Assembly (NCBI GenBank): GCA_019923605.1
Contig: JAHXGM010000001.1
Coordinates: 398 to 64,397 of the forward strand
Direction of reading: 5' to 3'
Source: Candidatus Nealsonbacteria bacterium
Lineage (GTDB): Bacteria > Patescibacteriota > Minisyncoccia > Minisyncoccales > CSSED10-335
DNA length: 64,000 bases
Shown here: positions 1-64,000 of the stretch, one piece after another
Position numbering within the stretch: position 1 is the stretch's first letter
Layout of the letters: each line of letters opens with the position of its first letter
Notes under the pieces: generated by a model
Told to the model about the DNA's origin: nothing
Database searches by the model: none
Seen by the model: the letters and a program-made list of their open reading frames with translations, nothing else
Translations under genes and position numbers: made by a program

Positions 1-41
1 ATTTTTTTACAAGACTTTATAAATGTGTTAAGCTTATCAAT

Positions 42-701
42 ATGGAAATTATATTTATTATTATTATATTAATATTCTCAATAGTAATTCATGAGGTTTC
101 TCATGGAGCTATGGCGGATTCTTTAGGTGATCCTACAGCCAGATATCAGGGTAGGTTGACATTGAATCCTATGAAGCACTTAGATCCTATGGGGTCGTTT
201 GTTGTGCCAGCCCTTTTATTGATTATGAGGTCGCCGATTCTTTTTGGATGGGCTAAACCCGTTCCGGTGAATCCTTATAATTTCAAGGATCAAAAATATG
301 GACAATTAAAAGTTGCCCTTGCTGGTCCATTGTCAAATTTTTCCATAGCTTTCTTGTTTGGAATAGGTGCCAGGCTTATACCATTAGAACTTGCTGTAAA
401 GCGGGGGATAGTGCAGAATTTTGCGGCTCCAGATGGTTTCTTACCTCAGATATTCTTTTTATTTATAATCATTGTTTTTATAAATACATTATTGGCTGTA
501 TTTAATTTAATACCTATACCACCATTAGATGGTTCACATGTCCTATTTTCTCTCTTCCCGAGAGCCGAATACAAATTCAGGGAAGTAATAGCGAAATCGG
601 GATTTTTATTCATGTCTTTAGTGTTTATAATCATCTTTTTACTATTTCCTTATTTAAGAGAGGGAGTCTTCTTTTTAGCTCGAATATTTCTAGGCGTTTG
701 A
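42..701 (+). CDS. Site-2 protease (M50) family integral-membrane zinc metalloprotease
   Basis: HExxH motif (HEVSHG) near the N-terminus inside a hydrophobic segment, several TM helices, about 219 aa. Assigned from the motif only. Confidence 0.55.
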   Translation: MEIIFIIIILIFSIVIHEVSHGAMADSLGDPTARYQGRLTLNPMKHLDPMGSFVVPALLLIMRSPILFGWAKPVPVNPYNFKDQKYGQLKVALAGPLSNFSIAFLFGIGARLIPLELAVKRGIVQNFAAPDGFLPQIFFLFIIIVFINTLLAVFNLIPIPPLDGSHVLFSLFPRAEYKFREVIAKSGFLFMSLVFIIIFLLFPYLREGVFFLARIFLGV

Positions 702-709
702 AGAAAGTA

Positions 710-737
710 TTGACTTTTTTCGCTCATCTTGTAATAT
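710..737 (+). promoter_or_regulatory. Sigma70-like promoter upstream of rpsL (TTGACT-16 nt-TAATAT)
   Basis: -35 TTGACT at 710-715, 16-nt spacer, -10 TAATAT at 732-737, about 45 nt upstream of the rpsL ATG. Followed by a short palindrome AGCGC-ATA-GCGCT at about 749-761. Confidence 0.4.
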
Positions 738-782
738 GTCTTTTGTGAGCGCATAGCGCTTCATTATTTTTATATTAAAATC

Positions 783-1193
783 ATGCCAACCATTAATCAA
801 TTAGTTAGGAAATCAAGAAAAAAGACCAAGAAGCGCAGCAACACGCCTGCTCTTTCTTTTGGTTTTGATAATCTCAAGAATAGATCATCTGAATATCCAT
901 CACCTTTTAAGAGGGGAGTTTGTCTTAAAGTTTTTACAACCACTCCAAAGAAACCTAACTCTGCTTTGAGAAAAGTAGCAAGAGTTCGTTTGAGTAATGG
1001 GATGGAAGTTACTTCATACATTCCAGGTATTGGACACAATCTCCAAGAACATTCAGTTATTGTAATAAGGGGGGGAAGAGTAAAGGATCTTGCCGGAGTA
1101 CGATACCATGTTGTAAGAGGAGTTCTTGATGCAGGTGGTGTTGAAAAAAGAAAGAGAAGCAGAAGTAAATACGGAACAAAGAGACCTAAATAA
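783..1193 (+). CDS. rpsL: 30S ribosomal protein S12
   Basis: N-terminus [10 protein letters not shown]..., conserved [11 protein letters not shown] and VRGG..KDLPGVRYH motifs. Confidence 0.95.
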
Positions 1194-1213
1194 ATTTTTT
1201 AATAATCTTAATA

Positions 1214-1687
1214 ATGGGAAAAATCACCAGAAAAGAAATAGAATCAGATTCTTTATATAACAGTGTATTGGTTTCGAAGTTTATAAATCAAGTTATGAAA
1301 GATGGCAAGAAAACCATAGCCCGAAAGGCAGTCTATGGTGCTTTTGAAATAATGAAATCAAAAAAGAAAGATCCACTTGAAACTTTTGAATTAGCAATTG
1401 AGAATGTTGCTCCTTCCATGGAAGTTAGATCTAAAAGAGTAGGGGGTGCAACTTATCAAGTCCCAGTTCCTGTGAGTAAAGAAAGAAAAGTTAGTCTAGC
1501 AATCAGATGGATCTTAAACGCAGTAAAAGCTAAGAAGAGAAATACACTTGCCGAGAAGATTGCAGAAGAATTATTAAACGCAGCCAACAGCACAGGTTCT
1601 GCTATCAAGAAGACCGAAGACGTACACAGAATGGCCGAGTCTAATAAGGCCTTTGCTCATTTTGCACAACCAAGAAGAACAAGTTAA
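1214..1687 (+). CDS. rpsG: 30S ribosomal protein S7
   Basis: Immediately follows rpsL; 157 aa with S7-like sequence ([20 protein letters not shown]). Confidence 0.9.
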
Positions 1688-1697
1688 TTTTATTTTT

Positions 1698-3803
1698 ATG
1701 CCAAGAGATTATCCAATTGAAAAATACAGGAACATAGGAATCATTGCTCACATTGATGCGGGAAAAACTACTTTTTCTGAAAGAGTTCTTTTCTATACTG
1801 GAATTTCACACAAGATTGGAGAGGTTCACGACGGAGGAGCAATTATGGACTGGATGGAACAAGAAAAAGAGAGAGGGATTACTATAACATCAGCTGCCAC
1901 AACCTGTTTTTGGGTACCAACCGATAAGGTAAAAGATAAGGCCCATGAGTATCGTATTAATGTAATTGATACTCCTGGACATATTGATTTCACCGCCGAA
2001 GTTCAAAGATCTTTAAGAGTTTTGGATGGAGCGGTTGTTCTTTTTGATGGAGTCGCTGGAGTAGAGCCACAATCTGAAACTGTTTGGCGTCAAGCTGATA
2101 AATTCATGATTCCACGAATTTGTTTTGTTAATAAGCTTGATAGAGCAGGAGCATCTTTTGAAAGAGTACTAACATCTATACTAGCAAAGCTAACTCCTAA
2201 TGCAGTAGCTATGCAACTGCCTGTTGGATCAGAAAGTGATTTCAGGGGAGTTATTGATTTGGTTGAAATGAAGTATGTTTATTTCGAAGGTGATTTTGGA
2301 CAAGTTATTAAGACTGAAGAAATTCCTGCCGATATGATAGAAGAAGCTCAAAAATGGAGAGCTAAACTTTTAGAGAAAGTTGCAACTGAAGACGAAGGAC
2401 TTTTTGAAAAATATTTAGAAGGAGGAGAGGTATCAGTTGAGGAATTAAAAAGGGTAATAAGGAAAGCAGTATTGGGTTATAAGATCGTACCGGTCTTTTG
2501 TGGAACTGCTTTGAAGAACAAAGGTGTTCAGCTTGTTCTTAATGCAGTTTGTTATTACTTACCAAGTCCATTAGACTTACCTCCAGTTGAAGGAAAAGAT
2601 CCTAAAACTGAAGCACTTATAACAAGAAATCCTAGCGACTTGGATCCTTTTGCTGTTTTGGCTTTTAAGGTTGCTAATGATCCATACGTTGGAACTTTAA
2701 CTTATTTCCGAGTTTATTCCGGATCTCTAACTACTGGATCATATGTTTTAAATACTACCACCGGTGAAAAAGAAAGAATTAGCCGAATGGTTAGAATGCA
2801 TTCCTCTGAAAGAGAAGAAGTGAAGGAAGTTTTTACAGGAGATATTGCCGCTACTGTTGGACTTAAGAATACAACAACTGGTCATACTCTTTGTACTGAA
2901 AACAGTCCTATCATATTAGAAGAAATTTCTTTTCCTGATCCGGTTATCTCTATTAGAATTGAACCTAAAACAAAGTCTGACCAAGAAAAGATGGGCTTTG
3001 CTCTGAAGAAGCTTTCCGATGAGGATCCAACCTTTAAGATTAAATCTGACCAAGAAACCGGAGAAACTGTTATTGCTGGAATGGGAGAATTACACCTTGA
3101 AATATTAGTTGATAGAATGAAAAGAGAGTTTAAGGTAGAGGCTCAGGTTGGCCGACCACAAGTTGCTTACAGAGAAACAATTAAGGCTTCTGCAAGCGCA
3201 GAGAGTAAGTATGTTAAACAAAGTGGAGGTCGTGGACAATATGGACACGTTTGCCTTAGAGTTGAGCCGAAAGAAGATTTAGATGGAATTGAGTTTGTTG
3301 ATGAAATCAAGGGAGGCGCAATTCCAAAAGAATTTATTCCAGCAGTTCAGAAAGGAGTTAGAGAATCAGCTGATAAGGGAGTAGTAGCTGGTTACCCAAT
3401 TTCAAATCTTAAAGTAACTTTATACGATGGATCCTTTCACGATGTTGATTCATCTGAAATAGCCTTTAAGATTGCCGGAGCCATGGCTTTTCAAGATGCT
3501 TGTAAGCAAGCAAAGGCTGTTATTTTAGAACCGGTTATGAAAGTAGAAGTAATTATTCCGGCCGATTTCCTTGGAGATATCATTGGTGACCTTTCCTCAA
3601 GAAGGGGCAAGATTGAAGAAACCGAGGATAACTTGGGAATAAAGATAGTCAAGGCAAAAGTTCCTTTATCCGAGATGTTTGGCTATGTTACATCACTAAG
3701 ATCATTGACCGAAGGAAGAGGTAATTCAACCATGGAATTTGATCATTACAGTGAAGTTCCTTTCAATGTTGCGCAAGAAATAATTGAAGGGAAAAAGAAA
3801 TAA
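1698..3803 (+). CDS. fusA: Elongation factor G
   Basis: GTPase G1 motif [17 protein letters not shown] and the full EF-G domain order. The ORF track starts at 1653 overlapping rpsG; the internal Met at 1698 ([15 protein letters not shown]) is the likely true start. Confidence 0.93.
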
Positions 3804-3831
3804 TTGACTTTTTGTAAAAAATAAATAGAAT
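3804..3831 (+). promoter_or_regulatory. Candidate promoter between fusA and tuf (TTGACT-16-TAGAAT)
   Basis: TTGACT at 3804-3809 and TAGAAT at 3826-3831. The genome is AT-rich, so chance matches are plausible. Confidence 0.3.
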
Positions 3832-3917
3832 AGAGAAGAGTATTGGTTCTATAATTAAAAAATAATTGGGCAGAAGAAAAAGATATTATTCTTGCTTCAA
3901 CCCTTATAAATATAAAT

Positions 3918-5117
3918 ATGGCAGAAAAAGCAAAATTTGAAAGAACAAAGCCACACGTTAACGTTGGTACTATTGGTCACGTTGACCATGGTAAGACTAC
4001 ATTGACCGCAGCTATTCTAAAGACCCTAAGTCTTTATGGCTTCGCGTCAGCAGAAAAAAGTGTTGATCAAATCGACGCAGCTCCGGAAGAAAAAGCAAGA
4101 GGACTCACAATTTCTATTTCTCATCTTGAGTACGAATCTGAAAACAGACATTACGCGCACATTGATTGTCCTGGTCACGCTGACTATATTAAGAATATGA
4201 TTACTGGTGCAGCTCAAATGGACGGAGGAATTTTAGTTGTATCTGCAGTTGATGGTCCGATGCCTCAAACAAGAGAACATATTCTTCTTGCTCGTCAAGT
4301 AGGTCTTCCATCACTTGTTGTTTTCATTAACAAAGTAGATATGGTAGATGACCTAGAAATGGTTGATTTAGTAGAAGATGAAATTAGAGAACTTTTAAAG
4401 AAATATGATTACCCAGGAGATGAGATTCCAGTTATCAGAGGATCAGCATTAAAAGCTTTTGAAGCTACTTCAAAAGATGATGAAGCTACAAAGCCTATTA
4501 TGGAATTAGTAAAAGCTCTTGATGAATATTTACCTGAACCGGTAAGAGATATTGAGAAGCCTGCACTTATGGCGATTGAAGATGTTTTCTCAATTGCTGG
4601 CAGAGGGACTGTTGCAACCGGAAGAATTGAGAGAGGTATCATTAATTCTAATGAAGAGATTGAGATTGTTGGCATTAGACCTACTACCAAGACCACTGTT
4701 GTTAGCGTTGAGATGTTTAACAAAATTCTTGACCAAGGAAGAGCTGGAGACAATGTCGGTCTTTTATTAAGAGGTCTTAAAAAAGAAGATCTTGAAAGAG
4801 GTCAAGTTATCTCAAAACCAGGATCAATTACACCACATACTGAATTTGAAGCAGAAATTTATGTTTTAACCAAAGAAGAAGGAGGAAGACATACACCATT
4901 TTTTGCGGGATATAAGCCACAATTTTATTTCCGAACCACCGACGTTACTGCAGAAGTAAATCTTCCAGATGGAAGAGAAATGGTAATGCCTGGAGATACT
5001 GTTAATGTATCAGTTAAATTAATTGCACCAATCGCTTTAGAGGAAAAACAAAGATTTGCCGTAAGAGAGGGTGGAAAAACTGTTGGAGCAGGAGTAGTAA
5101 CTAAAATAATCAAATAG
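3918..5117 (+). CDS. tuf: Elongation factor Tu
   Basis: [18 protein letters not shown] and NKVD motifs; 399 aa. Confidence 0.96.
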
Positions 5118-5121
5118 TCAG

Positions 5122-5463
5122 ATGGCCGCAAAAGCGAAAGCATCAACAAAAGAGAATACTAAGACAAGAATCCACATTCGCCTTAAAGCCTATGACCATA
5201 AAGTAATTGATAATAGTGCTAGGCAAATTGTAGAAACTGTTTTGCGTTACGGAAGTGAAGTAGTTGGACCGGTTCCATTGCCAACCGATACTAGAAAGTA
5301 TACCGTCAATCGATCTTCTTTTGTTCATAAAGATGCAAGAGAGCAGTTTGAAATCAGAACCCACAAGAGGTTAATAGATATTGTTAACCCTAATCCCAAA
5401 GTGATTGACGCGTTAATGAATTTAACCTTGCCCGCAGGAGTTGATATTGAGATTAAAATGTAA
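5122..5463 (+). CDS. rpsJ: 30S ribosomal protein S10
   Basis: S10-like sequence ([12 protein letters not shown]...GPVPLPT), position directly after tuf. Confidence 0.92.
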
Positions 5464-5513
5464 TCTTAATATCTTTCGCTCGGATAGTCACAAGAAACCA
5501 GGCATTGCGGATT

Positions 5514-5538
5514 GCTGGGTCATACCCAGCTTTTAGTT
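5514..5538 (+). promoter_or_regulatory. Stem-loop plus U-tract between rpsJ and rplC (possible attenuator or terminator)
   Basis: GCTGGGT-CAT-ACCCAGC is a perfect 7-bp stem with a 3-nt loop, followed by TTTTAGTT. Confidence 0.35.
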
Positions 5539-5556
5539 ATCAATCTTTTACCATAT

Positions 5557-6156
5557 ATGAAATTCATTTTAGGAAAAAAATTAGGAATGACACAGGTATT
5601 TACCGAGGATGGCAAATTAACCCCGGTGACTTTAGTTGAGGCTGGACCTTGTAAGGTTCTCCAACTGAAAAATGATGCTAAAGATGGCTACGAAGCGATT
5701 CAGATTGGGTTTGAAGAAATAACTAAAAAGAATCAGATCAAAAAATCAGCCAAAGATAAACATTATAAGCACATTAGAGAGTTTCCGGCTGGAGAAGGAA
5801 AAGAGTATTCCAAAGGAGAAGTTATAGATGTGACTTCGTTTGAAGAGGGAGATGAGATTAGGGTCGTAGGTATTTCCAAGGGTAAAGGATTTCAGGGAGG
5901 AGTAAAGCGTCATGGATTTGCAGGAGCAGGATCTTCTCATGGAATAAAACACAGTAAAAGAAAGATTGGATCAATTGGAAGTGCCTTCCCTCAAAGAGTT
6001 ATTAAAGGTAGAAAAATGCCTGGACGAATGGGAAGTGATAGAATTAATGTAAAAGGTTTAAAGATTATAAAGATTGATTCTGAAAGAAATATTATAGCAA
6101 TAAAAGGTGCTTTACCAGGAAGGCCAGGAACCCTCTTGGAAATTAGTGTTCAATAA
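5557..6156 (+). CDS. rplC: 50S ribosomal protein L3
   Basis: MKFILGKKLGMTQVF... is a typical L3 N-terminus. The ORF track start at 5512 is probably an upstream in-frame extension. Confidence 0.9.
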   Translation: MKFILGKKLGMTQVFTEDGKLTPVTLVEAGPCKVLQLKNDAKDGYEAIQIGFEEITKKNQIKKSAKDKHYKHIREFPAGEGKEYSKGEVIDVTSFEEGDEIRVVGISKGKGFQGGVKRHGFAGAGSSHGIKHSKRKIGSIGSAFPQRVIKGRKMPGRMGSDRINVKGLKIIKIDSERNIIAIKGALPGRPGTLLEISVQ

Positions 6157-6160
6157 ATCT

Positions 6161-6787
6161 ATGAAAGTAAGCGTTTATAATCAAAAAGGAGAAGAGTTAA
6201 AGAAAATTGATGTTTCCGATGACGTTTTTAATGTAGAACCAAACTTTGATTTACTTCATCAAGTTGTAGTTTCACAAATGTCTAATAGAAGACAGGGGAC
6301 TGCTCACACTAAAGACAGAGGAGATGTCAGCGGAGGAGGTAAAAAACCCTGGAGACAAAAAGGAACTGGCCGCGCAAGACACGGATCAACCAGATCTCCT
6401 ATTTGGAAGGGTGGTGGAGTTACCTTTGGACCAAGAAGTGATAAAAATTACAAGAGAGTGATTCCAAAGTTAATGAAAAGAAAAGCTCTTTTTATGGTAT
6501 TGTCTGCAAAATTGAAAGATAACGAAATGAAAGTATTGGATAAGATTGAGCTAAATAATCATAAGACAAAGGGCGCAATAGAAGTCTTAAATAATTTTCC
6601 AGAAATAATCAAGAAAAACACTTTGTTAATACTTCCAGACACCAACAAGAGCGTACTTCTAGGATTCAGAAATATTCCTAAGATAGAATTGATGCAAGCT
6701 AAAGATCTTAATGCATTAGACCTTTTATCTTTTAAAAATATTATTATTCCGGAGGCAAGTATTAAGGTAATAGAGGATACATTTTAA
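6161..6787 (+). CDS. rplD: 50S ribosomal protein L4
   Basis: Internal Met MKVSVYNQKGEE... directly after the L3 stop; L4-like body. Confidence 0.88.
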   Translation: MKVSVYNQKGEELKKIDVSDDVFNVEPNFDLLHQVVVSQMSNRRQGTAHTKDRGDVSGGGKKPWRQKGTGRARHGSTRSPIWKGGGVTFGPRSDKNYKRVIPKLMKRKALFMVLSAKLKDNEMKVLDKIELNNHKTKGAIEVLNNFPEIIKKNTLLILPDTNKSVLLGFRNIPKIELMQAKDLNALDLLSFKNIIIPEASIKVIEDTF

Positions 6788-6789
6788 TT

Positions 6790-7161
6790 ATGGCTATAAG
6801 TAAAATTTTTAAAAAAACTGAAGAGAAGAAAGAGAAACCTTTAAAGACTGAAAAAAAGGCCACTGCTGTTAAGAGTGAATCAATTGCATGGAGGGTCTTA
6901 GAGGGGCCGTATGTAAGTGAGAAGTCTACTGACCTTATGACTAAAGATAAGTATCTTTTCAAAGTTTCTTCTGTTTCAAACAAGGACGAAGTAAAGAGAG
7001 CTATAGAAGATCTTTACAAAGTAGATGTTATAGCAGTTAATGTTATAAATGTTCCAGGAAAAGCAAAGAGGCTAGGAAAACATAAGGGTAGAAAGAAGGG
7101 ATTCAAGAAAGCAATAATTGAAATTAAGAAAGGTCAACAGATTGATATTATCCCCAATTAA
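6790..7161 (+). CDS. rplW: 50S ribosomal protein L23
   Basis: Operon position and an L23-like core, with a Lys-rich N-terminal extension. Confidence 0.85.
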   Translation: MAISKIFKKTEEKKEKPLKTEKKATAVKSESIAWRVLEGPYVSEKSTDLMTKDKYLFKVSSVSNKDEVKRAIEDLYKVDVIAVNVINVPGKAKRLGKHKGRKKGFKKAIIEIKKGQQIDIIPN

Positions 7162-7219
7162 TCATCCTTGACTCAAGCCTCCGTTTATGTTTAAATAAAT
7201 GGGTTGATATTCATAGAAA

Positions 7220-8002
7220 ATGTCCAAACAAACACTTACAAAAGAAAGACCAGTAAAGAAATTAGTCGTTAATCTGAAAAGAAGGGCGGGTAGGGGAAGC
7301 TCAGGAAGAATCACTATTCGACACAAAGGGGGTGGAGTGAAGAGGCTTTACCGATTGGTTGATTTTAAGATGAGAAAGATTGATGTTCCAGCTAAGGTTT
7401 TAAGGTTTGAATATGATCCTTACCGAACAGCTTATATCGCATTGATTGAATACCAAGATGGCGAAAAGAGCTACATTTTAGCTCCACAAGGAATGAAGGA
7501 AGGTGATGAAATTATTGTTTCTGAAAAAGCCGAATTGAAAGTAGGGAATAGAATGAAACTTAAAAATGTACCGGTTGGAAGTTCAGTTTTCAATATTGAA
7601 TTAGAACCAGGAAAGGGAGGCCAGCTCATAAAATCAGCAGGAAGTTCATCCAAGGTTTTAGCTCATGATGGAAAATATATACAGATTGAAATGCCCTCTA
7701 AAGAGGTAAGAAAGATTCACAAAGAATGTTATGGTACAATTGGAGCAGTTTCAAATCCAGAACATAAATATAAAAGAATAAAGAATGCCGGTGCCAGTAG
7801 AAGAAAAGGAAAGAGACCTACAGTAAGAGGTTCGGCCATGAATCCAGTAGATCATCCCCATGGAGGAGGAGAAGGAAGAGCACCTATTGGATTAAAGTAT
7901 GCTAAGACTCCCTGGGGTAAGCATGCTAGAGGAGTAAAGACAAGAAAGAGAAAAACAACAAACCATTTAATAATTAAGAGAAGGAAAAAGAAGAAACGAT
8001 AA
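7220..8002 (+). CDS. rplB: 50S ribosomal protein L2
   Basis: The GRNxxGxITxRHKGGG motif and conserved C-terminal HPHGGGEG. Confidence 0.95.
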
Positions 8003-8006
8003 ACAT

Positions 8007-8291
8007 ATGGCAAGAAGTCTTAAAAAAGGACCCTACATTGACCTTAAGTTAATGGAAAAGGTAAAAAAATTAAAACTAGGTGATGACACTATTGTAAAGA
8101 CTTGGGCAAGAAGCTCAACCATTACTCCGGAAATGATAGGTTTTACCTTTGGTGTTCATAATGGAAAACAACACATACCTGTATTGATTACTGAGGACAT
8201 GGTAGGTCACAAACTTGGAGAATTTTCTCCAACAACCAAATTTGTAAGACACGGAGGAAAGATGCAGAGAGATATAGAGAAGAAGAAATAA
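8007..8291 (+). CDS. rpsS: 30S ribosomal protein S19
   Basis: [12 protein letters not shown]... and GHKLGEF motifs. Confidence 0.95.
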
Positions 8292-8306
8292 TATAATTAA
8301 TGAATA

Positions 8307-8816
8307 ATGGAGGTTAAAGCAAAATTAAGACATCTAAGAATAGCCCCTAGAAAGGTTAGATTGGTTGTAGATATGATAAGAGGAGAAAAGGTTTCAGAAG
8401 CTAAGCTGATTTTACGTTTTACCGTCAACAGATCATCTCGACCAGTTCTTAAGCTTTTAAATTCTGCTATTGCCAATGCCAAGAATGACTTTAGTTTAGA
8501 TGAAAGCAACCTATATATTTCAGAAATAAGAGTAGATGAAGGGCCAAAATTAAAAAGATGGATGCCAAGAGCTAGGGGAGTGGCTACTGAAATTCAGAAA
8601 AAGACCTCACATGTGATATTAACGTTAGATGAGATTAATAAGACAAAAAAGGTAGCTAAGAAAAAGAAAGCAGTCGCAAAGCCGGAAGTTTTAAAAGTTG
8701 ATCAAATTAAGGAAAGTGCTCCAGAAAAGAAAAAGACAAGAAAAGATAGTTCACAAAAGATAACTGCTGAAAGAGGAGTATCTTCTAAAAAAATGTTTAG
8801 AAGAAAATCTATATAA
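8307..8816 (+). CDS. rplV: 50S ribosomal protein L22 with a Lys-rich C-terminal extension
   Basis: L22 core (RIAPRKVRLVVDMIRG) plus an about 60-aa K-rich tail. Confidence 0.9.
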   Translation: MEVKAKLRHLRIAPRKVRLVVDMIRGEKVSEAKLILRFTVNRSSRPVLKLLNSAIANAKNDFSLDESNLYISEIRVDEGPKLKRWMPRARGVATEIQKKTSHVILTLDEINKTKKVAKKKKAVAKPEVLKVDQIKESAPEKKKTRKDSSQKITAERGVSSKKMFRRKSI

Positions 8817-8821
8817 TAATT

Positions 8822-9478
8822 ATGGCGCATAAAGTTCATCCAAAATCATATAGAATAAAAGAAACAAACGACTGGGATTCCAGGGGTTTTTATCAAAAGA
8901 AATCAACTAATTTTCTTAAAGAGGATTATGAAATTAGAGGTTTTTTAGGTAAAAGATTGGAAAGAATGGGAGTTGAAAAGATTGAAATTGAAAGATTTCC
9001 AAGAAAAGTTAATATTATTATATTGAGTTCTAGGCCAGGATTGATCATTGGAAGAGGAGGAGAAGAGATCATCAAGCTTAAAAAAGACATGTTTAGGATG
9101 ATGAACAAGAAATTTGACAAAAAAGTAGCTGAAGAAGAGGTTAATATTGAAATAAAAGAGGTAAGAAATCCTTGGCTTTCAGCCAAGCTTTCTGCTGACT
9201 GGGCCGGTCAACAACTTGTAAGAAGAGTGCCTTATAAAAGAGTTTTAAGACAAATTGTAGAAAAAATAAATACCAATAAAGAAGTTTTAGGAGTTAGGGT
9301 TGAATTTGCTGGAAGGCTTGATGGAGTAGAAATTGCAAGAAGAGAATGGTCTCAGAAAGGCAGACTTCCACGTCAAACTATAAGAGCAGATATTGATTAT
9401 GCTTCAGAAATGGCCAGATGTTCCTATGGAGCCATTGGTATTAAGGTTTGGATATATAAAGGAGAAAAATTTAACTAG
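8822..9478 (+). CDS. rpsC: 30S ribosomal protein S3
   Basis: KH-domain S3 sequence (GHKVHP..., IGRGG) at the expected operon position. Confidence 0.92.
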   Translation: MAHKVHPKSYRIKETNDWDSRGFYQKKSTNFLKEDYEIRGFLGKRLERMGVEKIEIERFPRKVNIIILSSRPGLIIGRGGEEIIKLKKDMFRMMNKKFDKKVAEEEVNIEIKEVRNPWLSAKLSADWAGQQLVRRVPYKRVLRQIVEKINTNKEVLGVRVEFAGRLDGVEIARREWSQKGRLPRQTIRADIDYASEMARCSYGAIGIKVWIYKGEKFN

Positions 9479-9484
9479 AGATCT

Positions 9485-9895
9485 ATGTCGTTAATGATGC
9501 CCAAAAAAGTAAAACACCGAAAGAGCTTTAAAGCTAAGAGTAAAGGTGTTTCAAGAAAAGGAAATGAACTGAACTTCGGGTCATACGGTTTAAAGAGTAT
9601 GGGCACCAAATGGATTACTTCCAGACAACTTGAAGCTTCCAGAAGAGCAATTGTAAGATACCTAAGAAAAGGAGGAAAGCTTTGGATAAGAGTATTCCCA
9701 GATAGACCGGTTACCGCAAAAGGAAATGAGGTTCCGATGGGAGGAGGGAAAGGATCTGTTGACCATTATATTTTTCCTATTACCCCGGGACGCATTCTTT
9801 TTGAATTAGATGGTATAAAAGAAGAAGATATGAAAGAGGCTTTTAGAAAGGCATCTGATAAACTTCCGATCAAAACCAAAATCGTAAGCAGATAA
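9485..9895 (+). CDS. rplP: 50S ribosomal protein L16
   Basis: L16 motifs (PKKVKHRK..., RMGGGKG). Confidence 0.93.
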   Translation: MSLMMPKKVKHRKSFKAKSKGVSRKGNELNFGSYGLKSMGTKWITSRQLEASRRAIVRYLRKGGKLWIRVFPDRPVTAKGNEVPMGGGKGSVDHYIFPITPGRILFELDGIKEEDMKEAFRKASDKLPIKTKIVSR

Positions 9896-9899
9896 CATT

Positions 9900-10085
9900 A
9901 TGAAGATCTTAGAGTTAACAAACAAAACAAGGCTAGAGTTAGAGGCATTGATCGTTAAGAAGCGAGAAGATATTAGAAAATTAAAGTTTAGACTTGATTC
10001 AAAAAAAGTTACTAATGTTAAATTGATGAAGGAGACTAGGAAAGATGTTGCGAGAATCCTAACCATTTTAAAAGATAAAGAATAA
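9900..10085 (+). CDS. rpmC: 50S ribosomal protein L29
   Basis: 61-aa helical protein after rplP at the canonical position. Confidence 0.85.
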   Translation: MKILELTNKTRLELEALIVKKREDIRKLKFRLDSKKVTNVKLMKETRKDVARILTILKDKE

Positions 10086-10094
10086 GACAAAAGT

Positions 10095-10331
10095 ATGCCT
10101 AAAAGAAAATTACAAGGTATTGTTATTTCAGATAAGATGGATAAAACCGTTGTGGTTCAGGTTGAGCAATTAAAGAATCATCCGAAGTATAAAAAAAGAT
10201 ATAAAGTTACTCTTAGATATAAAGCTCACGATTCGAACAACGAATACAAAGAGGGAGATAAAGTTTTCATTGAAGAGTGCAGGCCGTTGAGCAAAGATAA
10301 AGTATGGAGAGTAATTGAGAAAATTAATTAA
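10095..10331 (+). CDS. rpsQ: 30S ribosomal protein S17
   Basis: S17-like body ([14 protein letters not shown]...), canonical position. Confidence 0.9.
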
Positions 10332-10335
10332 TAGT

Positions 10336-10707
10336 ATGATTCAACCAGAAACAAAATTAAAAGTCGCTGATAATTCAGGAGCAAAGACAATCCAGTGCTT
10401 TAAGGTATTAGGAGGAAGTAAAAGAAGATATGCCCAAATTGGAGATATCATAGTCGCTGCTGTAAAAGATGCAGAGCCGAGAAAAGGAGTTAAGAAGCAT
10501 GATATTGTTCGAGCAGTTATTGTAAGACAAAAGAAAGCCTTTGCAAGAAAAGATGGCTCATATGTTAAATTTGATGAAAACGTAGCTATAATCTTAGATG
10601 GAAAGACCGTGAACCCCAAAGGGGGAAGACTCTTTGGTCCGATCCCAAGAGAATTAAGAGAGAAAGGTTTTGATAAATTAGCAGGCATGGCCAAGGAGCT
10701 TGTATAA
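10336..10707 (+). CDS. rplN: 50S ribosomal protein L14
   Basis: [17 protein letters not shown]... is a classic L14 N-terminus. The ORF track start at 10315 is an upstream extension overlapping rpsQ. Confidence 0.93.
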
Positions 10708-10737
10708 AACGAAAATATTTGTTAGCATCCCAAATGT

Positions 10738-11043
10738 ATGAAAATCAAAAAAGGAGATACAATTTTATTAATCACTGGAAAAGACAGGGGGAAGAAAGGA
10801 AAGGTCCTTCAAGTTATTCCAACCAAAGACAAGGTTGTAGTTGATAATATCAACTTAAAAAAGAAACATGTTCGACCTAAGAAATCCGGAGAGAAAGGGC
10901 AAGTTGTTGAATTTTCCGCACCAGTAGATATTTCCAATGTTAAGTTAGTTTGTCCCAAGTGTTCTAAGCCTTCAAGAGTAGGCTACATTATAGTAGACGG
11001 CAAAAAAGATAGAGTTTGTAAAAAATGTGAAAAGAAGATATAG
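10738..11043 (+). CDS. rplX: 50S ribosomal protein L24
   Basis: MKIKKGDTILLITGKDRGKKGKVL is a KOW-domain L24 N-terminus. Confidence 0.92.
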   Translation: MKIKKGDTILLITGKDRGKKGKVLQVIPTKDKVVVDNINLKKKHVRPKKSGEKGQVVEFSAPVDISNVKLVCPKCSKPSRVGYIIVDGKKDRVCKKCEKKI

Positions 11044-11047
11044 ACTT

Positions 11048-11608
11048 ATGATAAATTTGAAAGAAAAATACAAAAAAGAAGTTATACCTGAGATGCTAAA
11101 GAAGTTTAATCATGGCAATGTCATGGCTGTCCCAGGAATTGAAAAAGTTGCTATCAATATCAGTTTTGGACGAGAGACAGTTAGCAAGAGTGGAGATGAA
11201 TTAAAGAAGTTTATGGCTGTCATAGGAAACGACTTATCTTTAATAACTGGACAGAAGCCTTCGATGAGAAGGGCAAAAAAATCAATTTCTGGATTTAAGC
11301 TTAGAGAAGGAATTATTGTTGGTTCAAAGGTTACACTAAGAGGCAAAAGAATGTATGATTTCTTAGATAAGTTAGTTCACGTTGCTCTTCCAAGAGCTAG
11401 AGATTTTAAAGGTTTAGGCTTAAATAATTTCGATAAGAGCGGAAATTTGACTATCGGAATTAAAGAGCATATAATTTTCCCTGAAGTTTCCGCAGACAAG
11501 ATCAAGAGTATTCTTGGTTTACAGATTACCATAGTAACTGGTGCTAAAAATAAAGAAGAAGGAATAGAATTATTAAGATTATTGGGATTCCCACTTAAAA
11601 AACAATAA
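11048..11608 (+). CDS. rplE: 50S ribosomal protein L5
   Basis: Internal Met [12 protein letters not shown]... gives the L5 N-terminus. The ORF track start at 11027 overlaps rplX. Confidence 0.9.
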
Positions 11609-11612
11609 AAAA

Positions 11613-11798
11613 ATGGCCAAGAAGTCGCAAATAGCAAAATCAGAAAAAGAACCTAAATTTTCTACACGCATAGTTAGAAGATGTTTTCGATGCGGGCGTG
11701 CAAGAGGATATATGAGAGATTTCGATCTATGTAGAATTTGCTTTAGAGAAATGGCTAATGAAGGATTGATTCCCGGAGTTAAAAAATCTAGCTGGTAA
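11613..11798 (+). CDS. rpsZ: 30S ribosomal protein S14, type Z (zinc-binding)
   Basis: 61 aa with CxxC...CxxC ([23 protein letters not shown]). Confidence 0.93.
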
Positions 11799-11807
11799 AT
11801 TAAAATT

Positions 11808-12200
11808 ATGACAACAGATCCAATTGCAGACATGATAAATGGAATAAAAAACGGTCAGGCTGTTTTTAAGACAACAGCCAAGGTTCCTTTTTCTAATTTA
11901 AAATATGAAATCGCCAAGGTTTTAGAAAATAATGGATGGGTTGAGAAGGTTGAAAAGAAAGGAAAAAAAACAACCAAGACCATTGAGATTACTTTAAAGT
12001 ACGAAGATAATAAGCCGGTCATTTCCAATATTAAAAAAATATCAAAACCTGGACAAAGGATATATATCCCAGCTAGCAAGATAAGGAAAGTTAGAGATGG
12101 TTTTGGAATGTCAATTATTTCAACCCCCAAGGGAATCATGAACAACTATCAAGCCAGAAAAGCTAATCTTGGTGGAGAAATACTAATTGAAGTATATTAA
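11808..12200 (+). CDS. rpsH: 30S ribosomal protein S8
   Basis: MTTDPIADMINGIKN is an S8 N-terminus, canonical position. Confidence 0.93.
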   Translation: MTTDPIADMINGIKNGQAVFKTTAKVPFSNLKYEIAKVLENNGWVEKVEKKGKKTTKTIEITLKYEDNKPVISNIKKISKPGQRIYIPASKIRKVRDGFGMSIISTPKGIMNNYQARKANLGGEILIEVY

Positions 12201-12204
12201 AATT

Positions 12205-12750
12205 ATGTCTAGAATAGGAAAGAAGCCAATAATAATACCGAAGGGAGTAGAAATCACTCTAGAGGGTCATACCGTCAAAGCAAAGGGTCCTAAGGGAGAA
12301 CTTCAAACAAAGATTAGGCCAGAGATCGGAGTAGAAATTAAAGATGATCAAGTGATTGTAACTCCAGTCAAAGAAACTAAGAAATCAAATGCTTTTTGGG
12401 GACTATCAAGATCTCTTATTGCCAATATGACAACAGGAGTGAGTGAAGGATATCAAACAAAACTTTTGATAGAAGGTGTTGGTTACAAAGTCGCTCTTGA
12501 AGGGCAAGACCTTGTTTTTCAACTAGGATTTTCTCACCCAGTTAAAATTTCACCAAGAGAAGGTATAACTTTTTCTATTGAGAAAAATTCATTTATAGTT
12601 TCAGGAATTAATAAGCAATTAGTAACACAGGTAGCGGCCAATATTAGAAAGATTAAGCCGCCAGATCCATATAAAGGAAAGGGAATAAGATACGAAGGAG
12701 AAATTATTAAAAAGAAAGTAGGTAAGAAGGCAACAGGAGCCAGAGGATAA
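12205..12750 (+). CDS. rplF: 50S ribosomal protein L6
   Basis: [17 protein letters not shown] is an L6 N-terminus. The ORF track start at 12187 overlaps rpsH. Confidence 0.92.
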
Positions 12751-12751
12751 T

Positions 12752-13114
12752 ATGTTAAATGCAAGATTACAAAGACAAAAAAGAGTAAGAGCTAAGTTGA
12801 TCGGAACGAGTGAAAAACCAAGACTCTCTGTTTTTAGATCGTCTAAACAAATTTACGCTCAACTGGTAGATGATGCCAATGGGAAGACTATTGCTTCTGC
12901 AAGGAGCTATGAAGTCAAGGAAGAAAAATCTGATAAGCACTCCAAAGATCTTAAAGCCAAGACTCTCTTAGCCTACAACACTGGAAAATTACTTGCAAAG
13001 AAAGCTCAAGAAAAAGGAGTAACAAAGGTCATCTTTGATAGAGGGAGTTATCTTTACCACGGAAGAGTGGAAGCCTTAGCCAAGGGAGCCAGAAAGGGCG
13101 GATTAAACTTTTAA
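12752..13114 (+). CDS. rplR: 50S ribosomal protein L18
   Basis: L18-like sequence, canonical position. Confidence 0.9.
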
Positions 13115-13124
13115 TTAATTTATT

Positions 13125-13658
13125 ATGACGGTTCAAAAAGAAATTCCCAAAAATGAAGAGTTCGAATCCAAGCTACTGAATCTTTCTAGGGTAGAGAGGA
13201 TGACCGGCGGAGGAAGACGATTGCGTTTTCAGGCTGTCGTTGTGGTTGGAGATAAAAATGGAAAAGTAGGAGTAGCTTCTGCAAAGTCAACTGATGTGAG
13301 TCAAGCTATTGAAAAAGCAACAAAGATGGCCAAGAAAAGAATGATCACAGTGTTAATGGTTGATGATACTATTCCTCACCAAACTGAAGCTAAATTTGGA
13401 GCTGCTCAAATAATTCTAAGACCTCAGATTAAGGGTCGCGGACTAGTAGCTGGAGGTACTATTAGAACAATCTGTCTTTTAGCAGGTATTAAGAATATTT
13501 CCGCTAAAGCAATTAGTAGAACAGATAATAAGCTAAATAATGCCAAGGCAACCATTAAGGCTTTAGAAAAATTAAAAGTTAAAGAATCAAAGAAGGTCGT
13601 CTTAGCGGATTCATCCGAGAAGACGGAAACTGAAAATCATGCAACTTCATCAAATTAA
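13125..13658 (+). CDS. rpsE: 30S ribosomal protein S5
   Basis: S5 dsRBD and S5 domain 2 signature (GGRRLRFQAVVVVGDKNGKVG). Confidence 0.93.
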   Translation: MTVQKEIPKNEEFESKLLNLSRVERMTGGGRRLRFQAVVVVGDKNGKVGVASAKSTDVSQAIEKATKMAKKRMITVLMVDDTIPHQTEAKFGAAQIILRPQIKGRGLVAGGTIRTICLLAGIKNISAKAISRTDNKLNNAKATIKALEKLKVKESKKVVLADSSEKTETENHATSSN

Positions 13659-14067
13659 ACCAACAACTAAACGAAAGAAGGATAAACGAGTCGGACGAGG
13701 CGGAAAGAAAGGAACCTTTTCCGGCAAGGGTGTTAAGGGGCAAAAATCTAGAGCTGGACGAAAGCTCGTTCCTTCAATTAGGGGAATAATAAAGAAGTAC
13801 CATAAGCTTAAAGGATACAGAGTTAATGCCATTGATAAGGGAATAGCCGTCGTTAATTTGAATTTGATAAATAACAAATATGCTGCAAATGAAATCGTCT
13901 CCCCCGAAACTTTATTAGAAAAAGGATTAATAAGAAAGGAAGCTGGAAAGCTCCCAGTAGTGAAGATATTATCTGATGGAGAAATAAGTAAGCCTTTAGT
14001 ATTTAAGGGATGTCAGTATTCAAAAACAACAGAAGAAAAAATTAAAAAATCCGAAGGAAAGATATAA
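13639..14067 (+). CDS. rplO: 50S ribosomal protein L15
   Basis: MQLHQIKP...GRGGKKGTFSGKG is an L15 N-terminus. It overlaps the rpsE end with no L30 gene between. Confidence 0.9.
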   Translation: MQLHQIKPTTKRKKDKRVGRGGKKGTFSGKGVKGQKSRAGRKLVPSIRGIIKKYHKLKGYRVNAIDKGIAVVNLNLINNKYAANEIVSPETLLEKGLIRKEAGKLPVVKILSDGEISKPLVFKGCQYSKTTEEKIKKSEGKI

Positions 14068-14075
14068 AATAAAAT

Positions 14076-15377
14076 ATGTTTGAAAAGATCATCCAAATTT
14101 TTAAAATAGAAGACTTAAGAAAGAAAATCCTTTTTGTCTTATCTATGTTTGTTGTCTTTAGGTTGATGTCCAACATTCCTATGCCAGGCATTGATCAATC
14201 AAGGTTGGCCAGTTTTTTTCAAGATTTTGAGATTTTCAGATTCGCCAGTGCGCTTACCGGAGGAGCTTTAGATAAATTTTCTATTGTCATGCTTGGGCTT
14301 GGTCCGTATATTACAGCTACCATTATTATGCAGCTTCTGACTATGATTATTCCTCAACTGGAGAGACTTCAAAAAGAAGAAGGAGATGTAGGACGACAGA
14401 AAATTAATCAATATGGAAGAATACTTACAGTACCGTTTGCCTTTTTTCAAGGGTTTGCAATGCTTACTCTTTTCCAAAGGGAAGGAGTTATACTTCCTCT
14501 TAGTAGTATAGGGATGATAACATCACTATTAATCATAACTGCTGGAACCGTTCTTCTAATGTGGATTGGGGAATTAATAACCAAAAGGGGAATTGGAAAT
14601 GGGGTCTCTCTTTTGATTTTTGCCGCTATAATAGCCGAATTTCCGGGGAATGTTAGGAATATGATTTTGAGTATTACTGATCAGCCAGGAGCCCTTCAAT
14701 CATATTTTCTTTTGTTCGCCATGATTATTCTGATTATAATCGGAGTTGTTTACTTTAATGAGGCAAGAAGAAATATTCCTGTTTCTTATGCTAAACAAGT
14801 AAGGGGAATGAAAATGTATGGTGGTGCATCAACATACCTTCCTTTGAATCTTAACCCTGCAGGAGTAATACCTATCATTTTTGCTTTTTCAATTGCTTTC
14901 CTTCCCTCTATATTGGTTGGTGTTATTTCCGGAGTTAGTTCTGGATTTTTAGCTCAAACTGCTCAAATGATTGGTTCATATTTGGAAAGCCTTTGGGTAT
15001 TAGGTTCTATTATATTTATATTAGTATTTCTTTTTACTTATTTTTACACTGCAGTTACTTTTGATCCAAAGAATGTAGCCGAGAATCTTCAGAAAATGGG
15101 TGGATTTATTCCAGGGATTAGACCTGGGGCACCAACTGCAAAATATCTAAATCATATTCTAAATAGAGTTCTTTTCCTTGGAGGATTCTTTTTGGCAGTA
15201 ATTGCTGTTATGCCTTGGATTGTTCAAGGATTAATTCAAGTAATAACTGGAACAGGGATAGAAGATTTTGGCTTCTTAATTGGAGGCGCATCCGTATTAA
15301 TTATTGTTAGTGTAGTTTTAGAGACTATGAAGCAAGTCAAAGCACAGCTTCAGATGAGAGAGTACGAAACATTTTAA
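14076..15377 (+). CDS. secY: Preprotein translocase subunit SecY
   Basis: 433 aa, 10-TM profile, canonical position after rplO. Confidence 0.93.
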   Translation: MFEKIIQIFKIEDLRKKILFVLSMFVVFRLMSNIPMPGIDQSRLASFFQDFEIFRFASALTGGALDKFSIVMLGLGPYITATIIMQLLTMIIPQLERLQKEEGDVGRQKINQYGRILTVPFAFFQGFAMLTLFQREGVILPLSSIGMITSLLIITAGTVLLMWIGELITKRGIGNGVSLLIFAAIIAEFPGNVRNMILSITDQPGALQSYFLLFAMIILIIIGVVYFNEARRNIPVSYAKQVRGMKMYGGASTYLPLNLNPAGVIPIIFAFSIAFLPSILVGVISGVSSGFLAQTAQMIGSYLESLWVLGSIIFILVFLFTYFYTAVTFDPKNVAENLQKMGGFIPGIRPGAPTAKYLNHILNRVLFLGGFFLAVIAVMPWIVQGLIQVITGTGIEDFGFLIGGASVLIIVSVVLETMKQVKAQLQMREYETF

Positions 15378-15392
15378 CAACAATAAATAACT

Positions 15393-16049
15393 ATGAAAAA
15401 AAACCGGGTTGTTATCCTTTTAGGTCCTCCTGGATCAGGAAAGGGAACACAGGCAAAACTATTAAAAGAAAGATTTAACTTGGAAGCTATCGGAAGTGGA
15501 AACATTCTAAGAGCTAGAATGAAACAAGATGATTACACCGGCAAGAAGATCGGTGAGGTCATAAATAAGGGAAAAAGAATCCCTACACCAGTTATCTTCA
15601 TGCTATGGATGAAGGAATTGGAGGCAATAAAACAAAGAACTGGATCCCAGGGCTTTATTTTTGACGGAAGTCCCCGAACTGTTTTTGAAGCAAAAATGTT
15701 AGAAGATGCCTTGGAGTGGTATGGGTGGCACAAAGAAAAGAAAGTCATCTTTATTAATCTGTCTAAAAGAGAAGTTTTGAAACGTCTCAAAACAAGAAGA
15801 ATATGTAGTGTTTGCGGAGAAATTGCTATTGCTAACGGATCTAAATTAAAAGATTGCCTAAAATGTAAGGGTAAAATGATTGTAAGGCCGGATGATAATA
15901 TAGAGGGAGTGATGACAAGATGGGAGTGGTTTAATAAAGAGGTACGACCAACAGTTAATTATTACAAGAAAAAAGAAGGCATTACTATTATTGACGGTAG
16001 TCAGTCAGTAGAAGATGTCTCAAGAGATATTCTGAAAGCAATGAAATAA
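15393..16049 (+). CDS. adk: Adenylate kinase with a zinc-binding LID
   Basis: P-loop GPPGSGKGTQ and LID CSVCGE...CLKCKG (four Cys). Confidence 0.92.
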   Translation: MKKNRVVILLGPPGSGKGTQAKLLKERFNLEAIGSGNILRARMKQDDYTGKKIGEVINKGKRIPTPVIFMLWMKELEAIKQRTGSQGFIFDGSPRTVFEAKMLEDALEWYGWHKEKKVIFINLSKREVLKRLKTRRICSVCGEIAIANGSKLKDCLKCKGKMIVRPDDNIEGVMTRWEWFNKEVRPTVNYYKKKEGITIIDGSQSVEDVSRDILKAMK

Positions 16050-16051
16050 TC

Positions 16052-16630
16052 ATGCAAGATAATATAATTGTTTGTATTGTAGGAATGCCGGGGGCCGGTA
16101 AAAGTATTCTTTCCGATGAATTAGTAGGAAGGGGCTTTTCTTATTTAAGATTTGGCCAAGCGATATTGGATCGAGTAAAACAAGAAGGGCTTGAAATTAA
16201 TGAAAATAATGAGAGAATGATAAGAGAGCGGATACGCAAAGAACATGGAATGGCTGCGCTTGCTATTCTTAATACTCCCAAGATAGATGAATTGATTATC
16301 AATTCTAACCTAGTTGTTGACGGCCTTTACAGCTGGTCGGAATATAAGGTGCTAAAGGATAGATATCAAGATAAAATGTATGTAGTAGCCGTTTATGCCC
16401 CTCCAGCAGTAAGGTATTCAAGGCTTAAGGACCGTACAGTTAAGGGTGATAAAGAAGCGAGGTTTAGAAGTTATACCGAAGAGGAGGCAAGAAAACGAGA
16501 TTATGCTGAAATAGAAAATATAGAGAAAGGCGGGCCTATTGCTATGGCAGATTTCACTATTATCAACATTAGGAGTATTGATGATTTTAAAAGAGAACTA
16601 AACTCAATATTTTTAGAAATAAAAAAATGA
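16052..16630 (+). CDS. Second P-loop nucleotide/nucleoside kinase (archaeal-type CMP kinase or dephospho-CoA-kinase-like)
   Basis: Walker A GMPGAGKS near the N-terminus, about 192 aa, kinase-like layout. The exact substrate cannot be assigned from sequence alone. Confidence 0.5.
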   Translation: MQDNIIVCIVGMPGAGKSILSDELVGRGFSYLRFGQAILDRVKQEGLEINENNERMIRERIRKEHGMAALAILNTPKIDELIINSNLVVDGLYSWSEYKVLKDRYQDKMYVVAVYAPPAVRYSRLKDRTVKGDKEARFRSYTEEEARKRDYAEIENIEKGGPIAMADFTIINIRSIDDFKRELNSIFLEIKK

Positions 16631-17370
16631 TCTCAATAAAGAATCCAAAAGAGATTCAAATAATGAGGGAGGGGGGTAAGATTTTGGCAGAAATCATAGA
16701 GCAGCTTAAATCTCAAGTTAGACCAGGAATTACTACTCAAGCATTAGACAAGCTTGCAGAGAATCTGATTTTAAAACATGGAAAACCTTCTTTTAAAAAT
16801 TACAAGGGATTTCCTAATACTTTATGCACCTCAATAAATAGTCAAATAGTTCATGGAATGCCATCTAAAAAAGAATTAACGGATGGAGATATTTTATCAT
16901 TAGACCTTGGAATAGAATATAAAGGATTCCATACTGATATGGCTTTAACTATTCCGGTGGGGGAGGTTGATCCTGAAGTCTTGAGATTAATAAGAACAAC
17001 TAAAAAAGCCCTCAAAAGAGGTATAAAGAAAGTTCATCCAGGTAATACTTTCGGAGACTTGGGTAATACTATTCAAAGATGTATTGAATCTCAGGGATTT
17101 GTAGTTATTAAAAATTTATGTGGCCATGGAATTGGAAGGGAACTTCATGAAGAACCAAATGTATTGAATTATGGAAAAAGAAAGACCGGTTCCCAAATTA
17201 AAGAGGGGATGGTTTTTTGTATTGAGCCAATGGCATCAATAAGTTCATCAGAGATGAAAGGGGGTGCTGACGGTTATGCCTTAGAAACAAAAGATGGATC
17301 TTTTTCTGCTCATTTCGAACATACTGTTGCGGTTACTGAAAGAGGTTGCATTGTTCTGACAGAACTTTAA
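16627..17370 (+). CDS. map: Methionine aminopeptidase type I
   Basis: Pita-bread fold metal ligands (D..D...H...E...E pattern; LCGHGIGRELHEEP). Confidence 0.92.
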   Translation: MISIKNPKEIQIMREGGKILAEIIEQLKSQVRPGITTQALDKLAENLILKHGKPSFKNYKGFPNTLCTSINSQIVHGMPSKKELTDGDILSLDLGIEYKGFHTDMALTIPVGEVDPEVLRLIRTTKKALKRGIKKVHPGNTFGDLGNTIQRCIESQGFVVIKNLCGHGIGRELHEEPNVLNYGKRKTGSQIKEGMVFCIEPMASISSSEMKGGADGYALETKDGSFSAHFEHTVAVTERGCIVLTEL

Positions 17371-17379
17371 TGTTATAAT
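17371..17379 (+). promoter_or_regulatory. Possible extended -10 element (TGtTATAAT) downstream of map
   Basis: TGTTATAAT at 17371-17379, about 120 nt upstream of the next CDS. Weak evidence only. Confidence 0.2.
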
Positions 17380-17498
17380 TTTTATTATAAAATAAAAATA
17401 TGCGTTTTTTAGATAAATAATTTTGATTCTAAAGTTGGTCTTAAAGGATACCTTCAAGTATTTAAATAAGATGGTATTATCTAAAAGGTTTTTATAAA

Positions 17499-18530
17499 AT
17501 GAAAAATAAAAAAAACGAAAAATTCCCCTCAGAGCTTAGACTGGATAAAACTTCAAAGGATTGGGTTGTTATCGCTACTGGTCGAGCCAAGAGACCGGAG
17601 ATGTTTAAGAAGGAGCGTCGGAAAGGAAAAAAAGTACCGAAAGGAGAATGTCCTTTTTGTAATCTTTCAGAGCAGGAGTCACCAGTTCTTGCTTATTCAA
17701 AGGGCAAGAAAATGGATAAAAATAACCCAAAAGGCTGGACCACTATATCAATACCAAACAAATATCCTGCTTTTGTTCCGTCAAAAACTTTAAATAGGAA
17801 AGAAGAAAATGGTTTTTTTGAAACCATGAATGCCGTTGGTTTCCATGAAGTTATTGTTACATCAGACCATGAAAAATCATTAGCCCTTTTACCAAAAGAG
17901 CATGTTAAAGAGGTAATTGATGTTTATGTAGATAGATACAGGAATTTAATTAAGAAGAAATTAATCAATTACGTTGCTATATTTCATAATCATGGAGCTG
18001 AAGCCGGAGCATCAATATATCATCCACACTCTCAATTAATCGCTCTTCCTCTTATTGACCCTGATCTTAAAGATGCTCTTGCTAGAGCTAGGAAGTATAA
18101 AAAAACTAAAGATTGTATTTATTGTAGATTAAATGAGTGGGAGCTAAAAAAGGGAGAGAGGATTGTTTACCAAAACGAAGACTTTATTGCAGTTTGTCCT
18201 TTTGCTTCAAAAGCTGCCTTTCAGGTAATCATTTCTCCTAAAAAACATTTGGCTTTTTTTGAAAAGATTACTGAGTGCGAAAAAACCAATCTTGCAGATG
18301 TATTTAAGGTTGTTTTGGCGAAGCTTCATAAAGGACTAGGAGATCCGGCCTATAATTTTTATCTTCATTCGGCTCCATCAGATGGCAGCGATCACTCTTA
18401 CTATCATTGGCATTGGACTATTTTGCCTAAAACTTCAATCTGGGCCGGATTTGAATTGGGCGTTGGTATAGAGATATCAACTATTGAACCAGAAAAAGCA
18501 ACGGAATATCTAAGAAGCCAAGAAATTTGA
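17499..18530 (+). CDS. Galactose-1-phosphate uridylyltransferase family (HIT superfamily branch III) nucleotidyltransferase
   Basis: Zn site CPFC and active-site FHNHG...HPHSQ, matching the GalT HPHGQ motif; 343 aa. Confidence 0.7.
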   Translation: MKNKKNEKFPSELRLDKTSKDWVVIATGRAKRPEMFKKERRKGKKVPKGECPFCNLSEQESPVLAYSKGKKMDKNNPKGWTTISIPNKYPAFVPSKTLNRKEENGFFETMNAVGFHEVIVTSDHEKSLALLPKEHVKEVIDVYVDRYRNLIKKKLINYVAIFHNHGAEAGASIYHPHSQLIALPLIDPDLKDALARARKYKKTKDCIYCRLNEWELKKGERIVYQNEDFIAVCPFASKAAFQVIISPKKHLAFFEKITECEKTNLADVFKVVLAKLHKGLGDPAYNFYLHSAPSDGSDHSYYHWHWTILPKTSIWAGFELGVGIEISTIEPEKATEYLRSQEI

Positions 18531-18537
18531 TTTTAAT

Positions 18538-19239
18538 ATGAGGAAAATAATCATTGCCAATTGGAAGATGAATCCTTCAACATTGGATCAATCGTTAAAA
18601 TTGGCCAAATCTATAGGATTTGATTCAAGGGTGGTTATTTGTCCACCTTTTCCTTATTTAAATCAGCTTAAAAATCTTGGTGTCTCAATTGGAGCACAAG
18701 ACTCTTTCTGGGAAAGAGAAGGAGCTTTTACGGGAGAAGTTTCTCCAGTTATGCTGAAAAAAATTGGATGCAAATATATTATTATTGGTCATTCTGAGAG
18801 GAGATGGGTATTGAGCGAAACTAATGATATAATTAACAAGAAGATAAAAGCCTGTTTAGCGGAGGGCCTCAAAGTTATTTTTTGCATAGGAGAGAAAGAG
18901 GAGGAGAGGAAGAGGGGTAAAGAGTTTGATGTTTTAAAGAGTCAAATAAAAGAAGGACTGAAAGGAATTTTGATAGATGATTACTCAAAGATTGTTATTG
19001 CTTACGAACCAGTTTGGGCAATTGGAACTGGAAATGCTTGTAGTCCAGACGAAGCGGAAGAGATGAGAGTTTTCATTAAGAAGATGTTTGGGGATTTAGC
19101 TGTTTTATACGGTGGGAGCGTAAATGCATTAAATGCCGGTGACTATATTGATAAAGCTTCTTTTGACGGTCTTTTGATAGGGGGAGCATCTCTAAAGACA
19201 GTAGAATTTAAAAGTATTCTGAAGAAAATTAAGCTTTAA
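18538..19239 (+). CDS. tpiA: Triosephosphate isomerase
   Basis: IIANWKMN, IGHSERR and AYEPVWAIGTG motifs. Confidence 0.93.
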   Translation: MRKIIIANWKMNPSTLDQSLKLAKSIGFDSRVVICPPFPYLNQLKNLGVSIGAQDSFWEREGAFTGEVSPVMLKKIGCKYIIIGHSERRWVLSETNDIINKKIKACLAEGLKVIFCIGEKEEERKRGKEFDVLKSQIKEGLKGILIDDYSKIVIAYEPVWAIGTGNACSPDEAEEMRVFIKKMFGDLAVLYGGSVNALNAGDYIDKASFDGLLIGGASLKTVEFKSILKKIKL

Positions 19240-19293
19240 TCAGATTGATTTTAAATTTGACTGGTTAATTTATAATTAGTACTATTAAGGGCA

Positions 19294-21150
19294 ATGAAAT
19301 CACTTGATATAAGAAATAAATTCATTGAATTTTATAAAGAAAGAGGTCATAAGCTAATACCTTCTGCTTCTTTGATACCGGAAAACGACCCGACCTTACT
19401 TTTTGTTAATTCGGGCATGTTTCCCTTGGTTCCTTATCTTTTAGGAGAAGATCATCCTAAAGGAAAAAGGCTTGTTAATTTTCAAAGATCATTTAGAACG
19501 GATGACATTGAAGAAGTGGGGGATAACCGTCATACTACTTTCTTTGAAATGCTTGGAAACTGGTCATTGGGTGATTATTTTAAAGAAGAACAACTTAATT
19601 GGTGGTTTGAGTTTTTAGTTGAAACTATTGGTTTAGATCCTAAAAAGATATATCAAACCGTCTATCTCGGTGATGGCAATATCCCTAAGGATGATGAATC
19701 TATTTCAATACTAAAAAATATATATAATAAGTACGGTATCAAAGCAGAAGAAGGTCCGGAGACTTTGAGTAAAGGTGATTTGGGTCCCGGGGTGGAAATT
19801 GATTTTGATGAGCACAGAATATTTGCATACAGAGATAAAAATTGGTGGCAAAGGGGCGATGCTCTAGGCGAACTTGGTGGCCCAGATTCAGAAACTTTCT
19901 ATGATACAGGTAAAGATCATAATTTAAAATTTGGAGAACATTGTCATATAAACTGCGACTGCGGCAGATTTTTAGAAGTAGGAAATTCAGTTTTTATGCA
20001 ATATCAAAAAACTGAAGATGGGTGGGCTGAATTGAAGAATAAAAATGTTGATTTTGGTGGGGGATTAGAAAGACTTGTTATGGTAACTAGTGGTGTTGAT
20101 AATATTTTTGAAACCGATGTTTTTCTTCCAATTATTTCTGCGATTGAAGATCTTTCAGGAAAAAAATATCGTGATAATTTTAAAGAATTTGAAATTATAG
20201 CTGATCACATTAAAGCAGCCACCTTTATTATGGGAGATGAAAGGGGGGTCGCTCCTTCTAATAAGCAACAAGGATACTTTGTTAGACGTTTAATAAGAAG
20301 GGCGATAAGGTATGGAAAACAAATAGGAATAAATTCTGATGGTTGGTTGAAAAATCTTTCAGTTAAAGTTATAGAAATAAACAAGGATATATATCCTGAA
20401 TTAGAAAATAATTCATCGTTTATTCTGGAAGAAATTGAAAAGGAAGAAAATAGATTTCAGAGTAGTTTAGTTAAGGGGTTGAGAGAATTTGAAAAGATTG
20501 GCGGTGAAAAAGTTATTTCTGGAGAAAACGCTTTTAACCTTTATCAAACATACGGATTCCCCATAGAGATGATATTTGAACTAGCTAATGAGAGAGGGCA
20601 GGAGCTTGATATTTCTAGTTTCCAGGATCAGCTTAAAAGACATAAGGAGCTTTCTCAAGTTACTTCGGCAGGAATGTTTAAGGGAGGTCTTGCAGATTCG
20701 GGAGAGAAGACAACGAAATTCCACACTGCCACTCATTTACTTTTGAAGTCTTTAAGGGAAGTTTTGGGAGAAGAAGTAGCTCAAAAGGGTAGTAATATAA
20801 CTTCAGAGCGATTACGTTTTGATTTCTCTTATTCTAGAAAATTAACTGAACAAGAAATAAAGGAAGTGGAAGATATGGTTAATAACAAGATAGAGGATGA
20901 TTTTGAGGTGACAAAGGAAGAAATGAATTTAGAGGAAGCTTTAAGCTCTGGGGCGCTTGCTTTCTTTGGGGAAAAGTATCCAGATAGAGTAAAAGTTTAT
21001 ACAATTAAAGACGAAGCTGGTAATATTTTCAGTAAGGAAATTTGTCAGGGTCCTCATATTTCAAGAACTTCAGAAATTGGACAATTTAAGATAATTAAAG
21101 AAGAATCGTCTTCGTCGGGAATAAGAAGAATAAAAGCAATAATTAAATAA
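19294..21150 (+). CDS. alaS: Alanine--tRNA ligase, short form lacking the C-Ala domain
   Basis: AlaRS class II N-terminus (FIEFYKERGH...FVNSGM), motif 3 GGGLERL, editing-domain HTATHLL and CQGPH. Only 618 aa. Confidence 0.85.
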   Translation: MKSLDIRNKFIEFYKERGHKLIPSASLIPENDPTLLFVNSGMFPLVPYLLGEDHPKGKRLVNFQRSFRTDDIEEVGDNRHTTFFEMLGNWSLGDYFKEEQLNWWFEFLVETIGLDPKKIYQTVYLGDGNIPKDDESISILKNIYNKYGIKAEEGPETLSKGDLGPGVEIDFDEHRIFAYRDKNWWQRGDALGELGGPDSETFYDTGKDHNLKFGEHCHINCDCGRFLEVGNSVFMQYQKTEDGWAELKNKNVDFGGGLERLVMVTSGVDNIFETDVFLPIISAIEDLSGKKYRDNFKEFEIIADHIKAATFIMGDERGVAPSNKQQGYFVRRLIRRAIRYGKQIGINSDGWLKNLSVKVIEINKDIYPELENNSSFILEEIEKEENRFQSSLVKGLREFEKIGGEKVISGENAFNLYQTYGFPIEMIFELANERGQELDISSFQDQLKRHKELSQVTSAGMFKGGLADSGEKTTKFHTATHLLLKSLREVLGEEVAQKGSNITSERLRFDFSYSRKLTEQEIKEVEDMVNNKIEDDFEVTKEEMNLEEALSSGALAFFGEKYPDRVKVYTIKDEAGNIFSKEICQGPHISRTSEIGQFKIIKEESSSSGIRRIKAIIK

Positions 21151-21155
21151 AAGGC

Positions 21156-22400
21156 ATGGCAAAAAAAATATACGATATTTTCCCACCACACATTAAGATT
21201 GACGATAGGCTTAATATTAAACAAAAAAAAGAAAAGCCTAGTCGGAATCTTAATATCAGAAAAATCGGAATTATTTTCGGATCATCCTTGTTGTTATTGT
21301 TCCTTGGATACACATTCTTCTTGCGAGTTGATATTATAATTTCTCCAAAAACAGAAGAAGTCAGTTTTAGCGGGAGAATAGAGATAAAAACAGATGCATT
21401 GCAGGTTGATTATCTTTCCAGAATAATTCCTGGCAAATTAATTGAAGTTGAGAAGGAAAAATCTAAGACTTTTTCTTCTACGGGATATGATACTGAAGAG
21501 AAAAGTGCAGAGGGGGTGTTACGAGTCTACAATAACCACTCTTCTTTGCCTCAAATATTAGTGGCTGAAACTAGATTTGTTTCTTCTGATGGTAAGTTGT
21601 TTAGGTCTTTGGAAAGAATTTCTGTTCCCGGAAGAACTCAATTGGGGGCTGGCCATATAGATGTCCGAGTTCGAGCTGCAGAGCCTGGTGAAGATTATAA
21701 TATAGATCGCACGGTTAAATTTTCTATACCCGGATTGCAAGGAACCCCAATGTTCACTTCTGTTTATGCGGAAAACCTTAATCCAATTACTGGAGGATTT
21801 ATTGGTAGGCTCCCTAAGATAACTCAAGAAGATGTAGATGGAGCTCGCTCAATTTTAATTTCAGATATTTTAGCTGAAGTAAAAAATAATATAGCTAACA
21901 ACTCTCAAAATCTTGTATTAATAGATACTCTTATTGCTGAAGATATGTTGCAAGAAACAATAAGTCCTGGCGTAGGAGAAAACTATGAATCGTTTAATTA
22001 TAGTATTAAAATTAAAGCAAAAGCACTTGCCTATGATGCGTCTGATTTAGAAGATTTAATAAATGAGTTTTTACTGGAACAAGTTCCTGATCGCGACCTT
22101 ACAGGGGAGCTTCTTTTTTCAGAGAAAAAGATATGGAATAATCCGGAATTATCTTATGATGTCATATCTATAAGTGAAGCGGGGGCGATTATTTTTGTTG
22201 AAACTTCCGGAATTGCTTACCCTGAAATTGAGAAAATGGCTTTCAAAAGAGAGGTGAGTGGAAAGAGTTTAGAGGAGATAAGAATGATACTTTCTGATAA
22301 TCCAAGAATATTAACATTCAGCGTAAACGTCCGTCCTTCGTGGATCAAAAATGCTCCAAGTATTGATAAAATAAACCTAAGGATCCAAATCAATAATTAG
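21156..22400 (+). CDS. Hypothetical membrane-anchored protein (one N-terminal TM helix, 414 aa)
   Basis: Hydrophobic stretch IGIIFGSSLLLLFLGYTFF with no recognisable catalytic motif. Consistent coding frame between alaS and infA. Confidence 0.6.
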   Translation: MAKKIYDIFPPHIKIDDRLNIKQKKEKPSRNLNIRKIGIIFGSSLLLLFLGYTFFLRVDIIISPKTEEVSFSGRIEIKTDALQVDYLSRIIPGKLIEVEKEKSKTFSSTGYDTEEKSAEGVLRVYNNHSSLPQILVAETRFVSSDGKLFRSLERISVPGRTQLGAGHIDVRVRAAEPGEDYNIDRTVKFSIPGLQGTPMFTSVYAENLNPITGGFIGRLPKITQEDVDGARSILISDILAEVKNNIANNSQNLVLIDTLIAEDMLQETISPGVGENYESFNYSIKIKAKALAYDASDLEDLINEFLLEQVPDRDLTGELLFSEKKIWNNPELSYDVISISEAGAIIFVETSGIAYPEIEKMAFKREVSGKSLEEIRMILSDNPRILTFSVNVRPSWIKNAPSIDKINLRIQINN

Positions 22401-22446
22401 TTTCTTGACTAAACTAAAAGTTTCTGGTATCTTTAGTAATCATTAA

Positions 22447-22671
22447 ATGAATACAAAAAAAGAAGCTCTACAAAAGACTGGAATAGTGGTGGAATCGTTG
22501 CCAAATGCTCATTTCAAGATAAAATTAGATGATGAAGAAAGGGAAGTTATTGGTCATCTTGCTGGAAAAATGAGAATGCATCGGATAAGGGTATTGCCAG
22601 GCGATAAAGTAACATTAGAGATGAGTGCTCCAACTGATACTAGAGGGAGGATTGTGTATAGAAAGAAGTAA
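22447..22671 (+). CDS. infA: Translation initiation factor IF-1
   Basis: 74 aa with an S1-like OB fold ([40 protein letters not shown]). Confidence 0.93.
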
Positions 22672-22694
22672 TTATATCTTATTTAATATATAAA

Positions 22695-22808
22695 ATGAAA
22701 GTCCGTTCTTCAGTTAAGCAAATTTGTAAAGACTGTAAAGTTGTCCGACGAAAAGGCCGGGTTTACGTGATTTGTATTATTAAAAAACATAAGCAAAGAC
22801 AAGGATAA
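22695..22808 (+). CDS. rpmJ: 50S ribosomal protein L36
   Basis: Not in the ORF track. Translating ATG at 22695 gives [37 protein letters not shown] (37 aa) with the L36 zinc-ribbon C..C...C..H pattern, at the canonical position between infA and rpsM. Confidence 0.85.
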
Positions 22809-22810
22809 AT

Positions 22811-23200
22811 ATGCCAAGAATCGCAGGTGTTAACATTCCCGAAAACAAAAGAATACTTATATCTCTAACCTATATCTATGGGCTTGGTTCGGTTGTAACT
22901 AAGAATATATTAGATGAGATCAAGATTGATGGTAATAGAAAAGCATCAGATCTTACTCAAGATGAGATTAAGAAGTTGAAAGATTTGATTGAAAAGAAAT
23001 ATAGAGTGGAGGGGGACCTAAGAAGAGACATAATGATGAATATTAAAAGGTTAAGAGAGGTTGGATCTTATAGAGGATCTCGACACATTAAAAAATTACC
23101 TGCAAGAGGTCAACGAACTAAGACCAATAGCCGAACTATTAGAGGAAATGTAAGAAGAACCGTGGGCTCCGGAAAAAAAGGTGCTCCAGCTCCTAAATAA
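22811..23200 (+). CDS. rpsM: 30S ribosomal protein S13
   Basis: MPRIAGVNIPENKR is an S13 N-terminus. Confidence 0.94.
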   Translation: MPRIAGVNIPENKRILISLTYIYGLGSVVTKNILDEIKIDGNRKASDLTQDEIKKLKDLIEKKYRVEGDLRRDIMMNIKRLREVGSYRGSRHIKKLPARGQRTKTNSRTIRGNVRRTVGSGKKGAPAPK

Positions 23201-23208
23201 ATTGTAAT

Positions 23209-23658
23209 ATGGGCAAAAAACGAATTGCAGAAAAAACTAAAGAAGAATTACAGGCTGAGCGCGAGCAGTTAGACAAGGTAATGAAAACGGACGCCAAGGG
23301 TAAATCAAAGGGTATAAGAGAGGGAAGAGTTTATATTTCCTGTTCTTATAACAATACTTTACTTACTCTTGCCGATGGTCAAGGCAATGTTCTTGGCTGG
23401 GCGAGTTCTGGTAATATCGGATTTAAAGGTAGCAAAAAAGCAACACCTTTCGCAGCCTCTAAAGTAGCTGATGTTATTTCTCAGAAAGCTCAAAAGATTG
23501 GAATCGAAAAAATATCAATATTTATTAAAGGAATAGGTGGCGGAAGGGATTCTTCTATCAGGTCATTAGCTGCACGAGGATTTGATATCATTTCAATAAA
23601 AGATGTCACTCCGATCCCTCACAATGGATGTAGACCGCCTAAAGCAAGAAGAGTATAG
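23209..23658 (+). CDS. rpsK: 30S ribosomal protein S11
   Basis: S11 core (GRVYISCSYNNTLLTLADGQGNVLGWASSG). Confidence 0.94.
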   Translation: MGKKRIAEKTKEELQAEREQLDKVMKTDAKGKSKGIREGRVYISCSYNNTLLTLADGQGNVLGWASSGNIGFKGSKKATPFAASKVADVISQKAQKIGIEKISIFIKGIGGGRDSSIRSLAARGFDIISIKDVTPIPHNGCRPPKARRV

Positions 23659-23666
23659 TAAAAAAT

Positions 23667-24296
23667 ATGACAACAGAACAATGTAAAATTTGCAGAAGAC
23701 AGGGAATTAAACTTTTTTTAAAAGGAGAGCGTTGCTACGGACAAAAATGCGGTATTGTTAAAAGAAATTATCCACCTGGAATAAGATCTAAGAGAAGAGG
23801 AAAAAAGATCTCCGAATACGGAAGGGCTTTGATGGAGAAGCAAAAAATGAGACATTGGTATAATTTAAGTGAGTCTCAATTCTCTAAATATGTAAAAAAT
23901 ATTCTTGATAAGAAAGAAAGATCTGAGGGAGCAGGGGACTTGCTAGTCAAAAGAATAGAGAGTCGTTTAGATAATATTATTTTCAGACTAGGATTTACCT
24001 TATCACATCGTGATGCAAGACAAATGGTTAATCATGGACATTTTATGGTTAACGGACGAAAGGTAGACATCCCTTCTTATGAAGTTAAGAAAGGAGATGA
24101 AATAGAGGTTAAAGCCGGATCAAAGAAAAAGAAGGAGTTTGAAGATATTAAAGCATCTCTTAAGAATTTTACTCCTCCAGTATGGCTTTCTCTTGATAAA
24201 GAAGGAATGAAGGTAAAAGTCCTTAGTCTTCCTACTGAAGAAGAAGCTAATGTTCCAGTTGAGACAACTGTTGTATTTGAATTTTATTCTAAATAA
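23667..24296 (+). CDS. rpsD: 30S ribosomal protein S4
   Basis: N-terminal Cys cluster (CKICRR...CYGQKC) and S4 domain. Confidence 0.92.
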   Translation: MTTEQCKICRRQGIKLFLKGERCYGQKCGIVKRNYPPGIRSKRRGKKISEYGRALMEKQKMRHWYNLSESQFSKYVKNILDKKERSEGAGDLLVKRIESRLDNIIFRLGFTLSHRDARQMVNHGHFMVNGRKVDIPSYEVKKGDEIEVKAGSKKKKEFEDIKASLKNFTPPVWLSLDKEGMKVKVLSLPTEEEANVPVETTVVFEFYSK

Positions 24297-24325
24297 GAAT
24301 TAATTAATTTAATCATAATTTATCT

Positions 24326-25261
24326 ATGATATCCTTACCTTCCAAACCAAAGGTTACGCAAAAAAAAGAAAATACAGCTGTTTTTGAAATTGAAGGATTG
24401 TATCCTGGTTTTGGGGTTACAATAGGAAGTAGCTTAAGGAGGGTTCTTTTCTCATCTCTTGAAGGAGCAGCTGTAACTCAGATAAAGATAGAGGGAGTTC
24501 AACATGAATTTTCTACTCTCCCTGGAGTCTTAGAAGACGTTATAACCATCATTTTAAACATTAAACAGCTTAGATTTAAAGTTCATGGAGACGAGCCTCA
24601 AAAGGCATTTTTGAAGGTTACAGGAGATAAAGAGGTCAAGGGTTCTGATATAGAATTGCCCACACAAGTTGAATTGGCTAGTAAAGACATTCATATTGCC
24701 ACATTAACTGACAAGAAAGCTAGTTTAAACATTAAATTCCAGATTGAGAAAGGATTGGGATATGTTACCGCAGAACAAGACAAAAGAGAGAAGCTTGAAG
24801 TAGGTGAAATATCAATAGATGCAATTTTCACTCCTATTAAAGGTGTTAATTTCAGAGTTGAAAATATGAGAATGGGAAAAAGAACTGACTTTAACAGACT
24901 TTTCCTTGAAATTGAAACAGACGGAACTATTACTCCAGAAAAAGCATTTCATGAAGCTTCAGAAATATTAGTTAAGCACTTTTCTTCGTTTCTAGAAACA
25001 GAAAAAGAAGAAGTCCTTGAAAAAGAAGAAGTCCTTAAGAAAGAAGAGAAAATAAAGGAGGATGACCCTACGAAAATGAAGATAGAAGATTTGGGAATTA
25101 ACCCAAGGGTTTTAAATGTTTTAATAAAGAATAATATCAAGACCGTTGGAGGCCTTTTGCGAAAGAACGAAGAGTCGCTTGTATCTCTTGAAGGAATGGG
25201 GTCAAAAGGAGTAGAGGACATTAAAAAGATCCTTAAAAAACTCGGTCTTGAATTAAAGTAA
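24326..25261 (+). CDS. rpoA: DNA-directed RNA polymerase subunit alpha
   Basis: NTD dimerisation region plus a C-terminal HhH domain (LGINPRVLNVLIKNNIKTVGGL); position between rpsD and rplQ. Confidence 0.9.
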   Translation: MISLPSKPKVTQKKENTAVFEIEGLYPGFGVTIGSSLRRVLFSSLEGAAVTQIKIEGVQHEFSTLPGVLEDVITIILNIKQLRFKVHGDEPQKAFLKVTGDKEVKGSDIELPTQVELASKDIHIATLTDKKASLNIKFQIEKGLGYVTAEQDKREKLEVGEISIDAIFTPIKGVNFRVENMRMGKRTDFNRLFLEIETDGTITPEKAFHEASEILVKHFSSFLETEKEEVLEKEEVLKKEEKIKEDDPTKMKIEDLGINPRVLNVLIKNNIKTVGGLLRKNEESLVSLEGMGSKGVEDIKKILKKLGLELK

Positions 25262-25262
25262 T

Positions 25263-25613
25263 ATGCGCAAATTAAAAAAAGGAAGAATACTTTCAAGAAA
25301 AAGAGATCAACGAAGAGCTCTTTTAAAGTCATTGGGCAGAGCTCTTGTTTTGAATGAACAGATTAAAACGACTGAGGTAAAAGCCAAAGAAGTAGCTGTA
25401 TTTGTAGAGAAGCAAATTACCAAAGCTAAGAAGGGAGACCTTCATTCAAGAAGACTTTTGATTAGATTTTTCTCTGAAGACGTAGCTAAGAAAATGATTG
25501 AAGACCTTGCTCTAAGATACAAGGATAGGCAAGGAGGATATACAAGGATAATTAAGATTGGACCCAGAGCCAGTGATAGCGCCAAGATGGCTTTTATAGA
25601 ATTGGTAAAATAA
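25263..25613 (+). CDS. rplQ: 50S ribosomal protein L17
   Basis: MRKLKKGRILSRKRDQRRALLKSL is an L17 N-terminus. Confidence 0.92.
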   Translation: MRKLKKGRILSRKRDQRRALLKSLGRALVLNEQIKTTEVKAKEVAVFVEKQITKAKKGDLHSRRLLIRFFSEDVAKKMIEDLALRYKDRQGGYTRIIKIGPRASDSAKMAFIELVK

Positions 25614-25617
25614 AATT

Positions 25618-25965
25618 ATGGAACGCAATACTCACACAATAGATGCAAAAGATCAAACTTTAGGCAGACTTGCAACCAAGGTATCTTTATTACTAAGGGG
25701 AAAACAAAAACCTGATTTTGCCCCACATAAAGATGGGGGCGATTTCGTTGTAATTGAAAATGCAGACAAGATAAAGGTTACGGGCAAGAAATATGAGCAA
25801 AAGAAATATTATCGCCACAGTGGTTATTTGGGTGGACTAAAGGAACAGCCTTATTCAAAAGTTTTTATTAAAAATCCGGGAGAGGTATTAAAGAAAGCTG
25901 TTTGGGGCATGCTTCCAAAGAATAAATTACGAGCCCAAATAATTAAAAGGTTAAAAGTAAAATAA
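25618..25965 (+). CDS. rplM: 50S ribosomal protein L13
   Basis: L13 motifs (IDAKDQTLGRLAT..., GDFVVIENADKI). Confidence 0.92.
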   Translation: MERNTHTIDAKDQTLGRLATKVSLLLRGKQKPDFAPHKDGGDFVVIENADKIKVTGKKYEQKKYYRHSGYLGGLKEQPYSKVFIKNPGEVLKKAVWGMLPKNKLRAQIIKRLKVK

Positions 25966-25968
25966 ACT

Positions 25969-26508
25969 ATGGCTAAAGAAGAGACAATTAAAAAAGAAAA
26001 GAAAAAAAAGGCTGAAAAGAAACCTGTGGTCAAGAAAAAACCTGCGGTTAAAAAAAAGGTTGTAGCTGATCCTGTAGCCGAAGAACCAGAAATTGAAGTT
26101 ATTGTTGATGATAAAAAAGATCGATACTTTGAAGCTGTTGGAAGAAGAAAAACTGCTATTGCCAGAGTAAGACTTTATACCAAAGGAAAAAAGGATATTA
26201 CAATTAATGACAAGCCATACGATAAGTATTTCCCAACTAACGAGCTTCAAGAAGATTCAATGTCTGCCCTGAAGAAAATGAAGTGTTTTGATAAGTTCAC
26301 CGTTGTTGTAAAAGTTAAAGGAGGCGGATTAAGTGCTCAATCAGAAGCGGTAAGACACGGAACTTCCAGAGCCCTAGTCCTTTTTAACGAAGAATTTAGA
26401 AAGAGATTAAGAAGAGTGGGATATCTAACAAGGGATCCAAGAGCAAGAGAGAGGAAGAAATTCGGACTTAAGAGAGCAAGAAGAGCTCCTCAATGGAAGA
26501 AGAGATAA
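25969..26508 (+). CDS. rpsI: 30S ribosomal protein S9 with an about 45-aa Lys/Pro/Ala-rich N-terminal extension
   Basis: C-terminal S9 signature (...RDPRARERKKFGLKRARRAPQWKKR). The N-terminus is KKPVVKKKPAVKKK. Confidence 0.9.
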   Translation: MAKEETIKKEKKKKAEKKPVVKKKPAVKKKVVADPVAEEPEIEVIVDDKKDRYFEAVGRRKTAIARVRLYTKGKKDITINDKPYDKYFPTNELQEDSMSALKKMKCFDKFTVVVKVKGGGLSAQSEAVRHGTSRALVLFNEEFRKRLRRVGYLTRDPRARERKKFGLKRARRAPQWKKR

Positions 26509-26522
26509 TATTAAAGAGAATT

Positions 26523-26548
26523 AAAAACCCGGTATAACCGGGTTTTTT
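26523..26548. terminator. Bidirectional rho-independent terminator after rpsI and the convergent gene
   Basis: AAAAA-CCCGGT-ATA-ACCGGG-TTTTTT: a 6-bp GC-rich stem flanked by A and T tracts, between convergent genes. Confidence 0.75.
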
Positions 26549-26549
26549 G

Positions 26550-27887
26550 TTATGGTATCAATCTTTTAGAAACAAGAAGGTCAGAACCCCTTAATAGATA
26601 AACTTTTTTGTCATTAAAGTTGAAGTATATTTTAGAGTTTTCTATTACATCCAAGTTAACTAGGTTTATATGATCCCTGTCATCAATTTCAATAATCCTT
26701 ATTTCTGAATCTATATTAAATATTAGATAGTGAGATGTATACCAGTAGATATCATTTATTTCACCCGAAAATCTTGTTAGGAAAACATTATCTCCACGAT
26801 TTCTTTGAGGTTGATCAATCACTTCTGTTAAAAAGAGCACTCGGATCTCATGGTTATTGTAATTTAATATTTTCCCCCCATCAGGAGATAGTATTGGGTC
26901 AAAAGGGGACTCAAAAACTTCTACGAATTCTTGATTATCAAGAAGATAGAAAGTTTCATTTTCTCTTATCATTACTTCAGGACCTAAGAAGTATATTTTA
27001 TAGTTATTGTTTTCATCAACAACTAGTGGGATTCTGTTTATTTGCCTATAATCTTCTTCTATGCCAATGTTAATGAATCCATCGGGAGACATCCAGACAA
27101 TACTATCGCCCCATAGATTATAAGTAATTACTTCTTCTAGTATAAGTTCAATTTCTAGTGTAACAAGATCATAAAAGAAAATATTATTTTCATTTAAAAA
27201 TATTATCTTTCGATCATTTTGAGGGTGCATGATTAGATTTTTTGCTGCTTGGGGAACATTAATTAGGGATGGTTCGATGGATTGAGTGATATCAATTAAG
27301 TAATATCCCTTGTCTGTATGTAATATTAATTTATTCCAGCGTTGAGAGAAGTTGAAGTCAATAATTTCAATATCTTCATTAGCAGAGAATATGGTTCTTT
27401 CCTGGCCTGTTCTTATATCATAGATATTGAGATTGTTTCCAATCTTCAATATCAGTGAGTTCTTCTCTGGTAAGGGAAAGAAATTATTAACATCACTTTT
27501 GAGAGTAATAAATTCTGGATTTTCTGGAACTAAGGTTATATTTTTTATATCAGTTACAAAGCCTTCCCTTATTTCAAGTGATTTTCTCCATGAATGATAA
27601 CCATTTTTTTTAACCTCAATATTATAGCGATTGGGTAGTAAATTTTTAATAAATGCTGTTCCAAAGAAAAAATCAGTTGTTTTTTGAATTATTTTATTAT
27701 TAGCTGGAGAAATGTTAATTTCTGAACTTTTAGGAGATATTCTGAAATAAAAACCTCCTGTTTGCACGATTTTTCTTTCTTGGAAATCAAAGCGATATCC
27801 TTGAGAATAGAAAATAGCAATTGGTCCGATAATTAGAAAAGTTAATAGGAGAGCAAGAAAGAGAATGAATCGTTGTTTTTTAGTCAT
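26550..27887 (-). CDS. Hypothetical membrane-anchored protein, possibly a PD40/TolB-like beta-propeller
   Basis: N-terminal TM (FILFLALLLTFLIIGPIAIF) and recurring SPDG motifs (WMSPDGF, LSPDGGKIL); 445 aa. Confidence 0.5.
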   Translation of the reverse strand: MTKKQRFILFLALLLTFLIIGPIAIFYSQGYRFDFQERKIVQTGGFYFRISPKSSEINISPANNKIIQKTTDFFFGTAFIKNLLPNRYNIEVKKNGYHSWRKSLEIREGFVTDIKNITLVPENPEFITLKSDVNNFFPLPEKNSLILKIGNNLNIYDIRTGQERTIFSANEDIEIIDFNFSQRWNKLILHTDKGYYLIDITQSIEPSLINVPQAAKNLIMHPQNDRKIIFLNENNIFFYDLVTLEIELILEEVITYNLWGDSIVWMSPDGFINIGIEEDYRQINRIPLVVDENNNYKIYFLGPEVMIRENETFYLLDNQEFVEVFESPFDPILSPDGGKILNYNNHEIRVLFLTEVIDQPQRNRGDNVFLTRFSGEINDIYWYTSHYLIFNIDSEIRIIEIDDRDHINLVNLDVIENSKIYFNFNDKKVYLLRGSDLLVSKRLIP

Positions 27888-27967
27888 ATGGTGTATTTTA
27901 TATCATTTTTTCGTGCTTGCCAACTTATTAGTTATAAGCTAGTATTAATTTAAAATAATAACAATTT

Positions 27968-29323
27968 ATGTCTGACAAATTTATAATAGAAGGTGGAAAT
28001 CAGTTGCATGGACAAATAGATGTAAAGGGGTCAAAGAACGCAGCAACACCAATCATTGCAGCCACACTTTTAACTAAAGAACCATGCATTTTGAGCAACA
28101 TCCCTTTAATAGAGGATGTCTTAAATATGATCAATCTTGTCCAAAGTTTGGGAGCAAAAGTAACTTGGCTAGATGAAAGGAAAGTTAAAATAGAAGCAAA
28201 AGATATAGATCCTAGTAAGATAGATAGGAAGCTAGTTTCTAGGATGAGATCTTCCATTTTAGTCTTGGGGCCATTATTGGCTAGATGTGGATATATTGAA
28301 TTAAATCATCCAGGCGGATGTGTCATTGGAACTAGGTCAGTGAAGACTCATTTAGATGCTTTTGAAGATCTGGGAGCAAAAGTAGAGGTTATTCAAGTTG
28401 GATCTTCTTTTGACCATCCTTATACTGAACCCACCAAATATTCTGAAAAAACAAATCTCTATTCTCTAAAGATTGATAATGATGACGTTGATGGTGGTGA
28501 CATAGTATTAGACGAATTTTCTGTTACCGGTACTGAAAATATACTTATGGCTTGTGCACTATTTCCAAAGAAGCATGTTATTAAAATCGCTGCTTCTGAA
28601 CCCCATGTTCAAGAACTGGTCATGTTTTTAAAGAAGATGGGAGTAAATATTGAAGGTGGTGGGACTAGTACTATTGAAATTTCAGGAAAGAAGAAGTTAT
28701 CTGGAGTAGATCACTTTATATCTTATGATTCAGTTGAGGCTGGAACCTATATCCTTATGGCATCTGCGGTCGGTGGAGAAGTAGAAGTAGGCAATGTCCC
28801 GGTTGAATACATGGATCTCTTTTTTAAGAAATTGAGAGATTTTGGCGCTAATATTGAGATATTAAAAAACGAATCAGTTTTGGTAAAAACTCCTAAGAAT
28901 TTAAGAATAGACAAGATACAAGCTCTTCCTTATCCGGGAATACCAACTGACCTTCAATCAGTTTTTGGAGTTCTTTCTACTCAAGCTCAAGGCCTAACAT
29001 TGATTCACGACCCCTTATATGATGGTCGGTTAAAATATTTAGAAGAATTAAATAAAATGGGAGCAGAGATAATTATCTGCGATCCTCATAGGGCAGTTAT
29101 TAATGGACCCACTGAATTATATGGAACAGAACTTGGGCCATTAGATTTAAGAAGTGGCGCTGCCTTAATAATCGCTGGTCTTTTAGCTAAGGGAAGTACG
29201 GTAATAAGAAATGCTTCCCAAGTAGATAGGGGTTATGAGAAAATTGAGGAAAGACTTCAGAAAATAGGAGCTAACGTTAAAAGAATTAGTCCTGCCCTGG
29301 TCGAAGTTAGTGATAAAAAATAA
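27968..29323 (+). CDS. murA: UDP-N-acetylglucosamine 1-carboxyvinyltransferase
   Basis: N-terminus FIIEGGNQLHGQIDVKGSKNA, catalytic Cys in HPGGCVIGTRS, C-terminus DRGYEKIEERL. Carries an about 25-30 aa insertion relative to the E. coli enzyme. Confidence 0.9.
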   Translation: MSDKFIIEGGNQLHGQIDVKGSKNAATPIIAATLLTKEPCILSNIPLIEDVLNMINLVQSLGAKVTWLDERKVKIEAKDIDPSKIDRKLVSRMRSSILVLGPLLARCGYIELNHPGGCVIGTRSVKTHLDAFEDLGAKVEVIQVGSSFDHPYTEPTKYSEKTNLYSLKIDNDDVDGGDIVLDEFSVTGTENILMACALFPKKHVIKIAASEPHVQELVMFLKKMGVNIEGGGTSTIEISGKKKLSGVDHFISYDSVEAGTYILMASAVGGEVEVGNVPVEYMDLFFKKLRDFGANIEILKNESVLVKTPKNLRIDKIQALPYPGIPTDLQSVFGVLSTQAQGLTLIHDPLYDGRLKYLEELNKMGAEIIICDPHRAVINGPTELYGTELGPLDLRSGAALIIAGLLAKGSTVIRNASQVDRGYEKIEERLQKIGANVKRISPALVEVSDKK

Positions 29324-29366
29324 TCATAGGGCTTTCTTATCTTTTTAAGAAAGTCATTGAAAAAAA

Positions 29367-30374
29367 GTGTGGACAAAAAAAATAGGAATTGATTTAGGAA
29401 CTTGTAACTCATTAGTTTTTATTCCCGGAAAGGGAGTAGTAATGGAAGAGCCATCAGTGGTGGCAGTTTCTGTTACGGAAAACAGAGTTTTAGCTGTGGG
29501 CAAAGAAGCCAAAGAAATGATAGGCAGAACTCCCGATGCTATTAAAGTCTATCGACCACTAAGAGATGGAGTAATAGCTGAATACAGGATTACTGAAGTT
29601 ATGATACGTTATTTCATACAAAAAAATACTAGATATTTTAAATTTTTAAAACCAGAATTGGTTGTTGGTGTTCCAGCTGGGATAACTTCTACTGAAAAAA
29701 GAGCCGTCATTGAAGCAGGAATCTTAGCTGGGGCTAAGGCTGTTTATTTAGCCAAAGAACCAATTTTGGCAGCAATCGGAGCAGGGATACCAATTAATTC
29801 ATGTTCTGGTCATATGATAATTGATATTGGTGGTGGTACTTCTGAAGTAGCAGTTATATCTCTGGGAGGAGTTGTAACATTTGAATCATTAAGAACTGCG
29901 GGCGATAAGATTGACAATGCGATTATTGATTATGTTAAGCGAAAATATAAGCTAGCAATTGGATTACAAACAGCGGAAGATATAAAAATAAAAATTGGGA
30001 CTGCTATTCCAGAGAAGAATGAAATGACTATGGATATTAGAGGGAGGGATTTGGTTTTGGGATTGCCAAGAAATATTACCATTAGTTCCAATGAAGTTGC
30101 TGAAGCGATCTTTGGACCTTTAAGTGAAATAGTAACTACGGTGAGACAAGTTTTAAGAGAAACTCCTCCGGAGCTTTCTGCTGATGTAATGGATAAAGGT
30201 ATGATTATTTCAGGTGGCGGTGCGCTTTTAAGGAATATAGATGTTTTAATTTCTCAAAGCACCGGAGTCCCTTGCTTTATTGCCGAAAATCCATTAGTTT
30301 GTGTGGCCAAAGGAACCGGTTCAATTTTAGATAATCTTGATCTTTATAAAAGAAGTATAATGAGTAAGAAATAA
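29367..30374 (+). CDS. mreB: Rod-shape-determining protein MreB (paralogue 1)
   Basis: Actin-fold phosphate-1 IGIDLGTCNS, DIGGGTSEVAV, MIISGGGALL. Confidence 0.9.
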   Translation: MWTKKIGIDLGTCNSLVFIPGKGVVMEEPSVVAVSVTENRVLAVGKEAKEMIGRTPDAIKVYRPLRDGVIAEYRITEVMIRYFIQKNTRYFKFLKPELVVGVPAGITSTEKRAVIEAGILAGAKAVYLAKEPILAAIGAGIPINSCSGHMIIDIGGGTSEVAVISLGGVVTFESLRTAGDKIDNAIIDYVKRKYKLAIGLQTAEDIKIKIGTAIPEKNEMTMDIRGRDLVLGLPRNITISSNEVAEAIFGPLSEIVTTVRQVLRETPPELSADVMDKGMIISGGGALLRNIDVLISQSTGVPCFIAENPLVCVAKGTGSILDNLDLYKRSIMSKK

Positions 30375-30378
30375 GCTT

Positions 30379-31293
30379 ATGATTATCGGACACAAAAAGC
30401 AAAGGGATTTATTTACTAAAATGATAGCTAACAATCGAATACCTCACGCTTTATTATTTTCTGGCTATGAAAAAATAGGGAAAAGATCGATAGCTATTAA
30501 TTTAGCCAAGAGCTTGATTTGTGAGAACGTGAATGGTCCTTGTATGAATTGTAATGCATGCTTATTATCCGAGAAGGGAGTCCATCCCGATCTTATTATC
30601 GTTTCATCATTGAAGAAAGAGATTATAATAGACCAGATCAGAGAACTTTCTCGCCAACTATCATTTAAGCCGTATTCATCTTCAGTCAAAGTTGCGATAA
30701 TAGATGATGCTCACTTAATGAATCAGCAGGCACAAAATTCTCTTTTAAAATTATTAGAAGAGCCCGGAGATAGTTCGGTTATTATATTAGTTTCTGATCA
30801 TCCCGAAATTCTTCTACCAACTATTAGGTCAAGGGTTCAGATAGTTAAATTTTTTCCAGTTGATAAGAATGAGATAAGGTCACACCTTAAGTCCGCCAAT
30901 TGTCAGGAAGATTTAATAGAAGGAATAGTTTCATTTTCTTTTGGGAAGCCAGGTGTTGCTTTAGACTTATTGTTTGATCCCGGTAAAATAGAAGTAAGGA
31001 GAAAAAAAGTTAATGAATTGATTAACATTATATCACCAGAATCACGGTTTCATTTGAGATTCGATTACGTTAAAAAAATATCTGAAGACCCCGAGCTAGT
31101 AGGAATATTAAATATATGGTTAAGTTATTTTAGAGCATTATTCTTAGAAAAAATAAAAGGAAACAAAAAGGTAGTTTATAGTGTTGATAGGCTTAGAAAT
31201 ATTTTACTAGAAATAGAAGAATCAATTTATTTACTTTCCAAGACTAATGTAAATAATAAAATGGTTTTAGAAAATTTAATAATGGAATTATAA
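30379..31293 (+). CDS. holB: DNA polymerase III clamp-loader delta-prime subunit
   Basis: N-terminus with RIPHALLFSGYEKIGK (degenerate Walker A) and a Zn module C..C..C; 304 aa AAA+ layout. Confidence 0.75.
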   Translation: MIIGHKKQRDLFTKMIANNRIPHALLFSGYEKIGKRSIAINLAKSLICENVNGPCMNCNACLLSEKGVHPDLIIVSSLKKEIIIDQIRELSRQLSFKPYSSSVKVAIIDDAHLMNQQAQNSLLKLLEEPGDSSVIILVSDHPEILLPTIRSRVQIVKFFPVDKNEIRSHLKSANCQEDLIEGIVSFSFGKPGVALDLLFDPGKIEVRRKKVNELINIISPESRFHLRFDYVKKISEDPELVGILNIWLSYFRALFLEKIKGNKKVVYSVDRLRNILLEIEESIYLLSKTNVNNKMVLENLIMEL

Positions 31294-31308
31294 AATAATT
31301 TTTAAAAA

Positions 31309-31872
31309 ATGGAGGTGGTAAATAATATAATAAAAGAAACTAGAACTAAATTTGATAAAGTAGTTGTTTTTTTTGAAAAAGACATTTCAACTATAAGAAC
31401 AGGGAGGGCTACCCCTTCATTAGTTGAAAATATTACAGTTGATTCCTACGGAGTTAAAATGCCTCTTAAGCAGGTAGCGTCAATTAGTGTTCCATCTCCC
31501 AGGATGCTTTTAATTCAACCTTGGGACAGATCTACTATACCAAGTATTGAGAAAGCAGTATTACAATCCGATCTGGGAGTTAGCCCGGTAACCGACAATG
31601 GATCAATTAGAGTTTCTCTGCCATCACTTACCGAAGAATATCGAAAAAGTCTGACCAAGATACTAAATGAAAAGGGCGAAGAAGCTAGGGTTTCCCTAAG
31701 GAAGGCAAGAGAAGAGGCTTGGAAAGATATTCAAGATAGTTTCAAAGAAGGAACAGTTAGGGAGGATGATAAATTTAAGGGTAAGGATGATCTTCAAAAA
31801 GTCGTTGATGAATATAATAAAAAGATCGAAGAGGTGACCGATAGGAAAAAAAGAGAGATCTTAGAATTTTAA
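31309..31872 (+). CDS. frr: Ribosome recycling factor
   Basis: RRF signature (IRTGRATPSLVENITVDSYG...LIQPWD). Confidence 0.92.
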   Translation: MEVVNNIIKETRTKFDKVVVFFEKDISTIRTGRATPSLVENITVDSYGVKMPLKQVASISVPSPRMLLIQPWDRSTIPSIEKAVLQSDLGVSPVTDNGSIRVSLPSLTEEYRKSLTKILNEKGEEARVSLRKAREEAWKDIQDSFKEGTVREDDKFKGKDDLQKVVDEYNKKIEEVTDRKKREILEF

Positions 31873-31874
31873 AT

Positions 31875-32942
31875 ATGTTTTTTTTACACGTAATTATAGC
31901 CATTATTAGTCTTTTAGCTCTTGTTGTTATTCATGAACTAGGTCATTTTTTGATGGCTAAGCGTTTGGGTGTGAAAGTAGAAGAGTTTGGGATTGGAATA
32001 CCTCCTAGGATTTTTGGTAAAAAAATAGGTGAAACGATCTATTCGTTAAACCTGCTTCCGATTGGCGCCTTCGTTAAGATGTATGGGGAGGATGAACAGA
32101 TTAATGACGAGAGAAGTTTTAGTCAAAAAAGTATTTTTCAACGATCACTAATAATCTTGGCCGGAGTTGCTGCTTTTTGGATAGTTGCATTCTTGATATT
32201 AACCTTTATGGCCACTATGAAGTTGCCAGCCTTGGTCGGAGATGAAGATCACGTTGAAGACGCAAAGGTAATGGTTTTAAACTTAGAACCAGATATGGCC
32301 GCTAATCAAGCCGGAATTCAAATCGGGGACATTATACATTCATTATCAAAAGGGGATAACTATATTCTTGCCAATAGAATAGGTGATGTTTCCAGTTTTT
32401 TATATGAAAATAAGGGAGAAGAAATATTGGCGACAATAGATAGAAATGGCAATATTTATGAAATCTTGCTCTCTTCTAATGATGAGCGAGGAGTAATGGG
32501 ATTTCATATTGCTAGAGTAGCTCTTAAGAGTTATCCGTGGTATCAAGCGCCTTATCAAGGAGCTTTAATGACAGGAAGATTGACTTACCGTATAGTTACT
32601 ACTCTTGGAGATACGGCAATTAGAGCTATTACAGGTAAACCCTTACCTGACGAGGTAAGATTTGCCGGACCAGTTGGAATAGTGACCGATGTTTTTGTGG
32701 GAGCACTGGAAAGTGGTTTTCAGAGATATTTGGAGATCATTGTTATGATATCTATATCGCTAGCGATATTTAATTTATTGCCAATTCCAGCTCTAGATGG
32801 CGGAAGGTTTTTGTTTTTAATGATTGAAAAAATAAAGGGAAGTCCTCTAAATCAGAAAGTAGAGCAAGGACTAATTGCAATTTCATTTATTATGCTAATT
32901 GGATTATTTATTCTGGTAACTTTTTATGATATTAAAGGATGA
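31875..32942 (+). CDS. rseP: RseP-type site-2 protease (M50 zinc metalloprotease with an internal PDZ-like region)
   Basis: HELGHF in the first TM segment, a downstream ...LDGG... motif, 355 aa. Confidence 0.8.
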   Translation: MFFLHVIIAIISLLALVVIHELGHFLMAKRLGVKVEEFGIGIPPRIFGKKIGETIYSLNLLPIGAFVKMYGEDEQINDERSFSQKSIFQRSLIILAGVAAFWIVAFLILTFMATMKLPALVGDEDHVEDAKVMVLNLEPDMAANQAGIQIGDIIHSLSKGDNYILANRIGDVSSFLYENKGEEILATIDRNGNIYEILLSSNDERGVMGFHIARVALKSYPWYQAPYQGALMTGRLTYRIVTTLGDTAIRAITGKPLPDEVRFAGPVGIVTDVFVGALESGFQRYLEIIVMISISLAIFNLLPIPALDGGRFLFLMIEKIKGSPLNQKVEQGLIAISFIMLIGLFILVTFYDIKG

Positions 32943-32966
32943 GTGAGAATTTAACAAAACAAGATT

Positions 32967-34034
32967 ATGAAAAAAAATAACTTTATTCAGGATACCATTG
33001 GAAAGCTATCAGTTGATATTGCAATTGATCTTGGTACGGCTAATTCGTTAGTTTATGTACGAGGTCGAGGAATAATATTATCTGAACCATCAGTAGTAGC
33101 TATAAATCAAAAGACTGGCCAGATACTGGCAATAGGTGAAGAAGCTAAAAGAATGGTGGGAAGGACTCCATCTCATATAGTTGCCACAAGGCCACTTGTC
33201 TCTGGAGTTGTTTCCGACTTTGATGTTACAGAGCAGATGTTGAGATATTTCATACAGAAAGCTTATAAGAAAAAGTTTATTTTTAATTTAAGACCAAGAT
33301 TAATAATCGGTATTCCTTTTGGTGTTACAGAAGTTGAAAAGAAGGCAGTTCAAGATGCAGGTAAAAATGCAGGAGCAAGAATTGTTTATTTAATAGAAGA
33401 GCCAATGGCCTCAGCAATAGGCTCACGTCTTCCAGTTCAGGATCCAGGTGGTAATTTTGTTGTTGATATCGGCGGGGGAACAACCGAAGTGGCTGTTATA
33501 TCTCTTGGCGGCATAGTTATAGCAAGGAGTCTTCGAGTCGCTGGAGATAGATTAAATGAAGACATAATTAAGTTTGTTCAAGAAGAATATAAATTATTAA
33601 TTGGTGAGCGTACCGCAGAAGATGTAAAGATAAGTATTGGCTCAGCATATCCATTAAAAGAAAAAAGAGAGATGCCCATAAGAGGCAGAAATCTTGTTAC
33701 CGGACTTCCTGAAGAAATTATTGTCACTGATAAGGATATTCGAAAGGCTTTAGAAAAATCTGTTAAAGAAATAGTTAGTGCAGTGAAGGGGGCCGTAGAA
33801 GAAACTCCACCAGAACTATTGTCTGATATAATGGCTAAAGGAATATATTTAATGGGTGGTGGTGGATTGCTTAAAGGACTAGATGAATTAATTACTGAAG
33901 AAACAAAGATAATATGTAAGATATCAGATGATCCTTTAACTGCTGTAGCCAGAGGAGCTGGATTTGTTTTAGAAAATATAGACGAGCTTCAAGAAGTTTT
34001 AGTAGATACAGAAACAATTAAACTCCCAAGATAA
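32967..34034 (+). CDS. mreB: Rod-shape-determining protein MreB (paralogue 2)
   Basis: IAIDLGTANSLVYV, DIGGGTTEVAVIS, LMGGGGLLKGLD. Clearly paralogous to 29367..30374. Confidence 0.9.
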   Translation: MKKNNFIQDTIGKLSVDIAIDLGTANSLVYVRGRGIILSEPSVVAINQKTGQILAIGEEAKRMVGRTPSHIVATRPLVSGVVSDFDVTEQMLRYFIQKAYKKKFIFNLRPRLIIGIPFGVTEVEKKAVQDAGKNAGARIVYLIEEPMASAIGSRLPVQDPGGNFVVDIGGGTTEVAVISLGGIVIARSLRVAGDRLNEDIIKFVQEEYKLLIGERTAEDVKISIGSAYPLKEKREMPIRGRNLVTGLPEEIIVTDKDIRKALEKSVKEIVSAVKGAVEETPPELLSDIMAKGIYLMGGGGLLKGLDELITEETKIICKISDDPLTAVARGAGFVLENIDELQEVLVDTETIKLPR

Positions 34035-34036
34035 AC

Positions 34037-34318
34037 ATGATTAATAAAGAAGGCATAAGACACGTTGCTAAATTAGCAAGATTTGAATTGGACTCCCAAG
34101 AAGAAGATCTGCTTGAAAAAGACCTTGTTAACATTCTTGGCTATATTGAAAAATTAAAATCTTTAGATGTTTCAGGTGTTAGTGCGATGAGTCATCCAAT
34201 AAATATCAAGAATGATGTTCGAGAAGACAATCCAATAATCTCTGATGAAAGAAAAGATGTTATCGATCTGTTTAATGACAGGGACGGCGGTTTTTTAAAG
34301 GTAAGATCTATTTTATAA
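34037..34318 (+). CDS. gatC: Asp-tRNA(Asn)/Glu-tRNA(Gln) amidotransferase subunit C
   Basis: 93 aa, VAKLARFEL...GYIEKL pattern, immediately upstream of gatA. Confidence 0.88.
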   Translation: MINKEGIRHVAKLARFELDSQEEDLLEKDLVNILGYIEKLKSLDVSGVSAMSHPINIKNDVREDNPIISDERKDVIDLFNDRDGGFLKVRSIL

Positions 34319-34320
34319 TT

Positions 34321-35742
34321 ATGAATTTCTCATTAATGTCAATTAGGGAAATAGGGGAAGGCTTAAGAGGAAAAAAATTCTCTTGTTTAGAGATGACAAA
34401 TTATTTTCTTGATAAGATAGAAAAAGATGATGTTGAAATATCTTCTTTTTTAACAGTTACTAAGGAGTTAGCTCTTTCTCAGGCCAAAAAAGTAGATGAG
34501 CGAATTGAGAGAGGAGATGATCTTCCAGTTCTTTTAGGAATTCCGTCAGCAATTAAGGATAATATATTGATAAAAGGAATTAAGTGTACATCTGCATCTA
34601 AGATATTAGAGAATTATAAGGCGCCATATGATGCTACTGTTATTAAGAAATTAAAAGATCAAGGAGTCGTTTTTTTAGGTAAAACTAATATGGATGAATT
34701 TGCGATGGGCTCTTCAACTGAAAATTCGGCCTTTCAGGTTACTAAAAATCCGCTCGATCATTCAAGAGTTCCTGGAGGATCTTCGGGGGGATCAGCGGCT
34801 GCAGTTGCTGCAGGATTTTGTTCTTTTGCTTTAGGCTCAGATACCGGAGGATCTATCCGTCAGCCCGCTTCATTTTGTGGAGTAGTGGGCTTAAAGCCAA
34901 CATATGGGTTTGTTTCTAGATATGGATTAATGGCCATGGCTTCATCACTTGATCAGATAGGACCTTTAACAAAAACAGTTGAAGATGCAAGGTATGTTTT
35001 TGAGGCTATATCGGGTAAGGACCCAAAAGATTCTACTTCAGTACAAGTTGAAATAGATAATGGTATGGATCCTAAGAAGATGACTATCGGCATACCAAAG
35101 GAATATTTCGTTGAAGGCATGGATAGTGAAGTTGAATCAAGTATTCGGGAAGCTATTGAAAAGATAAAAGGGGCCGGAATCAAAGTTGAGGACATTAGTT
35201 TGCCCCACACTGAATACGCATTACCTGCTTATTATATAATTTCACCATCTGAAACATCAGCCAACTTATCACGCTATGATGGGCTAAGATATGGAAATTC
35301 TTCTGGGGAAGGGGTTGATTTATCAGAAATATACTTTAAAAATAGAGGTAGGGGATTTGGAAGGGAGGTCAAAAGAAGGATAATTCTAGGAACCTATTCT
35401 CTTTCCTCGGGTTATTATGACGCATATTATAAAAGGGCTCAGAAAGTAAGAACACTTATAAAAAATGATTTTGAGAAGGCTTTTGAAAAGGTCGACCTAA
35501 TCGTAGTTCCAAGCTCTCCGACATTACCATTCAAGATAGGAGAAAAAAGAGAAGATCCTCTTTCTATGTATTTATCAGATGTCTTTACTATTCCTGCTAA
35601 TCTAGCAGGACTTCCGGCAATGTCGATGCCATGTAAAAAAATAAGAGATCTTTCAGTCGGAATTCAATTAATCGGGAAACCATTTGGTGAATATAGCATT
35701 TTAAATGCAGGAGAATTATTTGAAAAAATATGGATGAAATAA
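34321..35742 (+). CDS. gatA: Asp-tRNA(Asn)/Glu-tRNA(Gln) amidotransferase subunit A
   Basis: Amidase signature (GGSSGGSAAAVAAG, Ser-cisSer-Lys triad context). Confidence 0.92.
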   Translation: MNFSLMSIREIGEGLRGKKFSCLEMTNYFLDKIEKDDVEISSFLTVTKELALSQAKKVDERIERGDDLPVLLGIPSAIKDNILIKGIKCTSASKILENYKAPYDATVIKKLKDQGVVFLGKTNMDEFAMGSSTENSAFQVTKNPLDHSRVPGGSSGGSAAAVAAGFCSFALGSDTGGSIRQPASFCGVVGLKPTYGFVSRYGLMAMASSLDQIGPLTKTVEDARYVFEAISGKDPKDSTSVQVEIDNGMDPKKMTIGIPKEYFVEGMDSEVESSIREAIEKIKGAGIKVEDISLPHTEYALPAYYIISPSETSANLSRYDGLRYGNSSGEGVDLSEIYFKNRGRGFGREVKRRIILGTYSLSSGYYDAYYKRAQKVRTLIKNDFEKAFEKVDLIVVPSSPTLPFKIGEKREDPLSMYLSDVFTIPANLAGLPAMSMPCKKIRDLSVGIQLIGKPFGEYSILNAGELFEKIWMK

Positions 35743-36281
35743 CAAAGCAAATAACAGAGCAAATAATTGCATATTTAACCGACCCTTCCCTTATTCCGTC
35801 CCCATATTATCAAATTATAATCGGAATAAAAATTCTTTTTATTGGGATATCAATTTTTTTTATTGTTCTTTCAATTTATATTTTAATGAATACCCAATGG
35901 TTAAAGTTTAGATATACTCAAGATATTTCAGAGTTTTCTAAATTTAAGTCCTATGAATTTGAAAAGTTTGCTAAGGATTGGAAGAAGATAATGAAAAGAC
36001 TGGAAACTGGGCTAGAGTCGGAATATAAGCTCGCAATTATTGAAGCTGATGTCATGCTTGAGCAGGTATTGGAAAGAATGGGTCATATTGAGCCAACTAT
36101 TGAAGAAAAGATTAATAAGGTTACACCAAGCGATGTCCCTAGTGTTAATGAACTTAAGGTTACTAGAGAGATAAGAAACGATGTTATACATGATCCTGAC
36201 TATGATCTTTCTCAAGAAAAATCTAAAGAAGTGTTGAGCGTATACGAAAAAGCCTTTAAAGAGTTAAACATACTTTCATAA
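35730..36281 (+). CDS. Hypothetical membrane protein (one TM, 183 aa)
   Basis: Hydrophobic segment IIIGIKILFIGISIFFIVLSIYILM; no known motif. Confidence 0.5.
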   Translation: MDEITKQITEQIIAYLTDPSLIPSPYYQIIIGIKILFIGISIFFIVLSIYILMNTQWLKFRYTQDISEFSKFKSYEFEKFAKDWKKIMKRLETGLESEYKLAIIEADVMLEQVLERMGHIEPTIEEKINKVTPSDVPSVNELKVTREIRNDVIHDPDYDLSQEKSKEVLSVYEKAFKELNILS

Positions 36282-36294
36282 TTTAGCCGGGGGG

Positions 36295-36323
36295 TTGATT
36301 TTTAAGAAAACTTGTAATAGAAT
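36295..36323 (+). promoter_or_regulatory. Sigma70-like promoter for the tRNA cluster (TTGATT-17-TAGAAT)
   Basis: TTGATT at 36295-36300 and TAGAAT at 36318-36323, about 10 nt upstream of the first tRNA. Confidence 0.5.
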
Positions 36324-36333
36324 GGTAATGTAT

Positions 36334-36404
36334 CGCGGGGTGGTGGAGTAGTACCATATGAGGCCCATAACCTTAAGGCACCGGTGCAATTCCGGTCCCC
36401 GCAA
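36334..36404 (+). tRNA. Initiator tRNA-fMet (anticodon CAT)
   Basis: 5' CGCGGGGTGG... and 3' ...CCCCGCAA, as in the E. coli initiator. C1:A72 mismatch, anticodon loop CCCATAA (CAT, with C33); CCA not encoded. Confidence 0.8.
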
Positions 36405-36415
36405 CAATAATTATT

Positions 36416-36488
36416 GCCGGCATAGCTCAGCGGTTAGAGCAACAGACTCATAAGCTGTAGGTCGGAGGTTCGATCCCTCCTGCCGGCA
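36416..36488 (+). tRNA. tRNA-Met (CAT), elongator; Ile2-lysidine cannot be excluded
   Basis: GCCGGCA...TGCCGGC acceptor, D-arm GCTCAGCGGTTAGAGC, anticodon loop CTCATAA, T-loop GGTTCGATCC. Confidence 0.8.
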
Positions 36489-36494
36489 TATTCC

Positions 36495-36568
36495 GGGGGC
36501 GTAGATCAATTGGTTAGATCGCCACTCTGTCACAGTGGAGGTTGCCGGTTCGAGTCCGGTCGTCCCCG
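36495..36568 (+). tRNA. tRNA-Asp (GTC)
   Basis: Cloverleaf with acceptor GGGGGCG/CGTCCCC, anticodon loop CTGTCAC (GTC), T-loop TTCGAGT. Confidence 0.8.
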
Positions 36569-36575
36569 CATAAAT

Positions 36576-36597
36576 CCGTGATTATTTCACGGTTTTT
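36576..36597 (+). terminator. Rho-independent terminator after the tRNA cluster
   Basis: CCGTGA-TTATT-TCACGG followed by TTTTT. Confidence 0.65.
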
Positions 36598-36623
36598 ACT
36601 TTTTATAAGGCTCCTTTCTGACC

Positions 36624-36652
36624 TTGATTGAATATTAAAATTAAGGTAAAAT
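36624..36652 (+). promoter_or_regulatory. Candidate gyrB promoter (TTGATT-17-TAAAAT)
   Basis: TTGATT at 36624-36629 and TAAAAT at 36647-36652, about 90 nt upstream of the gyrB ATG. Confidence 0.35.
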
Positions 36653-36743
36653 GAGAATATAAGTTAAGGATGTTGATAAATGAAAGATAAGGGTTTTAAG
36701 TCTTTTAGACAGCTCTTTTTTTGTTGATTTAATTAAAATAGAA

Positions 36744-39700
36744 ATGGATAAAGAAAATAAAAAAGAATATACTTCTAAAGATATTTTTGTTTTAGAAGGG
36801 TTAGATCCGGTTCGTAAGAGACCTGGAATGTATGTTGGTTCTACTGGACCAGATGGTTTGCACCATCTAATCAAAGAATGTCTTGATAACTCTTTAGATG
36901 AGGCAATAGCAGGTTATGCTAAAAATATAGAAATATCCTTATTGCCTAATAATCGAGTTAGTGTTACTGATGATGGGCGAGGAATTCCGGTAGATGTTCA
37001 TGCCCAAACTAAGAAATCTGCCCTTGAGACAGTTATGACTACTTTGCATGCCGGAGGTAAATTCGGAGGAGATGCTTATAAAATATCGGGAGGATTACAT
37101 GGAGTGGGAATTTCTGTTGTTTGTGCTCTTTCTAATTTTTTAAGAGCAGAGGTATCAAGAGATGGTTTTAAATATTCTCAAGAATATGTAAAGGGAAAGG
37201 TTAAAACGAAATTAGTAAATGAAGGCAAGACTAATAAAAGGGGAACTACGATTATATTTGAGCCGGATGTTGAGATTTTTAAAGACATAACATTTAACGC
37301 TAAGAAAATAATTAGTAACCTTCGACAACAAGCCTATCTTACTAAGGGAACAAGGATTACTTTTAATGATTTGCGTGATTCAAAAAATGAAAAGAAATAC
37401 TTATTTTATTTTGAAGGAGGAATTTTATCTTATATTAAACACTTAACCAGGGGGATTCAAAAACAACATCCCAACATCTTTTATTGTTTCGGAAATAAGG
37501 ATGAAGTTATTACCGAAGTATCTTTTGTTTACACGGAAGAGTTTGAGTCCTACGAGGAGAGTTTTACTAATAATATAATTACTAAAGAGGGGGGCAGTCA
37601 TCTTACCGGTTTTCGCTCTGCTCTTACAAGAACCCTAAATGATTATGCAAGAAAGAATGGTATCCTGAAGTCTGGTGATGATAATCTTAGTGGAGAGGAT
37701 GTTAGAGAGGGATTAACTGCAGTTGTTTCTGTTAAAATAAGGGAACCTCAATTTGAAGGTCAAACTAAGGGGAAATTAGGAAACCCTGAGGTAAAACCTG
37801 CGGTTGAAGTTGTAGTTTCTGAAGCATTGACTGACTTTTTTGAGAGAAATCCTCAGGATGCAAGGAGTATTGTTGAGAAATGTTTAATTTCTTCAAAGGC
37901 AAGAAAAGCTGCTCGAGCAGCAAGAGAGACTGTTTTAAGAAAGGGAATATTAGAAGGACTTTCGTTACCGGGGAAGCTATCTGATTGTAGTTCCAGGAAG
38001 CCTGAAGAATCAGAACTCTATATTGTGGAGGGAGATTCTGCCGGAGGGTGTTTTTCAGGAGATACAGAAGTTGCTCTAGTAGATGGGAGAAGCTTGTCTT
38101 TTAAAAATCTTATCAAAGAGGAAAAACAAGGGAAAAGAAATTACTGTTACACCATTAAAGACGATGGTACGGTTGGCATAGAATTAATTACTCATCCAAG
38201 AAGAACCAAGAAAAACGTAGAGGTAATAAAGGTTATTTTAGATAACGGAGAAGAGATTACTTGTACCCCTGATCATAAATTTATGATGAGGGACGGCTCT
38301 TACAAAGAAGCAAGGAATATCGACACTCAAGACTCTTTAATGCCACTAAATAGAAAGTTTTCTGAAATAGGAAATGGGATAACCATTAAGGGGTATGAAA
38401 TGATTTTTGATAATAAAAATGGAAAATGGATTTTTATACATCTTTTATCAGACAAGTATAATCTTGAGAAAGGGAAATATTTGAAAAAAGATGGATCTGA
38501 CAGGCATCATATTGATTTTGACAAACTAAACAATAATCCAGAGAATATAAGGCGAATGACGAAAGAAGATCATTTATGTCATCACAGAGAGATGCTAAAG
38601 TATGGTCTTCATCGAGAAGATGTTAAAGATAAATGTAGAAAAAAAAGACAAACAAAAGAATACAGAGAAAAGATTAGTGCGATTATGAGTACTCCGGAAA
38701 TGAGAGAGATGTTAAGCAAGAGAGCAAAAAAGCAGTGGGAAAATGAAGAATATAAGAATTTTATGGTAAGTAAATTTCTGGAATTTTATGAGGCAAATGA
38801 AAAGTATCGGGAAAGAAATCGTAAGGCTTTATATAATAATCAAAAGGAGTATTGGGGCGACTCTGAAAATAGAAAAAAACAAGCGAAAAAAATAAAAGAA
38901 TATTTTGAAAATAATCCTGAAAAAAAGGAAAAACTTGTCATGGAAGCAAAGAAGCAATGGAAAGACGAAGAGTTATTAAAGTGGAGGGCTCAAGAAACTA
39001 AGAAGCAGTGGACACCCGAATTTAGAAAAAGAAGAAAAGCTTCTTATGATAATACATATAGAGAAAAGGCATTGAAATTAATGAAGGAGATTGTTGAAAA
39101 CAATGGAGAGATAGACAAAGGGAAGTACAACCAAAAAAGAATTGAGCTAAGAGATAAGAGTATTTTGCGATATGACACTATTTGTGAACGTTTTTTTGAG
39201 AACAAAGAAGAAAAATTAAAAGAGGCTGTTGCGAATTATAACCACAAGGTAAAAAGAGTTGAGAGACTTCAAGAGAAAATAGATGTTTATGATATTGAAG
39301 TTAAAAAGACTCATAACTTTGCTTTATCTTCTGGCGTCTTCGTTCATAACAGTTGTAAAGGAGCAAGAGATAGAAAGTTTCAAGCAATACTTCCATTAAA
39401 GGGAAAGATTTTGAATGTAGAAAGAGCTCGTTTGGATAAGATACTAGCCTCAAAAGAAATTAAGTCACTTATAATTGCGCTTGGTACTGCAGTAGCAGAA
39501 GATTTTAACATTAATAAGCTTAGATATCATAGAATTATTATTATGAGCGATGCTGATTCAGATGGAAATCATATTAAAACTTTACTTTTAACTTTGTTTT
39601 ATAGATACTTTAGACCATTGATAGACCTGGGTTATCTTTATGTCGCACAGCCTCCTCTGTACAAAATTCAAGCCGGTAAGAGGGTGGAATATGCCTATAC

Positions 39701-39983
39701 AGATGATGATAAGAGAAGAGTTCTGGACTCTATGAAGAAGGATAAGGATGAAGATAAGGTTGCAGGTTTGAATATTCAAAGATATAAAGGTTTGGGAGAA
39801 ATGAATCCTTCTCAACTTTGGGAGACTACTATGAATCCTGATAATAGGATCTTAATAAGGGTTGAAATTGAAGATGTGAAAGAGGCAGATAGGATGTTTG
39901 ATGTTCTTATGGGAGAAGAAGTTCTTCCAAGAAAAAAATTTATTCAAGCTCATGCCAAAAAGGTAAGCAATTTAGATATTTAG
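36744..39983 (+). CDS. gyrB: DNA gyrase subunit B, interrupted in frame by a 434-aa intein
   Basis: GHKL ATPase N-terminus and the Toprim motif IVEGDSAGG. That motif is split by an in-frame insertion which is followed by [26 protein letters not shown]. Removing the insert gives a canonical 645-aa GyrB. Confidence 0.9.
   Translation: [1079 protein letters not shown]
38049..39350 (+). mobile_element. Intein in GyrB (Cys1 ... His-Asn, +1 Ser) with an HNH homing-endonuclease domain and a Lys/Glu/Trp-rich repeat region
   Basis: Starts with Cys directly after EGDSAGG (block A CFSGDTEV, block B TCTPDH). Ends ...[14 protein letters not shown] with Ser as the +1 extein residue. Internal HNH-like [29 protein letters not shown]. 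Length 1302 nt, in frame. Confidence 0.85.
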
Positions 39984-39988
39984 ACTGA

Positions 39989-40017
39989 TTGACAAAAGGC
40001 TTCCCTTTAGCTATTAT
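39989..40017 (+). promoter_or_regulatory. Near-consensus sigma70 promoter for secE-nusG-rplK (TTGACA-17-TATTAT)
   Basis: TTGACA at 39989-39994, 17-nt spacer, TATTAT at 40012-40017, 6 nt upstream of the secE ATG region. Confidence 0.55.
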
Positions 40018-40023
40018 CGACAT

Positions 40024-40224
40024 ATGGAAAAAAAAGGATTAATTATTAAGATTCGGACTTTTTTTAAGGAGGTTCGTCAAGAAACAAGAAAGGTTAACTG
40101 GCCTACCAAAAAAGAGGCAACTAGGTATACTTTTATTGTTATCGGTATTTCGGTAGCGGTGGCTGTGATTCTCGGAGGAATTGACTTTGTTTTCGTGTCA
40201 ATACTAAGGAATCTTGTATTTTAA
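40024..40224 (+). CDS. secE: Preprotein translocase subunit SecE
   Basis: 66 aa, single C-terminal TM, conserved position immediately upstream of nusG. Confidence 0.8.
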   Translation: MEKKGLIIKIRTFFKEVRQETRKVNWPTKKEATRYTFIVIGISVAVAVILGGIDFVFVSILRNLVF

Positions 40225-40226
40225 TT

Positions 40227-40772
40227 ATGTCAAAACAAAAATTATCACAACAAAAGAGATGGTATGTAATACATACCTATTCCGGATATGAAGAAGCCGT
40301 AGCCAAGAATTTGCGTCAGAGAGTTGAATCTATGGATATAGAGGATAAGATATTTAATATCGTTGTTCCTAAGGAAAAGAAGATTAAGATTAAGAATGGA
40401 AAAAGGAAGACCGTTGAGGAAAAGATCTATCCAGGATATGTTTTAGTTGAGATGATTGTTACCGATGATTCTTGGTATGTTGTTAGGAACACTCCTAATG
40501 TTACTGGTTTTGTGGGTGCTGGAACTACACCCCTTCCGCTTTCTGAAAAAGAAGTTGACCTTTTGAAGAAGAGGATGGGAGCAGATGTAGCTAAATATAA
40601 GATTGATGTTAAGGTAGGGGACATGGTCAAAATAACCGATGGTCCATTCAAAGATTTCGATGGAAAAGTTTCTGAGATTGACCCAGATCGTGGAAAGATA
40701 AAAGTTCTGGTAAATATGTTTGGAAGAGATACACCCGTTGAATTAGATTCATTGCAAATTAAGAAGATTTAA
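40227..40772 (+). CDS. nusG: Transcription termination/antitermination factor NusG
   Basis: NGN domain ([16 protein letters not shown]) and C-terminal KOW ([18 protein letters not shown]). Confidence 0.93.
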
Positions 40773-40777
40773 CTTTT

Positions 40778-41203
40778 ATGGCAAAAAAAATAAACGCAGT
40801 AGTCAAATTACAAATTGCTGCAGGAAAAGCAACTCCTGCGCCTCCAGTTGGTCCATCATTAGCTCAACATGGAATAAATATCGGTGATTTTTGTTCAAAA
40901 TTCAACGACGAAACAAGAGACAAAGAAGGTTTTACAATGCCAGTTGAAGTAACTGTTTTCCAAGACAGAACTTTCACTTTCAAAGTGAAGCAACCACCTG
41001 CATCGGAGCTTTTAAAGAAAGCAGCTGGAATTGAGAAAGGAACTAAGACTCCGGGAAAAGGTAAAGTTGGTAAAATAACTAGAGAACAGCTAAAAGAAGT
41101 TGCTGAGAAGAAAATGCCTGACCTTAATGCTGATGATATTGAAGCAGCTATGAGTATTATACAAGGAACAGCAAAGAACATGGGTATTGATATAGTAGAG
41201 TAG
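40778..41203 (+). CDS. rplK: 50S ribosomal protein L11
   Basis: L11 N-terminus ([32 protein letters not shown]). Confidence 0.94.
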
Positions 41204-41244
41204 TTACTCTCTTTCATTAACGATTAATTTGTTATCATTTTATT

Positions 41245-41847
41245 ATGTCTTCTGATTTTTCGAAAAAATTTCAACATTTTTTTTCAAAGGCGAGCAATAT
41301 TGAACATCGATTTATTCCTGAATATCAAAAACTTGAAGAGATAATAATTGGACTAAAGAAAGAGGGGTATAAAATAGTTTTGACTCAAGGAGTTTATGAC
41401 CTTATTCACGAAGGTCATGCTCTTTATTTAGAGGCCGCTAAATCATATGGAGATGTTCTTGTGGTTGGCGTTGATTCTGATGAATTGACCCGATTAAGAA
41501 AAGGACCTAATCGACCGATAGTTCCTCAAGACGAAAGAATCAAAATGCTTGTTCACCTTCGTCATGTAGATATAGTCACTCTCCGAGAATCAAATCATGG
41601 AAATGGAGACCTTATTAGAACCATAAGGCCAGACGTCCTTATAACCTCAGCTAGTACTTCTGATTTTGCAGATGGACATAAAAAAGAATATAAGGATTAT
41701 TGTAAAGAAATAATAACTCTTCCTCCTCAGGCTGTAATATCTTCAACAGCCAGAATAAGGAATATCAACATAGAAGGTGCAGAGAATCTTGCCTGTGAGA
41801 TAAGAAAGATAACCGAAGAATTTATTGATAAGATTAAAAAAGGATAA
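41245..41847 (+). CDS. Cytidylyltransferase-like nucleotidyltransferase (RfaE domain II / HldE adenylyltransferase-like, HxGH family)
   Basis: KIVLTQGVYDLIHEGH (HxGH) ...VGVDSDE...RP...ERIKML..L..VD, matching the ADP-heptose synthase adenylyltransferase domain. Confidence 0.65.
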   Translation: MSSDFSKKFQHFFSKASNIEHRFIPEYQKLEEIIIGLKKEGYKIVLTQGVYDLIHEGHALYLEAAKSYGDVLVVGVDSDELTRLRKGPNRPIVPQDERIKMLVHLRHVDIVTLRESNHGNGDLIRTIRPDVLITSASTSDFADGHKKEYKDYCKEIITLPPQAVISSTARIRNINIEGAENLACEIRKITEEFIDKIKKG

Positions 41848-41851
41848 AACA

Positions 41852-42676
41852 ATGAAAGTAATCATTGCTTACATTCCAGCTATACATAGGGGTTATATTG
41901 ATTTCATTAATAAAAACCAGCCCAGCATAATATATTTGTTGGGTCTTGAGCTTGTTCGAGAAGTGCCACGATTAGAAAGAGATATTAGGGCTCTTGAGGC
42001 GTCGGAAGCGGTAAATGCTTTAAAGGGAATTGGATTGTTAGAAGTCTATGAGCTTACAAAAGAAAATATTACGAAATTAGATAATAGTATGGAAATAGTG
42101 ATGCCAGACGAAGATGTTAGTCATCACTTTAAAGAATCATACCTAAAAGAAATTCCTGTTCAATTTGTACCCGTATTTTTAAGATGGGACAAACATAATT
42201 CTTTTAAGAAAGATGTTGTTATATCAGACAATATTATTTCAAGAGAGTTGTTTGATAGAGAAGTTATGAATAGAGCAGTAGCTGAATCGGAAAAGAGTTC
42301 AGATTGGTGGCGTCAAGTTGGATCAGTCCTTGTGAAAGATAGCAAAATTATTTTTACGGGATTTAATAGACCATTACCTTCGGATCAAGTTCATAATATT
42401 TTTGGAGACCCTCGTAGCAACTTTGATTACGGTGTAAGCTTTGAACTTTCTAAATTTATACACGCTGAAGCCGGAATGATCGCTGAAGCAGCGAGGAGGG
42501 GAATTTCTCTTGAAGGGTCATCTATATATATTACGACATTTCCTTGTCCTGCTTGTGCTAAACTAATTACTTCAGCCGGGATTAAAAAAGTTTATTACAA
42601 AGAAGGTTATTCCCTACTTGATGCGGAAGATGTATTGAAATCTTTTAATATAGAGATAATAAAAGTTGAGGATTAA
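41852..42676 (+). CDS. dCMP deaminase (cytidine/deoxycytidylate deaminase zinc-binding domain) with an about 125-aa uncharacterised N-terminal domain
   Basis: C-terminal half HAEAGMIAEAARRG...TFPCPACAKLI (H-A-E and PC..C zinc ligands). The N-terminal 125 aa have no recognisable motif. Start taken at the Met after the upstream stop (ORF track began at 41825). Confidence 0.75.
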   Translation: MKVIIAYIPAIHRGYIDFINKNQPSIIYLLGLELVREVPRLERDIRALEASEAVNALKGIGLLEVYELTKENITKLDNSMEIVMPDEDVSHHFKESYLKEIPVQFVPVFLRWDKHNSFKKDVVISDNIISRELFDREVMNRAVAESEKSSDWWRQVGSVLVKDSKIIFTGFNRPLPSDQVHNIFGDPRSNFDYGVSFELSKFIHAEAGMIAEAARRGISLEGSSIYITTFPCPACAKLITSAGIKKVYYKEGYSLLDAEDVLKSFNIEIIKVED

Positions 42677-43128
42677 CCAACTCTGGTTAAAATAGGGGGC
42701 TTGTCTTTTTGTTCAGGGTCAGATGATATTAAGTGGGCATGTAGGTGAGTAATTGTTGCTCCGGTAAATTTTGTGTCTCCGAATCTAATAAAAGTAGTTC
42801 CACCTTTTATTTTTAATTCATCTGTTACTTCTGATATAATTTCTTGAAGCTCCGACCATCCTGTCGGAGTTATTTCTTTAATATTATCAATATGTTTTTT
42901 ATGTATGAAGAGGATGTGAAATTTTGCTCCCTCATAAGGGAACATATTATTGGTTGCAAGCCATGAATTTGTTTCTTTGAAAATCGGATTTTTATGGTAT
43001 TTTTTTAAGTGTTCAGCACAGAACGGACAAACCCCATCGTCTTTAATTTGTTTAATGTGGTTTGAATATTTTTCACTTCTATCATTTGGGCGGAGACTAT
43101 TATTTAAATTTACAAAATTTTCATTCAT
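42673..43128 (-). CDS. HIT (histidine triad) family nucleotide hydrolase/transferase
   Basis: HIT motif ITHLHAHLI and an N-terminal CPFC. Confidence 0.75.
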   Translation of the reverse strand: MNENFVNLNNSLRPNDRSEKYSNHIKQIKDDGVCPFCAEHLKKYHKNPIFKETNSWLATNNMFPYEGAKFHILFIHKKHIDNIKEITPTGWSELQEIISEVTDELKIKGGTTFIRFGDTKFTGATITHLHAHLISSDPEQKDKPPILTRVG

Positions 43129-43129
43129 A

Positions 43130-44017
43130 TTATATAGGCGTTGGAATATTCATCTTAGGGTGTGGATCATAATCTTCTAGTGTGAAGTGTTCGGGTCTAA
43201 AGTCAAAGATATTATCAATAGGTGAATTTATTCTAATAGTTGGAAGTTTTCTGGGCTCTCTTGATAGCAGCTCTTTAACTTTATCAAACTGGCTTTCATA
43301 TATATGAGCATCAGAAAAAGTATAAATAATGTCCTTTAGGGTATATCCGGTTAGTTGAGCTACCATGAGGCCAAATGAAGCATACTGGATCATGTTAAAG
43401 GGGACTCCTACTGGGAAATCAGCACTTCTTTGAAAGTGATGAATGGTTAATTCTTTTTTGTCTGGAAAGGCTAGAATATGAATCCATCCATGACAGGGGG
43501 CTACAACCACTTTTCTAGTCCTTTCGCTGTGTTGAATCGTATATTGAGGTATCCAGGGTGATATGAAATGAGTTCGGAGGTAAGGTCTCTCTTTGATTTG
43601 CCGAATAACTTCCTTTATTTGATTGAATGGTTCACCTTCTTTTGTTGGAAAAGCTGCCCAAGCAGCGCCATATGAACCATCTCCAAGGTCACCTTCTTCT
43701 AGGCCGAATATTTCACACTTTTCTTTGGTTACCCATTTTTCCCACCACTTACATCCAAACGATTCAAGTTCTTTTTGAGTCCTTGCGCCATTGAGAAAGG
43801 CGATGTGTTCAGCTAGAGCTCCTTTGAAGAATGATCCTGACAGATCACGTTCTGTTATAACCGGAAATCCATTATCTATATCATAACGTAATTGAATCCC
43901 GGGTATCATTTTTGCTTTTTCTCCATGTATTGGAAGAACATCACGACCATCTCTCATTATTCTTTCCAGCACTTGATGATATTGATTGTCTGGAGTACGA
44001 TCTTTGGGTAATTTCAT
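43130..44017 (-). CDS. thyA: Thymidylate synthase (ThyA family, divergent)
   Basis: Aligns by eye to E. coli ThyA: VAPCHGW / LAPCHAF (catalytic Cys), FQRSADFPVGVPFN / YQRSCDVFLGLPFN (specificity Asn kept), SDAHIY / GDTHLY, LSREPRKLP / LSREPRPLP, DYDPHP / GYDPHP. Start placed at MKLPKDR.. (44017) rather than the upstream Met at 44086. Confidence 0.8.
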   Translation of the reverse strand: MKLPKDRTPDNQYHQVLERIMRDGRDVLPIHGEKAKMIPGIQLRYDIDNGFPVITERDLSGSFFKGALAEHIAFLNGARTQKELESFGCKWWEKWVTKEKCEIFGLEEGDLGDGSYGAAWAAFPTKEGEPFNQIKEVIRQIKERPYLRTHFISPWIPQYTIQHSERTRKVVVAPCHGWIHILAFPDKKELTIHHFQRSADFPVGVPFNMIQYASFGLMVAQLTGYTLKDIIYTFSDAHIYESQFDKVKELLSREPRKLPTIRINSPIDNIFDFRPEHFTLEDYDPHPKMNIPTPI

Positions 44018-44084
44018 TTTTTTATTGATTAAATATATCTCTTGAGATAAAATATCATGGAAAGACAAAAGTGTCAAATTAAAC

Positions 44085-44789
44085 ATGAATAAAAAATCTG
44101 GAAAATTTATAGTTTTTGAAGGGCCTGATGGTTCAGGTAAGGCAACTCAAGCTCGTCTTTTAGCAACAGCCCTAAAGAATGAAGGGTATCAGGTTAAAGA
44201 AATAGATTTTCCGCAGTATGGGCACAAGTCCGCCGGTCTTGTGGAAAATTATTTGAGTGGAAACTATGGTTTAGCCGAAGAAGTGGGCCCTTACAGGGCT
44301 TCTATATTTTATGCTTGTGATAGATATGACGCATCTTTTATTCTTAAGAAGTGGATTGAAGAAGGCAATATTGTTATTGCAGATAGATACACTTCATCAA
44401 GTGCTGCTCATCAGGGGGGTAAAATAGGGGATAGTATGGAAAGGAAAAAATATCTTGATTGGCTATATAATCTTGAGTATGGTATCTTTGGAATACCTAA
44501 GCCAGATATTACCTTAATACTTAAAACTTCCGTTGAACTTTCTTATAAGCTTTCACTTAAAAATGAAGAGGATAAAAAAAAGAAGAAAGTTTCTCATCTT
44601 GGTAAAAAGGGGAGAGATATTCACGAAGAAGATTTTAATCATTTAGAGAACGCTTTTAATACTTATCTTTATTTGGCTCGGGAATATCCCAACGATTTTA
44701 AATTAATAGAATGTATTGATAATGGTGAATTAATGCCTGCCTTGGAAATACATAATAAAATTAAAAATATTATAGATAAAGAATTATGA
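44085..44789 (+). CDS. tmk: Thymidylate kinase
   Basis: P-loop FIVFEGPDGSGKATQ, DRY motif (IADRYTSS), LID region. Confidence 0.88.
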   Translation: MNKKSGKFIVFEGPDGSGKATQARLLATALKNEGYQVKEIDFPQYGHKSAGLVENYLSGNYGLAEEVGPYRASIFYACDRYDASFILKKWIEEGNIVIADRYTSSSAAHQGGKIGDSMERKKYLDWLYNLEYGIFGIPKPDITLILKTSVELSYKLSLKNEEDKKKKKVSHLGKKGRDIHEEDFNHLENAFNTYLYLAREYPNDFKLIECIDNGELMPALEIHNKIKNIIDKEL

Positions 44790-45274
44790 AAATATCAATT
44801 ATCGCTGCTATAGGAAAAAATAATGTAATTGGAGTTGATAACGGCTTGCCCTGGAATCTTCCGGCTGACATAAATCATTTCAAAAAAATGACCATCAATA
44901 AACCAGTTATTATGGGTCATAAAACATTTGAATCTATTGGAAAGCCATTGCCTAGTCGAGAAAATATAATATTGACCCTAGACAAGGATTTCGCACCAGA
45001 AGGATGTTTGGTGGCTTATTCAATAGAAGAGGCCTTAAAATTGGCAGGAGATGTCAAAGAGGTAATGATTATCGGAGGCGTTTCGATTTATAAGCAGTTT
45101 TTATCTTTTGCCGACAAGATGTATCTCACTTTGATTGATGGAGAGTTTGCGGGAGATGCTTTCTTCCCGGAATTTAATAAAAATGAATGGCAAGAGGTGG
45201 CAAGAGAAGATAATGAAGCGGATGAAATAAATCATTATAACTATTCCTTTATAACACTAGAAAGGAAAAAATAA
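44786..45274 (+). CDS. folA: Dihydrofolate reductase
   Basis: ISIIAAIGKNNVIGVDNGLPWNLPADINHFKKMT...VIMGHKTFESIG is a DHFR signature. Confidence 0.9.
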   Translation: MKISIIAAIGKNNVIGVDNGLPWNLPADINHFKKMTINKPVIMGHKTFESIGKPLPSRENIILTLDKDFAPEGCLVAYSIEEALKLAGDVKEVMIIGGVSIYKQFLSFADKMYLTLIDGEFAGDAFFPEFNKNEWQEVAREDNEADEINHYNYSFITLERKK

Positions 45275-45413
45275 ATATTTTAAGACTTAAAAGATGACTC
45301 GAGACTCTTTTTCTTTTTTTTGAAAAATGTTAAAGTTAATAAAAGATTTTTAAAAAATAATCATTGAAATTTAAAACAGGCATATTTGTTTGTGAATAGA
45401 TTTCAAGATCGTT

Positions 45414-46082
45414 ATGTCAAAAATAGCTAAAGCAATAGATCATACGGATATAAGAAAAGAAGCCAAGTTAACTGATATTAAAAAGGCTTGCAATGAGGCT
45501 AAGGAGTATGGTTTCCATGGGGTTTGCGTTAATCCTGAATGGACTAGCCTTGTTAGTAAAGAACTAGAAGGAACAGATGTGAAAACCGTTATATTAATAG
45601 ATCCTCCAATGGGGTTGTCATCACACTCAGAAAGGCTAAAAGTTTGTAATCAGGCCAAAAAAGATGGAGCTGATGAATTAGATATTGTAATGAATATCAT
45701 CGACATGAAGTATGAAAGATATGATAAGATTTTAAAAGACTTAACACCTCTTTGTAAATTACTACCGACCAAAGTAATCATCGGTTCAGGATTCTTAACT
45801 GATGAAGAAATTGAAAAAGCTTCAAAACTAGTTAAAAAGGCTGGTGCTTTTTGCGTTAAAACTGCAACATCAAAGGACCCGTTAGAGAATCGTGAAATGA
45901 AAGAGAAAGCACATCATATCAGATTAATGAAAAAGAATGCGCCTGGGTTAGTGATTAAGGCTTCCGGAAATATTAGAACATTGCAAGATATCAGGAAAAT
46001 GATGAATGCCGGTGCAGACATAGTTGGTACTAAGAGTGGTGTTCAAATAATGAAGGAATTAAATAAAGGAAAAAAGAAGTAA
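45414..46082 (+). CDS. deoC: Deoxyribose-phosphate aldolase
   Basis: IDHTDIRKEA...VCVNP and Schiff-base lysine context (FCVKTATS); 222 aa. Confidence 0.8.
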   Translation: MSKIAKAIDHTDIRKEAKLTDIKKACNEAKEYGFHGVCVNPEWTSLVSKELEGTDVKTVILIDPPMGLSSHSERLKVCNQAKKDGADELDIVMNIIDMKYERYDKILKDLTPLCKLLPTKVIIGSGFLTDEEIEKASKLVKKAGAFCVKTATSKDPLENREMKEKAHHIRLMKKNAPGLVIKASGNIRTLQDIRKMMNAGADIVGTKSGVQIMKELNKGKKK

Positions 46083-46088
46083 TCTATA

Positions 46089-47564
46089 ATGAAATATGAG
46101 CCAACGATCGGTTTGGAAGTGCATATAGAGCTTAATACTAGCTCGAAGATGTTCTGCTCATGCTTCAATGACTCAGAAGCCAAAGAGCCAAACATTAATA
46201 TTTGCCCGGTATGTACTGGACACCCGGGTACTCTTCCGGTTATTAATAAATCCGCCATTGATAAAATAATAAAAACTGGTCTGGCTTTAAATTGCACAAT
46301 ACCAGATTATTCTAATTTTGACAGAAAAAATTATTTCTATCCAGATCTTCCTAAGGGTTATCAGATAAGTCAAAATGAAAACCCATTTTGTCTAAAAGGA
46401 TTTCTTGAGATAGACGGAAAGAGGGTAGGCATTACCAGAATACATCTTGAAGAAGATGCTGGTAAATTAATACATCCTTTGGGTAGCAATCATTCTTTGG
46501 TTGATTTTAATAGAGCGGGAGTTCCATTAATGGAACTAGTAACTGAGCCAGATATTAAGTCTGCGCAAGAGGCAAAGAAATTTGTTGAAGAGCTAAGATT
46601 GATAATGAGATACCTTGGCGTTTCTAATGCTGACATGGAGAAGGGGGAATTAAGAGTTGATGCAAATATATCACTAGCATTACCAGGTGCAGAATTAGGG
46701 ACTAGGGCTGAAATAAAAAACCTTAATTCCTTTAGGTTTATTGAGAGAGCGATTGAATATGAAATAAAAAGACAAGCAGATATTTTAGACGAAGGCGACA
46801 AGATAATACAGCAAACAAGGGGTTGGGATGAAAACAAACAAGAGACTGTTTCTCAAAGAGAAAAGGAGGGATCTCATGATTATAGGTATTTCCCTGAACC
46901 AGACTTACCAGTAATTCATATTAAAAAACCTTTCATCAATTTAGAAATAATTAAATCAGCTATTCCCGAGCTTCCAAGTCAAAGACGCAAGAGATTTAAG
47001 AGTGAGTATGAGCTCACAGACAGAGAGATTGATTATTTGATATTTGATAAGGATTTAGCTAATTATTACGAAAAAGTAACAAGTGAGTTGTTAAACAGGA
47101 TAAAAGAGGTTGATTCAAAAGACGTTTCTGAAAAGAAAGAAGAGTTTAAACTTTATCGTATTGCCGCTAATTATCTTTTAACCGATCTTCAGGGGTTATT
47201 GAATGGGATGAGCGTTGTAAGCGAGGATTTCCTTATAGATCCGGAGAATTTTGCTGAATTCATCTGCATGGTTTATAAGGGCAGTATATCAAGTAGCATC
47301 GCAAAAAAGGTTATTAGGGAAATGTTTGAGACTGGAGGAGATCCATCAAATATCGTTACTGAGAAGGGGTTGACCGAGCTTAAGGATGAGTCTGAGATAG
47401 AGGTTATTATTCAGGAAGTTATATCTTCTAATACAAAGGCAGTTCAGGATTATAAAAATGGAAAAGAAGCTTCTTTTAAGTTTCTTGTTGGTCAGGTTAT
47501 GACTAAGTCAAAGGGTAGGGCAAATCCTCAAGCAGTAGACAATATACTAAAAAAGATTATTTAA
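46089..47564 (+). CDS. gatB: Asp-tRNA(Asn)/Glu-tRNA(Gln) amidotransferase subunit B
   Basis: MKYEPTIGLEVHIELNT..KMFCSC N-terminus and a GatB/YqeY C-terminal domain. Confidence 0.92.
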   Translation: MKYEPTIGLEVHIELNTSSKMFCSCFNDSEAKEPNINICPVCTGHPGTLPVINKSAIDKIIKTGLALNCTIPDYSNFDRKNYFYPDLPKGYQISQNENPFCLKGFLEIDGKRVGITRIHLEEDAGKLIHPLGSNHSLVDFNRAGVPLMELVTEPDIKSAQEAKKFVEELRLIMRYLGVSNADMEKGELRVDANISLALPGAELGTRAEIKNLNSFRFIERAIEYEIKRQADILDEGDKIIQQTRGWDENKQETVSQREKEGSHDYRYFPEPDLPVIHIKKPFINLEIIKSAIPELPSQRRKRFKSEYELTDREIDYLIFDKDLANYYEKVTSELLNRIKEVDSKDVSEKKEEFKLYRIAANYLLTDLQGLLNGMSVVSEDFLIDPENFAEFICMVYKGSISSSIAKKVIREMFETGGDPSNIVTEKGLTELKDESEIEVIIQEVISSNTKAVQDYKNGKEASFKFLVGQVMTKSKGRANPQAVDNILKKII

Positions 47565-47577
47565 TTTTACATACAAG

Positions 47578-47603
47578 AAAACCACCCTTGATGGGTGGTT
47601 TTT
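47578..47603 (+). terminator. Rho-independent terminator after gatB
   Basis: AAA-ACCACCC-TTGAT-GGGTGGT-TTTT. Confidence 0.75.
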
Positions 47604-47789
47604 GTTGATAAAATATCTGGTTAAAAATTCTCTTTTGATAATCTTCCAGAAGGTCTATTTTGCCATTAGTCTGGGGTCGACAAGGCCTGGTGTAAATATG
47701 TTTGATACCTAGTCTTCTCATTTCTTTTTCTTTCTGTTCTGCCCTTTAATGTTCTATAAAATTAAAATATCGCAAATGTAATCTTTTTT

Positions 47790-48503
47790 CTATTTCAACA
47801 CCGAAATATAGTTCTTCAGCATAAAAATAGTATCAGCTTTCAAATGTTTTTTAATCCACTCTTTTTCTTTTTCGCCACCGACTAATTCTCCCAATCCCTG
47901 GAGCATCTGACTACCTTTTCTTTTCTCTATGAACAAAAAACATTCTTCTAAGTATTCTTTGACTGATTTGCCAGTTTTTCTCTCAATTAATTCTTTATTA
48001 ATATCCCAATTATTTTTAGCAAAATAGTGAATATCATAAATATCTCGCATAGCAGTTTCTTTGCGATGAATCAGTGCAAATAACTTACTAGAAAACAAAT
48101 AATCCTTTCTAGCGACAAACATTGGGATGCCTAGATGCTCTCTTATTTCATAATACTCTTTGATATTTCCCATCAACTCTTTGGTGCTAATTTCAATCTT
48201 TATATTATGTTCATTATCACCATAAGAAAGCAGAGCAAACAATGTAAATTTTTTAATATATTGGTTCTTAATATCCCCATATTTACTCAATATATCAATA
48301 ATCTTTTCAAATACTATTTTTTCATTCTCTTTCTCCTTTGAAAGAAGATCAAAATCTAAATCAACCGAAAATCTTGATAAGTTGTAAAAAAAGTAGGCAC
48401 AGGTTCCTCCCTTAAGTCCTAAAAGAGGACTAATAGAAACATCAGAATAAAAATCTCTTAGAATTTTTCCCATAATTAGCTGGTGTTTTTCTCTATTTAG
48501 CAT
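47790..48503 (-). CDS. abiEii: AbiEii-like nucleotidyltransferase toxin (DUF1814 family, type IV toxin-antitoxin)
   Basis: LKGGTCAYFFYNLSRFSVDLDFDL resembles the AbiEii/DUF1814 GGT...RFS.D.DF motif. Overlaps the upstream partner gene by 11 nt. Confidence 0.6.
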   Translation of the reverse strand: MLNREKHQLIMGKILRDFYSDVSISPLLGLKGGTCAYFFYNLSRFSVDLDFDLLSKEKENEKIVFEKIIDILSKYGDIKNQYIKKFTLFALLSYGDNEHNIKIEISTKELMGNIKEYYEIREHLGIPMFVARKDYLFSSKLFALIHRKETAMRDIYDIHYFAKNNWDINKELIERKTGKSVKEYLEECFLFIEKRKGSQMLQGLGELVGGEKEKEWIKKHLKADTIFMLKNYISVLK

Positions 48504-49065
48504 GTTCTTTTTGATATTTACCCAGACGCTTTACTAACTGTTTGTTATTATAAACTTTTACTATTTCAATACATCTTTCCCAATTTATTGAATTTAAGTT
48601 GTCAAAATAATAGCCTGGAAATAAATAAAGCATATCTAAAAATGCCCTTTCTTTGGTAGCAATACCATAATTACTCTTATTAATAATTCCTGTTGGATTA
48701 AACAAAATATCCTCTTTTAATTTTCTAAAAGTAAAAAAACTTTTATCTATTTTTTTTGACAGAGAGTACGGACCAGCAACAAAAATTGTATCGTAATGTT
48801 GAAAGATAACACCATTTTCTCGAAGAACAGTTTCAAAGCTGATATAAGAGGGGGTATAAATACTGACCGCTAGTTCTTTTACATCAAAGTTTTTATCTTT
48901 TGCAAAAACTCCTCTAGTCATCCTAATCAACGCTTTTTGTTTCACATAATATGAAATCTTAGAGTACAAATTTGCTTTATCATTTATCTGCCAAATTAAA
49001 GCCAGATCCTTGTTGGTTAAGATCGTCTTAGGAGATTGATATAATTTCGCTATTAAGCTGTCCAT
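48493..49065 (-). CDS. abiEi: AbiEi-like antitoxin/transcriptional regulator (type IV toxin-antitoxin)
   Basis: 190 aa directly upstream of and overlapping the AbiEii-like gene. An inverted-repeat operator lies in its promoter. N-terminal region is plausibly wHTH. Assigned mainly from context. Confidence 0.5.
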   Translation of the reverse strand: MDSLIAKLYQSPKTILTNKDLALIWQINDKANLYSKISYYVKQKALIRMTRGVFAKDKNFDVKELAVSIYTPSYISFETVLRENGVIFQHYDTIFVAGPYSLSKKIDKSFFTFRKLKEDILFNPTGIINKSNYGIATKERAFLDMLYLFPGYYFDNLNSINWERCIEIVKVYNNKQLVKRLGKYQKEHAK

Positions 49066-49078
49066 GTTAATTTATCTA

Positions 49079-49133
49079 ATGGAACTAATAATTTATCACA
49101 GTTCCATTGTATATTATTGGAAAGTTTTGTCAA
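49079..49133 (-). promoter_or_regulatory. Consensus sigma70 promoter (TTGACA-16-TACAAT on the minus strand) overlapping an 8-bp perfect inverted repeat, the putative AbiEi autoregulatory operator
   Basis: Minus-strand -35 TTGACA (plus coordinates 49128-49133), 16-nt spacer, -10 TACAAT (49106-49111). Inverted repeat ATGGAACT (49079-49086) ... 13 nt ... AGTTCCAT (49100-49107) between the -10 and the abiEi start codon (49065). Confidence 0.55.
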
Positions 49134-49175
49134 ATTACAAATAAGAAGATAAATAAGATTAATTCTTAGCTTTTT

Positions 49176-50078
49176 TTACATAAAACTATTAACAATATCT
49201 TTTGACTCTTTGAAATTTTTCACCCAATAAATTCGCTGATCATTTTTCCACCAATTCATTTGTTTTTTACTAAACTTGATAGTATCTCTTAAAAGATTTT
49301 CTTTCATTTCTTCATAAGATATTTTATTCTGTAGATATTTTGCAATCCATTCATACTCAAGTCCAAACGACTCAAGTCTTTTCCAAGAAAGACCCGAGGA
49401 TCTTAATTCTTTAACCTCCTTTATCATCCCTTGGTCTAGTCTAAGTTCCAATCTTTTTTTAATAGCTTTGTCTAAATCTTTTTGATTCTTTTTGATTCCT
49501 ATGAATAGTGTATTATAGGCAGGATTTTCTTTTACTGAAGGTACTGGTTTTTTTGTTTTTATGACTATCTCTATGGCCCTTATTAATCTTCTGGGATTAT
49601 CTTTTTCTATATTTTTAGCTCTTTGAGGATCAATAGATTTAAGGAGTTGATAAAGTTCTTCAGTACTTTTCTTGCTCAGTTTTTCTCTGAGTTTCCAGTC
49701 AGGCGTTACTTTGGGTATAATTACTCCATCGGTAATGGATTTGATATAGAAACCACTTCCGCCACATAGAATTGGTAGTTTACCTCTTTCTATTATTTGA
49801 CCTATCTTTTGATAGGCTATTTTTTGATATTGAGCAACACTAAACTTCCTTTTTGGACTGGCAACGTCTAAGAGGTGGTGTGAGATTCCTTTTGTTTCCT
49901 TTTTAGTTATTTTTCCGCTTCCAATATCTAGCCCCTTATAGACTTGTCTTGAGTCAGCGGAAATTATTTCGCCATTATATTGATTGGCAATCTTAACAGC
50001 CAAGCTACTCTTGCCTGAGGCGGTCGGTCCGATTATTACAATTAACTTTAGTTTGTCAGATCTCCCTCGAGTCCCCAT
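49176..50078 (-). CDS. miaA: tRNA dimethylallyltransferase
   Basis: P-loop IVIIGPTASGKSS and ISADSRQVYKGLDIGSGK. Confidence 0.92.
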   Translation of the reverse strand: MGTRGRSDKLKLIVIIGPTASGKSSLAVKIANQYNGEIISADSRQVYKGLDIGSGKITKKETKGISHHLLDVASPKRKFSVAQYQKIAYQKIGQIIERGKLPILCGGSGFYIKSITDGVIIPKVTPDWKLREKLSKKSTEELYQLLKSIDPQRAKNIEKDNPRRLIRAIEIVIKTKKPVPSVKENPAYNTLFIGIKKNQKDLDKAIKKRLELRLDQGMIKEVKELRSSGLSWKRLESFGLEYEWIAKYLQNKISYEEMKENLLRDTIKFSKKQMNWWKNDQRIYWVKNFKESKDIVNSFM

Positions 50079-51298
50079 GATAAAGATTTATTAACTTTTA
50101 TTTTAACAAAATTACCCACTAGAGATCTTGGGCCTTTTACTTTTATACTCTTATATTCTTTTGTTTTTCCAATAATAAATCCATCTTTTTCTTTTTCTAT
50201 TAAAGCTTCTACGGTCTTATTAATTAGAAATTTATTTCTTTGCTGGTTGTTCTTCATTAAAATTTCATTTATTATCGTCCAGCGCCTCTCTTTTTCAACA
50301 TTAGAAATATCATCTTTTAATTTAAACGATGGTGTTCCTGGGCGAGGGGAGTACTTTGAAATGTAGGCCATATCATATGGGATTTCTCTGAAAAGATCTG
50401 CGGTTTTTTGAAATTGTTCTTCTGTTTCTTTTGGGAAACCAACGATAACATCAGTTGATAAAGTTAGGTCGGGCAGTTCTTTTTTTATTTTTTGAACGAA
50501 TTTCTTATAATCAGATATTTTGTAAGGCCTATTCATTCTTTCCAATATTTCATCATCTCCAGATTGAACCGGAAGATGTAGGTATTTGGTAATTTTTTCA
50601 GAACCTTTGATAATTTCAATAAGTTCGTCAGAAAAATCTTTAGGATGAGAGCTTGTAAAACGAATCCAGAAATTACCAGGAACTTTTTCTACTTCCTTAA
50701 TTAGTTGGCAGAAATTAACTTCTTTTCCTTTAGAGTCCTTTCCTTTGTATGAATTAACATTTTGTCCTAATAACCAAACTTCTTTATTTCCTTTTTCATT
50801 AGCAAGGCGAACTTCTTCTATGATGTCGTCTAGTGGTCTTGATAATTCTCTTCCTCTGGTATAGGGGACAACGCAATAGCTACAAAAGTTATTACAGCCA
50901 GTCATAATTGGTATCAAGGCCGTTAATCCTCCTTGATTTTTTGGTTTGATTTTAAAGTAATTATCAAGATCCTTCTTGTTTAGTCCGTCAATTATTTCTG
51001 GCCAAGCCAGAAGGTCTTTTGTGTCTAAAATTAAATCAGCTTTCTTAGATAGTTTTTTACCATCTCTTTTTAGTATACATCCGGTGACAATAACTTTTCC
51101 GTTTTTAATATTTTCAATTTGACCATAAATTCTATTTACAGCCGATTGTCTGATTGAACATGAATTTATAACTACAAGGTCAGCATTATACTTGTCTTCA
51201 ACAAAAGAATAGCCCATGTCTTCAAGGACAGAGCTAATTCTCTCACTGTCAGAATGATTAGTCTGACAGCCATAGGTAATAATGTGATATTTTTTCAT
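50048..51298 (-). CDS. miaB: tRNA-i6A37 methylthiotransferase (radical SAM)
   Basis: MTTase N-terminal domain (ITYGCQTN), radical-SAM CNNFCSYC, TRAM C-terminus. Confidence 0.9.
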   Translation of the reverse strand: MKKYHIITYGCQTNHSDSERISSVLEDMGYSFVEDKYNADLVVINSCSIRQSAVNRIYGQIENIKNGKVIVTGCILKRDGKKLSKKADLILDTKDLLAWPEIIDGLNKKDLDNYFKIKPKNQGGLTALIPIMTGCNNFCSYCVVPYTRGRELSRPLDDIIEEVRLANEKGNKEVWLLGQNVNSYKGKDSKGKEVNFCQLIKEVEKVPGNFWIRFTSSHPKDFSDELIEIIKGSEKITKYLHLPVQSGDDEILERMNRPYKISDYKKFVQKIKKELPDLTLSTDVIVGFPKETEEQFQKTADLFREIPYDMAYISKYSPRPGTPSFKLKDDISNVEKERRWTIINEILMKNNQQRNKFLINKTVEALIEKEKDGFIIGKTKEYKSIKVKGPRSLVGNFVKIKVNKSLSWGLEGDLTN

Positions 51299-51300
51299 GC

Positions 51301-52908
51301 CTATAGTTTTTCTTTCTTTTCTTTAAGGAAGTAGCGCCATTGCTCAATAAATTCAACGAAAATTGAGTATGGCATATCAAGGAGGGCGTTAAATAGGGTA
51401 GAGAGTAGATTATATCTTTTCCATCTTATTGTAAGCCATCTTCCCAGATGTATTATAGGAAGGGCAAAGAAATCTACTAGAGTGTCAAGGAAAGTATCTC
51501 TTTCTTCAACCATCTGAAGGGCTCTTGCCTTTTGCCTTATTTTAGTCCCTGCGAAAGCGATTAAGGAGAGGAAAGTTATAAATATTGGATAAGAAAAGGG
51601 AGGGAAGTTTATTTTATTAAGTCCCCAAACTATAACTCCAATAGATGCAAGGGTACTAAGTAAATATACAGCAGTTATTATGAGTCCAAATATCGGCCCC
51701 CTTTTTCTGAAAGACTTAATGTCATAAGTTTCTTTCTTTTCTCTCTCGTAAGCTATTTTTATAGTTTCCATGATAACTTTCTCTATATTTCCTTTTGGCG
51801 GATCCTTTACGGTTAATGCCAAAAAGGCCATGAGCATTGTTGGAACAAAGATATTGACTAGGGTAGAGGTCATTGTGAATTGGCCAAAATATCTAGTCAG
51901 TTGTATTTCTATAGTAAATAGGAATAATATATCTGTTATAAAAATAGAGATAATTGAATAGAAAGCAGCTCTTCTGATTTTAATTCTAAGATTCTTAACT
52001 CTTTTATTATATTTTTCTTTAATTAAGGATTCTAATTTTTTAGGATCCATCATTTTTTCTTCGGCTCCTAATGGGTCTTCGGAAATAATATCATCAAGTA
52101 TAAAATAGGGCGTATTATATCTTTGACAGATATTGTTTATCTTTCCTGCTAAAGGGTGATTAAGATTAGCGTCTATTCCATTTTTAATATCGTATATCCC
52201 AGAAGCAACAATATTAATATATTCGGGAGATAAATTGGACCAATTTGGGAATTTATATTTTATTAAGTGATAACTAATGACTGAATAATCAAGGTCAAAT
52301 AAAGCTTTTTGGATACTTACGAAAATTTGAATATTTTTTTCCTCTTCTGATATTTGCTGATCCTTACTTAATTTTATTTTAGTCTTCATCTGCTCGTACA
52401 TATGCTCCATCAGAGCCCTTTCTTTTATAGAAGGTGATAGTATTTCTTCAATCTCGCAAGCAGCTATTGATGAAATCCATTGATATAGGTTTAAGCGTGA
52501 ATCATTTTTATCGGCTGGGCTGTTATTAAGAATTTGAATATATTTGTCTATTACTCTTTGGACTTCTTTTATCTTCAGTTCTTCAATTGAATTATTTGGA
52601 AAATGACCAGATCTGATTAGCTCCAAAACAAGAGGTTCAGCGGATATATATATTTTAATAAACTCTCCCGCACTGAGATTTATATGTGGTAGCATTCTTC
52701 TTCGTAGATTTCGCTCAATGACACCTTTTTTAAGAAGATGCTCTTCTTTCCAGTCAATAAACTCTCTTATTTTTTCATAAAAAGCAGCTACTCGTGAAGC
52801 GACTTCATCAACATGAATGGTTGTGATACCTTCTTTTGGCTCTAATGAATAGTGCCACTTTTTGTATTGCTCAATGAGCTTTTTTGTTTGTTTGGATATT
52901 TCAGACAT
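51301..52908 (-). CDS. Hypothetical protein with an about 300-aa soluble N-terminal domain and about 4 C-terminal TM helices
   Basis: 535 aa. Hydrophobic segments FYSIISIFITDILFLF, VPTMLMAFLALTV, IFGLIITAVYLLSTLASIGVIVWGL, IFITFLSLIAFAG. No identifiable motif. Confidence 0.55.
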   Translation of the reverse strand: MSEISKQTKKLIEQYKKWHYSLEPKEGITTIHVDEVASRVAAFYEKIREFIDWKEEHLLKKGVIERNLRRRMLPHINLSAGEFIKIYISAEPLVLELIRSGHFPNNSIEELKIKEVQRVIDKYIQILNNSPADKNDSRLNLYQWISSIAACEIEEILSPSIKERALMEHMYEQMKTKIKLSKDQQISEEEKNIQIFVSIQKALFDLDYSVISYHLIKYKFPNWSNLSPEYINIVASGIYDIKNGIDANLNHPLAGKINNICQRYNTPYFILDDIISEDPLGAEEKMMDPKKLESLIKEKYNKRVKNLRIKIRRAAFYSIISIFITDILFLFTIEIQLTRYFGQFTMTSTLVNIFVPTMLMAFLALTVKDPPKGNIEKVIMETIKIAYEREKKETYDIKSFRKRGPIFGLIITAVYLLSTLASIGVIVWGLNKINFPPFSYPIFITFLSLIAFAGTKIRQKARALQMVEERDTFLDTLVDFFALPIIHLGRWLTIRWKRYNLLSTLFNALLDMPYSIFVEFIEQWRYFLKEKKEKL

Positions 52909-52916
52909 ATCTTTTT

Positions 52917-55900
52917 TTAATTTTCCAATATTTCTTCCGCTTGGTCACAAATTATTTTTGGAGCGCCATCTCTATGATCTATTTTGCCGGTTATAAAGGC
53001 AATCTTATTTTCTTCAAATACAGAAAGATTTTTTTTCATAGTAGTTGAGAAAACTATAATCTCAATTTTATCAGTCAAATCTTCAAGGCTGACAAAAAGC
53101 ATTGGTTTACCAGATTTTGTAATTATTTTTTTAACTCCAGAAATAATTCCACCAACTCTAATCTTTTGTCCAGATATTGATTTCTTGGCATCAACTAAGG
53201 ATGTTGATCCTTTTCCTAGCACAGCTCGGAAATCATCTAGGGGATGGCTGGTTACAAAAAGACCAAGTAATTCCTTTTCCCATCTTAGCTTATCGCTTCT
53301 TAAAGCCAATGGCGCATTTTCTAGATTAATTTCTTCTTTACTAAAACTACTTTTAGCGAAAAGGGTAGATTGACCATTCAATTTATTCTTATTTAACTCT
53401 CTGGCTCTTTCAAGAATAATATTGATATTAGATAATATTTTATTCCTGTCCATCATCGAATCAAAAACTCCAGCCTTAGTTAAGTTCTCAAGAGACTTTT
53501 TGTTTAAATTTTTAGTTTTAACTCTATTAATAAAATCATTCAATGATTTAAAGTGACCATTCTTTTTTCTTTCCTTAACTATTGCTTCCGTAATCGCCAT
53601 CCCAACATTTTTAATTGCCGCAAGACCAAAGCGAATCTGTTTTTTGTTTGGAACCACACTGAAGAATACATAGCTTTCATTTATGTCAGGAGGGAGTACT
53701 TCAATCTTCATTCTTTTGCATTCCTCGATAAGGAAAGAAATTCTTTCAATATCTTTTCTATCTGAAGTTAGAAGAGATGACATAAATTCACAAGGGTAAT
53801 GCGTCTTAAGGTATGCTGTTTGGTAAGCGATAGTGGCATATCCTGCCGAGTGGCTTTTATTGAAACCATAGCTAGCAAAGGGCATTATCCATTCCCATAC
53901 TTGTTTAGCGACTTCTTTTTGTACACCATTTTCTGTAGCACCATCAATGAACTTGTCTTTTTGTTTCATCAAGAGCTCTCTGTTTTTTTTACCCATCGCC
54001 TTTCTTAATACATCAGCTTCAGCCAATGAAAAGCCTGCAAGATCTTGAGCAATTCTCATTATTTGTTCTTGATAGATGGGGATAGAATATGTTTTTTCAA
54101 GTATTGGTTTTAATTTAGGATGGATATATTCAACTCTTTTTTCTTTATTTTTTCTTGCGATATAGTCAGGGATCAGCTCCATTGGACCGGGCCGATACAA
54201 AGCTAATATAGCAATAATATCTTCAAATTCAGTTGGTTTTAATTGTTTTAAATATCTTTGCATTCCTCCCGATTCTAATTGAAAAATACCAATGGTTTCT
54301 CCTTTCTTTAGAATGTCATAGGTCTTTTTATTATCTAGAGGAATTTTTCCTATATTAATTTTTTCTCCTCTTATGACATATATCTTCGCTAAAGTATCTT
54401 CAATGATAGTCAGGTTTTTAAGTCCCAAAAAATCCATTTTAAGCAATCCAAGACTTTCAATTGATTTCATTTCATATTGAGTGACAATGCCATCTTCATT
54501 TTGACTGGGGTGTTGTAACGGAACAATTTCGTCTAATGGATCCTTAGAGATTACCACTCCACAGGCATGAGTAGAGGCATGTCTTGCCACACCTTCTAGT
54601 TTCTTGGCTATATCGATTAGTTCTTTTGCTTTGGAATCATTATCGTAGAGTTCTTTAAACTCAGAAACATTTTCCAATGTTTCAGATAGTGATAATCCAA
54701 AGGGGACCATTTTAGCCATTAAATCACAGTATAAATATGAATAATTAAGGGCTCTTCCCACATCTCTTATTACAGCTCGAGCAGCCATTGTTCCAAAAGT
54801 AATAATTTGAGCGACTTTATCGTGTCCGTATTTATCAGCAACATAGTGGATTACCTCATCTCTTCTTCTATCGGCAAAATCAAGATCAATATCAGGCATT
54901 GATATTCTTTCTGGATTTAAAAATCTTTCAAATAGTAGATCATATTTAAGCGGATCTATATCAGTAATATTTAGTAAATAGGCGACTAATGATCCTCCTA
55001 CCGATCCTCTTCCTGGCCCCACTATTATTTTATTATTCTTAGCCCAATTAACTAAGTCTTGGACAATTAGGAAGTATGAAGCAAAGCCGGTTTTTTTAAT
55101 AACTTCTAATTCATAATCAAGTCTTTCCATTACTTTTTCGGGAAGATGTTCTTCGCATTTACCTTTCATTCCTTCTAGGCAAAGCTCTCTAAGATATTCA
55201 TTGTATTCTTTTTTTTCAGGAAGGGGGAATGATGGTAATTTTGTTTCGTCAAATTTGAATTCAAAATTACATAGGTCTTTTATTTTCTGTGTATTCTTAA
55301 TTGCTTCGGGAACATCTTTAAAATTATCTGCCATTTCTTCGGGTGACTTAACCGAGAAGTCGTTGTCTTTCATGGTTAATCTTTCCGGATCATTTAATTT
55401 CGCACCAGTATTTATTAACATCAAAACATCTTGAGCTTCTAAGTCTTCTTTTCTTAGATAGTGGCAATCATTTGTAGCAACAAGAGGTATCCCGGTTCTT
55501 TTTGATATTTCTATTAATCCTTTATTAGCGATTACTTGTTCTTTTATATTAGGATGACTTTGTAGTTCAAGATAAAAGTTTCCTTTTCCGAATATTCTTT
55601 GATATTTTAAAGCGGTTTCTTCTGCTTCTTTAATTTTGTTATTAATTACTAGTCGGGGAATTTTTCCTTGTATGCAAGCTGAGAGTGCGATAAGGCCTTC
55701 GGAATGTTTTTCCAATAAATCTTCATCGGCACGAGGTTTATAGTAATATCCTTCGAGATTAGCTTTACTAACTAATTTTACTAAGTTTTGATAACCCTTA
55801 TCATTTTTAACTAACAAAACCAAATGATGTCTTTTGTCATCAATATTGGGTCTTTTTTGGTCCATGGATTCTAAGGCCACATAGACTTCACAGCCTATTA

Positions 55901-56084
55901 TCGGCTTGACCCCTTTTTCTTTAGCTTTCTTAACAAATTCAACGGCTCCGTATAGGACGCCGTGATCAGTTAGGGCGATTGAATCCATGCCCGATTCTTT
56001 TACATAGTCTAAAAGTTCATCAATTTTTGATAAACCATCTAGCAGAGAATAATGTGAGTGAACATGTAGGTGAGTAAAATCCAT
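52917..56084 (-). CDS. dnaE: DNA polymerase III alpha subunit
   Basis: PHP domain N-terminus (HLHVHSHYSLLDG), polymerase core, 1055 aa. Confidence 0.93.
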   Translation of the reverse strand: MDFTHLHVHSHYSLLDGLSKIDELLDYVKESGMDSIALTDHGVLYGAVEFVKKAKEKGVKPIIGCEVYVALESMDQKRPNIDDKRHHLVLLVKNDKGYQNLVKLVSKANLEGYYYKPRADEDLLEKHSEGLIALSACIQGKIPRLVINNKIKEAEETALKYQRIFGKGNFYLELQSHPNIKEQVIANKGLIEISKRTGIPLVATNDCHYLRKEDLEAQDVLMLINTGAKLNDPERLTMKDNDFSVKSPEEMADNFKDVPEAIKNTQKIKDLCNFEFKFDETKLPSFPLPEKKEYNEYLRELCLEGMKGKCEEHLPEKVMERLDYELEVIKKTGFASYFLIVQDLVNWAKNNKIIVGPGRGSVGGSLVAYLLNITDIDPLKYDLLFERFLNPERISMPDIDLDFADRRRDEVIHYVADKYGHDKVAQIITFGTMAARAVIRDVGRALNYSYLYCDLMAKMVPFGLSLSETLENVSEFKELYDNDSKAKELIDIAKKLEGVARHASTHACGVVISKDPLDEIVPLQHPSQNEDGIVTQYEMKSIESLGLLKMDFLGLKNLTIIEDTLAKIYVIRGEKINIGKIPLDNKKTYDILKKGETIGIFQLESGGMQRYLKQLKPTEFEDIIAILALYRPGPMELIPDYIARKNKEKRVEYIHPKLKPILEKTYSIPIYQEQIMRIAQDLAGFSLAEADVLRKAMGKKNRELLMKQKDKFIDGATENGVQKEVAKQVWEWIMPFASYGFNKSHSAGYATIAYQTAYLKTHYPCEFMSSLLTSDRKDIERISFLIEECKRMKIEVLPPDINESYVFFSVVPNKKQIRFGLAAIKNVGMAITEAIVKERKKNGHFKSLNDFINRVKTKNLNKKSLENLTKAGVFDSMMDRNKILSNINIILERARELNKNKLNGQSTLFAKSSFSKEEINLENAPLALRSDKLRWEKELLGLFVTSHPLDDFRAVLGKGSTSLVDAKKSISGQKIRVGGIISGVKKIITKSGKPMLFVSLEDLTDKIEIIVFSTTMKKNLSVFEENKIAFITGKIDHRDGAPKIICDQAEEILEN

Positions 56085-56112
56085 AATTTTTAGCGTAGCG
56101 TTTTTCTAACAA

Positions 56113-56790
56113 CTAATCAATTATTCTGTTATATTCCAATCCTTCAAATATTATCTCACCTTTTATGCGACTCTCTTTCATAATCAGGGTTTCTCCTATT
56201 TTTGCATTAAAAAGATTGAAATAACCCCAAAGATTCATTTTTTGAAAATCAGCAAGCCCTGAAATATAGGCCCATTCAAGATCAATTCCTTTTCCAATTT
56301 CTGCTTCTTGAAGAAAGAGGTCTCCGCAAACAGTACCACTATAAGTTTCCATGCTTATAATCTTTATTCCATTTAATTTTAATAAACCCTTTATCGTTGA
56401 TTTATTTAAACTCAAAAATCCTTGGATATTTGATTTTTCAAAGCTTAGGTCGTTTTCGACTTGACCTTTGACTATGTTAAGAGAATTTTTAATTGTAACC
56501 TTAGTTCCCGAGATACTGCCAGATACCTTTACTTCTCCGAGATAGAGAGTGTTATTAACTACTGCTCCATCAAGAATTAGGTCTCCATTTATGGAAGTTT
56601 TTCCAAGATAAACACTTCCCAAGAAGACTGAATTTTTAAAATTGAGCCCACACTTTATCTCTCTATTGGATAGATTCAATTCTTGGATGGTCTTATATGA
56701 AAAATCTGCATCGCGTTTTTCAAATTCAGCCTCTCTTATCTCTTTTTCAGTATCTTGTTGTAATATTACTTTTTGTTGAAATTCTTTCAT
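56113..56790 (-). CDS. Beta-helical repeat protein (bactofilin- or pentapeptide-like)
   Basis: Irregular short repeats rich in G/V/I/L/N/S/K (..GSVYLGKTSINGDLILDGAVVNNTLYLGEVKVSGSISGTKVTIKNS..). Start placed at the internal Met (MKEFQQK) so as not to overlap the divergent rnhB. Confidence 0.35.
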   Translation of the reverse strand: MKEFQQKVILQQDTEKEIREAEFEKRDADFSYKTIQELNLSNREIKCGLNFKNSVFLGSVYLGKTSINGDLILDGAVVNNTLYLGEVKVSGSISGTKVTIKNSLNIVKGQVENDLSFEKSNIQGFLSLNKSTIKGLLKLNGIKIISMETYSGTVCGDLFLQEAEIGKGIDLEWAYISGLADFQKMNLWGYFNLFNAKIGETLIMKESRIKGEIIFEGLEYNRIID

Positions 56791-56849
56791 TATAAGCGAA
56801 GCGTATATAATATTTATAGTGTAGACTATTTCTGTATTATAGGTTAATA

Positions 56850-57491
56850 TTGGCAAAAAAGGAAGATGTTATGAATGATAATTTTTGCTTTGAAAAAAGC
56901 TTGATGAAAAACAGAAGTGATGTTGTTGTGGGGCTGGATGAGGTGGGGAGAGGTTCATTGGCTGGCCCAGTAGTCGCGGCAGCTGTTTTCATTAGGGATT
57001 TTTCTATTTTCAAGGGATTAGATATTCGGGATTCAAAAAGAATGTCTGAAATTAAAAGAGAAAAGTTTTACAGTTCATTTATTAATCATCCTGCGATAGG
57101 ATGGGGGATAGGATCTATTTCGCATACAGAAATAGATAGGGTTAATATATTGAATGCTACTAAAATGGCGATGAGAGAGGCATTACATAACCTTGAAAAG
57201 AAAGAATCCCTAAAAGCTCGGCAATTGGTTATAGATGGTAATTTTGGCTTGGATACTAGATTAACTGAACATTTGATTATAAAAGGAGACGAAACCATTT
57301 TGTCTTGTAAAATCGCAAGTATTATTGCAAAAGTGTTTCGTGACAGGTATATGGTTGATTGTTCAAAAGATTATTTAGAATATAGATTTGATAAAAACAA
57401 GGGGTATGGAACAAGGGATCAGATAGAAGTAATAAAAAGAATTGGCTTTTGTGATATTCATAGAAGAAGTTTTAGTGTAAAGATATTGTAA
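56850..57491 (+). CDS. rnhB: Ribonuclease HII
   Basis: VVGLDEVGRGSLAGPVVAAAV is the RNase HII catalytic N-terminus. The true start may be an internal Met at about 56871 or 56904. Confidence 0.88.
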   Translation: MAKKEDVMNDNFCFEKSLMKNRSDVVVGLDEVGRGSLAGPVVAAAVFIRDFSIFKGLDIRDSKRMSEIKREKFYSSFINHPAIGWGIGSISHTEIDRVNILNATKMAMREALHNLEKKESLKARQLVIDGNFGLDTRLTEHLIIKGDETILSCKIASIIAKVFRDRYMVDCSKDYLEYRFDKNKGYGTRDQIEVIKRIGFCDIHRRSFSVKIL

Positions 57492-57566
57492 AAATAGATT
57501 TTCTATGATAGTATTCCTTGCAACTTTAATACTTGGAAGTGATTATAAAATTATTTAAATTGAATT

Positions 57567-57842
57567 ATGGCCGTACCAAAAAAGCGTCATACTAAATCCA
57601 GACGCGATAAACGAAGGATGCACATCTTTCTTACAAAACCAGGACTTGGAACTTGTCAGAAGTGTGGGAAAGAAACTATGCCTCATAGAATCTGCGCTAA
57701 TTGCGGATACTATAAAGGCAGGGAAGTGATAGATGTTTTGAAAAAATTAGATAGGAAGGAAAAGAAGCTTAAGAAAAAAGAAATCCAAGACGGTAAAAAA
57801 GTAAAAAAGGATTTGAGCATGGAAGAATTGTCCAAAAAATAA
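57567..57842 (+). CDS. rpmF: 50S ribosomal protein L32 with a Lys-rich C-terminal tail
   Basis: MAVPKKRHTKSRRDKRR and Zn-ribbon C..C...C..C. Confidence 0.88.
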   Translation: MAVPKKRHTKSRRDKRRMHIFLTKPGLGTCQKCGKETMPHRICANCGYYKGREVIDVLKKLDRKEKKLKKKEIQDGKKVKKDLSMEELSKK

Positions 57843-57857
57843 CCAAGTTGCTCTTTT

Positions 57858-58301
57858 ATGGCATCCAGGCACTTATCACGATCAATAGTTCTGCAATCTC
57901 TCTATGAATGGGATTTTTATGGCAAAAAAGATGGTAACTTAGAGCAGTTTGTAGAAAGAAATGTGGAAGAATTTGGACCGGGTTTAGAAGAGAAAAAGTT
58001 TGTCGGCGATCTTGTTAAGGGGGTAACAGAGAATTTAGAGAGGATAGATGATATTATAAAGATAGTTGCACCTGAATGGCCCATAGATCAGATTGCAATG
58101 GTTGATAGGAATATTTTAAGGATTGGACTCTTTGAACTTATATTCGGGAATCAAGATGAGGTCCCACCAAAAGTAGCAATAAATGAATCTGTCGAGTTAG
58201 CGAAAAACTTTGGAGGAGAGAGTTCGGGAAGATTTGTAAACGGAGTATTAGGAACAGTTTATAGGGAAATGAAAGAGGAAATAGATGATAATCAGAAATA
58301 A
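57858..58301 (+). CDS. nusB: Transcription antitermination factor NusB
   Basis: RSIVLQSLYEWDF..., DRNILRIGLFEL. Confidence 0.88.
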   Translation: MASRHLSRSIVLQSLYEWDFYGKKDGNLEQFVERNVEEFGPGLEEKKFVGDLVKGVTENLERIDDIIKIVAPEWPIDQIAMVDRNILRIGLFELIFGNQDEVPPKVAINESVELAKNFGGESSGRFVNGVLGTVYREMKEEIDDNQK

Positions 58302-58303
58302 CC

Positions 58304-59005
58304 ATGAAGGACTTTTCTAACCTTGAAGAAAGAATAGGAATTAATTTTAAGAATAGGGATCTTTTAGCTCAAGCGCTTTGTCATAGATCTTATCTAAACG
58401 AAAATCCTAATTTCTATTTAGGACATAATGAGAGGTTAGAATTTTTAGGAGACGCTGTTTTAGAACTTGTCGTTACCGAAAGCTTGTACATTCAGTATCC
58501 CAAAAAAACTGAAGGAGAATTAACTAGCTGGAGAGCGGCATTAGTTAATACAAAAATATTATTTGAAGTTAGTAAAAAATTAGGTCTTAGCGAATTCCTT
58601 TTGCTTTCAAAGGGAGAATCAAAATCAGCTGGAAGAACCAAACAATCAATCCTAGCGAATACTTTTGAAGCCTTGATTGGAGCTATCTATCTTGACGGGG
58701 GATATGATTTATGTAAAAAATTCACTGAGAGCCATTTGATGCCTAGATTAACTGAGATTATAAAATTAGGACTTTTCAAAGATGCAAAGTCTAAGTTGCA
58801 AGAAGAATCTCAGAGTAGAGAATCCATTACCCCTTGTTACAAGGTTTTAGAAGAATGGGGACCAGATCACAAGAAAACATTTAGAGTGGGAGTTTTCATA
58901 GGAGATGATCTCATAGCAGAGGGTAAGGGATTATCAAAACAAGAAGGAGAAGAAGAGGCAGCCAAGAATGCTCTAATAGTAAAGAGATGGCATAACAATA
59001 ATTAA
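58304..59005 (+). CDS. rnc: Ribonuclease III
   Basis: RNase III signature ERLEFLGDAVL and a C-terminal dsRBD. Confidence 0.92.
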   Translation: MKDFSNLEERIGINFKNRDLLAQALCHRSYLNENPNFYLGHNERLEFLGDAVLELVVTESLYIQYPKKTEGELTSWRAALVNTKILFEVSKKLGLSEFLLLSKGESKSAGRTKQSILANTFEALIGAIYLDGGYDLCKKFTESHLMPRLTEIIKLGLFKDAKSKLQEESQSRESITPCYKVLEEWGPDHKKTFRVGVFIGDDLIAEGKGLSKQEGEEEAAKNALIVKRWHNNN

Positions 59006-59024
59006 TTATTTTAAATTAAAAGAA

Positions 59025-59384
59025 ATGATTACCATAAGATTCCTGAGAATAGGGAAAAAGAAACAACCGGTTTTTAAGATTGTAGTTACAGATAAAAAGA
59101 ATCCACCAACAGCGGGTAGATTTATTGATGAAGTTGGTTTCCATAATCCCATTACAAAGGAAAACAGAATTGATAAAGATAAGGTTTTACACTGGATTAG
59201 TAAGGGAGCAAAACCATCAGACACTGTTCGTAATCTTTTAATAAAAGGGGGAATCATTCAAGGGCAGAAAGCTCCTAAACACAAAATAGTAGAGAAGAAA
59301 GAAAAGTTAGTTCAAGAAAAGCCCGAAATTAAAAAAGAGGAAGTAGTTATTGAAGAAAAAGAAGCAGAGTCTATCAGTAGTTGA
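59025..59384 (+). CDS. rpsP: 30S ribosomal protein S16 with a C-terminal extension
   Basis: MITIRFLRIGKKKQPVFKIVVTD is an S16 N-terminus. Confidence 0.9.
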   Translation: MITIRFLRIGKKKQPVFKIVVTDKKNPPTAGRFIDEVGFHNPITKENRIDKDKVLHWISKGAKPSDTVRNLLIKGGIIQGQKAPKHKIVEKKEKLVQEKPEIKKEEVVIEEKEAESISS

Positions 59385-59498
59385 CTTTTTTTTAAAAAAT
59401 ATTAATACTAAGCTAGTAGCTTTCAATTACTTAATGTTTTAAGTATTGGAAGGTCGAGCTACTATGCGATTGGATGAAATTTAAAAACAGGGATTACT

Positions 59499-59813
59499 AT
59501 GACGAACCAAACTCCCGATCAAGACTTCCTTGAATACATTGTGAAAGCTTTAGTTGATCATCCAGGTGATGTTAAAGTTAATCGCAAGGTAGATGAGATG
59601 GGCGTATTACTATCTCTTATGGTGAACCCCAAAGATATGGGTCAAATCATCGGAAGGGCTGGAACAACCGCCAAAGCGATTAGAAACCTGGTGAGGATAA
59701 TTGGCTTAAAGAATCAAGCAAGAGTGAACTTGAAAATAGAGGAACCAGTTGGTGGGCAAGCCAGTGAGCCAGTTCCATCTTCTAGTACCAATTTGGAGGA
59801 TTTAAATCTTTAA
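59499..59813 (+). CDS. KH-domain RNA-binding protein (YlqC/UPF0109 family)
   Basis: KH GxxG motif (IIGRAGTTAKAIR) in the usual rpsP-KH-(rimM)-trmD neighbourhood. Confidence 0.8.
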   Translation: MTNQTPDQDFLEYIVKALVDHPGDVKVNRKVDEMGVLLSLMVNPKDMGQIIGRAGTTAKAIRNLVRIIGLKNQARVNLKIEEPVGGQASEPVPSSSTNLEDLNL

Positions 59814-59867
59814 AAAGTTTTACAAAGACTGCGGAGCCGTGCTATATTATTAGTACGGCTTCTTTTT

Positions 59868-60599
59868 TTGAAGATGAATTTTGAAGTAATAACAATATTT
59901 CCCAATATATTCACCTCTTATAAAGAGGAGAGTTTAATATTGCGAGCGAGGAAAAAAAAGATTATTGATATTAATATTTATAATTTAAGAAGTTGGTCAG
60001 ACGATAAGCATAAGACCGTTGATGATAAGCCTTTTGGGGGAGGATTAGGAATGGTAATGAAAGTAGATCCTATATTCAAAGCAGTTTCTGATATTAAGAA
60101 AGGAAAAAAATCTAAAGTGATTGTTTTTTCTCCTCGGGGAGAAAAGTTTAATCAATCTATGGCTCACGAATTTTCAAAATTAGATCAGTTAGTTATGGTC
60201 TGTGGTAGATATGAGGGAATTGATGAAAGAGTTTTAGACAATGTGGCTGATAAAGTAGTTTCAGTAGGAGATTATATTTTGATGGGAGGGGAATTGCCAG
60301 CCATGATAGTGATTGAAACAGTTTCTCGTCTTGTTCCGGGAGTTATAGGAAAAGATGAATTCTTAGGAGAAAGATTGAGAAATAAGGGTAAGAGTTTTAT
60401 TGAATATCCTCATTATACTCGTCCGGCTATTTTTGAACCTGGTAAAGCCTTAAAAAATATAGGTAAAAAGGAAATTAAGATAAGGGGGAAGAAAATAAGT
60501 TCATCATCAAAATTAAAATGGCAGGCTTCCGAAGATCTTCTTCTGGGCGATCATAAGAAAATTGATAAATGGCGTAAGGAGAAGGGAGTAATTTTTTAA
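59868..60599 (+). CDS. trmD: tRNA (guanine37-N1)-methyltransferase
   Basis: SPOUT fold signatures (FEVITIFP..., DDKPFGGGLGMVMK, CGRYEGIDERV). Confidence 0.92.
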   Translation: MKMNFEVITIFPNIFTSYKEESLILRARKKKIIDINIYNLRSWSDDKHKTVDDKPFGGGLGMVMKVDPIFKAVSDIKKGKKSKVIVFSPRGEKFNQSMAHEFSKLDQLVMVCGRYEGIDERVLDNVADKVVSVGDYILMGGELPAMIVIETVSRLVPGVIGKDEFLGERLRNKGKSFIEYPHYTRPAIFEPGKALKNIGKKEIKIRGKKISSSSKLKWQASEDLLLGDHKKIDKWRKEKGVIF

Positions 60600-60623
60600 A
60601 CAAACAATTAAAATAATTTAAAG

Positions 60624-63338
60624 ATGAATAAAGAAAACATTGAAATAAATTACCATGCAAGATCTATAGATGAAGTTTTTGAAATTTTTTCATCTAATAA
60701 GAATGGCCTTTCAGAAAAAGAAGCAAACAAACGATTGGAGGAATTCGGTCCCAATGAAATATCTAAAAAGGAGGGGACTCATCCATTTTTTATATTCCTA
60801 AAACAGTTTCATAGTATTCTAATTTATATTCTTCTTTTTGCTGCTGCCTTGACCTGGTATTACGAAAAGATGATAGATACTTACGTAATATTGTTCATAG
60901 TCGTTGTAAATTCCATTATGGGATTTATACAAGAATATAGAGCCGAGAAAGCTGTTCAGGCATTAAGCCAAATGGTTGTTTTATCGGCTAAAGTTTATCG
61001 AGACGGGGTGTTTAAAAAAATAGATTCAAAGCTTTTGGTTCCAGGAGATATTATTGAAGTTGGGGAGGGGGATCGAATACCTGTTGATGCCAGGATCTTT
61101 GAATTAAAGAATTTTCGTACCGTTGAATCATCCTTAACGGGTGAATCAAATCCAACCAATAAAAAGATTGATGTATTGGACGCAGGAGTTTCCCTAGCAG
61201 ATAGGAGTAATATGATTTGGATGGGAACTTTTGTGGCCGGAGGTCAATGTAGGGCTATTGTGGTTAGTACTGGAGAAGAAACTGCATTTGGCTCTATAGC
61301 AAAAGATATTGGAGTTATAAAAAAAGAAAGAAGCCACTTTGAAAAAAAGACTAGTATCCTTGCAAAGCAAATGGGAATAATAGCTATAATTGGGGCTATT
61401 ATTACTTTTATAGTCGGGTTTTATATTAAAGGTATTGAACTTGAAGAAATATTATTCTTTACAATCGCATCTTTAGTATCGGGCATACCGGAAGGATTAC
61501 CAGCCATTCTTATTATGGTTTTAGCGTTAGGGACGACCAGAATGGCTAAAAAGAATGTGATTATCCGTAGACTTCCGGCCGCTGAAACGCTTGGCGTGAC
61601 GACCGTTATTATGACTGATAAAACCGGAACCCTTACAAGAAATACAATGAATGTAAGAGAGATATTTTTTGTTAAAGAAGATAATGTTGAAGTTACAGGT
61701 AATGGATGGGAACCAAAAGGAAGTTTTTGTCGAGATGCATGTAACTTGTCGCCACTTGAAGAGCCGGTTTTAGACAGATTACTTCACATTTCAGCAATTT
61801 GTAATAATGCAAAATTAATCCAGGAAGATTCTCGGTACAAGATTATAGGAGACCCGACGGAGGGGTCCCTAGTAGTTTTGGCTGAAAAAGCAGGATTGAA
61901 AGGTGATGCTATGGGTGAAAAAAAGATAGATGATATGCCGTTTAGTTCAGAATTAAAGTATAGGGCATCGTTAGTATCAATGATTAGAAGCGATAGTAAG
62001 GAGGAGTTGTATGCAGTTGGTGCCCCAGAATCAATTTTAGAAAGATCAACTCACTATTTATCAAAGGATGGTAAAATAAAATTAACAGAAAAAGAAAGGA
62101 AAATTATTTCAAAAAAGATAGAAGAAATGACCAGTAAGGCCATGAGGACTATCGCTATGTCATACAAGGTTCTTCCTTTAAAGCATGGTTCTCTTACTGA
62201 TAAATTAGTCAACGAAATGGTCTTTGTGGGAGTTGTTGGAATTATTGATCCCCCGAGAGAAGAGGCAAGGGAATCGGTATTTAAAGCTAGAAATGCTGGA
62301 ATTAGAGTTATTATGACAACAGGAGATCACAAGGGTACTGCTCTTGCAATAGCAAAGGAAGTGGGTATTGCTGATGAGGGATCAGAGGCTTTTTCAGAGC
62401 CTGAACTTTTAGAAATGTCAGATAAGCAATTTAAGAAAGTAGTTAGTGATGTTAATGTTTTTTCTCGCTTAACTCCATCGATGAAATTAAAAATTGCTGA
62501 GATACTTCAAGAAAAAGGTGAGATTGTTGCTATGACTGGAGACGGAGTTAACGACGCTCCATCGCTTAAAAAAGCAGACATAGGCATTTCAATGGGTATT
62601 ACAGGAACTGATGTAGCCAGAGAATCTAGTGAAATTATTTTAGCAGATGATAATTTTGCATCAATTATAAATGCTATTGAAGAGGGTCGAATAATTTTCA
62701 TTAATACTCGACAGGCTAGCACTTTCCTTATTACAACTAGTTTCGCTCAATATGCGACATTAATCGCGGCTTTACTTCTTTTTAGTTTTGAAGGACAAGC
62801 ATTACTACCGCTTTTACCAACTCAGATTCTTTGGCTTAATTTAGTGACAGGTGGAGTCGCAGGATTTACTTTAGCTTCTGAGCCCGGACACGGCGATGTT
62901 TTAGATGGTCCTCCGCGAAAAAAGAATGAGAATATATTATCAAAAGAGATTATTCCTTTTTTGATTATGTTGACGATAATAATGACAACTATTACCTTGT
63001 CATTCTTTTCTTATCATTTAAATATTAATGGAGACATTAATAAAGCTAGAACAGCAGCCTTTCTGGCTATAGCGTCTACTCAGTTATTTAATGTATTGAA
63101 TATGCGATCGATGACTCAGTCAATTTTTGAGATCGGCCTTTTTTCTAACAAATATCTTGCTTATTCCTTGGGATCTACAATAATTCTTCAGGTAATTGCT
63201 ATATATTACCTACAGCCAATTTTTAATTTTGGGGCTTTAGGATACCAAGAGGTCATTCCTATAGTATTAGCTTCTTCGTTAGTTTTGTGGGCTGGTGAGA
63301 TTTATAAGAAGATTCGATACAAGGTTATTGAAAAATAA
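60624..63338 (+). CDS. P-type cation-transporting ATPase (type II, Ca2+/Mg2+-like)
   Basis: DKTGTLT phosphorylation site, TGES actuator (LTGES), TGDGVNDAP hinge, about 10 TM helices; 904 aa. Confidence 0.9.
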   Translation: MNKENIEINYHARSIDEVFEIFSSNKNGLSEKEANKRLEEFGPNEISKKEGTHPFFIFLKQFHSILIYILLFAAALTWYYEKMIDTYVILFIVVVNSIMGFIQEYRAEKAVQALSQMVVLSAKVYRDGVFKKIDSKLLVPGDIIEVGEGDRIPVDARIFELKNFRTVESSLTGESNPTNKKIDVLDAGVSLADRSNMIWMGTFVAGGQCRAIVVSTGEETAFGSIAKDIGVIKKERSHFEKKTSILAKQMGIIAIIGAIITFIVGFYIKGIELEEILFFTIASLVSGIPEGLPAILIMVLALGTTRMAKKNVIIRRLPAAETLGVTTVIMTDKTGTLTRNTMNVREIFFVKEDNVEVTGNGWEPKGSFCRDACNLSPLEEPVLDRLLHISAICNNAKLIQEDSRYKIIGDPTEGSLVVLAEKAGLKGDAMGEKKIDDMPFSSELKYRASLVSMIRSDSKEELYAVGAPESILERSTHYLSKDGKIKLTEKERKIISKKIEEMTSKAMRTIAMSYKVLPLKHGSLTDKLVNEMVFVGVVGIIDPPREEARESVFKARNAGIRVIMTTGDHKGTALAIAKEVGIADEGSEAFSEPELLEMSDKQFKKVVSDVNVFSRLTPSMKLKIAEILQEKGEIVAMTGDGVNDAPSLKKADIGISMGITGTDVARESSEIILADDNFASIINAIEEGRIIFINTRQASTFLITTSFAQYATLIAALLLFSFEGQALLPLLPTQILWLNLVTGGVAGFTLASEPGHGDVLDGPPRKKNENILSKEIIPFLIMLTIIMTTITLSFFSYHLNINGDINKARTAAFLAIASTQLFNVLNMRSMTQSIFEIGLFSNKYLAYSLGSTIILQVIAIYYLQPIFNFGALGYQEVIPIVLASSLVLWAGEIYKKIRYKVIEK

Positions 63339-63365
63339 TTTTTTTGTGTTAATATAACCCCGTTC

Positions 63366-63448
63366 GGGTAGGTGGCAGAGTGGACAATCGCTCTTGGCTG
63401 TAAACCAAGCGCCTTCGGGCTACGGGGGTTCGAATCCCTCCCTACCCA
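63366..63448 (+). tRNA. tRNA-Tyr (GTA), long variable arm
   Basis: Acceptor GGGTAGG/CCTACCC, anticodon stem-loop CTTGG-CTGTAAA-CCAAG, variable arm GCC-TTCG-GGC, T-loop TTCGAAT. Confidence 0.8.
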
Positions 63449-63463
63449 CAATACTTTGGGGGC

Positions 63464-63535
<72 letters not shown>

Positions 63536-63554
63536 CAAGATAAAAAACAATATT

Positions 63555-63728
63555 ATGGCTACAAAAACAAAGAAAAAATCATACGTAAAATTTCAGTGTT
63601 CTATATGCAAAAGAATTAATTATCTTCTTAAGAAATCAAAGGGAACAGTTCCTGATTCAAAACTAGAACTTAAGAAGTTTTGCAAGTGGTGCCGTGCTCA
63701 TAAAGATCATAAGGAAACTAAGAAATAG
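63555..63728 (+). CDS. rpmG: 50S ribosomal protein L33
   Basis: Not in the ORF track. The frame translates to MATKTKKKSYVKFQCSICKRINYLLKKSKGTVPDSKLELKKFCKWCRAHKDHKETKK: a zinc ribbon C..C...C..C with the L33 motif KLELKK(F/Y)C. Confidence 0.85.
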   Translation: MATKTKKKSYVKFQCSICKRINYLLKKSKGTVPDSKLELKKFCKWCRAHKDHKETKK

Positions 63729-63734
63729 TAAAAC

Positions 63735-63806
63735 GGGGGTGTGGTGTCAATGGTAGCACAACGGTCTCCAAAACCGTTAGTCTAGGTTCGAATCCTTGCA
63801 CCCCCG
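63735..63806 (+). tRNA. tRNA-Trp (CCA)
   Basis: Acceptor GGGGGTG/CACCCCC, anticodon stem-loop ACGGT-CTCCAAA-ACCGT, T-loop TTCGAAT. Confidence 0.75.
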
Positions 63807-63816
63807 CTCTTTATAT

Positions 63817-64000
63817 ATGACTTTAGATATTAAAAAAGATCTAAAATTCCTAAGAAAGAAATCTGAAGAAGTTAAGGAAGTTAATGAAGAGGTGAAGTCC
63901 CTTATTTCTGATATGATGGAGACAATGATTGAAAATAATGGAATAGGCCTTGCTGCTCCTCAAGTCGGACACTTTAAAAGAATTATTTTAATTCAATTTG
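63817..64000 (+). CDS. def: Peptide deformylase (5' portion; continues beyond the window)
   Basis: Motif I GIGLAAPQVG in the translated N-terminus (MTLDIKKDLKFLRKKSEEV...). Confidence 0.8.
   Translation, partial: MTLDIKKDLKFLRKKSEEVKEVNEEVKSLISDMMETMIENNGIGLAAPQVGHFKRIILIQF

Follow-up and report, generated by a model that had tools for sequence, protein, structure and literature searches.

The insert that interrupts the gyrB gene of this genome is very probably a canonical class-1 bifunctional intein of the Ssp GyrB type, located in the Toprim motif of the host protein at EGDSAGG|S (here and below, the bar marks the insertion point). Its sequence is new, with no more than about 61% identity to any relative that we found, and belongs to a long-known and widely annotated intein allele. 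The window, by which we mean the whole 64-kb stretch of DNA that was analysed, is a piece of ordinary chromosome from a bacterium with a small genome, and it contains fusA, genes for ribosomal proteins, alaS, gatA, gatB, nusG, rplK, a P-type ATPase gene and a dnaE that has no intein. Immediately upstream of gyrB there are three tRNA genes. Coordinates of the gene, the two exteins and the parts of the intein can be seen in Table 1.

Table 1 Features of the intein-containing gyrB gene. Coordinates are positions in the window. Intein residues are numbered from Cys1, and extein residues as in the precursor.
Feature	Coordinates	Strand	Remarks
gyrB precursor ORF, intein included	36744..39983	+	1079 aa plus stop, uninterrupted
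N-extein (aa 1-435)	36744..38048	+	ATPase and transducer domains, start of Toprim; catalytic Glu in its terminal EGDSAGG; aligns colinearly with E. coli GyrB as far as VEGDSAGG
E429-G-D-S-A-G-G435, end of N-extein	38028..38048	+	
Intein, 434 aa (precursor aa 436-869)	38049..39350	+	Between EGDSAGG and SCKGARDR
N-terminal splicing (HINT) half, intein aa 1-105	38049..38363	+	TIGR01445; beta strands, pLDDT >90 (model)
Block A, Cys1	38049..38051	+	
Block B, T73-P-D-H76	38265..38276	+	
HNH endonuclease domain, intein aa ~106-185	38364..38603	+	
Beta-beta-alpha-metal core, H153-H154...N162..N166...H175...H179	38505..38585	+	
All-helical endonuclease extension, intein aa ~186-397	38604..39239	+	Degenerate repeats ending QW/YW
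C-terminal splicing half, intein aa 398-434	39240..39350	+	TIGR01443
Block F, DVYDIEV..THNFAL (D415), and block G, GVFVH433-N434	within 39240..39350	+	
C-extein	39351..39983	+	210 aa plus stop; rest of Toprim including acidic DADSDG, GyrB C-terminal domain
Ser+1, first C-extein residue	39351..39353	+	Second nucleophile

The gyrB gene and conceptual excision of the insert

The precursor scores 902 bits against the profile NF004189 for DNA gyrase subunit B (cut-off 740) and contains the domains HATPase_c, DNA_gyraseB, Toprim and DNA_gyraseB_C. Between the 5' flank EGDSAGG and the 3' flank SCKGARDRKF, the reading frame of the insert runs through 434 codons with zero stops. Conceptual deletion of these 1302 nt gives a 645-aa product that aligns with E. 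coli GyrB (7z9c_B) with no gap across the junction, where the intein-less sequence of this gene reads GTGGAGGGAGATTCTGCCGGAGGG|AGTTGTAAAGGAGCA. The extein-only product passes the gyrB equivalog TIGR01059 with 895.5 bits (cut-off 882.4), whereas the unspliced precursor fails it with 870.5 bits.

A preliminary description of this DNA had placed an in-frame intein at these same positions in the Toprim motif and had proposed that its excision restores a colinear 645-aa GyrB. Its coordinates and its statements on the sequence all proved correct, and colinearity is borne out both by the gap-free alignment and by the equivalog being passed only after excision. Two of the checks set there beforehand were carried out, namely alignment of the extein-only product to GyrB and a scan with intein HMMs, and both came out in favour of the intein. 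Two findings had also been named there that would have spoken against it, a stop or frameshift in the insert and a lack of Hint similarity; neither was found, as the frame is open and the intein profiles score above their cut-offs.

The exteins are nearest to those of Nealsonbacteria, Jorgensenbacteria and Saccharibacteria MAGs, with 65-70% identity. Together with the best intein matches (see below), this makes it probable that the host belongs to the Patescibacteria (CPR). An exact-sequence look-up returned no identical 1079-aa protein on record. This gyrB has no second intein, the DADSDG motif and the ATPase domain being uninterrupted, unlike in some relatives. The gene had also been described as the only visible gyrB, and we likewise found no second gyrB- or parE-like sequence within the 64-kb window. 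As the insertion parts the catalytic Glu (E429) from DADSDG, GyrB that still contains the intein should not be active in cleaving and religating DNA. Efficient splicing would thus be needed, provided that this gyrB is the sole copy in the genome.

Splicing domain and predicted splicing pathway

The intein starts with CFSGDTEV, contains EEITCTPDHKF and ends with ALSSGVFVHN, which is followed by Ser. Pfam Intein_splicing (PF14890) matches with E=1e-23 over aa 17-434, and the match is split between both ends of the insert. The two terminal profiles score clearly above their cut-offs, TIGR01445 (intein_Nterm) with 46 bits at intein aa 1-79 (cut-off 24.5) and TIGR01443 (intein_Cterm) with 27.9 bits at intein aa 412-434 (cut-off 15.6). 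The set of class-1 residues is complete, i.e., Cys1, Thr73/His76, Asp415, His433-Asn434 and Ser+1, in agreement with the earlier statement that all splicing blocks are present. A HINT fold is formed by the N- and C-terminal segments of this intein. Searched against the PDB, the intein sequence returned DnaE mini-inteins only, with weak E-values, and no structure of a GyrB or HNH intein. In the intein DNA, a repeat scan found no flanking duplications, and the alternative ORFs across the intein on both strands are antisense only and at most 53 aa long.

By analogy with other inteins of this chemistry, splicing in this organism is expected and would proceed as follows. Once the precursor has been translated, its HINT module would fold from intein aa 1-105 and 398-434. 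Thr73 and His76 of block B would then help Cys1 to undergo an N-S acyl shift, which would convert the upstream peptide bond to a thioester. Attack by Ser+1 (trans-esterification) would then lead to a branched ester, which would be resolved by cyclisation of Asn434 with the help of His433 and the block-F Asp415, such that the intein is released. In the last step, an O-N shift would produce the Gly435-Ser peptide bond. The products would be the free 434-aa intein and a mature 645-aa GyrB whose Toprim site is intact.

The middle region of the intein

The region between the two splicing halves consists of an HNH endonuclease domain and an all-helical extension. Pfam HNH_3 (PF13392; gathering threshold 24.8) stays below its threshold over the complete intein, with 22.8 bits, and passes it narrowly for aa 110-201 alone, with 25.1 bits; it matches 13 of 23 family members at E<=0.01. 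Two PHROG families labelled 'HNH endonuclease' match aa 107-186 with E=2e-6 and E=9e-6. In the structure model, the strand-strand-helix of the beta-beta-alpha-metal site is found at intein aa 151-183, and the model is structurally similar to a solved HNH homing endonuclease. The motif H153-H154-x-D-F-(N/D)-K-x-N-N-N-P-x-N166...R169...H175...H179 is kept in 77-78 of the 78 relatives in which the intein could be delimited (see below): H153, H154, N162 and N166 are invariant in all 78, and H175 and H179 are present in 77. At intein position 158, in the HNH domain, the query has Asp and 72 of the 78 relatives have Asn; at position 130 it has Ile, and 97% of relatives have Thr. The endonuclease in the middle of the insert (intein aa ~106-397) had gone unrecognised in the preliminary description.

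A LAGLIDADG-type intein was considered as well, and no LAGLIDADG family appeared in the Pfam scans of the intein and of its middle region, even at E<=10. For the helical region (aa 188-398), the Pfam scan at E<=10 returned noise only. NUMOD-like repeats were also considered for this region, and nothing was found in their support. We presume that the helical extension is the DNA-binding region. Together, the HNH domain and the helical region amount to about 290 extra residues, which explains the size of the intein. To our knowledge, no cleavage activity has been demonstrated for any GyrB HNH intein, and the endonuclease of this family has apparently never been characterised biochemically.

Relatives, insertion site and size

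Among 5.8 billion proteins searched, 767 homologues were found, of which 120 were listed. The best homologue has E=2e-168, and the best matches, which come from Paceibacterota/Parcubacteria, cover 100% of the intein with 50-60% identity. Named matches are called 'intein-containing DNA gyrase subunit B' and belong to Parcubacteria/Patescibacteria, Nanoarchaeota, Woesearchaeota, Methanosarcinales, Chloroflexota, Omnitrophota and cyanobacteria. Many of the relatives in the protein database are fragments or 'partial' entries; a complete intein at the same site is present in 38 of the 120 listed proteins.

We also scanned genomes with the intein alignment, using one genome per species for 185,579 species, and confirmed a related locus in at least 572 species-representative genomes. 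The 80 best of these at least 572 loci cover all 434 residues with 51-61% identity and almost no indels, the nearest relatives by intein among them being about 61% identical to the query (L002 and L003). The intein could be delimited in 78 of these 80 best loci, and the conservation counts given in this work rest on these 78. The same GG|S junction, G(D/E)SA(G/A/S)G|C...HN|S, is found in 77 of them, and in the other one (L013) it is shifted by one codon. The preliminary description had called the intein unusually large, and this claim did not hold: the delimited inteins are 429-436 aa long with a mode of 434 aa (31 loci), and the length is at least 425 aa in 31 of the 38 complete inteins among the listed proteins. 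A single size of 489 aa among the 78 loci resulted from a mis-anchored pattern match.

The splicing residues C1, T73, H76, D415, H433 and N434, as well as N423 and F424, are invariant in all 78 relatives, and so is an extra Cys (C72) that adjoins block B. The query departs from the consensus at 3 of the 117 alignment columns in which conservation is 90% or more, and the family has a median of 3 and a range of 0-9. Having its deviations at the family median, the query copy is typical and undecayed. The claim that cyanobacteria carry inteins at this gyrB site is confirmed by loci from Pannus (L030), Trichormus (L056), Pleurocapsa (L065 and L072) and Nostocales (L076). GyrB inteins have been catalogued in surveys of bacteria and archaea (PMC4760082), and a published tree of GyrB inteins links candidate phyla, Archaea and Cyanobacteria (PMC6390638).

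Homing and horizontal spread

The released intein, acting as an I-HmuI-like HNH nuclease, would nick or cut intein-free gyrB alleles, and the element would spread when the damaged allele is repaired by recombination with the copy that bears the intein (homing). That the homing endonuclease cleaves in this organism is likewise a prediction, made from the conserved motif. Across 77 loci, the DNA that flanks the intein shows conservation only at the first and second codon positions, GTnGArGGnGAyTCnGCnGGnGGn|AGnGCnAAr, and such an invariant target is of the kind that lets elements cross phyla.

Identity to the query of the intein and of the N-extein is not correlated (Spearman rho 0.11, p=0.36, n=71), in loci that were pre-selected for highest intein similarity, which compresses the range and makes this a weaker test. 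The inteins of archaeal loci are 55.1% identical to the query and those of bacterial loci 54.5%, whereas for the exteins the values are 50.2% and 55.4%, respectively. This decoupling of intein and extein similarity would fit horizontal spread. We also considered recent acquisition as judged by an anomaly in composition and found no such signal, the GC content being 32% in the intein, 34-36% in the host gene and 34.8% in the window. As the GC content of the intein is near that of its host, this suggests that the intein in this copy has been resident for long and is not a recent arrival.

Alternative explanations

The intein may still splice while its HNH domain has lost the function of a homing nuclease. 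The element would then be inherited vertically as a passenger, or it would be kept for another role, such as DNA binding or a stress- or redox-gated conditional maturation of gyrase. The long residence suggested by the GC content would agree with this, and the whole intein is conserved like the essential exteins (51-61% compared to 46-70% identity), C72 beside block B is invariant in all 78 relatives and the HNH_3 score is marginal. However, the catalytic and metal positions of the HNH domain are kept in 77-78 of the 78 relatives across two domains of life, which is what selection for the nuclease predicts, and the decoupling of intein from extein similarity argues for transfer, hence for homing. 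Nothing in our analysis pointed to conditional splicing either. We regard the loss of nuclease function as unlikely, though it has to be taken seriously. A wider reading, which we find doubtful and would put forward with much reserve, is that the element is more than a parasite. It would be either an active HNH element homing between bacterial and archaeal episymbionts, or a co-opted splicing switch that depends on redox or DNA state and gates the maturation of gyrase. The reason for this reading is that the full length of the intein, including the helical region of about 210 residues and C72, is conserved as strongly as the gyrase exteins; this conservation spans CPR bacteria, DPANN and methanogenic archaea, and cyanobacteria.

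Two further alternatives concern the gene itself. With a view limited to 64 kb of the genome, one could imagine that this is a dead gyrB copy with a decayed, non-splicing HINT insertion, and that a functional second gyrB is located elsewhere in the genome. This is highly improbable, given that there is no stop or frameshift over 3240 nt, that the splicing residues are all intact with deviations at the family median, that the exteins pass the gyrB equivalog threshold, and that hundreds of genomes show gyrB at this locus in no other visible form. An assembly chimera, in which the gyrB halves of one organism were joined to the intein of another, would be hard to reconcile with two junctions that are both in frame and exactly at the canonical site, with a base composition that is continuous over both of them, or with the identities of the N- and C-exteins to their nearest relatives, which are mutually consistent. 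Although the window is probably of metagenome type, no exact protein is on record and many relatives are fragmentary, the same architecture has been assembled independently in at least 77 genomes, and we give this explanation hardly any credence at all. The bifunctional intein of the Ssp GyrB type remains our preferred reading.

Implications for annotation

The gene should be named "intein-containing DNA gyrase subunit B", and the length of its mature product should be given as 645 aa. In automated annotation, such genes are often split or called partial, as can be seen from the many "partial" entries in the databases. The intein adds one more diverged natural variant (about 60% identity) of the Ssp GyrB intein, which is used in mini and split form as a tool for protein ligation. 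An intein family that is found across CPR, DPANN, methanogens and cyanobacteria and is decoupled from the history of its host gene may serve as a marker of gene flow. Beyond correct annotation, the finding is of little importance.

Comparison with known systems

The Ssp GyrB intein was reportedly the first intein described with an HNH endonuclease, in 1997 by Dalgaard et al. Its length is 435 aa. It is the natural intein of Synechocystis PCC6803 GyrB (PMC3443213), and it ends in the six residues GVFVHN, after which the native extein continues with SA (PMC2794532). Splicing in E. coli has been shown for the natural intein as well as for mini and split derivatives of it (PMC3620165). The query shares with it the host protein, an identical GVFVHN followed by Ser+1, and the same Cys1/Ser+1 class-1 chemistry. 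The two differ in the host, which is a cyanobacterium in the case of Ssp GyrB and probably a member of Patescibacteria in that of the query, in the +2 extein residue, which is Ala (SAK) there and Cys (SCK) in the query, and probably in about half of their residues. In two cyanobacterial isolates, Pannus brasiliensis (L030) and Trichormus sp. NMC-1 (L056), the GG|S site is likewise occupied by an intein of 435 aa, whose full-length identity to the query is 51-53%. The link between the query and the PCC6803 intein is drawn through the published C-terminal hexapeptide, these two cyanobacterial proxies and the 435-aa length.

The intein-containing GyrB proteins of Parcubacteria/Patescibacteria, DPANN, Methanosarcinales and Chloroflexota have their inteins at the same site, with lengths of 429-436 aa and the same order of domains. 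We see no structural difference between these and the query, which is identical to none of them. The mycobacterial gyrase intein that we encountered is the GyrA intein (1am2).

In comparison to I-HmuI (PDB 1u3e), a free-standing, intron-associated HNH homing endonuclease of a phage that nicks one strand, the HNH domain of the query sits in a HINT scaffold. The sequence identity between the two is only 17%, and the helical extension of the query is much longer and unclassified. The LAGLIDADG-type inteins (PI-SceI, PI-PfuI and PI-PkoII) carry an endonuclease of another family, whose motif is absent from the query. Second and third inteins in the gyrB genes of relatives are of this LAGLIDADG type and are located in the Toprim DxD motif or in the ATPase domain.

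Additional inteins and splice junctions in GyrB

The window's gyrB holds a single intein, and its IIIMSDADSDGNHI is uninterrupted. Six related loci (L028, L040, L050, L060, L065 and L012) carry extra LAGLIDADG-type inteins in the same gyrB as the HNH intein. The C-exteins of the first five are 759-921 aa long, and the N-extein of L012 is 828 aa. The extra site in the relatives lies in the Toprim motif, between IIM and (T)DADVDG, and in L012 an extra intein of this type is found within the ATPase domain, directly ahead of NSLDEA. These two positions therefore bring the intein sites in GyrB to at least three.

In one further relative, L013, the insertion point itself is shifted. As read from that locus, the intein runs from CF to VFVHN and is followed by a C-extein starting CKMGR, which places the insertion one codon downstream of the usual junction between GG and S and makes Cys the +1 nucleophile. 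On splicing, L013 would yield GGSCK, identical to the spliced sequence of the window's GyrB. The C-extein of the latter (39351..39983) starts with SCK (Cys codon 39354..39356); SAK is found in E. coli and nearly all relatives. Its Toprim acidic motif is DADSDG versus the usual DADVDG. Both are minor host-specific substitutions adjoining the splice junction.

Features within the intein

The helical region of the intein is kept across bacteria and archaea and contains 4-5 degenerate repeats of 16-20 aa each, with QW/YW at their ends. No Pfam family was found for this region, and its only fold matches are weak and TetR-like. It is presumably a DNA-binding module. Cys72 (38262..38264), the residue directly ahead of Thr73 in block B, is shared by 78/78 relatives without exception, even though it lies outside the canonical splicing motif; a structural part and a redox partner of Cys1 are both possibilities.

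Other genes and a related intein host

Positions of features in the window and of the L013 intein
Feature	Position	Strand	Description
Helical region of intein	38604..39239		intein aa 186-397; ~210 residues, all-helical
tRNA cluster Met-Met-Asp	36334..36569	+	~175 nt upstream of gyrB start
tRNA cluster Tyr-Thr-Trp	63366..63807	+	end of window
ORF	35730..36281	+	183 aa
ORF	26550..27887	-	445 aa
ORF	51301..52908	-	535 aa
dnaE (DNA polymerase III alpha)	52917..56084	-	1055 aa
L013 intein	CAZHDT010000020.1, 1361-2662		gammaproteobacterial MAG; intein family as in window

The window holds two tRNA clusters. The ORFs of 535, 445 and 183 aa gave no Pfam match at E<=1e-5. The shortest of them directly precedes the Met-Met-Asp tRNA cluster and gyrB; it shares 13 nt with the end of gatA, and its product looks membrane-anchored. 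DnaE is among the commonest intein hosts, but the window's dnaE has no intein. The window's intein (38049..39350) matches NCBIfam NF052663 'RtcB_rel_intein2' (intein-containing RtcB family protein) over aa 1-434 with E=1.7e-39, and RtcB-like proteins therefore host a related intein.

Follow-up and report, generated by a model that had tools for sequence, protein, structure and literature searches.

The gyrB gene of a Nealsonbacteria-like genome is interrupted by a large intein, and the locus raises the question of which type of endonuclease this intein carries and what the Lys/Glu/Trp-rich stretch behind the nuclease represents. We addressed this question in the window, i.e., the whole 64,000-nt stretch of DNA analyzed here, and in related proteins. 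The original prediction, made from the letters alone, had placed an HNH-type module followed by tandem repeats at positions 38496-39098. This span corresponds in frame to intein residues 150-350 and contains the peptide strings that were cited for it, but the full central module is larger and extends over residues ~102-395 (nt 38352-39233).

Layout of the gyrB locus and predicted splicing capacity

The gyrB ORF (36744-39983) is uninterrupted and encodes a 1079-aa "GyrB" that consists of a normal 645-aa gyrase subunit and the 434-aa, class 1 intein. NCBI names the protein "intein-containing DNA gyrase subunit B". The features of the locus are as follows, with residue numbers referring to the intein unless GyrB is named:

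36744..38048, + strand: gyrB N-extein, GyrB residues 1-435, ending in ...IVEGDSAGG; defined by the ORF and Pfam HATPase_c/DNA_gyraseB
38049..39350, + strand: class 1 intein of 434 aa; Cys1, T73-x-x-H76 in block B, His433-Asn434 at its end, +1 Ser
38049..38348, + strand: N-terminal splicing (Hint) lobe, residues 1-100; Foldseek and phmmer matches to DnaE and other mini-inteins
38352..38600, + strand: predicted HNH nuclease domain, residues 102-184; leading beta-sheet and beta-beta-alpha core; PHROG, AF2, and BFVD matches
38499..38588, + strand: HNH core motif DRHHIDFDKLNNNPENIRRMTKEDHLCHHR, residues 151-180; Pfam HNH_3 at 153-175 and residue conservation
38604..39104, + strand: helical repeat array, residues 186-352; nine helices, ~8 degenerate 17-aa 'PExRxKxSxxxKxxW' units (putative W-ending NUMOD3 variant)
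38634..38834, + strand: residues 196-262, the first half of an internal ~74-aa duplication; aligned by hhalign to the other half, self-alignment offset of 74 aa
38835..39053, + strand: residues 263-335, the second half of this duplication; hhalign, self-alignment, and recurring 27-mers
39117..39233, + strand: residues 357-395, a set of three short helices that separates the array from the C-terminal splicing lobe; AF2 helices 357-367, 375-383, and 387-395
39243..39350, + strand: C-terminal splicing lobe, residues 399-434 (...VYDIEV..THNFALSSGVFVHN); NCBIfam intein_Cterm, conservation 0.79
39351..39983, + strand: gyrB C-extein (SCKGARDR..., Toprim and GyrB C-terminal domain); Pfam Toprim and DNA_gyraseB_C
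38004..38048, + strand: left half of the homing site (45 nt shown); 39/45 positions identical to the empty allele of L081
39351..39395, + strand: right half of the homing site (45 nt shown); 38/45 positions identical to the empty allele of L081

Splicing-domain profiles match this intein (Pfam Intein_splicing, 1e-23; NCBIfam intein_Nterm, 7.8e-12, and intein_Cterm, 2e-6). C1, T73, H76, H433, and N434 are present in 69/69 compared inteins, which were drawn from bacteria and archaea, and the +1 residue is Ser in our case. Since the splicing residues are intact and gyrase is essential, the GyrB precursor can be expected to undergo protein splicing. Within the intein, mean column conservation is lowest (0.48) at residues 357-395, a segment that possibly forms a further DNA-contacting subdomain. 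GC3 is 0.295 in the intein and 0.239 in the extein, a gap too slight to support a foreign origin.

Type of the endonuclease

LAGLIDADG enzymes are the most frequent endonuclease type in inteins (PMC7765530), and this frequency favors reading the module as such a dodecapeptide enzyme in which the HNH-like string is coincidental. Profile libraries, the predicted fold, and conserved catalytic residues agree, however, on the HNH pattern that had been recognized inside the intein. Pfam HNH_3 matches residues 153-175 with E=7.2e-5 and 22.8 bits, which is 2 bits short of the cut-off of 24.8, and the match spans only profile positions 22-44 of 46; across the intein family, the same model matches 18/27 members, with a best E of 2.9e-11. 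The PHROG HNH families phrog_21964 (2.4e-6) and phrog_7545 (9e-6) span residues 107-186, and the module is matched by no NCBIfam model. The residues H153, N162, N166, H175, and H179 are found in all 69 inteins and H154 in 68/69. They occupy the positions expected of a catalytic His on strand 1, a structural Asn, and metal-ligating His/Asn on the helix. The AlphaFold model places these residues in a beta-beta-alpha fold (strands 151-154 and 167-170, helix 172-183; pLDDT >90). Foldseek searches of BFVD returned dozens of phage HNH/I-HmuI-type endonucleases (probability ~1.0, E 1.6e-3 to 3e-2). Against the PDB, the best match of the module alone had E=4.7, with I-PpoI second in rank and not significant, and the whole intein retrieved Hint-domain matches only.

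Neither this intein nor any of 26 relatives matched a LAGLIDADG family at E<=10. Downstream of the HNH core, the model consists of all-alpha hairpins and not of the alpha-beta-beta-alpha-beta-beta-alpha LAGLIDADG fold, and the structures matched by the module are HNH enzymes. We thus ruled out the LAGLIDADG reading, whose probability we consider practically negligible. Judged by three profile libraries, the modeled fold, and the catalytic residues, the intein endonuclease is of the minority HNH type, as had been proposed.

A periodic helical array behind the nuclease

Residues 186-352 contain 20% Lys and 16% Glu. With Lys and Glu together accounting for 35% of the residues, this stretch could be a low-complexity linker without repeat structure, i.e., compositional noise. 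The gapless autocorrelation of the single sequence is in line with such a linker: its peak at offset 17 (z=3.2) lies below the 95% family-wise level of 3.33 and is, on its own, marginal. By contrast, hhalign of the two halves as family profiles (residues 196-262 against 263-335) gives a probability of 96% and E=3e-9 over 61 columns. Self-alignment of the region with hhalign recovered the 74-aa offset and did not recover the 17-aa unit.

The shorter unit was located by a 17-aa unit HMM trained on free-standing nucleases only, with no inteins included, which places units at 204, 216, 253, 273, 289, 323, and 337 (7-8 units). It scored the region at 10.6 bits, compared to a maximum of 7.9 in shuffled sequences, and found four units above 3 bits where the shuffles contained at most one (n=300 in both comparisons), so that the array outscored 300/300 shuffles. 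The best units are EYREKISAIMS (204-214) and PEMREMLSKRAKKQWE (216-231), and the 5-6 others are weaker. At the DNA level, only three (A/T)KKQW-coding 27-mers recur; they are 74-78% identical and lie 222 and 51 nt apart, which corresponds to 74 and 17 aa. Moreover, W230, W269, W304, W312, and W321 and many other positions are conserved in 68-69/69 inteins, and AF2 predicts nine helices across the array with pLDDT values of 95-98. The half-to-half alignment, the shuffle test, and the Trp conservation rule out compositional noise; the periodicity anticipated for this region is real and a structureless linker extremely improbable. Among solved structures, we found none that resembles the array (Foldseek against the PDB, best E=4.7), and profile searches of PDB sequences with the array and with HNH plus array gave no meaningful match.

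Possible relationship of the array to NUMOD3

The repeats had also been described as reminiscent of NUMOD modules. This comparison held up with one qualification: homologous arrays do occur on free-standing GIY-YIG and HNH nucleases, but Pfam NUMOD3 has no match in the intein. Indeed, NUMOD1, NUMOD3, and NUMOD4 were all without a Pfam match at E<=10 in the intein and 26 relatives. A repeat-only profile retrieved free-standing nucleases with tandem 17-aa 'DPE[YF]RxKxSxxxKxxW' arrays, which include GIY-YIG (11/53), HNH, Vsr/DUF559-like, and endonuclease-I-like enzymes. A further match of this profile is a phage homing endonuclease in which the HNH nuclease likewise precedes the repeats. The connection to NUMOD3 is made by a single protein, P0195, which the repeat-array profile matches at residues 65-291 and in which W-ending and G[KR]-ending units alternate within one array. 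On P0195, Pfam NUMOD3 reaches 29.1 bits (cut-off 20.4), and the stretch that fits it best, 234-248, belongs to this array. Because NUMOD3 matches neither the intein nor its 26 relatives, this link is indirect, and by way of P0195 the intein array appears to be a diverged relative of NUMOD3 repeats, with which free-standing GIY-YIG and HNH homing endonucleases grip their long target sites.

NUMOD3 (PF07460) is also the minor-groove-binding helix repeat of I-BmoI. The intein array shares with it the ~17-aa helical unit, the E-x-[RK]-x-K-[IM]-S-x3-K core, and the tandem arrangement beside a nuclease. The units differ in their ends, which are G-[KR] in NUMOD3 and x-W in the intein, and most intein units are degenerate. 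Since turns of 1-2 residues join the intein helices in the model, these helices probably pack on each other and do not lie singly in the groove. As NUMOD3 forms a minor-groove-binding helix in I-TevI and I-HmuI (PMC2853131), the array may, by analogy, bind DNA via the minor groove.

Empty site and distribution of the intein

A syntenic orthologue with a precise empty site was found in L081, whose GyrB shares 93% amino-acid and 86.5% nucleotide identity with that of the window. This uninterrupted allele reads GAAGAGTCTGAACTCTATATCGTAGAGGGAGATTCTGCTGGGGGA|AGTTGTAAGGGTGCAAGAGATAGAAGATTTCAGGCAATACTGCCG and defines the homing site. Among the 120 closest GyrBs, 117 likewise lack the intein. Together with the precise empty site, this bears out the suggestion that the element is possibly recently mobile. 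Very recent acquisition is not demonstrable because the nearest intein found (P0225) is only 73% identical, compared to 93% for the nearest extein.

Of 80 loci examined, at least 65 carry the same module at this gyrB position, with intein lengths of 429-436 aa and junctions of the form G[DE]SA[GA]G|C ... HN|S[AS]K. The hosts comprise Patescibacteria, DPANN and Thermoplasmatota archaea, cyanobacteria, Omnitrophota, and Acidobacteriota, and the intein family as a whole spans bacteria and archaea, with at least 528 species-level genomes. Its distribution is sporadic yet cross-domain. Mean identity is 57% for the intein and 55% for GyrB. In DPANN archaea, the intein is 57-59% and the extein 46-50% identical to that of the window. 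The DPANN inteins are thus closer to ours than the DPANN exteins are, which suggests horizontal transfer of the intein. HNH-plus-repeats is the standard, conserved architecture of the whole family; the description of the endonuclease as "composite" is therefore uninformative, because nothing sets this member apart.

Comparison with known systems

Cyanobacterial GyrB inteins, represented by Waterburya, Planktothrix, Nostoc, Trichodesmium, Okeania, Microcoleus, Symploca, and Dapis, share with our intein the host gene, the insertion point (GDSAGG|C...HN|S), the length (434-435 aa), and the HNH-plus-repeat module. They are 48-56% identical to the window's intein or its central module and differ in their host, which in our case is a Nealsonbacteria-type Patescibacterium. 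Dalgaard and colleagues reportedly described an HNH intein in 1997, believed to be the first intein with an HNH endonuclease, and we take this to be the Ssp GyrB intein of Synechocystis PCC 6803. A protein search with an approximate N-terminal sequence of Ssp GyrB returned unnamed or partial GyrB intein fragments of 50-79% identity and no named Synechocystis entry. Among the papers searched, none linked a GyrB intein with HNH, and a search for the peptide CFSGDT gave no match. The GyrB HNH intein is a further member of a known intein family, and we regard it as ordinary because the family is widespread and already annotated by NCBI.

Phage homing endonucleases of the I-HmuI/HNH_3 type (Pfam PF13392) carry NUMOD4, NUMOD3, and NUMOD1 accessory modules. 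They have in common with the window's module the beta-beta-alpha-metal core, the HH...NN..N...H pattern, the leading beta-sheet, and helical modules after the nuclease that bind DNA, as the intein array presumably does. These enzymes are free-standing or intron-encoded, whereas our module sits inside an intein; it also differs from them in having no NUMOD1 or NUMOD4 Pfam match, and I-HmuI in the PDB was matched neither by sequence nor by Foldseek. The "homing endonuclease" YP_009833003.1 of Aeromonas phage phiA8-29 likewise has an HNH motif, which is directly followed by five 'EE[YF]REKxSAAIKKSW' units, and is 32% identical over intein residues 150-311. It differs as a free-standing phage gene without Hint lobes and with far more regular repeats.

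A proposed bifunctional homing intein and its alternative

We consider it highly likely that the element is a bifunctional, mobile homing-endonuclease intein inserted into the gyrB Toprim motif, between EGDSAGG and S. The two Hint lobes would excise the intein from the GyrB precursor and thereby allow normal gyrase production. The central module would serve as the homing endonuclease, in which a predicted beta-beta-alpha metal nuclease of the I-HmuI/HNH_3 type (residues 102-184) is followed by a basic helical array of about eight degenerate 17-aa units with interspersed Trp residues (186-352) and then by a small three-helix subdomain. The array and the terminal helices may bind the conserved, intein-less gyrB around ...GGAGATTCTGCNGGNGGN|AGTTGTAARGG..., where the HNH center would nick or cut the target. 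Recombinational repair off the intein-bearing allele would then copy the intein in.

Alternatively, the HNH-plus-repeat module could be kept for a host role, such as DNA-dependent control of GyrB splicing or DNA binding by the excised intein, with the nuclease being inactive or an inconsequential nickase. A simple homing cycle predicts that an endonuclease degenerates once fixed. It fits a host role that the intein equals the essential extein in conservation (57% vs 55% mean identity) and is nearly constant in length (429-436 aa) across at least 65 loci. The HNH catalytic residues, however, are invariant or nearly so in the 69 inteins, and the same module is found on free-standing phage homing endonucleases. 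Furthermore, the absence of the intein from 117/120 closest GyrBs and the existence of a precise empty site imply that the host does not need it. We therefore regard a host role as unlikely and favor the homing intein.

For annotation, the value of this assignment is mainly bookkeeping, in that the gene product is a gyrase subunit plus a mobile intein. The family extends, however, well beyond the cyanobacterial members that protein engineering has used. With this breadth, a near-invariant active site, and a defined empty target, it lends itself to studies of HNH-driven intein homing and to searches for new GyrB inteins.

Through the helical array, these inteins are also connected with a large group of free-standing nucleases that bear such repeats and are poorly annotated, their arrays being mislabeled GerD by current Pfam models. 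Pfam has no model of the W-ending unit, and its GerD model exceeds the cut-off on these arrays. We tentatively raise the possibility, which we hold to be rather doubtful, that the W-ending 17-aa unit is an unrecognized, very widespread sister of NUMOD3 and a modular DNA-binding helical repeat. If this is true and each unit contacts a fixed stretch of DNA, arrays could build long target sites repeat by repeat. The W-ending unit is found with at least four unrelated nuclease folds (HNH, GIY-YIG, Vsr/DUF559-like, and endonuclease-I-like), in inteins, and in a SET-domain protein, and its arrays reach ~12 units.

Gene context and boundaries of the gyrB intein

The gyrB gene lies directly downstream of a tRNA cluster, which accounts for a local rise in GC content to 0.45-0.48. 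The features of this region are:

36334-36569, cluster of three tRNA genes (Met, Met, Asp), directly upstream of gyrB
36744-39983, + strand, gyrB ORF in a single long frame (1079 aa) with Pfam HATPase_c, DNA_gyraseB, Toprim and DNA_gyraseB_C domains plus an intein splicing domain
38049-39350, + strand, intein of 434 aa (precursor Cys436 to Asn869; +1 residue Ser)

Without the intein, GyrB has 645 aa and the canonical Toprim motif ...IVEGDSAGG/SCKGARDR... (slash, junction) is restored. The opposite strand at this locus has no ORF reaching 80 aa. The segment 38496-39098, for which the original prediction proposed an HNH-type endonuclease with tandem repeats, is in frame and corresponds to intein residues 150-350. 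Since the label of a 99% identical 1079-aa database protein reads 'intein-containing DNA gyrase subunit B [Candidatus Nealsonbacteria bacterium]' at NCBI, the intein itself has already been annotated.

The intein carries an HNH nuclease

Several searches agree on an HNH-type endonuclease. Pfam HNH_3 matched intein residues 153-175 (E=7.2e-5; 22.8 bits, two bits under the curated cut-off), spanning only profile positions 22-44 of 46, and 18 of 27 aligned relatives also matched this model, with a best E of 2.9e-11. Matches to two PHROG 'HNH endonuclease' families extend over residues 107-186, with E-values of about 1e-6 to 1e-5. AlphaFold models built with 59 homologues as input (mean pLDDT 92.6 over the full intein, 95.4 over residues 100-400) predict an HNH fold consisting of a small sheet followed by strands 151-154 and 167-170 and helix 172-183. 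His153, Asn162, Asn166, His175 and His179 are invariant in all 69 full inteins of the family, and His154 is present in 68 of them. Foldseek against predicted viral structures gave dozens of hits to phage HNH or 'I-HmuI' homing endonucleases over ~75-120 aligned residues. The top match is a Bacillus phage SP-15 protein with a Hint domain (BFVD entry A0A127AYL6), the predicted structure of which aligns with the HNH-plus-helical module of the intein over 304 columns (E=6e-6); it is possibly a phage-borne intein with an endonuclease of the same kind. Profile searches of the intein and its relatives returned no LAGLIDADG family even at E<=10, ruling out an endonuclease of that type. HNH had been described as the less common class, rightly so because intein endonucleases are usually LAGLIDADG enzymes (PMC7765530).

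The repeats are genuine, though ancient and degenerate

Residues 186-352, which contain 20% Lys and 16% Glu, are predicted by AlphaFold to form nine helices separated by turns of one or two residues. Gapless autocorrelation of the single sequence peaked at 17 residues (z=3.2), slightly under the family-wise 95% level. When profiles of the family were built for residues 196-262 and for residues 263-335, the two aligned with 96% probability (E=3e-9, 61 columns), and the self-alignment offset of the array is 74 residues. An HMM of the 17-residue unit, trained only on unrelated free-standing nucleases (consensus DPEYREKVSEALKELWK), placed repeats at residues 204, 216, 253, 273, 289, 323 and 337 and scored the array higher than all 300 composition-preserving shuffles. 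The proposed periodicity is thus not compositional noise. DNA-level repeats are limited to three 27-mers coding for (A/T)KKQW, spaced by 222 and 51 nt, so that the duplication must be ancient. Five Trp residues and many further positions are kept in 68-69 of 69 inteins. In the family alignment, the array of P0026 (498 aa) has a gap corresponding to about residues 268-322, and that of P0059 (420 aa) is missing parts of its first half; these proteins may contain decaying endonuclease modules.

The array is a probable relative of NUMOD3

An array-only profile compared with 1.84 billion representative proteins gave 299 matches. The strong ones are GyrB inteins. The weaker ones match in several stretches and come from free-standing proteins in which this 17-aa unit is arrayed in tandem. 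GIY-YIG domains occur in 11 of 53 such proteins. Among the others, HNH, Vsr/DUF559/MTES_1575-type, phage endonuclease I or Mom-family domains are found, and an I-HmuI_NUMOD-like/NUMOD1 helix-turn-helix forms the end of several proteins. In three proteins of 695-748 aa (P0112, P0166, P0171), a Cys-rich N-terminal segment occurs together with a long W-type array, a Vsr/DUF559-like nuclease region and a Mom-family domain (PF25680, best 1.6e-21).

On free-standing arrays, Pfam seldom calls NUMOD3 and more often the spore germination protein model GerD (PF17898), which lies above its gathering cut-off in P0156, P0185, P0158, P0159 and P0162. With scores such as 51.6 and 41.6 bits on nuclease arrays (cut-off 29.5), these matches probably give rise to erroneous automatic annotations.

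P0195 (551 aa) has about 12 tandem 17-aa units in which W-ending (KRRWE) and G[KR]-ending, NUMOD3-type units alternate. It exceeds the NUMOD3 cut-off (29.1 versus 20.4 bits) within the stretch matched by the intein repeat profile, and a SET methyltransferase domain (PF00856, 1.8e-11) follows at its C-terminus. In P0195, an array of nuclease type, presumably DNA-binding, is therefore found on a protein that is not a nuclease. The clearest non-intein counterpart of the module is the free-standing 'homing endonuclease' of Aeromonas phage phiA8-29 (YP_009833003.1, L083:1354-2301), in which five very regular EE[YF]REKxSAAIKKSW units follow an HNH motif in the same order as in the intein.

Because of the mixed array of P0195 and the unit shared with free-standing and phage nucleases, we interpret the intein array as a W-ending NUMOD3 relative that has diverged. 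The array is predicted to work like NUMOD3, a minor-groove-binding helix in I-TevI and I-HmuI (PMC2853131). The suggested likeness to NUMOD-like repeats of free-standing HNH and GIY-YIG enzymes therefore holds for the unit, which is common to both types, although Pfam does not directly place the intein array in NUMOD3.

Overall, the original prediction was essentially correct in observation and interpretation. Dalgaard et al. reportedly described an HNH intein in 1997, said to be the Synechocystis GyrB intein. Cyanobacterial GyrB inteins clearly belong to the same family, so the window's intein adds to an already known kind. Mini-versions of the Synechocystis GyrB intein serve in protein trans-splicing (PMC3620165). 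Only the placement of the array in a large W-ending, NUMOD3-like repeat family, common to several nuclease classes and poorly covered by current models, seems mildly new.

Empty site, distribution and proposed function

With spliced GyrB as query, we found an intein-less 645-aa orthologue of 93% identity at the syntenic locus L081 (gyrB-secE-nusG-rplK-cytidylyltransferase-deaminase). Aligned DNA (86.5% extein nucleotide identity) lacks the intein exactly between GG(A/G) and AGT, which defines the homing site. The intein is absent from 117 of the 120 best GyrB relatives. Both results favor the suggested mobility. The closest intein found (P0225) is only 73% identical, so a very recent date for the acquisition of the intein is not supported.

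A scan of species-representative genomes revealed the module in at least 528 genomes, and in at least 65 of the 80 best loci it occupies the same junction in gyrB, the intein being 429-436 aa long. Hosts comprise Patescibacteria, Omnitrophota, Acidobacteriota and cyanobacteria (Nostoc, Trichodesmium, Okeania, Microcoleus and others) as well as Woese-, Pace-, Nano- and Micrarchaeota and Thermoplasmatales, although some MAG labels may be unreliable. Mean identity to the window is 57% for inteins and 55% for exteins, and in DPANN archaea the intein is conserved more than the extein, which argues for purifying selection together with horizontal spread.

Such unusually strong conservation would also be expected if the module were kept for a host-level function, the main rival explanation. 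However, hardly any close relative has the intein, and the module is akin to phage homing endonucleases. Alongside the observed domain identities, conservation, repeat homology, empty site and distribution, we propose a homing function, in which the Hint lobes would splice the intein out of the precursor and the module, excised or precursor-borne, would bind the conserved Toprim-coding DNA via its basic helical array and terminal three helices. The HNH centre would then nick or cut the bound site, and repair of the cut would copy the intein in.

Inteins 55-63% identical to that of the window also occur in gyrB of several MAGs (L004, L005, L014, L053, L063, L071 and others) that bear the labels 'uncultured Gammaproteobacteria', 'Methanosarcinales' or 'Spirochaetia', and the taxonomy given to these bins may be unreliable. 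The gyrB reading frames of L032, L033, L051, L057, L059 and L070 reach 1500-1800 aa and probably contain one or more extra inteins besides the HNH one.

What the first reader, a model, noticed from the sequence alone, without database searches (positions are those of the whole stretch)
47790..49065. Putative two-gene AbiEi/AbiEii abortive-infection toxin-antitoxin module inserted between gatB and miaA
Two overlapping minus-strand genes sit downstream of miaB-miaA with their own promoter, interrupting a housekeeping neighbourhood. The downstream gene carries an LKGGT...RFS.DLDFD nucleotidyltransferase motif resembling AbiEii/DUF1814. The upstream 190-aa gene has the AbiEi-antitoxin position and size. 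About 185 nt of non-coding DNA follow the toxin stop before the convergent gatB terminator. This is the only recognisable defence-type module in the window.
Basis: partly seen in the sequence, partly recalled or inferred. Interest (0 to 1): 0.55.

Follow-up and report, generated by a model that had tools for sequence, protein, structure and literature searches.

The report
Ordinary AbiE toxin-antitoxin cassette, confirmed
The two overlapping genes are a genuine, intact AbiEi/AbiEii toxin-antitoxin (abortive-infection type) cassette inserted between gatB and miaA of a small-genome Patescibacteria (CPR) bacterium; it belongs to a well-known, already annotated family and is ordinary.

Summary
ORF 47790-48503(-) passes Pfam AbiEii/DUF1814 (62.6 bits, cut-off 22.5). 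It carries all four nucleotidyltransferase motifs plus the Ser phospho-acceptor, and its model folds like JHP933 and MenT3. ORF 48493-49065(-) matches a PADLOC AbiEi model end to end (176.6 bits) but stays below the Pfam and NCBIfam cut-offs. The genes overlap by 11 nt.

The closest relatives have gatB and miaA about 10-60 nt apart, so this is an insertion. The same ~1.37-kb unit (promoter, operator, two genes) sits in unrelated contexts in 92 of 95 other loci, and both genes are under purifying selection.

One detail goes beyond annotation. A dyad, TGGAAn-N15-nTTCCA, overlaps the -10 box, is conserved in 62 cassettes, and covaries. Its variable base is predicted by AbiEi residue 34 in the putative recognition helix (C with Y/H, G with K, A with N). 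That supports AbiEi as an autorepressor.

The "non-coding" tail holds a decayed IS481 transposase fragment and a two-way terminator hairpin. The exact toxin protein is already annotated in GenBank, and AbiE is reported as common in groundwater bacteria and found in CPR genomes. Toxicity, neutralisation and phage defence remain untested. Interest is low.

The parts
48493..49065 (-). abiEi: 190-aa antitoxin and autorepressor. [quoted passage not shown]
   Evidence: PADLOC AbiEi PDLC02255 at 176.6 bits over residues 2-183 of 190, plus 13 further AbiEi models. Pfam AbiEi_4 covers residues 29-55 but is sub-threshold. NCBIfam NF047376 covers residues 5-91 at E 2.3e-7, sub-threshold. 2534 homologues were found, about 70% identical across CPR MAGs. 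dN/dS is about 0.11 against L083.
47790..48503 (-). abiEii: 237-aa DUF1814 Pol-beta-type nucleotidyltransferase toxin.
   Evidence: PF08843 at 62.6 bits against a 22.5 cut-off. PADLOC PDLC02324 at 207 bits, full length. Motifs G32-G33, R44-x-S46-x-D48-x-D50, K140...R147 and R153-D154-x-x-D157 have all named residues invariant across 47 homologues, except G33, which is nearly invariant (at least 90%). The AF2 model (pLDDT 75.9) matches JHP933 4ok0/4o8s (E 2e-8) and TglT/MenT3 6j7q (E 3e-5). dN/dS is about 0.08.
48493..48503 (-). 11-nt overlap of the abiEi stop with the abiEii start (ATGCTAAATAG), implying translational coupling.
   Evidence: Read from the sequence. The same overlap occurs in 73 of 92 related cassettes.
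49106..49133 (-). Sigma-70-type promoter: -35 TTGACA (49133-49128), 16-nt spacer, -10 TACAAT (49111-49106).
   Evidence: Matches 11 of 12 consensus positions. TTGAC(T/A) and TA(C/T)AAT are conserved in register in 62 distinct cassettes.
49078..49108 (.). Candidate AbiEi operator: perfect dyad AATGGAACT-N13-AGTTCCATT, with half-site cores TGGAA and TTCCA 22 bp apart centre to centre. It overlaps the last 3 nt of the -10 box and the expected transcription start.
   Evidence: Unique in the window, 0.02 matches expected by chance. Conserved and covarying in 62 cassettes: 71.8% of cells paired against 29-43% when partners are slid, with C.G 25, G.C 19 and A.T 4 at the variable pair. The variable base is predicted by AbiEi residue 34.
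47785..49153 (-). Extent of the horizontally shared cassette (promoter, operator, abiEi, abiEii).
   Evidence: blastn identity of 72-81% to L081, L083, L085 and L088/L089, which lie in unrelated genomic contexts. Similarity starts at or just upstream of the -35 box and stops within 5 nt of the toxin stop codon.
47557..47721 (-). Decayed fragment of an IS481-family DDE transposase (…GIKHIYTRPCRPQTNGK, then a frameshift into …FWKIIKREFL…). It is not part of the shared cassette.
   Evidence: NCBIfam NF033577 at E 2.5e-5, profile positions 212-233 of 284. Pfam rve_3 at E 0.048. Frame analysis. Found only in the window and its 99.5%-identical twin L096, not beside other cassettes.
47578..47602 (.). 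Symmetric GC-rich hairpin (AAAACCACCC-ATCAA-GGGTGGTTTT) that looks like a two-way terminator for gatB (+) and abiE (-).
   Evidence: Terminator scan. It lies 14 nt after the gatB stop at 47564.

Best explanation
This is an intact, horizontally acquired AbiE-family toxin-antitoxin cassette. The partner families are a COG5340-type AbiEi and a COG2253/DUF1814 AbiEii. It lies in the genome of a Patescibacteria (Paceibacteria / Nealsonbacteria-like) bacterium, at the otherwise tight convergent gatB/miaA junction.

Shown here:
- The family membership of both proteins.
- The presence of all catalytic motifs.
- The bicistronic, overlapping layout.
- The insertion itself.
- A conserved promoter with a dyad that co-varies with the AbiEi recognition helix.

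Inferred from the family literature:
- AbiEi binds the dyad that overlaps -10/+1 and represses its own operon.
- AbiEi also binds AbiEii through its C-terminal part and makes the toxin phosphorylate its own Ser46. This residue is the equivalent of T65 in S. agalactiae AbiEii and S78 in MenT3. Phosphorylation switches the enzyme off.
- When antitoxin supply fails, for example after phage-induced shut-off of host expression, or when the phosphate is removed, AbiEii uses Mg2+ and a pyrimidine NTP to extend tRNA 3' ends. This blocks aminoacylation and translation.
- The outcome is growth arrest. It acts either as abortive infection or simply as an addiction mechanism that keeps the cassette in the genome.
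For: Toxin:
- PF08843 above the cut-off, and a full-length PADLOC AbiEii match.
- All four motifs of Dy et al. 2014 (PMC3985639) are present. The S-x-D phospho-acceptor geometry of MenT3 (S78/D80, PMC7450476) and SaAbiEii (T65/D67, bioRxiv 10.64898/2026.01.19.700257) is present too. The named residues are invariant or, for G33, nearly invariant in 47 homologues.
- The fold matches solved DUF1814 enzymes and the sequence hits JHP933.

Antitoxin:
- Full-length PADLOC AbiEi match plus 13 other AbiEi models.
- JGI names homologues 'predicted transcriptional regulator of viral defense system'.

Operon and cassette:
- 92 of 95 related loci carry both genes, and 73 have the identical overlap.
- The cassette occurs in unrelated contexts.
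- dN/dS is 0.08-0.11.

Insertion:
- gatB and miaA are 10-60 nt apart in the closest relatives L001, L015 and L051. None of the 80 gatB loci has AbiE.

Operator:
- The dyad is unique in the window, conserved and covarying.
- AbiEi residue 34 carries 1.34-1.37 of the 1.54 bits of operator-base information, against at most 0.48 bits for any toxin column. The top five positions are residues 28-34.
- The code holds in 56 of 62 cassettes, and class switches occur between 92-94%-identical proteins.
Against: - No experiment exists for this subfamily.
- The antitoxin fails the curated Pfam and NCBIfam cut-offs. Its AF2 model is poor (pLDDT 57.9), so its fold could not be compared with AbiEi 6Y8Q.
- S. 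agalactiae AbiE gave no protection against 32 coliphages in E. coli (bioRxiv 10.64898/2026.01.19.700257), so a defence role is not guaranteed for any AbiE.
- No homologue was found on viral contigs, and the cassette is not in a defence island.
- The operator and codon 34 are only about 130 nt apart. Block recombination could co-transfer them and inflate the association.
- Whether this organism has a Ser/Thr phosphatase to reactivate the toxin is unknown.
Confidence: 0.85

Rival explanations
1. It is the same AbiE-type toxin-antitoxin pair, but it acts only as a selfish addiction or stress module with no anti-phage role. It persists because losing it kills or arrests the cell.
For: The cassette is a minimal, self-contained unit found at many unrelated chromosomal sites. 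It is not in a defence island. S. agalactiae AbiE gave no protection against 32 phages (bioRxiv 10.64898/2026.01.19.700257). Synonymous sites are saturated between cassettes while the proteins stay about 70% identical, which suggests long-term persistence.
Against: L. lactis AbiE and the related RlegTA and SanaTA systems do protect against phages (PMC3985639; bioRxiv 10.64898/2026.01.19.700257). AbiE ranks among the most frequent defence families in groundwater bacterial MAGs (PMC12259885). Keeping a costly toxin in a roughly 1-Mb-class genome suggests a benefit.
Confidence: 0.3
2. The dyad is not a protein operator. It is an RNA hairpin in the 5' leader that controls translation or mRNA stability.
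For: The arms are complementary and covary. U.G-type combinations occur at one pair in 16 of 62 sequences.
Against: The left arm starts inside the -10 hexamer, so with a start about 7 nt downstream most of it would not be transcribed (inference). The variable base tracks one residue in the predicted recognition helix with chemically sensible pairs (Lys with G, Asn with A), whereas toxin columns show no such signal. AbiEi proteins are shown to bind promoter inverted repeats (PMC3985639, PMC7319586).
Confidence: 0.07
3. The copy in this genome is an inactive relic left by the decayed IS481 element next to it.
For: A degraded transposase fragment lies 70 nt downstream. The 225-nt spacer carries 4 of the 33 differences from the twin contig L096.
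Against: Both ORFs are full length and every catalytic and conserved residue is intact. The promoter and a perfect dyad are intact. The window's AbiEi has Tyr34 with a GGAAC operator, which is the matching class. In 6.7 kb compared with L096, only 2 differences fall in abiEi and 4 in abiEii, and neither reading frame is disrupted.
Confidence: 0.04
4. The toxin is active but acts on something other than tRNA 3' ends, for example by GTP-dependent modification of another RNA or a protein.
For: It shares only 12-19% identity with characterised enzymes. At 237 aa it is about 50 residues shorter than SaAbiEii or MenT3. Early work reported GTP binding by AbiEii (PMC3985639). MenT homologues differ in tRNA specificity (PMC10435456).
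Against: Every DUF1814 toxin whose target has been determined (MenT1, MenT3, MenT4, SaAbiEii) modifies tRNA acceptor ends (PMC7450476, PMC10435456, bioRxiv 10.64898/2026.01.19.700257). Motif III (K...R) and motif IV are conserved here.
Confidence: 0.15

Closest known systems
AbiE (AbiEi/AbiEii) of Streptococcus agalactiae and Lactococcus lactis pNP40
   Same: It is a bicistronic operon with the antitoxin first. The antitoxin is a wHTH regulator with a C-terminal domain. The toxin is a DUF1814/COG2253 Pol-beta nucleotidyltransferase with motifs I-IV. The phospho-acceptor hydroxyl residue sits two positions before the first catalytic Asp (R-x-S/T-x-D-x-D). There is an inverted repeat in the promoter.
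   Different: The toxin is smaller: 237 aa, against a tagged mass of about 33.3 kDa for SaAbiEii. There is one dyad with half-sites 22 bp apart overlapping -10/+1, instead of two 23-bp repeats (an 11-bp palindrome spaced by N27). The acceptor is Ser rather than Thr. The antitoxin is too divergent to pass the Pfam AbiEi_1-4 or NCBIfam cut-offs. Nothing has been tested experimentally.
MenA3-MenT3 (TakA-TglT, Rv1044-Rv1045) and other MenAT systems of Mycobacterium tuberculosis
   Same: The fold is DUF1814 (Foldseek E 3e-5 to 6j7q). The S-x-D arrangement matches, with phospho-Ser78 corresponding to Ser46 here. The Lys and Asp of motifs III and IV are conserved. MenA3 is a COG5340-type antitoxin.
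   Different: Identity is about 12%. MenT3 is 290 aa. The hosts are actinobacteria. The operator architecture differs (multiple inverted repeats, PMC7319586).
JHP933 of Helicobacter pylori (PDB 4O8S / 4OK0)
   Same: It is the closest solved structure and the closest sequence in the PDB (phmmer E 3e-7; Foldseek E 2e-8, TM about 0.6). It is of similar size (232 aa) and has the same LKGxT...RFSxDLDFD signature.
   Different: It is encoded in an H. pylori plasticity-zone or ICE context. Identity is 17-19%. No partner antitoxin or regulatory site was compared here.
PADLOC AbiE sub-models PDLC02255 (AbiEi) and PDLC02324 (AbiEii)
   Same: Both window proteins match these models end to end (176.6 and 207 bits). 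This compact subfamily is therefore already captured by a defence-system annotation resource. GenBank already names the identical toxin 'AbiEii/AbiGii toxin family protein'.
   Different: These are annotation models and do not describe mechanism. The operator and its recognition code are not part of them.

Membership tests
AbiE toxin-antitoxin system (AbiEi + AbiEii) | The toxin belongs to DUF1814 / PF08843 (COG2253). | tested here: met
   PF08843 at 62.6 bits against a 22.5 cut-off, covering residues 14-182. PADLOC AbiEii PDLC02324 at 207 bits, covering residues 4-232 of 237.
AbiE toxin-antitoxin system (AbiEi + AbiEii) | Pol-beta nucleotidyltransferase motifs I (hG[GS]), II (R-x-x-x-D-h-D), III (K...R) and IV (+DxxD), each essential for toxicity in SaAbiEii. 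| tested here: met
   G32-G33, R44/D48/D50, K140/R147 and R153-D154-x-x-D157 are all present. All named residues are invariant in 47 homologues except G33, which is nearly invariant (at least 90%). Motif definitions come from PMC3985639.
AbiE toxin-antitoxin system (AbiEi + AbiEii) | The toxin has the fold of solved DUF1814 enzymes. | tested here: met
   The AF2 model (pLDDT 75.9, pTM 0.77) matches 4ok0/4o8s at E 2e-8 and 6j7q (TglT/MenT3) at E 3e-5. The model is of moderate confidence and is low around residues 32-60.
AbiE toxin-antitoxin system (AbiEi + AbiEii) | The upstream partner is an AbiEi / COG5340-type protein by sequence. | tested here: met
   PADLOC AbiEi PDLC02255 at 176.6 bits over residues 2-183 of 190, and 13 further AbiEi models down to E 4e-3. 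Caveat: Pfam AbiEi_4 scores 12.7 against a cut-off of 25, and NCBIfam NF047376 scores 30.7 against 150. Both are below the curated cut-offs.
AbiE toxin-antitoxin system (AbiEi + AbiEii) | The antitoxin has the two-domain AbiEi fold (N-terminal wHTH plus C-terminal domain, PDB 6Y8Q). | tested here: inconclusive
   The AF2 model is poor (pLDDT 57.9). Foldseek gave only noise and a profile search against PDB found nothing. The predicted secondary structure (H2-10, H18-25, H30-42, then a beta-wing region) is compatible with a wHTH.
AbiE toxin-antitoxin system (AbiEi + AbiEii) | Bicistronic operon with the antitoxin gene first and the genes adjacent or overlapping. | tested here: met
   The overlap is 11 nt. 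92 of 95 related loci have both genes in this order.
AbiE toxin-antitoxin system (AbiEi + AbiEii) | Inverted repeats in the promoter, bound by AbiEi for negative autoregulation. | tested here: met
   The presence and evolutionary constraint of a dyad at 49078-49108 were shown, together with its co-variation with AbiEi residue 34. Actual binding and repression cannot be tested with these tools.
AbiE toxin-antitoxin system (AbiEi + AbiEii) | Ser/Thr phospho-acceptor two residues before the first catalytic Asp (type VII neutralisation by auto-phosphorylation). | tested here: met
   S46-V-D48 is present, and S46 is invariant in 47 homologues. The equivalents are T65/D67 in SaAbiEii and S78/D80 in MenT3. 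Phosphorylation itself cannot be tested here.
AbiE toxin-antitoxin system (AbiEi + AbiEii) | The toxin arrests growth and the cognate antitoxin neutralises it. | not testable with these tools
   This needs expression experiments.
AbiE toxin-antitoxin system (AbiEi + AbiEii) | The system confers abortive-infection resistance to phage. | not testable with these tools
   No cultured host-phage pair is available. No homologue was found on viral contigs.
IS481-family insertion sequence (for the 47557-47721 relic) | Complete DDE (rve) transposase with terminal inverted repeats. | tested here: not met
   Only about 22-40 residues of the C-terminal part of the catalytic domain remain (NF033577 positions 212-233 of 284, E 2.5e-5). 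The fragment contains a frameshift. No second copy exists in the window. It is a relic, not an element.

The most novel reading that the evidence does not exclude
This compact AbiE subfamily (190 + 237 aa) is widespread in Patescibacteria. It may carry a simple, evolvable operator code in which one recognition-helix residue of AbiEi specifies one base of each half-site: Tyr/His with C, Lys with G, Asn with A.

Repeated switches between near-identical proteins would then mean selection to insulate co-resident or incoming cassettes from each other's repressors. That would make the family a natural, minimal model for how toxin-antitoxin and defence cassettes avoid regulatory cross-talk in tiny genomes.
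Probability: 0.3. Interest if true: 0.35.

Novelty: new member of a known kind. Interest (0 to 1): 0.2.

Why it matters
The finding matters little beyond correct annotation. It confirms that a streamlined episymbiont-type genome keeps an intact, self-regulated toxin-antitoxin or abortive-infection cassette. It also shows that GenBank's 'hypothetical protein' label on homologues of the upstream gene can be replaced by AbiEi. The one reusable result is the conserved promoter-operator and the residue-34/base correspondence. This gives a directly testable DNA-recognition rule for AbiEi-type antitoxins and a probe set (62 natural variants) for studying repressor-operator insulation.

Tried and rejected
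- Exact-sequence look-ups of the toxin, and of its 100%-identical cluster entry P0001, found no contig on record. The source record therefore could not be retrieved. The near-identical contig L096 (BBPF01000679.1, 99.5% identical) has the same arrangement, so no pre-insertion allele was found.\n- The antitoxin structure model was too poor to use. Its Foldseek search gave only noise. Single-sequence and profile searches against PDB sequences found nothing.\n- I tested whether the gatB/miaA junction is a recurrent defence-island hotspot. 44 of 68 Patescibacteria loci have more than 400 nt there, but the inserts encode ordinary genes (pyrB/pyrI, family-2 glycosyltransferases, deaminases, an ABC ATPase, MscS). 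The idea was rejected.\n- I tested whether IS481 relics accompany the cassette elsewhere. They do not.\n- A search for the toxin family on viral contigs found none.\n- Rfam and tRNA scans of the region found nothing meaningful.\n- The proximity to tRNA-related genes (gatB, miaA, miaB) was considered a possible functional link. It was rejected because the cassette sits next to unrelated genes elsewhere.\n- The PADLOC 'dCTPase' hits were checked for a second defence system. The one located is a match to a dCMP-deaminase core only.
Full report
**1. The observation**

The two minus-strand ORFs exist exactly as stated: 48493-49065 (190 aa) and 47790-48503 (237 aa). They overlap by 11 nt, ATGCTAAATAG.

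The flanking genes are confirmed by Pfam:
- gatB (46089-47564, +; PF02934 + PF02637)
- miaA (49176-50078, -; PF01715)
- a miaB-type methylthiotransferase (50048-51298, -; UPF0004 + Radical_SAM + TRAM)
- further upstream, a nucleotide-metabolism cluster: thyA, tmk, folA, deoC, a HIT protein and a dCMP deaminase

A sigma-70-like promoter sits at 49133..49106 on the minus strand, TTGACA-16-TACAAT, matching 11 of 12 positions. It lies in the 110-nt gap after miaA.

The two genes have the lowest G+C of all ORFs of 150 aa or more in the window: 0.291 and 0.298 against 0.347 +/- 0.021. Their GC3 is unremarkable, so composition alone is weak evidence for foreign origin.

**2. What the proteins are**

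*Toxin.* The downstream protein passes Pfam AbiEii/DUF1814 (PF08843) at 62.6 bits, cut-off 22.5. It matches PADLOC AbiEii model PDLC02324 over its full length at 207 bits.

Against PDB sequences it hits only JHP933 of H. pylori, a DUF1814 nucleotidyltransferase (E 3e-7). An AlphaFold model built from 47 homologues (pLDDT 75.9) matches JHP933 (E 2e-8) and TglT/MenT3 of M. tuberculosis (E 3e-5) by Foldseek.

Mapped on the motifs of Dy et al. 2014 (PMC3985639), the protein has:
- motif I: G32-G33
- motif II: R44-F-S46-V-D48-L-D50
- motif III: K140...R147
- motif IV: R153-D154-I-Y-D157

All these residues are invariant in the 47-sequence alignment except G33, which is nearly invariant. Ser46 sits two residues before the first catalytic Asp. 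The phospho-acceptors T65 of SaAbiEii (D67) and S78 of MenT3 (D80) have the same position.

*Antitoxin.* The upstream protein matches 14 PADLOC AbiEi models. The best, PDLC02255, covers residues 2-183 at 176.6 bits.

- Pfam AbiEi_4, the wHTH model, aligns to residues 29-55 but stays below threshold (12.7 against 25).
- NCBIfam TAA_AbiEi aligns to residues 5-91 at E 2.3e-7, below its equivalog cut-off.
- Its homologues carry no precomputed Pfam domain. NCBI mostly calls them 'hypothetical protein', while JGI calls several 'predicted transcriptional regulator of viral defense system'.
- Its AlphaFold model was poor (pLDDT 57.9), so fold comparison with AbiEi 6Y8Q was not informative.

Antitoxin membership therefore rests on sequence profiles, gene order and the operator evidence in section 4.

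**3. Insertion and mobility**

Eighty gatB loci from GTDB species representatives were compared. The arrangement gatB-> <-miaA-miaB is widely conserved in Patescibacteria.

The closest relatives have the two genes only about 10-60 nt apart. These are L001 (Paceibacterota, 66% GatB identity), L015 and L051 (Nealsonbacteria). None of the 80 loci contains an AbiE gene. The window has 1611 nt at this junction, so the module is an insertion.

The inserted unit recurs elsewhere:
- Homologues with the same 190 + 237-aa layout sit between groEL/htpX and asnS, next to a Ham1-family gene (PF01725), next to radC, or next to an APH kinase.
- DNA similarity to the window (72-81%) starts at or just upstream of the -35 box and ends within 5 nt of the toxin stop codon. 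The shared unit is a ~1.37-kb promoter-operator-abiEi-abiEii cassette with no mobility gene of its own.
- Of 95 related loci, 92 have both genes. The three without the antitoxin gene have little or no sequence upstream of the toxin gene. 73 have the identical overlap.

Selection is purifying. Against L083, dN/dS is 0.099/0.87 for abiEi and 0.115/1.40 for abiEii. Synonymous sites are saturated against other cassettes. The ~70% protein identity across CPR lineages therefore reflects constraint, not recent spread.

No homologue was found on viral contigs.

The larger gatB/miaA gaps in more distant genomes hold ordinary genes (pyrBI, glycosyltransferases, deaminases). The junction is not a defence hotspot.

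**4. Promoter and operator**

Immediately after the -10 box lies a perfect dyad, AATGGAACT-N13-AGTTCCATT (49108..49078). It is unique in the window, with 0.02 matches expected by chance.

The same architecture aligns without gaps in 62 distinct cassettes: TTGAC(T/A), a 17-nt spacer (16 nt in the window), TA(C/T)AAT, then TGGAAn...nTTCCA. The half-site cores are 22 bp apart, about two helical turns.

Treating the dyad as 18 'pairs':
- 71.8% of cells are complementary, against 29-43% when partners are slid by 1-3 columns.
- The covariation score is 0.170, against 0.04-0.10 for the slid controls, and 0 of 500 shuffles reach it.
- The base next to the core switches symmetrically: C.G 25, G.C 19, A.T 4.

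That variable base is predicted almost perfectly by AbiEi residue 34:
- C goes with Tyr/His (25 of 27), G with Lys (19 of 20), A with Asn (12 of 15).
- Mutual information is 1.34-1.37 of a possible 1.54 bits.
- The five most informative positions are residues 28-34. They fall in the turn before, and the first turns of, predicted helix 30-42, the likely recognition helix.
- No toxin column exceeds 0.48 bits.

The rule holds in 56 of 62 cassettes, spread over 30 clusters at 85% identity. Proteins 92-94% identical to each other differ in both operator class and residue 34, so deep phylogeny does not explain it. Lys-guanine and Asn-adenine are classical contacts (general knowledge). The window's own pair, Tyr34 with GGAAC, belongs to the matching class.

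Caveat: the operator and codon 34 are only about 130 nt apart, so one recombination tract can move both.

Because the left arm begins inside the -10 hexamer, most of it should lie upstream of the transcription start (inference). This favours a DNA operator over an RNA hairpin.

The result fits what is established for AbiEi, which binds promoter inverted repeats and represses abiE (PMC3985639; PMC7319586). The geometry differs, however. S. agalactiae uses two 23-bp repeats with an 11-bp palindrome spaced by 27 nt.

**5. The downstream tail**

The ~225 nt between the toxin stop and the gatB stop are not featureless.

- ORF 47557-47721 encodes ...GIKHIYTRPCRPQTNGK. This matches positions 212-233 of the 284-position IS481 transposase model (E 2.5e-5). 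The likely continuation, FWKIIKREFL, lies in another frame.
- It is a decayed relic. It is absent from other cassettes and has no second copy in the window.
- It hints that an IS was involved in, or followed, the insertion.
- A symmetric hairpin at 47578-47602 lies 14 nt past gatB and reads as a terminator in both directions.
- Rfam and tRNA scans found nothing meaningful.

**6. How it most likely works**

*Shown here:* family membership, intact catalytic and regulatory residues, the operon layout, the insertion, purifying selection, and a constrained dyad that co-varies with the repressor.

*Inferred from the family literature:*
- AbiEi represses its own promoter.
- AbiEi binds AbiEii and induces auto-phosphorylation of the Ser/Thr next to the catalytic Asp pair. 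This abolishes nucleotide binding, which is the type VII mechanism (PMC11375011; bioRxiv 10.64898/2026.01.19.700257).
- Free toxin adds pyrimidine nucleotides to tRNA 3' ends and stops translation (PMC7450476; PMC10435456).
- The physiological read-out is abortive infection or addiction.

Phage defence is plausible: L. lactis AbiE, RlegTA and SanaTA protect against phages. AbiE is also among the five most common defence families in groundwater bacterial MAGs (PMC12259885), and an AbiEi-AbiEii system has been reported in the patescibacterium Strigamonas methylophilicida (bioRxiv 10.1101/2024.03.08.584096). It is not assured, because SaAbiEii gave no protection against 32 coliphages.

**7. Comparison and novelty**

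The locus meets every testable defining feature of AbiE except the antitoxin fold, which was inconclusive.

The identical toxin protein is already in GenBank as 'nucleotidyl transferase AbiEii/AbiGii toxin family protein [Candidatus Nealsonbacteria]'. PADLOC models match both proteins end to end.

The only element not already in annotation resources is the conserved single-dyad operator and its one-residue/one-base correspondence. This is a modest but directly testable refinement.

Elsewhere in the window, a PADLOC scan of 77 ORFs found only a dCMP-deaminase core hitting a dCTPase model and two weak single-protein hits. 'The only defence-type module in the window' therefore stands.

**8. Verdict**

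The feature is ordinary and the interest is low (0.2).

Noticed in passing
window 47557-47721 (-), continuing to about 47601 in another frame: Frameshifted relic of an IS481-family DDE transposase, directly downstream of the toxin gene. It is present only here and in the 99.5%-identical contig L096. Four of the 33 differences from L096 fall in this 225-nt spacer.
   Followed up: partly
window 47578-47602: Symmetric GC-rich hairpin flanked by A-runs and T-runs on both sides. It lies 14 nt after the gatB stop and looks like a shared two-way terminator for the convergent gatB and abiE transcripts.
   Followed up: no
L001-L080, gatB/miaA junction (e.g. L066 8507-11844, L074 8507-11770, L034 7596-10377): The convergent gatB/miaA junction is conserved across Patescibacteria but varies in size. 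19 of 68 loci have 150 nt or less there, and 24 of 68 have more than 1 kb. The inserts encode pyrB/pyrI, family-2 glycosyltransferases, cytidine deaminases, an ABC ATPase and an MscS channel.
   Followed up: partly
window 41825-42673 (+): 283-aa protein with a dCMP/cytidine deaminase domain only in residues 144-258 and an N-terminal stretch of about 140 aa with no Pfam match. PADLOC's defensive 'dCTPase' model hits only a 66-residue core (residues 207-272). It sits in a thyA-tmk-folA-deoC nucleotide cluster, so it is probably housekeeping.
   Followed up: partly
window 51301-52908 (-): 535-aa predicted membrane protein with no Pfam family at E <= 1e-5. It lies between miaB and dnaE, and is kept in the same position in the closest relatives (48-59% identity in L001, L005, L007, L015 and L051).
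   Followed up: no
window, location not determined: One ORF gives a weak PADLOC hit to PDC-M51B (E 1.3e-8) and another to PglW (E 4.2e-6). A second ORF also hits the dCTPase model. These ORFs were not identified.
   Followed up: no
homologues P0131, P0146, P0234: AbiEi homologues 71-74% identical to the window protein are labelled as coming from a Pacearchaeota (DPANN archaeon) MAG, a Nitrospirota MAG and an Elusimicrobia MAG. This is either cross-phylum or cross-domain transfer of the cassette, or a binning artefact.
   Followed up: no
L166, L167, L168 (operator region, alignment A5): A small group of cassettes has a different inner half-site (TGGAAAGG...CCTTTCCA) and a hydrophobic residue (I, F or L) at AbiEi position 34. 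These exceptions to the Y/K/N code may form a fourth specificity class.
   Followed up: no
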